From Nitrososphaerota archaeon (GTDB lineage Archaea; Thermoproteota; Nitrososphaeria; Nitrososphaerales; Nitrosopumilaceae): a stretch of DNA of 19,912 nt. Below, piece after piece: positions 1-19,912 of this stretch. Positions within the stretch are counted from its first letter, which is position 1; each line of letters opens with the position of its first letter. The notes under the pieces are model-generated. The model was not told where the DNA came from and searched no databases. It saw only the letters and a program-made list of their open reading frames with translations. Both the position numbers and the translations under genes were made by a program. The stretch is taken from NCBI GenBank assembly GCA_022573895.1, contig JACZTB010000032.1, forward strand, positions 1 through 19,912, in the 5' to 3' direction.

Positions 1-68
1 CGAACATCAATTATTACAAATTCATCTTTTCTAGCCTTGAGATCTTGTCCAGATATTTTTTCTGCCAT
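1..68 (-). CDS. partial CDS (5' end only, continues past window start): rhodanese-like domain protein N-terminus
   Basis: ATG at 66-68 on the minus strand. It reads MAEKISGQDLKARKDEFVIIDVR, resembling the start of rhodanese domains (..L..........IDVR). Only 22 codons are visible. Confidence 0.35.
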   Translation of the reverse strand, partial: MAEKISGQDLKARKDEFVIIDV

Positions 69-269
69 GCATTATGTTTCTTATTTAGTAATTTAATCTA
101 AATGAATTTCTTGGTGATTACAGATTTCATTTTTCTTCAGGTTAGTCTGCCTTGCCTATAACCTTTTTGAGAATGCAGAATTTACTTAGGCTTTTGAGAA
201 ACCACATAAACTTTGTTTATTCTTCTATTATTGAGGAATTCTTAATTCTTAGTTTAACATAGAGAATAT

Positions 270-1178
270 GTGAAATCAAAAATTATTTGCATGATGTTAT
301 TTTCTGTTTTGATTATCAATATCACTCCCATCTTTGCTGAAGAAATTTCAGATGCCACAACTAATCTCCTTAACTATGATATTGAACCTGGTGAGCTAGC
401 TATAATGTGGTTGGGAAATCATCAAAAGGGTTCATTGGAGGGTTATGCTTCAGCAGGCTTTCTCTTAAGAACTACTAACTATGTAATCGCAATAGACCCG
501 TCAAGCTTATTCTTAGATGATGTTGATTCGTTGGACAGGTTAGATGCAATTTTCATAACTCATGATCATGGAGATCATTTTGATCCTAATACTGTAATAG
601 CAATGCAAGCCAAAACTGGTTCATATGTTATAGCAGATCCAACGTCAGCATCGATGTTATTTGATAAAATACCTGATGATAAGCTCATTCAAATCGAACC
701 AAATGAGAAAATAACTATCTCTGGAATTACTGTTGATGCATTTGCAGCTGAACATCCAACTGAAACCCCATTGCTTTATGTGATAGAGTTTGATGGATAT
801 AGAATATTTCATGGCTCGGATTCTGGATTCGTTGAGGATTTAAAGAACATTGAATCAAGAGTTCATGTGGCAATGGTTCCAGCTGGAGATCCTTCCCCAA
901 CTGCATCACCACAAGTTGCATTTGAAATGACTCAAGCGACCAATCCATATGTTGTTATTCCAATGCATGGCAGTCCAGAACAAATGGAAGAATTTTCTAA
1001 CCTTGTAGAAGGTTCTGGTCTGGGAACAACAGTTACAATTCCTTCAGCTTTAGAGATAATAGTTCCAACTGAGATTGTGCCAGAGTTTGGTTTACTTGCA
1101 GTTCTTGTGTTAAGTGCTGGAATGATAATGGTGATTTACATTTTACGTCAGAAATCATTAATTCAAATCAAATGTTAA
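270..1178 (+). CDS. secreted metallo-beta-lactamase-fold hydrolase with C-terminal PEFG + TM anchor
   Basis: 302-aa ORF with an N-terminal signal-like segment (MKSKIICMMLFSVLIINITPIFAEE) and an HDHGDH motif (HxHxDH of the MBL fold). The C-terminus is VPEFG followed by a hydrophobic helix and RQK (PEFG at 1080-1091). GTG start at 270; alternative ATG at 291. Confidence 0.85.
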   Translation: MKSKIICMMLFSVLIINITPIFAEEISDATTNLLNYDIEPGELAIMWLGNHQKGSLEGYASAGFLLRTTNYVIAIDPSSLFLDDVDSLDRLDAIFITHDHGDHFDPNTVIAMQAKTGSYVIADPTSASMLFDKIPDDKLIQIEPNEKITISGITVDAFAAEHPTETPLLYVIEFDGYRIFHGSDSGFVEDLKNIESRVHVAMVPAGDPSPTASPQVAFEMTQATNPYVVIPMHGSPEQMEEFSNLVEGSGLGTTVTIPSALEIIVPTEIVPEFGLLAVLVLSAGMIMVIYILRQKSLIQIKC

Positions 1179-1193
1179 ATTATCACGATTGAA

Positions 1194-1240
1194 GGTCAAA
1201 TCATTGTAATGCTTAAGGTCTATTTTTCGCGATTATTTTG
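1194..1240 (+). repeat. attL-like site: core GGTCAAATCATTGTAATG plus arm motif TCGCGATTATTTTG 15 nt downstream
   Basis: 1194-1211 matches 7432-7448 (GGTCAATTATTGTAATG) with one indel and one mismatch. The 14-mer at 1227-1240 is identical to 2587-2600. Confidence 0.4.
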
Positions 1241-1293
1241 ATTTTAGATATTAAGTGTAAACGAGTTTATCGACAATCAGTAAAAATAGAATG

Positions 1294-1357
1294 CCCCCTT
1301 TTCACGAATGAAAAGTCCTACTAATCCACGTTATAATGCGAAGTTAATTCGTTGATT
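1294..1357 (+). repeat. repeat A, copy 1 (about 60 bp, contains hairpin CTTTTCA-cgaa-TGAAAAG)
   Basis: By-eye alignment to 5171-5236 gives roughly four-fifths identity (CCCCCTTTTCACGAA..AAAAGTC..TAATCCAC.TTATAATG..AAGTT). It lies in a convergent intergenic gap. Confidence 0.7.
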
Positions 1358-1393
1358 AACAGTTTGTATCAAAAATCATGCACATTATTCTTT

Positions 1394-1564
1394 TCAATTA
1401 GATTTTGTTTTTTTCTGGCATAAATCGCATAATGTTTCATATATCATACTGTTTATTGGTTTGAATTCACTACCACAATTTGTACATGTATTAAGCAAGA
1501 TTACTCCTGTCTTGAACCCTATATCTTTTCTAACTCTTGGTTTGCTATTCTGTTCTTTTACCAA
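1394..1564 (-). CDS. small zinc-ribbon protein (about 56 aa, start uncertain, TTG at 1562-1564)
   Basis: Hand translation: ..NTCTNCGSEFKPINSMIYETLCDLCQKKTKSN*, giving two CxxC pairs. It overlaps the upstream gene end by about 20 nt. Below the ORF-track cutoff. Confidence 0.3.
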   Translation of the reverse strand: MVKEQNSKPRVRKDIGFKTGVILLNTCTNCGSEFKPINSMIYETLCDLCQKKTKSN

Positions 1565-1793
1565 AATATTTCTCCATTACCCCTGCAACATCATCTGCAA
1601 ACATGCCATGCTCTCCTTCATTCCATATTGTCCGTAATTCCTCAATCATTTTTTGATTCTTGAGGATTTGTTGCTTTAGACCTTCAAGATTATCTTCAGT
1701 ATGTGCCAATCTGGGAATCATGTAATAGTTATAATTCATTCCAACCAAAACAAAATCATCTTCAGATAGTTTAATTTTAGAAATTTCTGTCAT
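1545..1793 (-). CDS. hypothetical protein (82 aa), no recognisable motif
   Basis: ORF in the track. Its ATG overlaps the stop of the upstream gene (1790-1793), so it is part of a coupled minus-strand operon. Confidence 0.6.
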   Translation of the reverse strand: MTEISKIKLSEDDFVLVGMNYNYYMIPRLAHTEDNLEGLKQQILKNQKMIEELRTIWNEGEHGMFADDVAGVMEKYFGKRTE

Positions 1794-1975
1794 GGCTCAA
1801 TATGTGATACAACCCAGTCCTTTATTGCCATATCTGTTCGGTGTTCCTGACATCGAATATGAGGACATGGAATCAATCTACTGCAATTATCCTCTTCACA
1901 TTTTCTGTAAGTTCCTGGAATGTTAGTACCATTAGGGGATATTCGCAGATTGTCCTTATTTTTTTCTGATAACAT
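1790..1975 (-). CDS. small Cys/His-rich (zinc-binding-like) protein, 61 aa
   Basis: ORF in the track. Contains CEEDNCSRLIPCPHIRCQEH. Tightly packed against its neighbours. Confidence 0.55.
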   Translation of the reverse strand: MLSEKNKDNLRISPNGTNIPGTYRKCEEDNCSRLIPCPHIRCQEHRTDMAIKDWVVSHIEP

Positions 1976-1976
1976 C

Positions 1977-2087
1977 TTACTTGTTTGGAATTATTTTTTT
2001 AAAACATTTACAACCACAATCAAACATTCCAGCTTTTCCCATACATTGATCATGATGATCATTATAGCATTTATTCCAAGTCAGCAT
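1977..2087 (-). CDS. tiny Cys-rich protein, 36 aa
   Basis: Hand translation: MLTWNKCYNDHHDQCMGKAGMFDCGCKCFKKIIPNK*. The start shares one nt with the upstream stop (TAATG), and the stop lies 1 nt before the next ATG. Confidence 0.4.
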   Translation of the reverse strand: MLTWNKCYNDHHDQCMGKAGMFDCGCKCFKKIIPNK

Positions 2088-2191
2088 TAGTTATCCTTCT
2101 TTTTGTGAGTCTTTTCATGAAGGAATAATTTTTGAATATCCCCTTCTGATGCGTCCCAAGTAAAACTGCAATGTTTGCAATGATATGTCAT
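2087..2191 (-). CDS. tiny C2H2-like zinc-finger protein, 34 aa
   Basis: Hand translation: MTYHCKHCSFTWDASEGDIQKLFLHEKTHKKKDN*. The pattern is C-x2-C-x16-H-x3-H. It abuts both neighbours. Confidence 0.45.
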   Translation of the reverse strand: MTYHCKHCSFTWDASEGDIQKLFLHEKTHKKKDN

Positions 2192-2308
2192 TTATTTTTC
2201 TACATCCTCTGGTTTCTTTTTTTCAGATTCTTTGAAAGCATTTACGTCATTAGCGACCTGGGTCTTACAAGAACCAAATTGTAATTTTTTAATTATTTTT
2301 TTAAACAT
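2192..2308 (-). CDS. tiny hypothetical protein, 38 aa
   Basis: Hand translation: MFKKIIKKLQFGSCKTQVANDVNAFKESEKKKPEDVEK*. The stop directly abuts the next ATG (2191). Confidence 0.3.
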   Translation of the reverse strand: MFKKIIKKLQFGSCKTQVANDVNAFKESEKKKPEDVEK

Positions 2309-2322
2309 GTCTTTGACAATGT

Positions 2323-2418
2323 CTAGGTATGGAAAATTTTCTCACAAATGTTACACATAAATTTGTAAGGGCTGATTTGAATCCATTCGATACATCTAAT
2401 ACATTCTTTACTTGTCAT
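2323..2418 (-). CDS. tiny zinc-ribbon protein, 31 aa
   Basis: Hand translation: MTSKECIRCIEWIQISPYKFMCNICEKIFHT*, giving CxxC...CxxC. It is the first gene of the minus-strand run. Confidence 0.4.
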   Translation of the reverse strand: MTSKECIRCIEWIQISPYKFMCNICEKIFHT

Positions 2419-2523
2419 ACTATCTAACCATCATAAACTAATAAAAACATACATCGGTTTCTAGGTAACTTTATCATATTTTGGATGATATTACGATCAA
2501 ATAAAACAACTGGCTTGTTTGAA

Positions 2524-2560
2524 ATAATCATCATTTAACTCAAATCTCTCAGGGAAAAAT
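2524..2560 (+). repeat. repeat B, copy 1 (upstream flank of the minus-strand mini-ORF operon)
   Basis: ATAATCATCATTTAACTCAAAT (2524-2545) is identical to 6096-6117, and the similarity continues (CTCTCAGGGAAAAAT vs ATCTCTGGAAAAAAT). Confidence 0.75.
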
Positions 2561-2600
2561 ATCTTGTAATGAATTATGTCAATGAATCGCGATTATTTTG
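2561..2600 (+). repeat. internal att-like site: ATCTTGTAATGAATTATG plus the same arm motif at the same 15-nt spacing
   Basis: TTGTAATGAATTATG matches the right-end TTGTAATGAATAATG at 14 of 15 positions. TCGCGATTATTTTG (2587-2600) is identical to 1227-1240 with the same spacing from the core. Confidence 0.35.
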
Positions 2601-2669
2601 TAAAGGTTGGAGTCGAAAGCAACCCATAATCGATTGTCTGAGTGTTGGTATTGTGGTAAAAATTAGATT

Positions 2670-3434
2670 CTATGTATAAGGGCAGTATTTTTTATGTTCA
2701 TCAAAAACCGTTCGTATTAACAGAGTCAGATTCTTTTTCAATAACTCTAAATCAGATTTGTGGATTTTTGAAGAGGGTAAATGCGCAATATGATCTTGAT
2801 CGTTACGCATGACATTATAACTTTTAAAGAAACTAATCGATGCAGTTCGAATTGAAAAATTTACTGCCTTTGCCTCTTTAAATAAAATTGATTGCATTTC
2901 AGAAAATTTCTTTTCCCATTTGAGGTGTCTAACAGTACCCTCTAAAATTCCATGATCCATCAAAAATTTAGAACAAACTGTTTCCATAAAATTAAGAATT
3001 ACCAAAGAATCAATCCAATCTTGATTGATGTTACTAATTCCATGAGTTTGCCCGATTTCAATCACTTTATTTGTTATATTGCTCAATTTCATATATTGCG
3101 GAAGAGTGTTGGATTTGTTAGAAGATTTAGAAGATGAACCAGAAGAGGATGCATGACTAGTTATGGAAGAAAATTTCAATTTTTTTAATTCTGGGAGTTT
3201 TTGATAAATTGTAGTATTTCCAATTGTTGTAACTACTGTAAGAAGACCCATGTCTTCAAGATGCCCAAGTTTGTATGAAACATTACTATGTTGTTTTCCA
3301 AGAGTCTGTGCAATTTGAGTGCTATTTTTCTTACCGTTAACTTGTTCAAAAACATTCCAAGCAATTGAATTTTTTTTACCCAATATTGTCCGTGCATTAT
3401 CAAGTGTAGATGACATGTTTGCAAGTTTTGACAT
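2670..3434 (-). CDS. ArsR/MarR-like wHTH, Ser-rich linker, then alpha-helical C-terminal domain with an RNxxxH (HEPN-like) motif
   Basis: 254-aa ORF. The N-terminus reads STQIAQTLGKQHSNVSYKLGHLEDMGLL (wHTH recognition-helix pattern), followed by the linker SHASSSGSSSKSSNKSN. RNDQDH lies at aa 210-215 (nt 2790-2807), about 45 aa from the C-terminus. Confidence 0.75.
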   Translation of the reverse strand: MSKLANMSSTLDNARTILGKKNSIAWNVFEQVNGKKNSTQIAQTLGKQHSNVSYKLGHLEDMGLLTVVTTIGNTTIYQKLPELKKLKFSSITSHASSSGSSSKSSNKSNTLPQYMKLSNITNKVIEIGQTHGISNINQDWIDSLVILNFMETVCSKFLMDHGILEGTVRHLKWEKKFSEMQSILFKEAKAVNFSIRTASISFFKSYNVMRNDQDHIAHLPSSKIHKSDLELLKKNLTLLIRTVFDEHKKYCPYT

Positions 3435-3440
3435 TTATTT

Positions 3441-3764
3441 TTACTCCGGTACCTCATTAACTTCATAAAGTCTCAGAGGTTTAATCTCAATCCCCTTTCC
3501 CAGAGAATCTTCTACTAAAATAATTCCATTTTTCTTCCATTTCAAAATTGTTTGACCTAAACTTTGAGATGCAACCCCAGATTTTTTTGCTATTTCAGTA
3601 AGGGTAAATTTACCATTACACAAATTATATGCCTTAAGAAGTTCTTTTGGTTTCTTGCTATTTTTTTGTATTATTGCAATTAACTTTTCTTCTGGAAATA
3701 CCAATCTCCCCAATAGCGAAATAATGAATTTGTTCTGTTTGATTAATTCTTTAATCTCACTCAT
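3441..3764 (-). CDS. winged-helix DNA-binding protein (107 aa from ATG 3764; the track ORF extends to 3797)
   Basis: Contains FTLTEIAKKSGVASQSLGQTILKWKKNGIILVE. The start MSEIKEL overlaps the stop of the upstream gene by 8 nt. Confidence 0.7.
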   Translation of the reverse strand: MSEIKELIKQNKFIISLLGRLVFPEEKLIAIIQKNSKKPKELLKAYNLCNGKFTLTEIAKKSGVASQSLGQTILKWKKNGIILVEDSLGKGIEIKPLRLYEVNEVPE

Positions 3765-3966
3765 TTTTCTTTCTCCTATATTGTGACAATGTAACATTTA
3801 CGGTATTCTGACTTTTTCCTAAAATATTAGCAACATCCTTGTTAGCAATTCCAAGTTTACTAAGCAATACTATTTGTTCTCCAATTTCTTTACCTTTAAT
3901 TTGATTCATAGCTAGAAGTTTTATTATTACATCTAATTTTTCTATAATTAATTTGGATTCAGTCAT
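3757..3966 (-). CDS. small helix + HTH protein, paralog P1 (69 aa)
   Basis: KLDVIIKLLA ... LSKLGIANKDVANILGKSQNTVNVTLSQYRRK. The pattern is shared with P2-P5. ATGA overlap with P2. Confidence 0.7.
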   Translation of the reverse strand: MTESKLIIEKLDVIIKLLAMNQIKGKEIGEQIVLLSKLGIANKDVANILGKSQNTVNVTLSQYRRKKNE

Positions 3967-4190
3967 TTGTTACTCCTTCGTTTTTGTTTCACAAGTTCAC
4001 TTGACACATAGCCTCTAGACTTACCAAATAAATTAGCAATGACATTATCTGAAAAACCTAATCGATTTAACATGAAAAATTGCTCACCTGTATTCATTTC
4101 AGAGATTTCATTAGATCTAAGTGTCAAATATATTAAAAGTTCAAGATTTTTATTGATTTTTTCCAATACGATGGTATTAATTTCAGGCAT
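3963..4190 (-). CDS. small helix + HTH protein, paralog P2 (75 aa)
   Basis: KNLELLIYLTL ... LNRLGFSDNVIANLFGKSRGYVSSELVKQKRR. First gene of the minus-strand operon. Confidence 0.7.
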   Translation of the reverse strand: MPEINTIVLEKINKNLELLIYLTLRSNEISEMNTGEQFFMLNRLGFSDNVIANLFGKSRGYVSSELVKQKRRSNK

Positions 4191-4347
4191 GATTCTATTA
4201 ATATATAGAAAATTCTTGTATTTATGACTTTTTTTTTTAATATTTTTTATTGTTTTTTATGCCTGTTATTTTAATTATATTAATTAAGGAAGTAAATAAT
4301 ACAATAATCGACATAAAACTTAATTAGTAATATATCAGCAATACATT
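4191..4347. promoter_or_regulatory. divergent promoter/operator region between the two HTH operons
   Basis: 157-bp, very AT-rich spacer between divergent ATGs. Contains TTTTATGCCTGT (4255-4266) and the variant TTTATGACT (4221-4229). Confidence 0.45.
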
Positions 4348-4548
4348 ATGAGTAATGAAGAAAGTAAATCAATTGAAAAATTGTTATCTGAAATTAACAA
4401 AAAGTTAGATATTCTTATAGAAATTCAGATCCTTGACAAATCAGAAGATGATCAATTAAAAATGTTGAAAAGATTAGGATATTCTTCAAAAGATGCCAGT
4501 GAATTTACTGGAATAAGTTATTCTTCAATTAGACATAGAAAAGGGTGA
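4348..4548 (+). CDS. small helix + HTH protein, paralog P3 (66 aa)
   Basis: KKLDILIEIQIL ... LKRLGYSSKDASEFTGISYSSIRHRKG. Confidence 0.7.
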   Translation: MSNEESKSIEKLLSEINKKLDILIEIQILDKSEDDQLKMLKRLGYSSKDASEFTGISYSSIRHRKG

Positions 4549-4790
4549 AAAGATTAGTAAAAAAAACCAATGAAAAATCCAAAACAGAACTAGATCTTCT
4601 TAATGAAATTAGTTTAAAATTAGATAAGGTGATTGGGATTTTGGCATGTTCATCAATTAAAGAACCAAGAAACAAAATTCCGTTATTAAAAAATTTGGGA
4701 TTTACAATTGAAGATACTGCAAACATTACAGAACTAACAATAGATGTAGTGAAAAAAGAACGTTCTAAGTTAAAGGATTCTAAAAAATGA
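4545..4790 (+). CDS. small helix + HTH protein, paralog P4 (81 aa)
   Basis: LKLDKVIGILA ... LKNLGFTIEDTANITELTIDVVKKERSK. ATGA overlaps on both sides. Confidence 0.7.
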   Translation: MKRLVKKTNEKSKTELDLLNEISLKLDKVIGILACSSIKEPRNKIPLLKNLGFTIEDTANITELTIDVVKKERSKLKDSKK

Positions 4791-5005
4791 GTGATGACAT
4801 TTTAAAATCAATTAATCAAAAGTTGGATTCAATTCTAAAGATTTTAGCATTGCAATATATTGAAAACAAACCGAAAACAGAACAAGCAAATATACTATTG
4901 AATTTAGGAATGACCTCAATAGAAGTTGGAAAAATACTTGGAAAATCAGATGTGACAATTAGAAGACAAAAACAACAAGCAAGAAATAAAAAATCTAAAA
5001 ATTAA
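4787..5005 (+). CDS. small helix + HTH protein, paralog P5 (72 aa)
   Basis: QKLDSILKILALQ ... LLNLGMTSIEVGKILGKSDVTIRRQKQQARNK. Confidence 0.7.
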   Translation: MSDDILKSINQKLDSILKILALQYIENKPKTEQANILLNLGMTSIEVGKILGKSDVTIRRQKQQARNKKSKN

Positions 5006-5012
5006 TTTCAAA

Positions 5013-5086
5013 ATTATTTATGCCTAGAAAAATTATTTATGCCTATTCTTTATGCCTAGTATTACGCATAAAGATCTTTATGCGTA
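5013..5086 (+). promoter_or_regulatory. iteron-like cluster: 3 direct TTTATGCCTA repeats plus a 24-bp perfect palindrome of a variant half-site
   Basis: ATTATTTATGCCTA occurs at 5013-5026 and 5032-5045, and TTTATGCCTA at 5049-5058. TACGCATAAAGA|TCTTTATGCGTA at 5063-5086 is a perfect palindrome. Confidence 0.6.
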
Positions 5087-5170
5087 GAGTTGAATCTTAA
5101 TAGATTAGAATCTAAATTACATTTAAGATAATTTACCAAACAGATTACAGATAATCTCTAAAAAGGGACT

Positions 5171-5236
5171 CCCCCCTTTTCACGAACAAAAAGTCATGTT
5201 AATCCACATTATAATGTCAAGTTGATTTGTTTTGAT
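5171..5236 (+). repeat. repeat A, copy 2
   Basis: See copy 1. It again lies in a convergent gap, between the P5 end (5005) and the end of the GYNK-repeat gene (5287). Confidence 0.7.
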
Positions 5237-5286
5237 CTCATCCATTTTATTATCTTTGTATCTTTTTTAGGTCACAATTTTTATGA

Positions 5287-6042
5287 TTAATCATTTTTTA
5301 CTTCGATTTTATTTTTATTAAATTTGTTGTATCCATCTTTGTTGTACCCCTCTTTGTTGTAACCTAGGTGATCATATCCAAGTCTATCATACTCCTCTTT
5401 GTTATACCCAATACTATCATATCCATCTAAGTCATACCCATAACTGTCATATCCATTTCTATCATACCCATTACAATCATATCCATTTCTATCATACCCA
5501 TTTTTGTTATACCCGTCTTTGTTGTACCCATTTTTGTTGTACCCATCTAGGTCATACCCATTTTTGTTGTAACCCTTTTTGTTGTACCCATCTAGGTCAT
5601 ACCCATTTTTGTTGTAACCCTTTTTGTTGTACCCATTTTTGTTGTAACCCTTTTTGTTGTACCCGTCTTTATCAAAATTTATTCTTGTATCAATATGAAT
5701 TCCATCAAGATAAAAACCATGATTATCATACCCATTTTTGTTGTAACCCTTTTTGTTGTACCCATTTTTGTTGTACCCATCTTTGTTGTAACCCTTTTTG
5801 TTATACCCATTTTTGTTGTAACCCTTTTTGTTATACCCATTTTTGTTATACTCCTCTTTATTGTACCCGTCTTCATCATACCCATTTTTGTTGTAACCCT
5901 TTTTGTTGTACCCATCTAAGTCATACCCATTTTTGTTGTAACCCTTTTTGTTGTAACCCTTTTTGTTATACCCATCTTTGTCATACCCATCTTTGTCGTA
6001 TCCAAACTCGTCAAATTTTTTAAATTTATCAAATAACCCCAT
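5287..6042 (-). CDS. orphan G-Y-[ND]-K-x pentapeptide tandem-repeat protein (251 aa)
   Basis: ORF in the track. More than 40 consecutive GYNKK/GYNKN/GYDLD units are split by one non-repeat insert (NHGFYLDGIHIDTRINFDKD). No signal peptide or TM segment. The underlying 15/30-bp DNA periodicity runs from 5310 to 6000. Confidence 0.6.
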   Translation of the reverse strand: MGLFDKFKKFDEFGYDKDGYDKDGYNKKGYNKKGYNKNGYDLDGYNKKGYNKNGYDEDGYNKEEYNKNGYNKKGYNKNGYNKKGYNKDGYNKNGYNKKGYNKNGYDNHGFYLDGIHIDTRINFDKDGYNKKGYNKNGYNKKGYNKNGYDLDGYNKKGYNKNGYDLDGYNKNGYNKDGYNKNGYDRNGYDCNGYDRNGYDSYGYDLDGYDSIGYNKEEYDRLGYDHLGYNKEGYNKDGYNKFNKNKIEVKND

Positions 6043-6095
6043 AAAGATATGAAATTACTAGTGGATTATTACTATTTTGTAAATTTTGGACACAT

Positions 6096-6132
6096 ATAAT
6101 CATCATTTAACTCAAATATCTCTGGAAAAAAT
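6096..6132 (+). repeat. repeat B, copy 2 (upstream flank of the GYNK-repeat gene)
   Basis: 22-bp exact match plus a degenerate extension to 2524-2560. It lies about 55-90 nt upstream of the minus-strand ATG at 6042. Confidence 0.75.
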
Positions 6133-6199
6133 TCGGGGTTTAACAAAGTTGAATTGTTCATTTTCAGTCATTGGTGTTTACTAATTTACCATGTCAAGT

Positions 6200-7393
6200 C
6201 TATAGAATGATTTCAGAATCATCAACATCCTTAACGACTATAAAATCAGAATCATCATCAAATTTTACATGTTTTTCAATGTCAGGGTATTTACTCAGAG
6301 ATGACGAATCTAGTTTAGAATTTTTTCCTTCTTTACGTATTAATTCTGCTAGATCAAATTTCATTCTCATAAACTCGTTTTCTAAATTCCGTAGTTGTTT
6401 GGATTGATTTTCAAGTAAGGGGTTGTTTTTCTCTAATGCTTCTTTTTCAACCAATAGTCTCTCAGAACTATCTACTGTAAGATCTACAATCCCATTTTTG
6501 AACTCTTCAAACATTTGCTCAATTGTGGGTTGGAGATATGTTCCATCTAGTCCTCTCTTATGCCCCATCATTTTCTCAATAATATTGTCATTTACAGCCT
6601 TGTTTAACTTCAAAATAGTGTCAAATCTCTTCCTAAATCCATGTGCCAATTGTTCAGCATATCGACCATTCTTTTTCTGCCCTCTAACATTTGAGTTTTT
6701 TACTGCCCTAATCAAAATACCTTGAATTGCTCTTTTGGAAATTGGTTTGGGTTTTGAAATTCCCAATTGATAACGTTCTCTAAACAAAGGACTTTCATCA
6801 TTTAGAACTTCATGGTTTCTTTTTCTTTGTTCTAAATAATCATCTAATGCTTTGGAAGCTTCGGGTGTAAGAAATGTATAATATTCTTCAATTGAATCCT
6901 CATAAACTGTAATCATCTTACAGTCTAATGGCATATCTCTAATGTGTTTTAATTTCAATTCAGGTAATGAACCAACTCTAACACCAGATGATGCAAGAAA
7001 GTGAATGATTGCTTTGTTTCTAATTTGTGGAGAAACATCTAACATTTTTTTGACATCTTCCGTAGAATATGCAGAAGACCCTGAACGCTTAACAGGAGCA
7101 GGATAAAGTCTTTTGATTTTTCTCCAATTAAGATCAATGTCATTTGCTTCTAAGAAAGTTTTGATTGCATTAGCTTCTGATGGTAATGTGTTTGGACTGA
7201 TTTTCTTTTTGCGATGAATAACATAAGTTTCAACTAGTTTTTGTAGTTCTTTCTTTTCAATTTTTACAATACTATCAAAGTCTTGTATATTATGAAACTT
7301 CATGAACTTCATAACAAGATATGTGTACATCTTTACAGATTCTTGTGAACGTAATGATTCTTGAAATATCATTAGACTGTATTGTTCTACCAC
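6200..7393 (-). CDS. int: tyrosine recombinase / phage-type integrase with a long C-terminal coiled-coil/acidic tail
   Basis: 397 aa. Catalytic-box patterns: ASSGVRVGS (Arg), LAHGFRKRF (H-x-x-R), MGHKRG..GTYLQ (His..Tyr). GTG start at 7393 or ATG 21 nt downstream. Confidence 0.85.
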   Translation of the reverse strand: MVEQYSLMIFQESLRSQESVKMYTYLVMKFMKFHNIQDFDSIVKIEKKELQKLVETYVIHRKKKISPNTLPSEANAIKTFLEANDIDLNWRKIKRLYPAPVKRSGSSAYSTEDVKKMLDVSPQIRNKAIIHFLASSGVRVGSLPELKLKHIRDMPLDCKMITVYEDSIEEYYTFLTPEASKALDDYLEQRKRNHEVLNDESPLFRERYQLGISKPKPISKRAIQGILIRAVKNSNVRGQKKNGRYAEQLAHGFRKRFDTILKLNKAVNDNIIEKMMGHKRGLDGTYLQPTIEQMFEEFKNGIVDLTVDSSERLLVEKEALEKNNPLLENQSKQLRNLENEFMRMKFDLAELIRKEGKNSKLDSSSLSKYPDIEKHVKFDDDSDFIVVKDVDDSEIIL

Positions 7394-7415
7394 AATCTAG
7401 AATATAGTATCTACT

Positions 7416-7448
7416 AAATAATCGCGTTTATGGTCAATTATTGTAATG
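7416..7448 (+). repeat. attR-like site: inverted arm motif AAATAATCGCG followed by core GGTCAATTATTGTAATG
   Basis: 7416-7426 is the reverse complement of CGCGATTATTT. The core at 7432-7448 overlaps the last codons and stop (7438-7440) of the minus-strand TRASH-like gene. Confidence 0.4.
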
Positions 7449-7626
7449 AATAATGAACGTCACAAAAAAGGACTATTCCATGAGGCAAGGTTTTGGCAGT
7501 AATAGTATGACCATCTTCTATTCCTTTACCACAAACATAGCATTCCACTTTAGATACTGAAGATAGGACATTGTGTGATCTTAGAATCTGCATATCCTGA
7601 ATAATTGCTTGATTTACCCCCTGCAT
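7438..7626 (-). CDS. small TRASH/YHS-like zinc-ribbon protein (62 aa)
   Basis: CYVCGKGI-x(18)-FCDVH, resembling the CxxCG....FCSxxC TRASH/YHS pattern with His in the last position. Divergent from trpE. Confidence 0.5.
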   Translation of the reverse strand: MQGVNQAIIQDMQILRSHNVLSSVSKVECYVCGKGIEDGHTITAKTLPHGIVLFCDVHYSLQ

Positions 7627-7743
7627 AGTAATTCTACTACGATCAAATATGATATAAAGGTACCGTACTTTACCGTAATCATTTTATGCCTGTAAACCCA
7701 ATCATTTTAGACTAAAATGGTACGATCATAACCTACTGTTCAA

Positions 7744-7751
7744 TTTAAATA
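7744..7751 (+). promoter_or_regulatory. TATA-like box (TTTAAATA) for the trp operon
   Basis: About 27-34 nt upstream of the trpE start at 7778, consistent with a short-leader or leaderless archaeal transcript. Confidence 0.35.
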
Positions 7752-7777
7752 ATAAACCTCTAGGATTTGGTCTATGG

Positions 7778-9127
7778 GTGAACACATTTGGAAACTCTCA
7801 TGCAAAAGTAATACCCCTAGATTTATCTGAAAACCAATTTCAAATTTATAATAAAATTTCAAGAAACTATTCACATTCATTTCTCTTTGAATCATTAACA
7901 GGTCCTGAAGTACTAGCTGAAACATCAGTTATGGGATTTGACCCAAAGATAATTCTCAAAGGATATTCAGATAAAGTAGAAATTCTTCGAGGTGGAGATA
8001 CAGAAACCATACAAACTATAGACCCATTTGGAGAACTAAAGAAACTCTTAGGAAGATCAGATGATCAAAGTTATAGATATCTTGGTGGAGCAGTAGGGAT
8101 TGTTAACTATGATGCAATTAGATTGGTTGAAGATATTCCAGACAATCATAACTCACCGCAACCATTAATGGAGTTTGGAATTTATGATGATGGTATTCTA
8201 TATGATAATCTACACAAGAAACTATTCTATTTTTATCATGATGAGAATAGATTTGATAAACTAAAGATGAATGGTGATACATTTGGTGACTTCCATTCCA
8301 GCGAAGTAACACCAAATATGGATAAAGAAAAATTCTCAGATATTGTAAACAAGGCAAAAAAATTAATCTATGATGGAGATATCTTCCAAGTTGTTTTATC
8401 TAGGAAATTTGCATTTGAGAATAATGGAGATAATCTAACTTTATACAAAACATTACGAAAATTAAATCCATCACCATACATGTATCATTTAAAACAAGGT
8501 TCCAAAACAATCATTGGTGCATCTCCTGAAATGTTAGTACGTATAACTAATGATAGGGTAGAGACTTTTCCAATTGCTGGAACCAGAAAGATTACAGATA
8601 ATGAAGAAAAGAACAAACAGTTAGCTGATGAACTACTCCATGACGAAAAGGAACTAGCAGAACATACAATGTTGGTTGATTTGGGACGAAACGATATCGG
8701 CAGAGTATGCAAATATGGAACAGTCCATCCAGAATCTCTAATGCAGATAAAGCGATTTAGTCATGTTCAGCATATTGTTACGCACCTAGTAGGTAAATTA
8801 GCGCCTGAAAACGACATGTTTGATGCGTTCAAGGCAGTATTTCCAGCAGGAACAGTCTCAGGGGCTCCCAAAGTTCGGGCTATGGAGATCATTGATGAAT
8901 TAGAGACTGAAGCTAGAGGACCATATGCAGGGGCTGTTGGATATTTCTCATTTAATGGATGCTGTGACTTTGCAATAGCAATCAGAAGTATCTTCATTGA
9001 TGGGAAGAGAGGATTTGTTCAATCAGGAGCTGGAATAGTTGCTGATTCTGTTTCAGAACATGAATTCAAGGAGATAGAATTCAAGGCAGGTGCAATGCTT
9101 CAAGCATTAAAGGAGGCAACTAAATGA
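7778..9127 (+). CDS. trpE: anthranilate synthase component I
   Basis: 449 aa. Motifs LVDLGRNDIGRV, GAPKVRAMEII, GPYAGAVGYFSFNG. GTG start. Confidence 0.95.
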   Translation: MNTFGNSHAKVIPLDLSENQFQIYNKISRNYSHSFLFESLTGPEVLAETSVMGFDPKIILKGYSDKVEILRGGDTETIQTIDPFGELKKLLGRSDDQSYRYLGGAVGIVNYDAIRLVEDIPDNHNSPQPLMEFGIYDDGILYDNLHKKLFYFYHDENRFDKLKMNGDTFGDFHSSEVTPNMDKEKFSDIVNKAKKLIYDGDIFQVVLSRKFAFENNGDNLTLYKTLRKLNPSPYMYHLKQGSKTIIGASPEMLVRITNDRVETFPIAGTRKITDNEEKNKQLADELLHDEKELAEHTMLVDLGRNDIGRVCKYGTVHPESLMQIKRFSHVQHIVTHLVGKLAPENDMFDAFKAVFPAGTVSGAPKVRAMEIIDELETEARGPYAGAVGYFSFNGCCDFAIAIRSIFIDGKRGFVQSGAGIVADSVSEHEFKEIEFKAGAMLQALKEATK

Positions 9128-9714
9128 AATTTCTAATCATTGACAACTATGATTCATTTGTGTATAACATTGCACAATACCTAGGAGAATTAGGAGTTGA
9201 GTCAGATGTTATTAGAAATGATAAAATCACATTAGATGAGATTAAACAGAAAAACTATGATGCCATAATAATTTCACCAGGTCCAGGAACTCCAGAAGAG
9301 AAGAAATACTTTGGAATATGTTCAAATGTGATCAAAGACATGGGACCAACTACACCAATTCTTGGAGTCTGTCTTGGACATCAAGGAATTATTCATGCAT
9401 TTGGCGGTAAAGTTACAAATGCAGGATGTGTAAGACATGGAAAGACTAGTCCAGTTAATCATAATAATTCAGAGCTATTCAAGGGAGTAAGTAATCCATT
9501 TAGAGCAACAAGATATCACAGTCTGGTTGGAGATAAAACAATAATTCCAGATGTACTAGAAGTAACTGCTACTGCAGCTGATGATGGAGAGATAATGGCA
9601 ATAAGACATAAAGAATATCTAATTGAGGGAGTACAATTTCATCCAGAATCAATAATGACTGAAGAAGGCAAAAAAATTCTAGCAAATTTCATAAAACAGG
9701 TAGAAGAAAAATGA
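9124..9714 (+). CDS. trpG: anthranilate synthase component II (glutamine amidotransferase)
   Basis: 196 aa. GVCLGHQ catalytic Cys motif and QFHPES. ATGA overlap with trpE. Confidence 0.95.
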   Translation: MKFLIIDNYDSFVYNIAQYLGELGVESDVIRNDKITLDEIKQKNYDAIIISPGPGTPEEKKYFGICSNVIKDMGPTTPILGVCLGHQGIIHAFGGKVTNAGCVRHGKTSPVNHNNSELFKGVSNPFRATRYHSLVGDKTIIPDVLEVTATAADDGEIMAIRHKEYLIEGVQFHPESIMTEEGKKILANFIKQVEEK

Positions 9715-10751
9715 TTTCAAATTTAATTCAAAAATTAGAAGAGAAGACAGACCTTACCTATGATGAGATGAATAATGTCATGACAGACATTCTCTCAGGA
9801 AATACAAACATCCAACAGAATGCAGATTTTCTATCCAGTCTGGCAGACAAAGGAGAGACAGATGATGAACTACTTGGGATGCTGGATAAAATGCAAGAGC
9901 TATCTCTAAAAATTGAGCCTAAAAACGCTGGAACCATTATTGATATGTGCGGGACTGGAGGTGACAAGCTTCAAACCTTCAATGTCTCAACTACGGCTTC
10001 ATTTGTAGTAGCTGCTGCTGGAGGAGTAGTTGCAAAACATGGAAATCGTTCCACTTCAGGAGTGTCTGGAAGTGCAGATATTTTTGAGTATTTTGGATAT
10101 GATCTAAATCAAGAACCATCAAAAATTGTACAAATTCTAGAAAAGCATAAAATTTGTTTCATGTTTGCACAAAAGTTTCACCCAACAATGAAGCATGTTA
10201 GTCCAGCAAGAAAACAATTAGGAAAAAGGACAGCTTTTAATCTTCTAGGACCATTATCAAATCCTGCTGGAGTAAAAAATCAACTCGTCGGTGTATTCTC
10301 TAATGAATATCTTGACAGATTACCTATAATTCTAAAAAGAAAAGGTGCAGAAAATATTATGACAGTACGTTCTGATGATGGAATGGATGAATTTTCTACA
10401 AGTGCAACTAACCGTGTATGTATTTTGAAAAATGGCAAAGTGTTGATGAATGCGATTGATCCTGAAGTGGTAGGATTACACAAATCATCACTCAAAGACA
10501 TTCAGATTGAAACAAGAGAAGATGCGATAAAGTCATTTGTTAGTGTTCTGAATAATACTGCAAATCAAGCAATGATTGAAACCACAGCATTAAATGCAGC
10601 AGGAGGATTAATTGTTGCAAACATTGCAAATAATTTTGAAGAAGGAGTAGAATTAGCTATGAACACAATCAAAGATGGAAAAGCATTCAAGACTTTGGAA
10701 AACTTTGTTGCAGACACTGGAGACATTTCAAAATTAAAGGAGATTGTGTAA
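9711..10751 (+). CDS. trpD: anthranilate phosphoribosyltransferase
   Basis: 346 aa. Motifs CGTGGDK and KHGNRS. ATGA overlap with trpG. Confidence 0.93.
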   Translation: MISNLIQKLEEKTDLTYDEMNNVMTDILSGNTNIQQNADFLSSLADKGETDDELLGMLDKMQELSLKIEPKNAGTIIDMCGTGGDKLQTFNVSTTASFVVAAAGGVVAKHGNRSTSGVSGSADIFEYFGYDLNQEPSKIVQILEKHKICFMFAQKFHPTMKHVSPARKQLGKRTAFNLLGPLSNPAGVKNQLVGVFSNEYLDRLPIILKRKGAENIMTVRSDDGMDEFSTSATNRVCILKNGKVLMNAIDPEVVGLHKSSLKDIQIETREDAIKSFVSVLNNTANQAMIETTALNAAGGLIVANIANNFEEGVELAMNTIKDGKAFKTLENFVADTGDISKLKEIV

Positions 10752-11527
10752 TGGCCGAAAATATTTTAAAAAGATTGGTAACCAATTCTCAAACAGCAAT
10801 TGATGATGGAACATATGACATAGATGCAAATCTGCAAAAATCAAGCAAAGACCTTATTCAAATTATCAAGAACAACCCTCACCCAACACTACTTACTGAG
10901 ATAAAATTTGCGTCTCCATCCCTGGGAAAGATTAGAACCCTCACAGACCCGACAAGCATAGCAAGGCAGATGGTTGCTGGAGGCTCAAAAGCACTATCAA
11001 TCCTTACTCAGCCCAATCTATTTCATGGCTCACCAGAATATTTCATGAAGGTCAGAGAATCAGTAGATATTCCATTGTTGATGAAAGATATTATGATAGA
11101 GAATATTCAAATAGACGCTGCAGAAAAAATGGGTGCAGATTACATACTATTGATTCAGTCATTGTTTGATCAGGGATTTCTTAAAGAGATTGATGAATTC
11201 ATTGAGTATGCTCACAAAAAAGAACTAAAAATACTCCTTGAAGTTCATACAAAACAAGAATTTGAAAATGCGTTAAAGACTGAAGCTGATCTTATTGGAG
11301 TTAACAACAGAAATTTGGATACATTAGAAATTGATCTAAAAACTACCGAGACAGTTCTAGAGGGATATAAAAAATCAAGAACAATCTTATCAGAGAGTGG
11401 GATTAAAACTCCTGAAGACATTCAATATCTAAAAAAATCTGGAGCTGATGCATTCTTGGTTGGTTCAAGCATTATGAAAAGCGATAATATTGAAGAACAA
11501 GTGAGGAAATTGGTGAAAGCATATTGA
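10751..11527 (+). CDS. trpC: indole-3-glycerol-phosphate synthase
   Basis: 258 aa. Motifs [10 protein letters not shown] and GVNNRNL. TAATG overlap with trpD. Confidence 0.9.
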
Positions 11528-12711
11528 AATATCCTAAGAACGGCAGATTTGGAGAATTTGGTGGAAGATACATTCCAGAAACTCTAGTTCCAGCTATCGA
11601 AGAGTTAGAAGAGAATTATCTCAAATTCAAGGACGATAAAACTTTCAAAAAAGAATTAGATTACTATCTCAAAGTCTATGCAGGAAGACCGACTCCATTA
11701 TATTATGCAAAGAATTTGTCAGAAAAACTGGGAGGTGCTAAAATCTATCTCAAGCGAGAAGATTTGCTACATGGAGGAGCGCACAAAATCAACAACACAT
11801 TAGGTCAAGTACTTCTTGCAAAGAAGATGAAAAAGAAAAGAATCATTGCAGAAACAGGTGCAGGACAACACGGTGTTGCCACTGCAATGGCATGCGCTGC
11901 TTTAGGTATGAAAGCCGAAGTATACATGGGATATAAGGATACAATTCGTCAAAAGCTCAACGTGTTTCGAATGGATATGCTGGGTTGCAAAGTTTATCCA
12001 GTATATTCAGGTTCAAAGACACTGAAAGATGCAATCAATGAAGCAATTCGTGATTGGATTACTAACGTAGAAACAACATATTATCTGCTGGGTTCAGCTG
12101 TAGGTCCACATCCTTATCCAGTGATGGTTAGAGATTTTCAAAGTGTAATTGGAAAAGAGATCAAATCACAGATGAAAAAAATTAACAGAACTCCAGATAG
12201 CCTAATAGCATGTGTTGGAGGAGGATCAAATGCAATTGGAACATTCTATCCGTTAATTGATTCTAATGCAGAGATGATTGGAGTGGAGGCAGCAGGTAAA
12301 GGATTAAAATCAAAATTACACTCAGCAACATTGTCAGCCGGAACTAAAGGAGTCTTACATGGTATGATGACATATCTACTTCAAGACAAGGAAGGACAAA
12401 TTACAGAAACACATAGCATTTCAGCTGGACTAGACTATCCAGGTGTTGGACCAGAACACTCGTACTATAAAGATACAAAACGAATAAAATATCATTCAGC
12501 TACAGATGCAGAAGTAATTGATGCATTCCTGATGCTTACTAGAACGGAAGGAATCATTCCGGCACTTGAATCAGCTCATGCAATAGCCGAGGCAATCAAA
12601 GTAGCACGAAAAGGAAAGAAATCAGAATCAATAGTTGTAACGCTTTCTGGAAGAGGAGACAAAGACGTTGAAGAAGTACAAAATTATTTGAAGAGAAATG
12701 TCAAAGATTAA
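11524..12711 (+). CDS. trpB: tryptophan synthase beta chain
   Basis: 395 aa. Motifs [24 protein letters not shown] (PLP Lys) and [11 protein letters not shown] start overlapping the trpC stop. Confidence 0.95.
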
Positions 12712-13498
12712 AGAAAAGTTTGCCGAACTAAAGGCAAAAAATCAAAAGGCTTTGATATCATATATCATGGTAGGATTTCCAAATGAAAAAGCCACAATTG
12801 CAACAGTAAGAGGGCTAGTAAAGGGAGGAGCAGACATTATAGAATTAGGTTTTCCTTTTTCAGATCCTATAGCTGACGGACCTGTAATTCAGAATGCAAG
12901 TACAGTATCACTCAAAAAAGGTACCAAGATTTCCAAGTTTTTTAGCATTGTAAAAAAAATCAGAAAAGAAACAGACATTCCACTAGTGCTAATGACGTAC
13001 ACTAACATCTTGTATCACAAAGGATATCCAGAATTTATCTCAGAAGCAAAAAAAGCAGGGATAGATGGATTCATTCTTCCTGATATGTCAATTGAGGAAT
13101 CAAAAGAATATCTAAAAGCAGCAAAAAGCAATACAGACACAATATTTCTGATATCTCCAAACACTTCCAATACAAGAATACGAAAGATTGCCAAAGTATC
13201 AACAGGATTCTTGTATCTTGTTGCAGTTTATGGAACAACAGGTGTCAAAACAGGAATAAAAAATTATACAATAAAAGCAATCAAAAATGTTAAAAAACAA
13301 ACCAAAGGAAAAACTCCTGTTGGTGTAGGATTTGGAATCTCAACCCCTTATGATGTAAAAAAATACATCAATGCAGGAGCGGATGCAGTAATTGTTGGAA
13401 GTGCATATTTGAAATTAATTGAAAAAACTCCGCAAAACAAACTAGAATCAAAGATTACATCTTTTACAAAAAGTCTTAAAAAACAAACTATACTTTAG
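12698..13498 (+). CDS. trpA: tryptophan synthase alpha chain
   Basis: 266 aa. Motif [17 protein letters not shown]. 14-nt overlap with trpB. Confidence 0.93.
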
Positions 13499-13794
13499 CA
13501 TAAACTAAACGCGTCAAAGAAGGGGCCATATACTCTGATAACGATATACGGGAAGTTCTATTTCAATTATGGCCACCTGTCTAGAGGTTCTCATAACACT
13601 ATATGCAAAGAAAAATAAAAAAATAGTCCCAAAAATATCTAAAACTCGTTAAAAAAACAAGAAATTTTGTTACGATTGTAAAGATCGCTATTATCTTAAC
13701 TATCGAGAGTTAGTGACCAAAAGAGCCTGCTAACTGCTATTTCAACGAATTGTCATGTCAAAACATACAAAAGCTAGATACATGATTCATTAAT

Positions 13795-15396
13795 GTGCAG
13801 ACGAAGTATATTTTTGTCACAGGTGGTGTGATGTCTGGCCTTGGAAAAGGCGTAACAACATCCTCAATTGCAAAGTTGTTACAATTAGCAGATCAAAAAG
13901 TCTCTTGTGTCAAGATAGATCCTTATCTAAACTATGACGCAGGAACAATGAATCCAGTTGCACATGGTGAAGTCTTTGTAACAGAAGACGGAGGCGAGTG
14001 TGATATGGATATTGGAAATTATGAAAGATTCCTAAACCAAGATATTCTAAAAAGCCACAACATTACAACTGCACAGGTATATTCTTCAGTAATTGAAGCA
14101 GAAAGAAAGGGGGAATATTTGGGAGTATGTGTTCAGATAATCCCACACATAACTGACGAGATCAAAAAAAGGATTAGAGATATTGCCGAGGATGAAAAAC
14201 TAGACTTTTTGATAGTAGAATGTGGTGGAACAGTTGGAGATATTGAATCATTGCCATTTTTAGAGGCACTAAGGCAGATGAGAGTGGAAGAGGGACCACA
14301 AGGTGTAATCTTTGTCCATGTAACATTAGTTCCGTCACTTGATGTAGTAGGAGAACAAAAAACAAAACCAACACAACACAGTGTTCAAGAATTAAGAAGG
14401 ATAGGAATTCAGCCAGACTTTTTGGCAGTCAGATGTACATTGCCGTTAGAAGAAAAAACAAAGAAAAAAATTGCAATGTTTACAAATGTAGCAATAAAAG
14501 ATGTTTTATCATGCCACGATACAAAATCAATCTTTGAAGTGCCACAGATACTTTATGATCAAGGAATTATGGATTCGATATTTACAAAGTTTGGAAAGGT
14601 TGGAATGGTAAATGCTTCAGCAAATTGGGATAAATGGAATGAGATTGCACAGAATATGATTAACCACGAAGACCAAAAAGTGAAGATTGCAATGATTGGA
14701 AAATATGTCACACTAGTAGATAGTTATGTGAGTGTAAATCATGCATTAAAACATGCATGTGCACAAATAGGAAAATCAGTAGATATTGACTGGATAGATT
14801 CTGAATCAATAACAGACTACAGTATACTGTCAAACTATGATGGAATTTTAGTTCCAGGTGGATTTGGTACAAGAGGTTCTGAAGGAATTATTCAAACTGC
14901 AAATTATGCACGTGAGAAAAATATTCCATATCTTGGAATATGTTTTGGATTCCAGTTAGCTGCAATTGCGTTTGGAAGAAATGTTTTGAATTTAGAAGAT
15001 GTAAATTCAGCTGAGATTAAAGCTGATGCAAAGAATCCTGTTGTAGATTTACTTCCTGAACAAAAGGATATTTCAGATATGGGTGGTTCACTTAGATTAG
15101 GTGCAAATGAAATAATAATCAAAGAGAACACAAATGCACAAAAAATCTACAACACAACAACTATCAGTAGACGCCATAGACACAGATATGAAATCAACAA
15201 AAAGTATATTCCTGAATTTGAAAAAAATGGACTAATATTTTCGGCTGAAAGTGATGGAGGAAAAAGGATGGAAATGCTTGAAATTCCATCACATAAATTC
15301 TATCTAGGCGTTCAATTTCATCCAGAATTCAATAGTAGGCCAGGATTTCCTGAAGAATCTTTTACAGCATTTATCAAAGCAGCGTCTGAAAAATAA
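13795..15396 (+). CDS. pyrG: CTP synthase
   Basis: 533 aa. Motifs [23 protein letters not shown] and VQFHPEF. GTG start. Confidence 0.95.
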
Positions 15397-16395
15397 TTAT
15401 TTTATCTTTGATATTTCATAGATTTTCTGCCTTGCGTCTCTGATTGAGACTTTCTTTTTGACATAACCCTTTTGCAAAAGATGACTTAGTGCCAGTCTAA
15501 CAGTTCTAGCAGGAAGTAGGGTTTTGTTTGCCAGATCTTTTTGTGTCATTGCTCCTTCATACTCTAATGTTTTTAGAAGTAATTTGGAGCTTGGAGGCAT
15601 GCTAAGCAACTCTTCAGCAAGATGTACTTTTTTTGCAAGAGCAGAAATTGCAGTAGAATCCTTTTTGAGTCGGATAATTTTTGCAGGAGGGGAAAATTGA
15701 GTGCATTCAACAGTTTTGTTAACATTGTATCTATCCAAGCCATCAAGAACAACTTCACAATGCAGTCTTGCATAGATATCACTAATCTCAATAGTACTAT
15801 CATTAGATACAATGATTGGTCTTCTAGTTACATCAAGTGAGTTTACAGAAATTATCTCAAATACACCTGAATCCTGAAATAAGACAGGACCACCAGCAGA
15901 CATGGAATATGCAGATGATCCAATTGGAGTAGATACAATTATTCCATCGCTATTGTCGTGCCAAACTTCGTCTCCATTGACGCTCAGTGTATACTCCATC
16001 AATATGGCACTCTTTGAAGAAAATATTGCAACATCATTTAGTACTGGATAGACATTTTTTCCATCGATTTTTACACCAAGTCGTGGAACCTCTTCAATAG
16101 AATAGTTTTGTTTTTTTAATATGTTAACATAAGAGGAAAATTCTCGAAGATCGATTTGAGCTAGGAAGCCACTTGCCTCACCTTCACTAATACCCAATAC
16201 AGGAGATAGAGTATCAAAGGTTCTGTGAAAATAATTTCTAACTCCCTTATCTCCTCCTAAAACAATAATACAATCAGCTTGTTTATTCTTGGATTTTGAT
16301 ATTGTAAATGATTTAATTTCAGATTCATCTAGAATTTTTTTAATTGTCTTTGCAGCAGTATCTGTAATTCCAGAACCAAAAATGCCTATTTGCAC
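15397..16395 (-). CDS. nadK: NAD kinase with a C-terminal winged-helix domain
   Basis: 332 aa. Motifs VLGGDKG (variant of GGDG), NDVAI and STPIGSSAYSMSAGGPV. The last ~70 aa (nt about 15400-15609) read LLLKTLEYEGAMTQKDLANKTLLPARTVRLALSHLLQKGYV (MarR-like wHTH). GTG start. The stop abuts the pyrG stop with no spacer. Confidence 0.85.
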   Translation of the reverse strand: MQIGIFGSGITDTAAKTIKKILDESEIKSFTISKSKNKQADCIIVLGGDKGVRNYFHRTFDTLSPVLGISEGEASGFLAQIDLREFSSYVNILKKQNYSIEEVPRLGVKIDGKNVYPVLNDVAIFSSKSAILMEYTLSVNGDEVWHDNSDGIIVSTPIGSSAYSMSAGGPVLFQDSGVFEIISVNSLDVTRRPIIVSNDSTIEISDIYARLHCEVVLDGLDRYNVNKTVECTQFSPPAKIIRLKKDSTAISALAKKVHLAEELLSMPPSSKLLLKTLEYEGAMTQKDLANKTLLPARTVRLALSHLLQKGYVKKKVSIRDARQKIYEISKIK

Positions 16396-16464
16396 AGAAG
16401 AAACAAACTATTCAGTGTAATAAAACAATATGTCTTGGAAAAGATTAATCTTGACTTTTCCGAA

Positions 16465-17133
16465 TCACATGCCTAGAAATATGCCTAGAATTATGTCCCC
16501 ATACAATAATTGAATGACAAATCCGCCTGTGATTAATAACAAATATGGAATCCCAGGAGTAATCCACGTATTTGGCTTTGTACAGAACTCTTGATTTTCT
16601 GCATGATGAATAGCCAAATCAAATTTTTTCTTTCCATTTTTTGTTTTTTCTATGGCAAATCCAAATTTTGGAGTTTTAGCCTTATATCCCATCAATATTG
16701 CAGCCAACTTCTTTCCAGCACTATCATCAAATCCTTCAAAAATATTTTCTCCTTTAATCTGGGATACAACATTTCTAAAAACATTAATCAAAAGTGGAAA
16801 TACAAATAGTATTGCCGCATTTGAAAGTGTTGTAAACGGCGTTACAGCATTTTCGCTAATTGTAGCCATTGGTGCTATCACTGCTAATACTATTAATGCA
16901 AATGCATCTGCCCCTCCAAAGAAGCCTATTCTCCACATCAATAGTACAAATGGTGCTATGATTAATGCAAATCCAATTGTCAGTAGATTGGAAATAAGAA
17001 CTGGATCTATAAACAAAAGTAGAAATCCCACACTTCCGAACCCTATCCAATAATAATCGTGAATTTCTCTTTTCCGAACATCAATAATTGAACATACAAT
17101 TAACATTGTTAATGCAAATCCTATTCCAATCAT
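16465..17133 (-). CDS. A24-family prepilin/preflagellin-type aspartyl peptidase (polytopic membrane protein)
   Basis: 222 aa with multiple TM helices. Contains IDVRKREIHD and GGADAFAL (the two Asp motifs of type IV prepilin-like peptidases). Confidence 0.8.
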   Translation of the reverse strand: MIGIGFALTMLIVCSIIDVRKREIHDYYWIGFGSVGFLLLFIDPVLISNLLTIGFALIIAPFVLLMWRIGFFGGADAFALIVLAVIAPMATISENAVTPFTTLSNAAILFVFPLLINVFRNVVSQIKGENIFEGFDDSAGKKLAAILMGYKAKTPKFGFAIEKTKNGKKKFDLAIHHAENQEFCTKPNTWITPGIPYLLLITGGFVIQLLYGDIILGIFLGM

Positions 17134-17188
17134 GTTGTAATTTGTTAACCGCAGAAGGGATGTTAAAGAAATTTGTGTTCAAAATGAA

Positions 17189-18058
17189 CTACAAGTCCCT
17201 AAATTTTAGCAGATTATAAAAATAAGATGCATTTGTCTGAATGATTCCCTTTCTTGGAATTTTTTGCAAACCCACACTTTTTGAATCAAGTGCAGCCTGA
17301 ACAGCACCGCCCGCAAAGCAAAGTGCCCACAAAAAATCCTTTTCTTTAAGCATGGTACAACAAAATGCTGAACAAAAAATATCGCCAATTCCAGTCGTAT
17401 CATGAATTTGTTTATTTGGCAAGATAATAGAATAGATTTTGTCTTTTACCAAAAGAGACACATCAGTTTTATTTGTCAGTAATACGTATTCTATTCCTTT
17501 TTTTTGTAATGCCAACATCATTTCATCATGAGATCCGTTAACAATTTGTTGGGCTTCTTCAGGATTAACTTTTATTGCATTTACGTTTGATAAATCAAGA
17601 TTAGTATTTTTCAAGACAATATAATTTTGAGAATCTTTTTGCCTCAAAAAACCCTGAGGATCAACAAAAAGAAAATTTGAATCACTCTTGATTTTTCTAA
17701 AAGTATCATCAGAAATTTCATGATAAATTGGATTCACAATATGCCCATCAGCATCAACACTAGAATAATCTATTGATTCACATTCATTTTCAAGTTTAAG
17801 AGTTCTGTCTGAACCATTAATTGAAATAGTAAATTTGGTAGTACTTTTTTCTGATTCAGAATTTACGAAATTTATTTTATGTTCAGAAAGATATTGTTTC
17901 GGAAAATCAGAACCAAATTTAGTTATCAAGTCTACATCAAATTTAAACTGTCTCGCTGTAATTCCACAATAACAAGCAGGACCTCCAATTTGTTCATAAT
18001 TATAATTATTAATTGTAATTGTATCCATTGCACAGTGAGAAAAAATTGCTAATTTCAT
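17189..18058 (-). CDS. PfkB-family carbohydrate/nucleoside kinase
   Basis: 289 aa. C-terminal DTTGIGDIFCSAF matches the PfkB signature DTxGAGDxF. Confidence 0.8.
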   Translation of the reverse strand: MKLAIFSHCAMDTITINNYNYEQIGGPACYCGITARQFKFDVDLITKFGSDFPKQYLSEHKINFVNSESEKSTTKFTISINGSDRTLKLENECESIDYSSVDADGHIVNPIYHEISDDTFRKIKSDSNFLFVDPQGFLRQKDSQNYIVLKNTNLDLSNVNAIKVNPEEAQQIVNGSHDEMMLALQKKGIEYVLLTNKTDVSLLVKDKIYSIILPNKQIHDTTGIGDIFCSAFCCTMLKEKDFLWALCFAGGAVQAALDSKSVGLQKIPRKGIIQTNASYFYNLLKFRDL

Positions 18059-18084
18059 TTCTTTTTATTCCTATAATAGCAGAT

Positions 18085-18192
18085 TTAGTTTTTTGCATTG
18101 TTTTTATCAAAGCAGTTCTGGCAAAGAATTTCTCCTTTTAATATTACCAGTTCAACGCTTGAAGTAAAGCAACTATGACAAAGACCACGCAT
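18085..18192 (-). CDS. small zinc-ribbon protein, 35 aa (below ORF-track cutoff)
   Basis: Hand translation: MRGLCHSCFTSSVELVILKGEILCQNCFDKNNAKN*, giving CxxC-x16-CxxC. It ends 27 nt upstream of the PfkB start on the same strand. Confidence 0.45.
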   Translation of the reverse strand: MRGLCHSCFTSSVELVILKGEILCQNCFDKNNAKN

Positions 18193-18290
18193 CAGATATC
18201 AAAAGAAATTATTCGATCTAGAATTAAAACATTGGAGGAGTTTCATCTCTAGTTTAGGCATAAATTTGCCAGTTTTTTTGAATTATCCGC

Positions 18291-18317
18291 AAGAACTTAG
18301 CTCAAAGAAAACCTACT
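18291..18317 (+). repeat. repeat Y, copy 1 (partial, left half)
   Basis: AAGAACTTAGCTCAAAGAAAACCTACT aligns with 19320-19345 and 18769-18795. Confidence 0.55.
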
Positions 18318-18339
18318 TTGTGAATAAATCTCATTCTTT

Positions 18340-18376
18340 GATCCGTGAGTCCGCACAGATACGTAACCTTGAGTAT
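18340..18376 (+). repeat. repeat X, copy 1 (relatively GC-rich ~36-bp element directly upstream of a TATA-like box)
   Basis: GATCCGtgAGTCCGCACAGatAcGTAACCTTGaGTAT vs 18526-18560 GATCCG--AGTCCGCACAGgAgtGTAACCTTGtGTAT. Confidence 0.65.
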
Positions 18377-18525
18377 AATTTAGGGAAAAAGGAGAAAAAT
18401 CATGGTATTTCAGAATGATTGAAATTTTAGCTTTAATTCATTTTGGTTTATTTGGCGTTGTGTTATCATTATGAAAGTACATGCAAAAATGAAGGATTCA
18501 AAGGATTTGCATAAACATAAGGACT

Positions 18526-18560
18526 GATCCGAGTCCGCACAGGAGTGTAACCTTGTGTAT
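18526..18560 (+). repeat. repeat X, copy 2
   Basis: See copy 1. It is followed by TTTTAAAA (18561-18568). Confidence 0.65.
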
Positions 18561-18616
18561 GTTTTAAAACAAATTAAATAGCATGATGAAAACATTCTAC
18601 TAGAAATTAAAAAATA

Positions 18617-18730
18617 ATGATTAAAGAAAAATGCGATAGATGTGGTTCAGTTTTAGGCACTGAAAGTAAGAAAACTAAGCAAAAATTTTGTCGTAATTGT
18701 AAAAAGAAATTTCAATTATATAGAAATTAA
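18617..18730 (+). CDS. small zinc-ribbon protein, 37 aa (below ORF-track cutoff)
   Basis: Hand translation: MIKEKCDRCGSVLGTESKKTKQKFCRNCKKKFQLYRN*, giving CxxC-x15-CxxC. Confidence 0.45.
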   Translation: MIKEKCDRCGSVLGTESKKTKQKFCRNCKKKFQLYRN

Positions 18731-18767
18731 AGATTTTTTGTTAAAAGTTGGCATTTCTCAAAATGCT

Positions 18768-18823
18768 CAAGAATATAGCTTAAAGAAAACCTACCTACAC
18801 ACATAGAAGAGTCGTAGAATCTA
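18768..18823 (+). repeat. repeat Y, copy 2 (full length)
   Basis: CAAGAATATAGCTTAAAGAAAACCTACCTACACACATAGAAGAGTCGTAGAATCTA. It aligns to 19316-19375 with two 1-nt indels. Confidence 0.65.
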
Positions 18824-19144
18824 CCTTCCTTTTCTAGTAAACCCTTGCTTAATTTTACAGTTAGACGCAGAAAAGTTTTGATGTCTCTTATTGGCATTTT
18901 TCTTTTTTGATTTCTCAGTAGCAACGATCTCTTTAACTTTGAAAACTTTTTCAACAGATGGTTTGGCTTTTTTTGTCTTTTGCGTATAATTGATATTTGT
19001 TACAGAAGAATTTTGATGTCTCTTATTGGCATTTTTCTTTTTTGATTTCTCAGTATCTTTTGGGTTTCTCTGTGTCCATTTGATATTTTTTATGTCCGCA
19101 GAAGAAGATCGTTCAATGTTATAATCCATTAGTGATTTGTACAT
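18821..19144 (-). CDS. small highly basic protein with an internal 45-aa-period duplication (107 aa)
   Basis: ORF in the track. TEKSKKKNANKRHQN occurs twice. The underlying 45-bp perfect DNA repeat is at 18876-18920 and 19011-19055 (135 bp apart, in frame). The frame choice over the overlapping 18727..18954 ORF is based on length only. Confidence 0.45.
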   Translation of the reverse strand: MYKSLMDYNIERSSSADIKNIKWTQRNPKDTEKSKKKNANKRHQNSSVTNINYTQKTKKAKPSVEKVFKVKEIVATEKSKKKNANKRHQNFSASNCKIKQGFTRKGR

Positions 19145-19315
19145 GTCTCATTCGTTTAGGTTATGGACTTAAGCGTATTGGAAAGTAAACAACGTAAACT
19201 AATCAAAAAGCAATTAGCCGTAAAAAAGCCGTGTTAAAACATGGTAAAAATGACAATTGGTGTCTATAAATCAAACAAAAATGCAGGATTCAATCGTTTT
19301 CACAGAAATAATACT

Positions 19316-19375
19316 AAGAAAGAACTTAGATTAAAGAAACCTACTTACACACAAAGAAGAGTTTAGAATCTAACG
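19316..19375 (+). repeat. repeat Y, copy 3 (full length)
   Basis: AAGAAAGAACTTAGATTAAAGAAACCTACTTACACACAAAGAAGAGTTTAGAATCTAAC. Confidence 0.65.
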
Positions 19376-19436
19376 CTTATTCCCACATTTAATGCTAGGG
19401 AATGAAACTACATTCTTGGAGTTCCATCTGAATACC

Positions 19437-19655
19437 TCACTCAACTGGTTTTTCAACTGGTTTTTCAACTGGTTTTTCAACTGGTTTTTCAACTGGTTTT
19501 TCAACTGGTTTTTCAACTGGTTTTTCAACTGGTTTTTCAACTGGTTCTTCAACTGGTTCAGGGTGTCCTTTTCCACGCAGCGCAAACAAAACTATTGCCA
19601 TTGAGATTGCAACTCCTGCGGCTGCACCAAATGCTGCTATTCCTGCTTCTGCCAT
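19437..19655 (-). CDS. small membrane-anchored protein: N-terminal TM helix plus (PVEK)n tail (72 aa)
   Basis: [30 protein letters not shown] followed by PEPVEE(PVEK)8PVE*. This is the only one of three open frames across the repeat that has a sensible non-repeat N-terminus. Confidence 0.55.
19441..19560. repeat. 12-bp tandem repeat TCAACTGGTTTT, 8 perfect plus 2 variant units
   Basis: Read directly: perfect units from 19441 to 19536, then TCAACTGGTTCT and TCAACTGGTTCA. Confidence 0.95.
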
Positions 19656-19763
19656 GAAACAGTTAGTGCAAAATTAACAATAAACATGATGGTGCCAAAA
19701 TGAAAAATCTGTTTAATTTTTTTTGATTATCTTTACAATAATTAAGAAATTTAATTCTAGGAT

Positions 19764-19779
19764 GAGTTTAGAATCTAAC
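19764..19779 (+). repeat. repeat Y, copy 4 (partial, right end)
   Basis: GAGTTTAGAATCTAAC is identical to 19359-19374. Confidence 0.6.
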
Positions 19780-19912
19780 AGTTAGTACAGGTTAGATGTC
19801 TTGCTGTACCGATTGGATAGTAGATGTAAGACGCCCCTAGCATCGATTCTACTCTCCAAACTCCATCAACAACAATGTAAGCTTCGATAGTATCCTCATA
19901 CAACAATCTACT
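19775..19912 (-). CDS. partial CDS (3' end only, enters from beyond window end), hypothetical protein
   Basis: Open frame from the window edge: ..YEDTIEAYIVVDGVWRVESMLGASYIYYPIGTARHLTCTNC*. The stop (19775-19777) lies inside repeat Y copy 4. Confidence 0.4.
   Translation of the reverse strand, partial: SRLLYEDTIEAYIVVDGVWRVESMLGASYIYYPIGTARHLTCTNC

Follow-up and report, generated by a model that had tools for sequence, protein, structure and literature searches.

The 19,912-nucleotide stretch of DNA analysed here (the window) comes from a marine ammonia-oxidising archaeon and carries stacked small mobile elements inserted serially by a site-specific integrase. Positions 1175-7448 are very probably an array of site-specific integrative elements built by a tyrosine integrase at the last codons of a gene for a TRASH-like protein. 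A preliminary description had proposed two elements integrated in tandem here, and our analysis supports that interpretation as largely right. The island differs from its flank in GC content (30.0% versus 34.2%) and in tetranucleotide distance (0.27 versus 0.10).

Core sites and arms at the TRASH-like gene

The integrase gene (6200-7393, minus strand) is intact, as first described, and encodes 397 aa that match Pfam PF00589 (E = 3e-12) and a PHROG integrase, with all catalytic-motif residues checked present (R139, H251-x-x-R254, H278 and Y286). The protein has 1056 homologues at E ≤ 1e-10, and its nearest solved structures, at low similarity, are those of archaeal XerA (5hxy and 4a8e). Its GTG start codon at 7393 lies 39 bp from 7432, where the right-hand repeat had been drawn to begin. 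The target gene (7438-7626, minus strand), divergent and upstream of trpE, encodes a Cys-rich TRASH-like protein of 62 aa with no match in a Pfam search. It adjoins trpE in about 75 of 80 related loci; in the loci compared, the TRASH-trpE pair is conserved and the DNA beyond the TRASH-like stop codon is hypervariable.

The repeats GGTCAAATCATTGTAATG (1194-1211), ATCTTGTAATGAATTATG (2561-2578) and GGTCAATTATTGTAATG (7432-7448) are all where they had been reported, as are the 14-mer TCGCGATTATTTTG (1227-1240 and 2587-2600) and the inverted AAATAATCGCG (7416-7426). The crossover core that they share is only about 8 bp long, TTGTAATG, GGTCAA belonging to the arm side, and is present in three copies on the plus strand (1204-1211, 2564-2571 and 7441-7448). 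The right core forms the last codons (..SLQ) of the TRASH-like gene, and the TAA stop codon (7438-7440, inside 7432-7448 as noted originally) is supplied by the adjoining integrase-side arm TACTAAATAATCGCGTTTATGGTCAATTA (7412-7440, plus strand), which contains AAATAATCGCG, the inverted copy of CGCGATTATTT. As had been suggested, the target is a protein-coding gene's 3' end rather than a tRNA, and ARAGORN detects no tRNA in the window. The left and middle cores are each followed on the plus strand by an element-left arm, CTTAAGGTCTATTTTTCGCGATTATTTTG at 1212-1240 (with CGCGATTATTT at 1228-1238) and AATTATGTCAATGAATCGCGATTATTTTG at 2572-2600 (also carrying CGCGATTATTT), the latter identified by repeat and shuffle analysis and in related loci. 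The 15-nt spacing claimed for the 14-mer holds if counted from where TTGTAATG stops (1211 and 2571), but not from 2578. To the left of the left core lies a degenerate integrase-side arm, TAAATTATCACGATTGAAGGTCAAATCA (1175-1203, plus strand), which aligns with 7414-7440 and overlaps the stop codon of the MBL hydrolase gene (1176-1178); we interpret this arm as the right end of an earlier element, now decayed. The left site is therefore arm-core-arm and implies at least one older layer before the leftmost unit, in addition to the two elements originally deduced from three sites. Part of this arm, GGTCAAATCATTGT, is found in the integrase-less loci L043 and L044, about 0.9 kb from the TRASH-like gene.

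Chance controls confirm that the att-like repeats are real and non-random. CGCGATTATTT occurs three times against 0.00 expected (200 shuffles), and CGCG, described as otherwise rare, occurs only four times in 19.9 kb, three of them within the arms. The left-right similarity is not only genuine but longer than reported, extending over 1175-1211 (TAAATAATCGCG-TTTATGGTC-AATTATTGTAATG versus TAAATTATCACGATTGAAGGTCAAATCATTGTAATG) with a local score of 21, which was reached in 0 of 300 first-order Markov simulations of 7.3 kb at any position and in 0 of 3000 at a fixed place. The middle copy is where it had been placed, but its core alone is not significant (score 14, below the null mean of 15.1), and TTGTAATGAAT with at most one mismatch is found three times against 2.2 expected; only the equally spaced arm and comparative data validate the middle site. 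The very small size of the core, whose copies in decayed modules are imperfect, the AT-rich DNA and a middle copy at chance level could suggest that the repeats match by chance or are regulatory motifs within a variable region that is not mobile. That reading is hardly credible and is refuted by the shuffle and simulation controls, by the arms in 17 loci and by pairs of empty and occupied sites.

Organisation of the layers E1 and E2

The cores delimit an integrase-bearing element, E2 (2572-7431), ordered as arm, helix-turn-helix/iteron module, D2, cargo, D5, integrase and arm, and a unit to its left, E1 (1212-2563), whose backbone follows the same order of arm, D2, cargo and D5. The E2-specific module (2670-5005) encodes winged-helix proteins of 254 and 118 aa and five paralogous helix-turn-helix proteins of about 70 aa (3757-4190, minus strand; 4348-5005, plus strand) flanking an AT-rich gap. 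Four iteron-like repeats, TTTATGC(C/G)TA, follow on the plus strand (5017-5086), the last within a perfect 24-bp palindrome (5063-5086) whose left half is the inverted copy; they are a candidate origin or operator of E2. The cargo gene of E2 (5287-6042, minus strand) occupies the slot between D5 and D2 and encodes a 251-aa protein with GYNK-type pentapeptide repeats (15-nt period in the DNA), and the cargo of E1 (1394-2534, minus strand) consists of small orphan ORFs of 56, 82, 61, 36, 38 and 36 aa, several of them Cys-rich, for which family searches gave no significant match. The E1 cargo segment is also present in contigs L004 and L005.

Two further direct repeats, both on the plus strand, had been overlooked in the preliminary description. 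D5a and D5b (2524-2560 and 6096-6132) are 37 nt long and 92% identical, and D2a and D2b (1264-1353 and 5142-5231) are 90 nt long and 78% identical. D5b lies between the integrase stop codon and the start of the cargo gene, and D5 is in full elements a conserved intergenic block between these genes; D5a abuts the middle core.

At its right end E1 has no integrase-side arm, D5a running directly into the core. The proposed tandem of an integrase-less unit (about 1212-2563) and an integrase-bearing one (about 2572-7431) stands, but the most plausible view of E1 is that deletion produced it from an E2-like element, not that it is a self-contained mini-element. Since E1 lacks this arm, two independent integrations are indistinguishable from recombination of related elements at shared blocks.

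By the target rules published for casposons (PMC8464041), D2 resembles the end of a family-1 casposon with its 13-bp target. D2a, aligned with published family-1 terminal inverted repeats, looks like a casposon left junction: TTT (1266-1268), the 13-mer ATCGACAATCAGT (1269-1281) and AAAAATAGAATGCCCCC (1282-1298) are arranged like the leader, target duplication and terminal repeat of the Nitrosopumilus casposons NitNF5-C1/C2 and NitAR1-C1. Of 23 positions compared with the terminal inverted repeat of NitNF5-C2, 22 are identical in D2a, whose 13-mer, preceded by TTT, resembles the N. koreensis target. D2b, a second junction-like copy, has its 13-mer ACAGATAATCTCT at 5147-5159 and a C-run at 5171-5176. 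At the related locus L120, a D2 copy and an inverted repeat face each other with exactly 13 bp between them, and a module encoding a protein-primed PolB comes next. These features could be explained if D2a and D2b were the termini of casposon-like transposons that a Cas1 casposase mobilised, with the integrase a passenger. But the two copies in the window are direct rather than inverted, no inverted partner was located there, a Pfam scan of the main island ORFs revealed neither Cas1 nor PolB, and the mobile boundaries, where strains diverge, are the TTGTAATG cores and not D2. A casposon-derived origin of the island is therefore highly unlikely and, for the window, largely refuted.

Related loci and the proposed order of integration

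The core-plus-arm geometry ascribed to integrative elements recurs outside the window. The same integrase-side arm and core abut the TRASH-like stop codon in 17 loci of several lineages, with integrases 45-95% identical to that of the window where measured (75-91% for L120-L122, L124 and L125). The triplet preceding the core is TTA (TAA stop codon) at all occupied sites, versus TCA or CTA in integrase-less relatives. In a sister clade, L106, L107 and L108 are empty, and others carry inserts exactly at the core (L086, 1026 bp; L087, 1313 bp; L092, 281 bp; L093, 909 bp), bordered by core copies and the same arms as in the window. The element-left arm family is also found 3' of the core in L005, L124 (three times), L086, L087, L054 and L049, and the two arms co-vary (AAATAATCGCG with CGCGATTATTT in the window, AAATAATCTCG with CGAGATTATTT in L124). 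The integrase-D5-cargo-D2 backbone is repeated in L120 and L125, and without integrase in L042. None of the related loci proved to be an exact empty site from the lineage of the window itself, and the predicted arrangement of the MBL gene directly beside the TRASH-like gene was not found either; in relatives, the neighbours of the MBL homologue include neither a TRASH-like gene nor trp genes. Taken at first as a flank of the island, the MBL gene is itself part of the variable zone.

Through E1, the near-identical MAG contig L005 and the window share 99-100% identity, nearly all differences falling in the arm after the middle core. L005 carries an extra 830-bp module at the left site, between duplicated TGTAATG exactly at the left core, and right after the middle core and arm its DNA is unlike that of the window (contig L004 terminates at 2572 in window numbering). 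An essentially identical E1 followed by unrelated DNA makes the E1/E2 boundary a site-specific breakpoint between strains. This bears on whether 1212-7431 arrived in one integration, the internal site (2564-2600) and the duplicated D2 and D5 having arisen, before or after, by recombination or duplication between related elements. The missing arm at the right end of E1, the 37-90 nt of homology that D2 and D5 offer for ordinary recombination, and a middle core that is by itself at chance level would fit such a composite, but the L005 breakpoint argues against it, as do the internal core-plus-arm junctions that delimit separate modules in L124, L087 and L054 too. We consider a single arrival rather unlikely.

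Somewhat less doubtful, yet still tentative, is the possibility that the integrase acts at a fixed chromosomal site to capture and shuffle small integrase-less modules, each with one core and one arm of about 37 nt, much as integrons do. In L124 an integrase element is followed by a Metallophos module and an HNH module, co-oriented single-gene units with a core and arm before each. Modules of 281-1313 bp occur in differing combinations in the near-identical strains L086, L087 and L092, the 830-bp module of L005 is of the same kind, and the D5-D2 slot of related elements holds five different cargos. However, serial integration followed by deletion yields an identical picture, and the modules may be merely decayed elements: that of L086 retains both arms, like a shrunken full element, and some contain more than one gene, with genes in both orientations. 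Moreover, the modules lie on the side away from the integrase-proximal site, no circular cassettes were seen, and, unlike in integrons, no conserved attC-type hairpin was evident by eye in the arms.

In the favoured reading of serial site-specific integration, the integrase would recombine an element site, consisting of the arm TACTAAATAATCGCGTTTATGGTCAATTA, the core and an arm ending in TCGCGATTATTTTG (the arms sharing the inverted 11-mer), with a chromosomal site formed by the final 8 bases preceding the TRASH-like stop codon. Exchange would take place inside TTGTAATG, at positions that are putative, leaving the TRASH-like protein unchanged and swapping its stop codon and the sequence downstream for element DNA (TAA). 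Newcomers probably enter at the gene-proximal core copy, so that older layers are shifted leftward and decay. From right to left, in the presumed reverse order of arrival, the layers would be E2, the current integrase-bearing element; E1, a relative from which the integrase and the integrase-side arm have been removed exactly as far as the core; and 1175-1203, the sole survivor of a still older element.

Known systems and predicted mobility

The array recalls the accretion of integrative elements with cis-mobilisable elements (CIMEs) reportedly seen for ICESt1/ICESt3 of Streptococcus thermophilus. In both, an att-flanked integrase-less unit lies in tandem with an integrase-bearing unit at a gene 3' end, and the composite could in principle excise whole; the window differs in its archaeal host, unrelated integrase subfamily, much smaller units (0.3-5 kb) and an E1 that is one arm short. 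Archaeal pNOB8-type integrase genes, as opposed to SSV-type ones, stay intact upon integration. The window's integrase shares with them an att site outside its gene and a gene intact after integration, a likeness drawn from gene layout, its nearest structures being XerA at low similarity.

Also comparable are the cryptic integrated elements catalogued in Thaumarchaeota by Krupovic et al. (2019; PMC6563490), such as NitEve-E2, NitD3C-E3 and NitUzo-E2, whose tyrosine integrases are XerC/XerD-like. They are likewise small, with an integrase, winged-helix proteins, orphan genes and short att sites. In that catalogue 14 of 68 elements sit in the 3'-distal part of protein-coding genes, an element-derived stop codon replaces the host's in NitEve-E2, and tyrosine-recombinase elements are known to form tandem arrays at one site. 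This type of event is already known, but the target site and element family are absent from the catalogue (PMC6563490): TTGTAATG is in none of the att sites of its Table S2, a trp-adjacent or TRASH target is not mentioned, and the window's family differs in its multi-layer arrays, integrase-less modules and casposon-end-like block.

A search for a circular junction or free form found none. Excision of E2 is predicted to give a circle with the junction GGTCAATTA, TTGTAATG and AATTATGTCAATG, and to leave a site reading GGGAAAAATATC, TTGTAATG and AATAATGAACG; a circle of E1 and E2 together would join GGTCAATTA, TTGTAATG and CTTAAGGTC. If the proposed history is correct, E1 would now be mobile only along with E2, or via recombination between core copies.

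The integrase and its probable att sites

The integrase ORF (6200-7393, minus strand, GTG start, 397 aa) is intact, matches PF00589 (E=3e-12) and PHROG integrases, aligns with the archaeal XerA structures 5hxy and 4a8e, and has the catalytic residues of a tyrosine recombinase (R139, H251-x-x-R254, H278 and Y286). It has 1056 homologues at E<=1e-10. The start of its gene lies 48 bp away from the right-hand copy of an 8-bp core, TTGTAATG, within which strand exchange would take place and which occurs on the plus strand at 1204-1211 (left), 2564-2571 (middle) and 7441-7448 (right). The island therefore has the layout of an integrase element, with an att site beside the integrase gene and a direct core repeat at its far end (1204-1211 and 7441-7448). 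Core copies are flanked by an integrase-side arm (7412-7440) or element-left arms (1212-1240 and 2572-2600), and delimit an integrase-less unit, E1 (1212-2563), and an integrase-bearing unit, E2 (2572-7431). An SSV-type element is ruled out by the unsplit integrase ORF and by an att site outside the gene, and a tRNA-targeting one by the window, where no tRNA was found, in agreement with the earlier proposal that the target is the 3' end of a protein-coding gene. No Rfam family reached its gathering score in positions 1-8000; a C/D-box snoRNA model matched 1688-1768 (minus strand), within an 82-aa ORF of E1, at 28.6 bits (gathering score 52, E=0.04), probably by chance.

The preliminary description of these repeats is confirmed, every quoted string being found at its position, and the right repeat does overlap the stop codon of the TRASH-like gene (62-aa ORF, 7438-7626, minus strand). 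Chance, which a statistical scan could have favoured as their origin, is ruled against by shuffles and simulations for the arm word and for the left-right similarity. The 11-mer arm word CGCGATTATTT is present three times in the window (two direct, one inverted) compared to none expected from 200 dinucleotide-preserving shuffles, and CGCG is as rare as had been remarked, with three of its four copies in the 19.9-kb window lying within arms. The left-right similarity is longer than first reported: the right site, from 7414, reads TAAATAATCGCG-TTTATGGTC-AATTATTGTAATG and aligns with TAAATTATCACGATTGAAGGTCAAATCATTGTAATG at the left site (1175-1211) with a score of 21, which 300 Markov simulations of 7.3 kb never reached, and the left site is the best single match of the integrase-proximal junction in the rest of the island by local alignment. 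The middle copy fared less well, since its core match (score 14) is below the null mean (15.1) and TTGTAATGAAT with one mismatch was found three times against 2.2 expected; by sequence alone, this site is supported by its 14-mer arm, which keeps the spacing of the left site. The island also differs in composition by the GC and k-mer comparison that had been proposed (30.0% GC versus 34.2% in the right flank; tetranucleotide distance of 0.27 versus 0.10 for flank chunks).

A repeat finder detected two further direct repeats common to E1 and E2 that had gone unseen: D2 (90 nt, 78% identity, 1264-1353 and 5142-5231) and D5 (37 nt, 92% identity, 2524-2560 and 6096-6132). Copies matching a profile of the core plus element-left arm number two in the window, two in each of the related loci L005 and L049, and three in L124, and also occur in L087, L086 and L054. 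From one element to another, the 11-mers that stand inverted in the two arms change together (the window has CGCG, L124 has CGAG/CTCG), which supports their being putative paired binding sites of one element. Internal arm-core-arm junctions are found in L054, L087 and at the left site of the window, and should be the expected leftover of serial integration at the gene-proximal core.

Target gene, empty and occupied sites

A TrpE query recovered 80 metagenome loci, about 75 of which have the TRASH-like gene adjoining trpE. The two are almost always a divergent pair in Nitrosopumilaceae (7438-7777 in the window), and the TRASH-like protein, for which no Pfam match was found, may regulate the trp operon. 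The 3' end of its gene, TTGTAATGAATAATGAAC, is highly conserved, while sequence past the stop codon is lineage-specific. The same arm, CTA(G/C)TAAATAAT..CG.TT..(GG)TCAATTA, precedes the core in 17 loci (the window, L001-L003, L040, L054, L055, L057, L058, L060, L093, L101, L120-L122, L124 and L125). It abuts the TRASH-like stop codon, always TAA, in 16 of them, the exception being L054, where it forms part of the internal junction, some 2 kb away from the gene. Wherever the contig continues, an integrase follows the arm (45-95% identity to that of the window where measured); close relatives without integrase keep TGA or TAG stop codons. Integrases at least 75% identical use the TRASH site, and one of 64% identity (L123, 10001-11101) adjoins aconitase-family genes instead, which places a target switch between about 64% and 75% integrase identity. 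Core and arm searches found no convincing far att site for the element of about 8 kb in L122, and scans of viral contigs gave no match to the integrase or to the att and D2 patterns.

The island had been taken to be bounded by the MBL hydrolase gene, and an empty site to have this gene directly beside the TRASH-like gene. Synteny with the closest integrase-less relatives (L043 and L044) stops near position 242, so that the MBL gene itself (242-1178) is inside the variable zone. The predicted empty site, reconstructed as CAAATCATTGTAATGAATAATG, was not found by exact search of two large collections, of genomes and of metagenomes. MBL homologues in relatives (73-84% identity) have unrelated neighbours, with no TRASH-like or trp genes nearby; hence the MBL-TRASH adjacency is not ancestral and the MBL gene is uninformative as an anchor for empty sites. 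At its place, L043, L044, L046 and L047 have a DUF1059-like gene or other ORFs, and in L048 the MBL gene is present with 1.8 kb of other ORFs preceding the TRASH-like gene.

Empty sites do occur in a sister clade, as L106, L107 and L108 read ...CACACA CTA TTGTAATG AATAATG..., and other members have extra bases exactly at the core (1026 in L086, 1313 in L087, 281 in L092 and 909 in L093); for single modules, occupied and empty states are seen within the lineage of the window by comparison with L005, and a full empty site was not found for the lineage of the window. The L086 insert starts with CTTAGTGTTTATTTTTCACAATTATTTTT, the element-left arm as in window 1212-1240, and its other end, AAATAATGTTGTTATAAAATTAATC, can be recognised as an integrase-side arm; since it keeps both arms, integrase-less mini-elements with both exist in the family. 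Such integrase-less modules parallel bacterial cis-mobilisable elements. L087 consists of two modules found singly in L086 and L092.

Module borders and a model of the array

An exact-protein look-up yielded contigs from metagenomes and MAGs that are near-identical (99-100%) to the window. L001 and L002 cover trp, the TRASH-like gene and the integrase, with their ends at window 6063 and 6208, respectively; L004 covers the upstream genes, MBL and E1 and stops at 2572, a single base beyond the middle core, which, as weak evidence, suggests population heterogeneity at module borders. L005 (GCA_022572565.1) is identical over window 1-1211, has 830 additional bases and resumes at window 1205, so that its insert is flanked by duplicated TGTAATG. 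Its E1 is essentially identical to that of the window, and after the middle core it has an arm of the other type, attaaggtctatttttcgcgattattttt, resembling the left arm of the window, and then 446 bp unrelated to E2. Because L005 differs at both, the left and middle cores are breakpoints between near-identical strains, and an internal att copy separates independently varying units, with like junctions in L124, L087 and L054. In L049 (1643-2014), a piece of E1, 95% identical to window 2312-2479, and a piece of the 97-aa ORF from the extra L005 module are fused to the TRASH-like gene end at TTATTGAAGTA, the C-terminus becoming ..HYLLQ, through either recombination at a core-like secondary site or deletion.

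We propose for this subfamily a backbone of core, element-left arm, D2, cargo, D5, integrase, integrase-side arm and core, parts of which are found in relatives (integrase-D5-cargo-D2 in L120 and L125; D2-cargo-D5 without integrase in L042). E2 would be this backbone with a 2.5-kb HTH/iteron module placed between the arm and D2, and E1 the backbone minus the integrase and its arm, both presumably lost; the homology of its D5 copy (D5a) to D5b breaks off right at the core's left edge. The tandem of an integrase-less and a full element envisaged earlier thus stands insofar as the middle core bounds variable units, but not in its first member, as E1 is without an integrase-side arm. The segment 1175-1203 is a degenerate integrase-side arm, the sole remnant of a further layer, part of which (GGTCAAATCATTGT) is common to the integrase-less L043 and L044, there 0.9 kb from the TRASH-like gene; this recurrence indicates that the layer is old. 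The order of arrival of the layers is our inference. The reading as an integrase-built array is therefore supported, with corrections on the MBL gene, the middle core, E1 and the older layer. If the integrase is active at present, the circle junctions would be AAATAATCGCGTTTATGGTCAATTA-TTGTAATG-AATTATGTCAATGAATCGCG for E2 and ...GGTCAATTA-TTGTAATG-CTTAAGGTCTATTTTTCGCG for E1+E2, and the predicted healed sites GGGAAAAATATC-TTGTAATG-AATAATGAACG after loss of E2 and GGTCAAATCA-TTGTAATG-AATAATGAACG after loss of the whole array.

All island genes besides the integrase are orphans. The E1 ORFs are cysteine-rich (36-82 aa), and E2 encodes two winged-helix proteins (254 and 118 aa), five HTH proteins (each about 70 aa) and a GYNK-repeat protein (251 aa). 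The HTH paralogues (30-42% mutual identity; 3757-4190 on the minus and 4348-5005 on the plus strand) are divergent around a gap of 23% GC (4191-4347). At 5017-5086, TTTATGC(C/G)TA occurs as four direct copies, the last inside a perfect 24-bp palindrome, TACGCATAAAGATCTTTATGCGTA (5063-5086); the winged-helix proteins of E2 may use this block as an origin or operator. Nearly the whole of the GYNK-repeat protein (5287-6042), which has no family match, is a series of G-Y-N/D-K pentapeptides, with about 25 copies in register and a period of 15 nt in the DNA; in the same slot, L125 has an Hcp-like protein and L120 an acidic, membrane-anchored one. No proteins in common were found when cargo was compared between elements. 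PADLOC gave only weak winged-helix matches for island proteins, with defence-type matches (TIR domain, HNH) confined to cargo of relatives. L124 has, in order, the TRASH-like gene, an integrase (88% identical), six ORFs, a core plus arm, Metallophos, a core plus arm, HNH and a core plus arm; its segment 4096-5832 holds two modules of one gene each, for a Metallophos phosphoesterase and for an HNH nuclease, both bounded by core and arm. This layout behind an integrase element is similar to integrons in architecture alone.

A casposon-end-like block and the meaning of the array

D2 resembles the ends of family-1 casposons, whose terminal inverted repeats are given by Krupovic et al. (2019; PMC6563490) in their Table S2: D2a, ATCAGTAAAAATAGAATGCCCCC, matches the NitNF5-C2 repeat, ATCAATAAAAATAGAATGCCCCCC, at 22 of 23 positions, and D2b is similar to NitNF5-C1. 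The block reads as a family-1 casposon left junction, with TTT, a 13-mer (ATCGACAATCAGT in D2a, ATCGATAAAGATT in L042) and then AAAAATAGAATGCCCCC..., and has copies in L042 (690-789), L120 (2364-2463) and L125 (2938-3027). The N. koreensis casposase target consists of a leader TTT and a 13-bp sequence, ATTGATAAAGAGT, with A1, A11, T13 and the ATAA ruler required (PMC8464041), and L042 retains the TTT leader features, A1, A11, T13 and the ruler. In L120, whose integrase is 90% identical, D2 faces an inverted repeat across exactly 13 bp (AGAGATTGTCTAT; 2425-2490), behind which a module of at least 7.7 kb (2467-10237) codes for a protein-primed PolB (PF03175) and for a protein with a TIR domain, the contig ending before any Cas1 gene could be seen; the arrangement is that of two casposons with a single target duplication in common, as if a casposon had inserted beside the integrase element. 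The window, in turn, has two direct D2 copies and no inverted partner, D5 was rejected by inspection as the other casposon end, and Cas1 and PolB had no match among the main island ORFs, those scanned against Pfam, PolB being found only in L120. On these grounds we take D2 as a casposon-junction-like block of the element backbone, possibly a landing pad, and not as the mobility mechanism of the island. A lone D2-like leader, 13-mer and C-run in L104 (19746-19800), 8 kb downstream of trpE among unrelated ORFs, may be a casposon remnant.

Among thaumarchaeal integrated elements with XerC/D-like integrases, 14 of 68 are in protein-gene 3' ends, in one example with the host stop codon replaced by element sequence, and tyrosine-recombinase elements build arrays through site re-use (PMC6563490). 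The core of the window family is absent from every att site in Table S2 of that study (Krupovic et al., 2019), which also mentions that in N. koreensis and N. piranensis the target is a conserved hypothetical gene; this gene could not be linked to the TRASH-like gene. The array is of an ordinary mobile-element kind; its target is widely used and had not been described before.

Beside the array itself, the cassette-like shuffling of modules and the casposon-end-like block merit attention. We consider it unlikely that they jointly make the site an archaeal cassette platform and the backbone a working family-1 casposon landing pad. If true, the former would mean that small integrase-less modules (8-bp core plus an arm of about 37 nt) are captured and reshuffled among near-identical strains, and the latter that a tyrosine-recombinase element is physically coupled to Cas1-driven transposons, a possible link that L120 suggests, with its PolB-bearing module exactly 13 bp from the D2 repeat, and for which the N. 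koreensis casposase is already characterised. Altogether, our analyses newly define the last codons of the TRASH-like gene beside trpE as an integration hot spot of Nitrosopumilaceae, with natural cases of strains that differ by modules gained or lost at an 8-bp core. Contigs of marine ammonia oxidisers tend to break exactly at this site, and the core and arm sequences supplied here help to find and delimit mobile DNA in their fragmented genomes.

Follow-up and report, generated by a model that had tools for sequence, protein, structure and literature searches.

Why would a small integrated element of an ammonia-oxidising archaeon devote two divergent operons to a series of paralogous HTH proteins of about 70 residues? 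Ammonia-oxidising archaea are globally abundant, yet to our knowledge hardly anything has been characterised of their mobile elements or immune systems. The locus in question lies in a stretch of 19,912 nucleotides (the window) from a Nitrosopumilaceae contig, in which an initial annotation had described five such genes, here termed P1–P5. Sequence comparison suggests that the array is a control module, not described before, of toxin-like or immune-type effectors.

The host element and its divergent operons

By its termini and gene content, the host of the array is a 4.9-kb cryptic integrated element (CIE), at about 2564–7440, in the genome of an ammonia-oxidising archaeon (Table 1). The initial annotation had assigned it 6 kb; the additional 1.4 kb is an integrase-less tandem remnant outside the element proper. 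The element has a tyrosine integrase and att direct repeats, and Pfam and PHROG scans of the window found no virion, conjugation or casposase genes, in keeping with the earlier statement that replication, structural and conjugation genes are missing. The attR core TTGTAATGAATAATG constitutes the last five codons of a chromosomal 62-aa Zn-ribbon ORF (7438–7626, minus strand), and it is here that synteny with the related locus L023 begins. A tRNA as the integration target was rejected, there being no tRNA gene in the window. The pentapeptide-repeat protein may be cargo or the product of a host gene that the element has captured.

Table 1. Features of the element and of the HTH array (positions in the window)
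Feature	Position	Strand	Description
attL core TTGTAATGAATTATG	2564-2578	+	14/15 positions identical to attR
W254	2670-3434	-	last gene of minus operon; putative effector
W118	3441-3797	-	sixth family member; winged C-terminus
P1	3757-3966	-	69 aa; ORF list
P2	3963-4190	-	75 aa; opens minus operon
Divergent spacer	4191-4347		157 bp, 15.9% GC
Box TTTTTTATGCCTGTTATTT	4253-4271	+	19-nt spacer box, candidate operator
Block TAAAACTTAATTA	about 28 nt upstream of P3 ATG		conserved block in spacer
P3	4348-4548	+	66 aa; opens plus operon
P4	4545-4790	+	81 aa; GTG start overlapping P3 stop (GTGA)
P5	4787-5005	+	72 aa; ATGA overlap with P4
Repeat cluster	5013-5087		three direct TTTATGCCT boxes and an inverted pair
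Pentapeptide-repeat protein	5287-6042	-	251 aa; GY/NK type; between repeat cluster and integrase
Tyrosine integrase	6200-7393	-	397 aa; PF00589 47 bits (cut-off 27.1); phrog_1
attR core TTGTAATGAATAATG	7441-7455	+	15 nt

All five ORFs are present in the ORF list at the positions first assigned to them, and the proposed layout of two divergent, translationally coupled operons around the spacer is borne out. The ATGA overlaps reported at three junctions are seen at 3963–3966 and 4787–4790, while that at 4545–4548 reads GTGA because P4 starts with GTG. As had also been proposed, the minus operon runs on into two wHTH proteins, giving the order P2, P1, W118 and W254, with genes that overlap or are 6 nt apart; the start of W118 lies either at 3797 (41-nt overlap with P1) or at M12, position 3764 (8-nt overlap). 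The order P2–P1 is retained even in the distant locus L035. Within the window, no effector gene belongs to the P3–P5 operon.

Fold and family of the small HTH proteins

The AlphaFold2 model of P1 (pLDDT 92; helices 3–23, 28–37, 42–49 and 53–68) predicts a four-helix, stand-alone HTH domain resembling sigma-70 region 4 and LuxR, which agrees with the architecture first described, an N-terminal helix followed by an HTH. The consensus given for that HTH was approximate, since P1 has 'IA' in place of S/T and P4 lacks the G.S motif. In Foldseek searches of PDB and BFVD with this model nothing was found at E<0.001, the matches being generic HTH domains. Its closest superpositions are on LuxR/GerE-type HTH domains, with an rmsd of 0.9–1.5 Å over 40 residues (0.9 Å for the DNA-binding domains of EsrB and TraR) at Foldseek E-values >0.2; the structural matches further include HTH domains of sigma region 4 and of resolvases, which superpose poorly. 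Designed helical-repeat proteins, which topped a search of PDB sequences with the family profile, were set aside as spurious low-complexity matches. The small HTH proteins are basic.

Scans of P1–P5 against Pfam, PHROG, NCBIfam and PADLOC returned generic HTH models only, all below threshold; the Pfam models are HTH_23, GerE and Sigma70_r4_2. The last of these (PF08281, cut-off 25.7 bits) scores 15.2, 14.0 and 14.2 bits with P1, P3 and P5, and the Pfam scan gave no match to it for P2 or P4, while GerE (PF00196) reaches 15.6 bits with P1 against a cut-off of 23.5. Across the wider family, Sigma70_r4_2 is weakly matched by 36 of the 72 members scanned (E<=0.01, best 3e-7), TIGR02937 by 28 and Tfx by five. 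The family, which comprises about 2,200 clusters, is not represented by a model in Pfam, NCBIfam or PADLOC, and PADLOC-DB v2 gave only chance-level matches (E>0.002) to the small HTH proteins.

Six conserved paralogs

The paralogy of P1–P5 emerges clearly from comparison of orthogroup profiles: in hhalign, eight of the ten pairs have probabilities of 84–98% with E-values from 1e-5 to 2.5e-13, and the two weaker pairs, P2–P4 (22%) and P2–P5 (52%), are connected via P1 and P3. The five proteins are homologous beyond chance. The initial count of five nevertheless falls one short: W118, which by its sequence is a winged member of the same family, matches each of the P1–P5 orthogroups at 72–97% probability.

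Each paralog has separate orthologs in other Nitrosopumilaceae contigs (20 members in orthogroup P1) with identities of 53–97%, and dN/dS against these orthologs is 0.08–0.39 across the paralogs (0.09–0.23 for P1, 0.08–0.19 for P3). Ortholog identity and dN/dS together mark the five ORFs as real genes. Among the segments of these proteins, the recognition helix shows the strongest conservation inside an orthogroup and the weakest across paralogs, its identity being 0.63–0.99 within orthogroups as against 0.17 between paralogs; distinct and conserved DNA specificities are therefore predicted. P1–P5 and W118 are thus best seen, from these patterns of conservation, as six old, sub-functionalised paralogs and not as a diversifying immunity set.

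Arrays and effectors in related loci

Members of the family are linked to effector genes beyond the window. A census conducted via the family itself gave 25 non-redundant loci, a small and non-independent sample. Two or more members are present in 24 of these loci, and in 23 two or more stand directly side by side. A run of members is followed by a same-strand ORF of at least 150 aa within 700 nt in 16 of the 25 loci, and L019 (309 aa) is a 17th such case by hand inspection. The arrays have 2–7 members and usually close with a protein of 235–310 aa that bears an effector domain, identified, where annotation was possible, as a Swt1-like HEPN domain, a TIR domain or the helical RNxxxH domain of the window; elsewhere, SIR2 or HNH genes are adjacent, with members preceding a SIR2 gene in L015 and an HNH gene in L012. 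These arrays range over Thaumarchaeota, Woesearchaeota and one Chloroflexia MAG, and a GTDB genome scan with strict search patterns gave one locus, in a Chloroflexia MAG. No relative was found among IMG/VR viral contigs, nor by tblastn with P1 and the family consensus in phage and plasmid collections.

Among the thaumarchaeal relatives, the terminal protein combines a similar N-terminal region, a wHTH that is best supported in W254 of the window, with a swapped C-terminus: RNxxxH in L021 as in the window, an unassigned domain in L002, L019 and L023, and, at the position of W254 in L001, a TIR domain (TIR_2, 5e-18; PADLOC PDC-S66, 2.5e-43). A Swt1-like HEPN domain follows tandem members in L005 (the Chloroflexia MAG, 27.8 bits) and L010 (32.8 bits) at a cut-off of 27.5 bits, whereas L013, L014 and L031 score 23–24 bits, under that cut-off; L024 has the reverse order, its HEPN gene (29.0 bits) being upstream of the members. 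The L010 effector also matches PADLOC PDC-M34B at 6e-26, and the PADLOC matches to PDC-M34B, PDC-S66 and ThsB all come from effector homologs and none from the HTH proteins. The Woesearchaeota loci have six coupled members followed by a wHTH–HEPN protein, and their arrays adjoin integrase, GmrSD and toxin-antitoxin genes. At the other extreme stands L025, a minimal chromosomal pair of one member and a W254 ortholog between purD and ileS, without an integrase.

W254 itself has an ArsR-like wHTH (residues 7–79), a disordered linker (90–116) and a C-terminal domain modelled by AlphaFold2 with helices at 142–160, 173–190, 197–217 and 226–249. This domain has an invariant RNxxDH..AH motif, of which R210-N-D-Q-D-H215 is invariant in 29 homologs, and so combines an Rx4-6H motif with a predicted all-helical bundle, one of the marks of HEPN domains. 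The putative label 'HEPN-like' refers solely to the invariant RNxxDH motif and the helical make-up of the domain around it: the C-terminal domain has no Pfam match even at E<=10 and no match among PDB sequences, Foldseek with the full-length model returned wHTH matches only, all to the N-terminal domain, and kinship with Swt1-like HEPN domains was rejected at an hhalign probability below 1%. The earlier suggestion that the small proteins are partners of an adjacent HEPN-like protein accordingly divides: partnership gains comparative support from the 16 loci and the L025 pair, and a HEPN profile match is wanting.

Candidate DNA sites

The divergent spacer is about 81% conserved in L001 and L002, and only short stretches of it align in L006. 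Within it, TAAAACTTAATTA may represent a TATA/BRE element, and TTTTTTATGCCTGTTATTT is 84% identical to the box at 5033–5051 in the repeat cluster. This cluster sits after the last gene of the plus operon, and its inverted TTTATGCCT pair forms a perfect 24-nt palindrome (5063–5086). The cluster region aligns in L023, L021, L006 and L019, the scored five-box cluster being kept in L019 only; it is absent from L001 and L002. A further TTTATGCCT at 7683 was rejected as part of the element, as it lies in chromosomal DNA partly conserved in L023. The 90-nt repeat D2 gave no Rfam match and no significant fold.

A proposed control module and its alternatives

The reading that we prefer, while granting it a little less than an even chance, is that the array, as a module of several HTH proteins, regulates or neutralises a toxin- or defence-type effector, probably by way of the conserved TTTATGCCT boxes. 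P2, P1, W118 and W254 would then form a 'multi-HTH plus effector' cassette, with translational coupling ensuring that the small proteins are made together. Each of these may bind DNA by a conserved recognition helix of its own, with the 19-nt TTTATGCCT box of the spacer and the cluster of five boxes behind P5 as candidate sites. The small proteins would repress both divergent promoters and, alone or as heteromers, keep the terminal wHTH-effector silent or neutralised, and P3–P4–P5 could act against them as the other half of this switch. Were the balance upset by virus infection or loss of the element, the effector, if toxic, would be released and would arrest the cell, in the logic of abortive infection or addiction, and might so serve in defence. 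Against this reading speak the P3–P5 operon without an effector, the W254 C-terminal domain without a match to a HEPN profile, and the family members without a match to a PADLOC model; a part of the adjacency to effectors could also stem from common residence in islands.

Many mobile genetic elements carry small HTH genes merely as housekeeping regulators, and it is conceivable, if on balance somewhat unlikely, that the array is such a switch of the element itself, with mutually repressing divergent operons that set integration and excision, copy number or dormancy in the manner of CI and Cro, the effector being unrelated cargo. The conserved AT-rich spacer common to both operons would suit this, as would the synteny with the integrase, which is kept in the window, L019 and L021 and probably also in L002, where a 381-aa ORF with no Pfam match on record occupies the integrase position; in many cryptic integrated elements, moreover, the integrase is accompanied by nothing but wHTH or HTH genes (PMC6563490). 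Yet family–effector pairs and arrays occur without an integrase in the sequence examined (L025, L014, L024), and the position of the effector is conserved while its domain is swapped, a pattern typical of functional coupling. We consider it quite improbable that one or more paralogs instead form a centromere- or origin-binding complex on the iteron-like TTTATGCCT cluster, by which the excised element is partitioned or replicated. Three direct boxes with a palindromic pair, in the same five-box geometry in L019 and within a region that aligns in L021, L023 and L006, are what such a complex might use, and the W254 wHTH weakly resembles lambda-O-type initiators (phrog_678, 1.2e-4). Neither the window nor most relatives, however, have ParA, Rep, helicase or primase genes. 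The sole relative with ParA is L001, whose P3–P4' operon closes with a ParA-like ATPase (AAA_31, 5.5e-33), a point in favour of such a complex; against it, the cluster is missing from this locus, and a TIR domain takes the position of W254 there.

The proposal of a diversified immunity or exclusion set against related elements, for which the differing recognition helices among the paralogs of one element might speak, is contradicted by the conservation data, and we hold it to be very improbable. Such a set requires diversification from element to element, and this is not seen in those data: the same five orthogroups recur in different elements at 53–97% identity, dN/dS is 0.08–0.39, and no part of the proteins is better conserved within each orthogroup than the recognition helix. 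Hardly any probability attaches to small-terminase-like or recombination-directionality (excisionase) functions, to which small basic proteins on an integrase-bearing element and weak matches to Terminase_5, TerS_N and HTH_7 (2 of 72 members each) might point. Both were rejected for want of partner genes, neither a large terminase nor a capsid gene having emerged from the Pfam and PHROG scans. In addition, the phage collection had no match, arrays occur without an integrase within the fetched flanks (L024, L025), and six paralogs far exceed the need of such roles.

The control-module reading admits of a bolder version, which we deem unlikely: that the tandem array of sigma-r4-like HTH proteins and the wHTH-fused effector make up a separate system of immunity or addiction, with several components and not described before, in Thaumarchaeota, DPANN archaea and some bacteria, in which paralogs with fixed DNA specificities would constitute a hetero-oligomeric sensor or scaffold on DNA that licenses a swappable effector (HEPN RNase, TIR/SIR2 NADase or nuclease) and would not be ordinary repressors. 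More generally, the array is a candidate CIE signature, namely a conserved and ordered set of paralogous HTH genes tied to swappable HEPN/TIR/SIR2-type effectors. If the link to effectors is functional, abortive-infection or addiction effectors would have a type of control new to them, found in archaea and bacteria alike. Its parts lend themselves to experiment, namely the six small proteins, the putative effector, the 19-nt box and the cluster of five boxes.

Comparison with known systems

The small proteins share with sigma-70 region 4, the C-terminal domain of ECF sigma factors and the archaeal Tfx-type HTH a helical domain with the HTH in its last two helices. They differ from sigma region 4 in standing alone at about 70 aa, in a mainly archaeal distribution in the present sample, and in having a basic tail and, at the N-terminus, a 'KLDxIIxLL' helix peculiar to them. 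P1–P5 are single-domain proteins of 66–81 aa without sigma region 2, and therefore would have no sigma function; archaea lack sigma factors. GerE/LuxR-type HTH proteins (PF00196) are likewise single-domain transcription regulators of about 70 aa and give the best superposition, but in the present family the recognition helix comes last, with no dimerisation helix after it, and we know of no tandem paralog arrays among GerE/LuxR proteins. As for type Ib partition systems, which combine a small ParB with ParA and centromere repeats, a ParA-type ATPase was not found in the window and is present only in the relative L001.

With the thaumarchaeal CIEs the element has in common a tyrosine integrase, short att repeats, a wHTH as annotated cargo, a site in the 3' end of a protein-coding gene, and no recognisable replication or virion genes. 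Krupovic et al. 2019 (PMC6563490) describe CIEs as without signature genes except the integrase, and in the passages searched no mention of an HTH-array module or of an effector link was found.

A parallel in organisation can be drawn with type II and tripartite toxin-antitoxin (TA) and abortive-infection (Abi) operons, in which small DNA-binding genes lie upstream of, and are coupled to, a HEPN/TIR/SIR2-type effector, as exemplified for HEPN effector operons by the Abi2/Swt1 family (PMC3710099) and, among PADLOC candidates, by PDC-M34 and PDC-S66. In the window, too, small DNA-binding genes lie directly upstream of the putative effector, overlapping or with 6-nt spacing, and both TA/Abi operons and the arrays of this family are found on mobile genetic elements and in defence islands. 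Where those operons have one antitoxin or regulator, however, the present arrays have two to seven paralogous HTH genes; the window has in addition a second, divergent operon of paralogs without an effector; and the effector of the array itself carries a wHTH.

A family of small paralogous HTH proteins

The initial annotation had placed five small ORFs (P1-P5) in two divergent arms, and all five positions are exact, the arms being separated by a 157-bp spacer of 15.9% GC. Of the 4-nt overlaps it had described as ATGA, two indeed have this sequence; the one between P3 and P4 is GTGA because P4 begins with GTG. The annotation further held that the five are paralogs, unless profile alignment revealed no similarity among them. 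Pairwise identity is modest yet significant (25-42%; phmmer E for a database size set nominally to 1e6: P1-P5 1.7e-6, P1-P2 1e-5, P3-P4 5e-3), and hhalign of ortholog profiles puts eight of the ten pairs at 84-98% probability, with the remaining two connected via P1 and P3; thus, profile similarity does exist. W118, the next minus-strand gene, aligns with every orthogroup profile (hhalign, 72-97%) and has the N-terminal "KxxDxIISxL" helix common to the family; it is a sixth, winged member. Accordingly, the count of five paralogs beside wHTH neighbors stands for the five but has to be enlarged by W118.

Coordinates of the features discussed (in the window unless a locus in another genome is named)
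Feature	Position	Strand	Remarks
P1	3757-3966	-	69 aa
P2	3963-4190	-	75 aa
P3	4348-4548	+	66 aa
P4	4545-4790	+	81 aa; GTG start
P5	4787-5005	+	72 aa
W118	3441-3797	-	
W254	2670-3434	-	putative effector
E1, putative remnant	1204-2563		1.36 kb
Cys-rich ORFs of E1	1394-1975	-	
snoR77Y match (Rfam, C/D-box)	1688-1768	-	in 82-aa E1 ORF; 28.6 bits vs gathering 52; E 0.046
att, third core	1204-1211		weaker; similar arm
att, second copy	2564-2578		14/15 positions agree with TTGTAATGAATAATG
att, 15-mer TTGTAATGAATAATG	7441-7455		
37-nt repeat	2524-2560; 6096-6132		92% identical
90-nt direct repeat	1264-1353; 5142-5231		78% identity; core 45 nt 87%
Five-box cluster	5017-5085		three direct copies, one inverted pair
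Palindrome TACGCATAAAGATCTTTATGCGTA	5063-5086		24 nt, perfect
GY-repeat protein	5287-6042	-	251 aa
GY-repeat homologs	L001 4840-5466; L002 11203-12033		
Zn-ribbon ORF	7438-7626	-	62 aa, conserved; upstream of trpE
Zn-ribbon counterpart	L023 12866-13057		
Integrase remnant	L023 11195-11302		108 nt
ParA-like ATPase	L001 7221-8216	-	AAA_31 5.5e-33
~300-aa family	L002 5279-6175; L019 7840-8769; L023 8142-9011; L018 5910-6818		effector position
Bacterial array	L005 8836-11205		Chloroflexia MAG CAVXCH010000011.1
Six-member array	L031 5613-7526		Candidatus Woesearchaeota, GCA_018303605.1

Searching 5.8 billion proteins by profile recovered 74 relatives, all of 57-96 aa and, wherever the source is named, from Nitrosopumilaceae-type archaea; the window's own five genes are annotated as "hypothetical protein". 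These relatives split into five groups, one per window paralog, nearly all with 53-97% identity to one paralog and only ~30% to the others (exceptions are P0071 and P0074, with only 39-41% to their best window paralog). All five window genes have dN/dS values of 0.08-0.39 against their orthologs. Inside an orthogroup, no segment is better conserved than the recognition helix (identity 0.63-0.99), and between paralog groups none is less so (0.17). Judged from sequence, P1-P5 are real, old and sub-functionalised genes, and the helix pattern is the mark of five fixed, differing DNA specificities.

An AlphaFold2 model of P1, built with 21 orthologs (pLDDT 92), has helices at residues 3-23, 28-37, 42-49 and 53-68. 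Foldseek against PDB and BFVD yielded no match below E = 0.001; among the matches above it, LuxR/GerE-type DNA-binding domains superpose best (rmsd 0.9 Å over 40 residues), and of the HTH types suggested earlier, sigma-70 region 4 and resolvase domains are listed but superpose poorly (rmsd ~8-18 Å). Exhaustive HMMER searching, which covered 1.84 billion cluster representatives, found 2,187 clusters at E <= 1e-3, of which 162 reach E <= 1e-10; nearly all are 65-100 aa long and align from end to end. The 72 members scanned have no dedicated Pfam or NCBIfam model, with weak matches to Sigma70_r4_2 (36/72), TIGR02937 (28/72), HTH_23 (21/72) and Tfx (5/72), and named sources, including Candidatus Woesearchaeota, label members only "hypothetical protein". 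Neither tblastn in phage and plasmid collections nor IMG/VR viral contigs gave a family match, and no array protein matches any PADLOC model.

Gene order and linkage to effector-type genes

The key evidence is the comparative context. The search for the divergent array that the annotation had called for found the module, with the same gene order, in several thaumarchaeal relatives.

Layout of the divergent array in four thaumarchaeal loci (numbers are protein lengths in aa)
Locus	One arm	Opposite arm
L001	P4', P3	P2, P1, 90, 57, TIR protein
L002	P4', P3'	P2, P1, 82, 47, 92, 298
L021	P5, P4'	73, P1, 94, 250
L019 (N. zosterae)	309, 58, P1', P2'	73, 94, P3, P4', 104

L021 and L019 each have an integrase farther out, in L021 beyond the P5 arm and in L019 on the side of the P3 arm. 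The operon-end proteins of these relatives can be aligned over their N-terminal part, which the model of W254 (the terminal minus-operon gene) shows as a wHTH, and their C-terminal domains differ: that of W254 and L021 is helical and carries an RNxxDH..AH motif that is invariant, L001 has a TIR domain (TIR_2 5e-18; PADLOC PDC-S66 2.5e-43), and L002, L019 and L023 have a domain without a named match. The "HEPN-like" label of W254 comes only from its motif and helical content; profile, PDB-sequence and hhalign tests against HEPN were all negative. Several arrays have in the effector position a ~300-aa family whose N-terminal region aligns with the W254 wHTH and whose C-terminus carries a conserved KMGxxGDQIxRLFxSP...FFVxY motif, with no Pfam or PADLOC match. 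In its minimal form (L025), the system comprises one member and a W254 ortholog between purD and ileS, without an integrase.

Outside the thaumarchaeal clade, runs of members adjoin effector-type genes and lie upstream of them, except in L024, where the HEPN gene comes first. Swt1-like HEPN genes (Pfam cut-off 27.5 bits) accompany five members in a row in L010 (32.8 bits; PADLOC PDC-M34B 6e-26) and occur in L024 (29.0 bits), L005 (27.8), L013 (23.9) and L014 (23.0); members adjoin a SIR2 gene and a large downstream ORF in L015 and an HNH gene in L012. The bacterial version, L005, is ordered as a 249-aa RNAFQH-motif protein, a 76-aa Zn-ribbon, members of 78 and 73 aa, the 277-aa Swt1-like HEPN and further downstream-strand ORFs. 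In the Woesearchaeota loci L031-34, six coupled members (71, 57, 63, 55, 66 and 64 aa) precede a 258-aa protein with a wHTH and a Swt1-like HEPN (23.3 bits and E 8e-5, short of the Pfam cut-off), adjoining integrase, GmrSD (GmrSD_N), HicAB, ParE and PIN genes. The L031 array is among the longest seen, comparable only to L026 with six or seven members over both strands. L035 has a P2-like (64 bits) and a P1-like member (69 bits), two more members and a 235-aa protein, and therefore the P2-P1 order is kept in a distant locus. In a census of 25 non-redundant loci, two or more members occur in 24 and lie directly side by side in 23, and in 16 the run is followed within 700 nt by a same-strand ORF of at least 150 aa.

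The carrier element and candidate DNA sites

DNA synteny with the related genome L023 begins at ~7437, and the 15-mer TTGTAATGAATAATG constitutes the last five codons of a chromosomal Zn-ribbon ORF, whose 3' end is the integration target. With its second copy, it bounds the 4.9-kb element E2, which spans 2564-7455 and has the order W254, W118, P1, P2, then divergently P3, P4, P5, the repeat cluster, the GY-repeat protein and, last, a tyrosine integrase (PF00589, 47 bits). The island appears to consist of two tandem elements with a common att core (TTGTAATG...) and similar arms. The third att core and its arm, together with a 37-nt repeat lying just 3' of the E2 integrase and at the matching end of E1, indicate that E1 is an integrase-less tandem remnant, as if it had lost its integrase; its genes are only small Cys-rich ORFs. 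The Zn-ribbon 3' end looks like an integration hotspot because L023 has a different, decayed island with an integrase remnant there. E2 fits the "cryptic integrated elements" of Thaumarchaeota, which insert at gene 3' ends, often without a recognizable replication gene (PMC6563490).

Each tandem element has one copy of a 90-nt direct repeat with no Rfam match and no significant RNA fold (z 0 to -2). The GY-repeat protein, almost wholly GYNK(K/N) / GYD(L/R/E)D pentapeptides with a 15-nt DNA period, has homologs elsewhere in the genome in L001 and L002 and may have been captured from the host instead of being cargo of the element. The snoR77Y match in E1 is probably due to chance.

With up to one mismatch, TTTATGCCT is present at 20 places in the window, where 7.3 would be expected; the copy at 7683 lies in host DNA and is not part of the element. 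Five copies cluster 3' of P5, where the inverted pair forms the palindrome TACGCATAAAGATCTTTATGCGTA, which could be a dimer operator or, equally, the terminator hairpin of the P3-P5 operon. The same five-box geometry is found 3' of the last plus-operon gene in L019, and L021, L023 and L006 have an alignable region too; L001 and L002, both without P5, lack it. The divergent spacer contains a 19-nt version of the box, whose position is conserved. The cluster is not an integrase arm site, being ~2.4 kb from either att site.

Functional interpretation

The reading tentatively favored is that the array is a multi-HTH regulatory or neutralizing module for a toxin- or defense-type effector. Its proteins, possibly as heteromers, would probably bind the candidate TTTATGCCT boxes and control, presumably repress, the two divergent promoters, and the wHTH-effector, if toxic, would arrest the cell upon release; the module may also have a role in defense.

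A housekeeping switch of the integrated element is a somewhat unlikely alternative to such an effector-linked module. A centromere- or origin-binding complex is quite improbable: the only hint of a partition function is a ParA-like ATPase closing the P3-P4' operon of one Nitrosopumilus relative, ParA is confined to that locus (L001) and no Rep occurs anywhere. The initial annotation had also proposed an immunity or exclusion set diversified against related elements, which is contradicted by the five conserved orthogroups, the low dN/dS and a recognition helix conserved per orthogroup, a pattern that does not mark a set in diversification from element to element; this reading is very improbable, and a terminase or excisionase is the least probable of all.

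Returning to the effector-linked module, its overall build is like that of a type II or tripartite TA/Abi operon, except that its fixed paralogs are several and that another arm diverges from the first. It is doubtful that the module is a distinct multi-component system whose paralogs form, on DNA, a sensor or scaffold serving swappable effectors. The kind of system is already known: on mobile islands, HEPN or TIR effectors are preceded by genes for small HTH regulators or antitoxins, and a sigma-type HTH fused to a DUF4145 HEPN is on record (PMC3710099). New in relation to these are the protein family itself, without model or name, its arrays, where two to seven paralogs stand in order and a second arm runs divergently, and its spread over Thaumarchaeota, Woesearchaeota and one Chloroflexia MAG.

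Follow-up and report, generated by a model that had tools for sequence, protein, structure and literature searches.

An open reading frame built almost entirely of short tandem repeats raises the question of whether it is a gene at all and, if so, what kind of protein it would encode. Such a frame is located in the 19,912-nt DNA stretch of a Nitrososphaerota archaeon (Nitrosopumilaceae, contig JACZTB010000032.1) that was analyzed here over its full length and is referred to below as the window. The 251-aa product, with a head, a single interruption and a Lys-rich tail, was found exactly as a preliminary description had given it (Table 1). Cutting the translation into 5-mers yields 43 five-residue Gly-Tyr-Asp/Asn units (20 + 23), which hold a strict five-residue register with the exception of one 13-residue segment, GIHIDTRINFDKD, that moves the register by 3 and is called here the shift unit. 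The last two pentads of run 1, GYDNH and GFYLD, are degenerate. The most frequent residues of the protein are N (46), K (45), Y (44), G (43) and D (32). Neither a signal peptide nor a TM segment was detected in it (GRAVY -1.99; highest Kyte-Doolittle 19-residue window -0.49), which agrees with the earlier claim.

Table 1. Coordinates of the repeat gene, the parts of its product and the neighboring features in the window
Feature	Position	Strand	Basis
Coding sequence, 251-aa G-Y-[DN]-x-x repeat protein	5287..6042	-	Stop codon 5287-5289; ORF list, full-length orthologues
N-terminal head MGLFDKFKKFDEF, residues 1-13	6004..6042	-	Cap kept in orthologues; amphipathic helix predicted
Repeat run 1, residues 14-113, 20 pentads, neutral to basic	5704..6003	-	Translation cut into 5-mers
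13-residue shift unit, residues 114-126	5665..5703	-	Nearly invariant in orthologues
Repeat run 2, residues 127-241, 23 pentads, distal half acidic	5320..5664	-	Translation cut into 5-mers
C-terminal Lys-rich tail NKNKIEVKND, residues 242-251	5290..5319	-	Conserved in orthologues
Tyrosine recombinase (integrase)	6200..7393	-	Pfam Phage_integrase E 3.2e-12; PHROG integrase E 1e-14
Right att-like core TTGTAATGAATAATG	7441..7455	+	Further copies 1204-1218, 2564-2578
Conserved upstream (promoter-side) region including repeat D3b (6096-6132)	6043..6143	-	Identity to L010, L050
Conserved 73-nt region downstream of the stop codon	5214..5286	-	96% (L004) and 95% (L008) identity, directly after stop
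Repeat D2b, copy of 1264-1353	5142..5231	.	78% identity over 90 nt; G/C hairpin-plus-T-run features

Coding status of the repeat array

TRF detected a 15-bp period over positions 5398-5996 (40.3 copies, 71% matches); the longest exact internal repeat of the array is 61 nt, and 150 of 727 30-mers recur. The preliminary description had called the DNA units nearly identical. The 15-bp array stands, whereas near-identity overstates the likeness of the units, given the shares of TRF matches and of recurring 30-mers. Three alternative-frame ORFs overlap the gene (5679-5915 on the minus strand, 5685-6023 and 5695-5919 on the plus strand), and spurious repeat ORFs on both strands had indeed been predicted. 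All three are by-products: in the orthologues every alternative frame is interrupted somewhere (shortest open stretch 10-87 codons), and only the annotated frame can be read through from start to stop in 25 of 25.

The tandem array itself, the long open stretches in several frames and the outcome of an exact look-up, in which neither the window protein nor six of its relatives was on record in a collection of 15 billion proteins, could be taken as signs of a non-coding 15-bp minisatellite with an accidentally open frame. Because all seven looked-up copies are absent from that collection, gene callers may miss the gene. Against a minisatellite, an unbroken copy of this frame is present in each of 25 divergent genomes, all indels among these orthologues comprise whole codons and whole 5-residue units, the non-repetitive head, centre and tail are all conserved and the remaining frames are broken. 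About 30 Nitrosopumilaceae genomes carry the gene, and the 25 intact orthologues share 62-88% identity. The median dN/dS is 0.15 over 204 pairs (0.08-0.30 against the window copy); the gene is under purifying selection. Loss of the frame in related copies had been named beforehand as the mark of a satellite; across the 25 orthologues the frame is kept and every indel is a multiple of 15 bp. As judged from sequence comparison, the ORF is a genuine protein-coding gene of marine ammonia-oxidising archaea, and the minisatellite explanation, which we consider to have practically no chance of being correct, can already be regarded as refuted.

Conservation of length and of the ends

Exactly 251 aa are encoded by 13 of the 25 orthologues, with dS often above 1, and 17 keep 20 + 23 pentads (99-100 plus 115 repeat residues). 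Taken separately, run 1 has 99-100 residues in 19 of the 23 orthologues that could be counted reliably (L019 and L029 were left out due to a start-of-run parsing artefact), and run 2 has 115 residues in 20 of 25. As the 20 + 23 arrangement and the total of 251 aa are kept so often at such dS values, the protein length appears to be selected rather than drifting. The length is not absolute, since 8 of the 25 orthologues are off by 2-5 pentads. Exact internal duplications, up to 112 nt long, are private to single lineages. The earlier suggestion of a recent expansion with probable length polymorphism therefore stands as far as lineage-specific homogenisation and some whole-unit indels are concerned, but not for free drift in length.

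The head is conserved in the orthologues as MGLFDKFSKTFDKF, and its helical hydrophobic moment is 0.47 in the window copy and 0.66-0.73 in the majority form; a similar head, MAIFDVFKKFDEYGF, occurs in a Clostridium locus (L059). The shift unit with the residues preceding it is nearly invariant (GFSxDGIHIDTKIxFDKD), and the tail is conserved as GYNKFNKxKxEV..D. The orthologues end at the same tail, which led us to reject the idea that the island border has cut a longer protein short. When the G/Y columns are left aside, the top-residue frequency amounts to 0.83 in the head, 0.83 in the centre and 0.77 in the tail, compared with 0.71 and 0.64 in the two runs, and individual pentads show position-specific conservation across species. 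The ends are thus conserved, and the middle varies in sequence, not in unit number. The last half of run 2 has a net charge of -3 to -16 in all 25 orthologues, and charge polarity is likewise kept in 25 of 25, with the pI of the whole protein spanning 4.55-8.98. This span led us to reject nucleic-acid binding via net charge.

Genomic context

The preliminary description had placed the gene in an island between repeats. For the window this holds: the gene lies between two repeated segments of an integrase-bearing island, and att-like cores (TTGTAATGAATWATG at 1204, 2564 and 7441) delimit two tandem elements, 1204-2563 and 2564-7440. In the related locus L010 a single core is present upstream of trpE at the corresponding place, and homology with the window resumes at 7440. 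The integrase, the flanking direct repeats and the single-core site of L010 together mark an integrated element, the left flank of which is unmatched. The D3 repeat pair (2524-2560 and 6096-6132) is 92% identical, a 45-nt core of D2b recurs near the gene in L010, L020 and L026, and the region upstream of the gene shows 87% identity to the sequence just upstream of the L010 orthologue and 86% to L050. D3b contains a TATA-like GATTATATG, and this upstream region is a putative promoter.

The general association of the gene with an island did not hold, as elsewhere its neighbors are housekeeping genes. The 24 other orthologues have housekeeping surroundings, in which the 25 commonest Pfam families listed include neither integrases nor transposases nor defence genes, and clustering of the neighbors of 29 loci revealed no partner gene common to the contexts. 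The gene occupies at least 10 different chromosomal neighborhoods, and some genomes have two copies or a truncated copy.

In its context, though not in the protein, the locus resembles the cryptic integrated elements of thaumarchaea, being a small, integrase-bearing intergenic element in tandem with an integrase-less second one. Such elements are known from 2.6 kb upwards and tandem arrays have been reported, while 15 of the 68 iMGEs with defined integration sites (all classes) are intergenic (Krupovic et al. 2019, PMC6563490). Tyr-rich or pentapeptide-repeat cargo has no occurrence in that paper.

A widespread repeat family and its fusion partners

The protein had been described as an orphan, which proved incorrect not only in view of the Nitrosopumilaceae orthologues. 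Defining the family by the pentad G-[YF]-[DN]-x-x together with the shift unit G-I-H-x-x-T-x-T-x-F-D-x-x, we found the repeat type in 3,556, 1,336 and 255 protein clusters at E <= 1e-3, 1e-10 and 1e-30, respectively, the holders being bacteria, archaea, amoebae and giant viruses. Runs of at least three pentads are present in 263 of the 267 retrieved relatives, and over 263 proteins the pentad consensus is G (100%), Y/F (98%), D/N (94%), K/R (64%) and D/E/N (59%). The shift unit, in its general form G-[ILMV]-[HN]-x-x-T-x-T-x-[FY]-[DN]-x-x, lies between runs; its commonest length is 13 residues, it is repeated (two or more copies) in 102 family proteins, and it was also seen in P0001, P0002, P0055, P0086 and many loci. 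The spacing between shift units is an exact multiple of 5 residues; a distance of 4 pentads is mildly favored, but the spacing is not quantised. No quantised run lengths, in fours or otherwise, were found in the wider family, nor did the autocorrelation of Y/F, D/N and charge over 4,754 pentads reveal a structural period.

The window protein displays both family marks, long G-[YF]-[DN]-x-x runs and the shift unit, and on these sequence features it belongs, as a stand-alone protein, to a large family of tandem repeats not described so far. No entry in Pfam, NCBIfam, PADLOC, PDB or the literature covers this family. The earlier statement that the protein belongs to no named family was borne out by Pfam and NCBIfam, which gave no match above their cut-offs, and the searches of PHROGs, NCBIfam and PADLOC assigned it to no family. 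A literature search for GYD-type repeat strings returned nothing relevant; the papers on a "decapeptide repeat" concern RRBP1, CERLI and mussel proteins.

Most family members are fusions, and their partners span many unrelated domains in cytoplasmic and secreted proteins alike. The homologous repeats are joined to DUF4145/HEPN, Abi_C, DarT and caspase domains, and also to DEDDh/RNase_T, a defence-type reverse transcriptase (RT), GajB-like UvrD and HNH. These fusions are compatible with a conflict factor carried on mobile elements, in which the repeat would serve as a sensor or docking surface, as on abortive-infection effectors, and the archaeal stand-alone form would work for the element or its host as a decoy, a regulator or an exclusion factor. 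The location of the window gene beside an integrase, within an element that att-like cores delimit, its many chromosomal neighborhoods and the duplicated or truncated copies in some genomes point the same way. On the other hand, the repeats are found in DnaJ, sigma-70, TrbI, VWA, lipoprotein and giant surface-protein fusions too, and the association is therefore promiscuous rather than defence-specific. The window protein has no PADLOC match (E <= 1e-3), the PADLOC matches in its relatives fall on the fused effector domains, and the 24 other orthologues reside among housekeeping genes. Relatives were present on only 4 viral contigs, none from a thaumarchaeal virus; a tblastn search of cultured phage genomes gave no match, for which the BLAST low-complexity filter may be responsible. 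Taking both sides into account, we regard a role in conflict as rather unlikely.

Predicted structure

AlphaFold2 (AF2) run with a 60-sequence alignment produced an ordered model with a mean pLDDT of 81.5 (94-98 over residues 11-100, which take in most of run 1) and a pTM of 0.51. The model is almost wholly non-helical, and its bridge triplets recur every 20 residues, which equals four pentads. In the single-sequence run the pLDDT dropped to 43 and the model collapsed and looked disordered; it is therefore the alignment, rather than an inherent bias of the method towards repeats, that gives the first model its confidence. As repeat alignments can create false contacts, the aligned model may nevertheless be an artefact. 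Two elements are common to both runs: the head is a short helix, and strands are placed at residues 110-112 and 115-117, so that the shift unit and the preceding GFYLD are predicted to form a beta-hairpin. The pLDDT of the tail is low. Foldseek returned 0 matches against PDB and nothing significant against BFVD. When PDB was searched by sequence, the single protein gave nothing below E 0.09 and the family profile matched the DotG repeats only.

Comparison with known repeat proteins

The classical pentapeptide-repeat proteins (PF00805/PF13599/PF13576; Rfr fold) are similar in their five-residue units with a conserved D/N and often G, in their very promiscuous fusions, in a weak profile similarity and possibly, according to the AF2 model of the window protein, in four pentads per structural period. 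They differ in that A and L/F are conserved there, whereas here G and Y/F are conserved and the rest is charged; the 13-residue shift unit is additional, and there is no sequence-profile or fold match to the solved structures. The preliminary description had already set the repeat apart from the classical A(D/N)LXX type, and neither the window protein (E <= 10) nor ten homologues matched a Pfam Pentapeptide model, the consensus being G / Y,F / D,N / K,R / D,E,N.

A divergent member of that group, i.e. a right-handed quadrilateral beta-helix acting as a DNA mimic like Qnr/MfpA, would explain the five-residue period, the 20-residue bridge pattern and the weak hits on 4yfo, a designed pentapeptide protein (E 0.09), and on the DotG/IcmE repeats. 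Such a helix requires inward-facing positions (small i-2, L/F centre), which are missing here. Charged residues occupy positions 4 and 5; if Y is taken as the centre, i-2 is charged, and if G is taken as i-2, the centre is D/N. Furthermore, the family profile matches no Qnr, MfpA or Rfr chain, no pentapeptide structure was returned by Foldseek, and the net charge is not conserved among the orthologues, whereas DNA mimics are acidic. We consider this explanation very improbable.

The DotG/IcmE repeat region of Legionella (decapeptide AGFSAxELKx), the best PDB sequence match of the family profile (E 1.6e-10), shares a G-aromatic motif at a 5/10-residue period. Its alignment covers only G-F/Y at low posterior probabilities, and the DotG unit is Ala/Leu-rich and has no D/N. 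The corresponding NCBIfam model, NF033900, was rejected, as it scored 16.8 bits against a cut-off of 750 and the repeat region alone aligns. The YD repeats of Rhs/teneurin proteins (YDxxGRL(I/T)), which form long tandem arrays in secreted and conflict proteins, also combine a Tyr-Asp dipeptide with a Gly-containing turn. They are about 20 residues long and build the beta-hairpins of a large shell, while the period here is 5, and with no RHS_repeat Pfam match this candidate was discarded. Calcium binding of the DxDxDG or RTX type was dismissed as well, because the D/G spacing is unfit and D is freely replaced by N.

In composition, the protein resembles Gly/Tyr-rich proteins (PMG/high-Gly-Tyr keratin-associated proteins, mussel foot decapeptides, PF25296), which are rich in G, Y, N and K but are eukaryotic and secreted or structural, and which show neither the strict G-Y-[DN] register nor the shift unit. 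The PMG match of the window protein is sub-threshold (17.2 bits versus a cut-off of 29), and PF25296, "Decapeptide repeat region", was excluded at 11.3 bits (E 0.34) versus a cut-off of 45, the best relative, P0093, reaching 24.8 bits. An intrinsically disordered Gly/Tyr/Asn/Lys protein for phase separation, adhesion or stress protection, similar to mussel foot or high-Gly/Tyr keratin-associated proteins, would fit this weak PMG match, the composition, the strongly negative GRAVY and the low pLDDT of the single-sequence model. Disorder is hard to reconcile with the strict five-residue register, the position-specific conservation of pentads across species and the conserved run lengths, nor does it agree with a conserved shift unit modelled as a hairpin in both AF2 runs or with the high pLDDT obtained with an alignment. 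An adhesive would in addition need a signal peptide, which the window protein does not have. The condensate and adhesive candidates of the preliminary description are weakened by two of these points, the position-specific conservation and the order of the aligned model. We judge a disordered protein to be distinctly unlikely.

Possible function and significance

The reading that we prefer, tentatively and at slightly less than an even chance, is that of a soluble repeat rod of fixed length with conserved ends, which would act as a strut or adaptor. It is proposed because the ends are conserved and the middle varies in sequence but not in unit number. In such a protein each pentad would supply a single aromatic residue in extended conformation together with an Asx...Gly turn of four residues. 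Stacked pentads would thereby build up an elongated rod of regular, non-helical structure, either a solenoid or a beta-spiral, with a ladder of Tyr residues and charges on its surface. The beta-hairpin of the shift unit would join two such rods, one of 20 and one of 23 pentads, and the N-terminal amphipathic helix, the acidic distal segment and the Lys-rich tail would constitute the conserved ends. These might bind partners or, via the N-terminal helix, the membrane, and the number of repeats would set the distance between them. As to the partners of a strut or adaptor, no conserved neighboring gene points to any.

A further-reaching proposal, which we find possible but doubtful, is that the pentad and the shift unit form an unrecognised, very widespread repeat that adopts a fold of its own, a solenoid or beta-spiral with a Tyr ladder, to which nothing in the PDB corresponds. 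In Nitrosopumilaceae it would serve as a ruler, whose 20 + 23 units are held by selection while they turn over, and in bacteria as the sensing or spacing arm of conflict effectors. The idea of a ruler is weakened by the orthologues that deviate by 2-5 pentads and by the lack of quantised run lengths and of a structural period in the wider family.

At least 1,300 protein clusters from bacteria, archaea, amoebae and giant viruses contain this repeat with no representative in Pfam, NCBIfam or PDB, and defining the family would bring annotation to thousands of proteins, many of them fused to defence-type effectors. The repeat is also a candidate new fold, as its model is confident with an alignment only and has no structural neighbor, which makes it a good target for structure determination. 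The archaeal stand-alone form, with its conserved repeat number and homogenised sequence, is a natural test case of how selection acts on length, and it is a widespread accessory protein of the ecologically dominant ammonia-oxidising archaea.

Coding status and layout of the repeat gene

The ORF encoding the G-Y repeat protein is present, with the translation given in the preliminary description, and cutting this translation into 5-mers resolved a head, two runs of pentads (five-residue units), an intervening shift unit and a tail. The protein is very hydrophilic (GRAVY -1.99) and the maximum of its 19-residue windows is -0.49, therefore neither a signal peptide nor a membrane segment is indicated by hydropathy, as had been noted earlier.

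Features of the repeat gene, its protein and the surrounding window
Feature	Position	Strand	Details
Repeat gene	5287-6042	-	251 aa
Head	residues 1-13		MGLFDKFKKFDEF
Run 1	residues 14-113		20 pentads, G-Y-[D/N]-x-x
Shift unit	residues 114-126		GIHIDTRINFDKD, 13 residues, changes register
Run 2	residues 127-241		23 pentads
Tail	after run 2		NKNKIEVKND
Tyrosine recombinase gene	6200-7393		157 bp from repeat gene
att-like 15-nt core TTGTAATGAATWATG, 3 copies	1204-1240, 2564-2600, 7441-7455		starts 1204, 2564, 7441; first two extend to 37 nt
Putative element	1204-2563		small Cys-rich ORFs, no integrase
Putative element	2564-7440		HTH genes, repeat gene, integrase
D2 pair	1264-1353 / 5142-5231		78% identical
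D3 pair	2524-2560 / 6096-6132		92% identical
Eight small ORFs	1394-2534	-	31-82 aa; several Cys-rich, zinc-finger-like
Two winged-helix proteins	3441-3797, 2670-3434		larger: weak match to a replication-initiator PHROG
Four small ORFs, paralogous-looking	3963-5005	-, +	75 aa (-); 66, 81, 72 aa (+); weak sigma-70 region 4 / HTH matches
Iteron-like direct repeats AAAATTATTTATGCCTA	5010-5063		2 exact copies, 1 near copy
Second repeat protein	19437-19655	-	12-bp unit, 9.8 copies, 99% identity (tandem repeat 19441-19558)

Species-representative genomes yielded 58 loci in one scan; about 34 belong to Nitrosopumilaceae and match residues 1-251 at 62-88% identity. The 25 intact orthologues extracted for alignment share the head (MGLFDKFSKTFDKFGYDLDGYD), the centre (GYDNRGFSxDGIHIDTKIxFDKDGYNKKGY) and the end (GYDRLGYDHLGYxKEGYNxEGYNKFNKxKxEV..D). 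Indels among them are whole pentads, except for one four-residue unit, GYKD, which most orthologues share at a site filled by a complete pentad in the window copy. The dN/dS ratio (Nei-Gojobori) is 0.08-0.30 against the window copy, with a median of 0.15 over 204 pairs, and dS exceeds 1 in many orthologue pairs. No other reading frame is open in all 25 intact orthologues; the alternative-frame ORFs listed previously are present, and are by-products. Loss of the frame in relatives had been proposed as the sign of a non-coding satellite. The frame is kept, which, with the median dN/dS and the lack of another open frame, excludes this explanation, and we regard it as refuted: the repeat gene is a real gene.

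Constant length and turnover of units

The length of the protein is held constant while its units turn over. Thirteen of the 25 orthologues are exactly 251 aa long, and a run 1 of 99-100 residues is combined with a run 2 of 115 residues in 17/25. Eight deviate by 2-5 pentads, thus length polymorphism is present, but restrained. Exact internal duplications (up to 112 nt) are private to individual lineages, with super-units of 10, 15 or 20 residues. Tandem Repeats Finder reported a 15-bp period in the repeat gene (about 40 copies) with just 71% matches, and the longest exact DNA repeat inside the window copy is 61 nt. The earlier impression of nearly identical DNA units therefore holds for blocks, but not across the entire array, and of the recent expansion with probable length polymorphism only the polymorphism stands. 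In contrast, the second repeat protein has an N-terminal hydrophobic segment followed by (PVEK)n, and the array encoding this repeat is almost perfect and seems to be recent.

Outside the G and Y columns, conservation is 0.83 in the head, 0.83 in the centre and 0.77 in the tail, and lower in the two runs (0.71 and 0.64). All 25 orthologues have an acidic distal half of run 2 (-3 to -16), the remainder of the protein being neutral to basic, and the overall pI ranges from 4.55 to 8.98.

The repeat family

A word-seeded search yielded 369 relatives, and phmmer, run exhaustively against 1.84 billion cluster representatives, gave 3,556 matches at E <= 1e-3, 1,336 at E <= 1e-10 and 255 at E <= 1e-30; long multidomain proteins are frequent among them. 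Together with the 25 orthologues, this overturns the designation of the protein as an orphan. The bacterial hosts include Clostridia, Lachnospiraceae, Gastranaerophilales, Mollicutes, Proteobacteria, Campylobacterota, Fibrobacter and Endomicrobia, and the repeat also occurs in Entamoeba, Dictyostelium and giant-virus bins.

The pentad consensus of 263 proteins is G (100%), Y/F (98%), D/N (94%), K/R (64%), D/E/N (59%). A shift unit whose commonest length is 13 residues, G-[ILMV]-[HN]-x-x-T-x-T-x-[FY]-[DN]-x-x, is present in at least two copies in 102 proteins, and the lengths of the pentad runs between shift units are exactly divisible by five. In the window protein, the interrupter is a feature of the family, and no accident. 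The head of the archaeal protein is similar to the second half of the shift unit and has a Clostridium counterpart, MAIFDVFKKFDEYGF.

Repeat-only proteins are rare (1/263). The fusion partners comprise DUF4145/HEPN, Abi_C, DarT and caspase; RNase_T/DEDDh, UvrD-like helicases, defence-type reverse transcriptase, HNH and HIRAN; DnaJ, sigma-70, TrbI and VWA; lipoprotein or Ig-like surface proteins; and one giant protein of 4,570 residues. Approximately 31% of the 263 proteins carry an N-terminal hydrophobic segment, which indicates that the module is used both inside and outside the cell.

Other family proteins of marine Thaumarchaeota, at L053 (10001-10543) and at L001-L003 (P0001), begin with MGIFSRRDK / MGLFSRRDK; the L053 protein ends in a zinc ribbon and P0001 in an uncharacterised globular domain of about 140 residues. 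Many members from bacteria, Clostridia and others (L033, L034, L040, L041, L043, L045, L052), have in common a C-terminal domain (…MTIEEYIxKSKTSIxxLIxFAKK…YLKANGxLICxK…YLRGEID), about 150 residues long and unannotated, for which no Pfam or PADLOC match was found.

As stated in the preliminary description, no named family covers the window protein (Pfam, PHROG, NCBIfam, PADLOC). The sole matches, PMG (17.2 bits, cut-off 29), PF25296 'Decapeptide' (11.3, cut-off 45) and the DotG repeat region (16.8, cut-off 750), are sub-threshold and compositional. By sequence, the only PDB match was to the DotG decapeptide region (G-F), obtained by profile (E 1.6e-10) with low posterior probabilities. Since the defining consensus and the Pfam models both fail, the protein was not placed among the classical A(D/N)Lxx pentapeptide repeats, in agreement with the earlier reading, and a divergent classical pentapeptide DNA mimic seems very improbable. 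A full-text literature search with repeat strings found no relevant publication. The family is large and apparently undescribed; a known description was not found.

The exact sequences of the 5290-6042 protein and of its counterparts at L004, L008, L010, L026, L036 and L059 were all absent (0/7) from a 15-billion-protein collection, and the first protein search ranked distant relatives, not Nitrosopumilaceae orthologues, at the top. The gene may be systematically missed by gene callers or database filters.

Putative integrated elements and relocation of the gene

The window comes from a genome resembling Nitrosopumilus; downstream lie trpEGDCBA and CTP synthase. Homology with L010, a locus of another genome, restarts exactly at window position 7440, and L010 contains a single core at the matching, apparently unoccupied site upstream of trpE. 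From this arrangement we read two tandem integrated elements upstream of trpE, bounded by the cores and similar to the 'cryptic integrated elements' described for Thaumarchaeota (PMC6563490).

Repeats A and B of the preliminary description are real and correspond to the D2 and D3 pairs, which bracket different cargo, namely the eight small ORFs or, in the other element, the repeat gene. D3 holds a TATA-like box and start ATGATGATTAT, and a 45-nt core of D2 (GGGGG.ATTCTATTTTTACTGATTGTCGATAAACTCGTT) reappears in L010, L020 and L026, close to the repeat gene. D2 and D3 look like a putative promoter-terminator pair serving a cargo slot. A 248-nt part of the small-ORF string (2312-2559) is 93% identical to sequence that immediately follows the repeat gene in L007. 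The winged-helix genes adjoin the four small sigma-70 region 4 / HTH ORFs, and the iteron-like repeats, located between the HTH gene block and the second D2 copy, are a possible binding site or origin of the element.

In other genomes no integrase adjoins the repeat gene, which is found in at least 10 different neighbourhoods of housekeeping genes (e.g. ilvBN-leuAB, ilvC, EF-2, ribosomal proteins, aspS). A downstream flank of 73 nt (L004, L008) and an upstream flank of about 100 nt (L010, L050) move along with the gene, and D2/D3-like pieces lie near it in L007, L020 and L026. By these neighbourhoods and travelling flanks, it acts as an accessory gene that relocates while under purifying selection. 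A second copy is present in two genomes and is 5'-truncated in one of them (L027, 9998-10543, genome of L005): this copy has three pentads left of run 1 and no start codon, while its remainder keeps the frame and shows an amplified C-terminal GYNKD unit. In L005 (6990-9720) the orthologue adjoins a 689-aa Hsp70-like protein with a C-terminal HExxH segment, beside which lies a 223-aa protein whose end resembles a J domain; fusions to DnaJ also occur in two distant members of the family.

Predicted structure and possible role

AlphaFold2 modelling with an alignment of 60 relatives gave a mean pLDDT of 81.5 and a pTM of 0.51 (pLDDT 94-98 for residues 11-100, 84-96 for residues 121-200, low for the last 45). 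The identical sequence without alignment gave a pLDDT of 43, hence it is evolutionary information that gives the confidence, and not a bias of the method towards folding perfect repeats, with the caveat that alignments of repeats can produce false contacts. In the model with alignment, DSSP assigned nearly no helix and isolated bridges at Y and D/N positions, as triplets 20 residues apart (75/80-81/86 and 95/100-101/106). GFYLD-GIHID forms a beta-hairpin in both models, and the head is a predicted amphipathic helix (moment 0.66-0.73 in most orthologues). Foldseek found no neighbours in PDB (0 hits) or BFVD, and no structural period emerged when the sequences were analysed by two independent approaches. 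A disordered condensate or adhesive protein is, in our opinion, improbable.

We tentatively suggest that the protein is a strut or adaptor, an explanation we hold with somewhat less than even confidence. The pentads would form an elongated rod, regular and soluble, two such rods would be linked by the beta-hairpin shift unit, and the conserved head, the Lys-rich tail and the acidic segment of distal run 2 would make the contacts, with a distance set by the number of pentads. The data establish that the gene is coding, belongs to the family and is under selection, with a constant length and conserved ends; the fold and the role of its protein are inferred. On the other hand, the domain fusions of the family and the island setting in the window could point to a sensor or decoy related to conflict; this is unlikely, though less so than the other alternatives, given the housekeeping contexts, the breadth of the fusions and the absence of a PADLOC match.

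As neither an orphan nor a freshly expanded array, the protein is less remarkable than was first thought. However, as part of a very large unannotated family with length homeostasis, the repeat is more interesting than the preliminary description had supposed.
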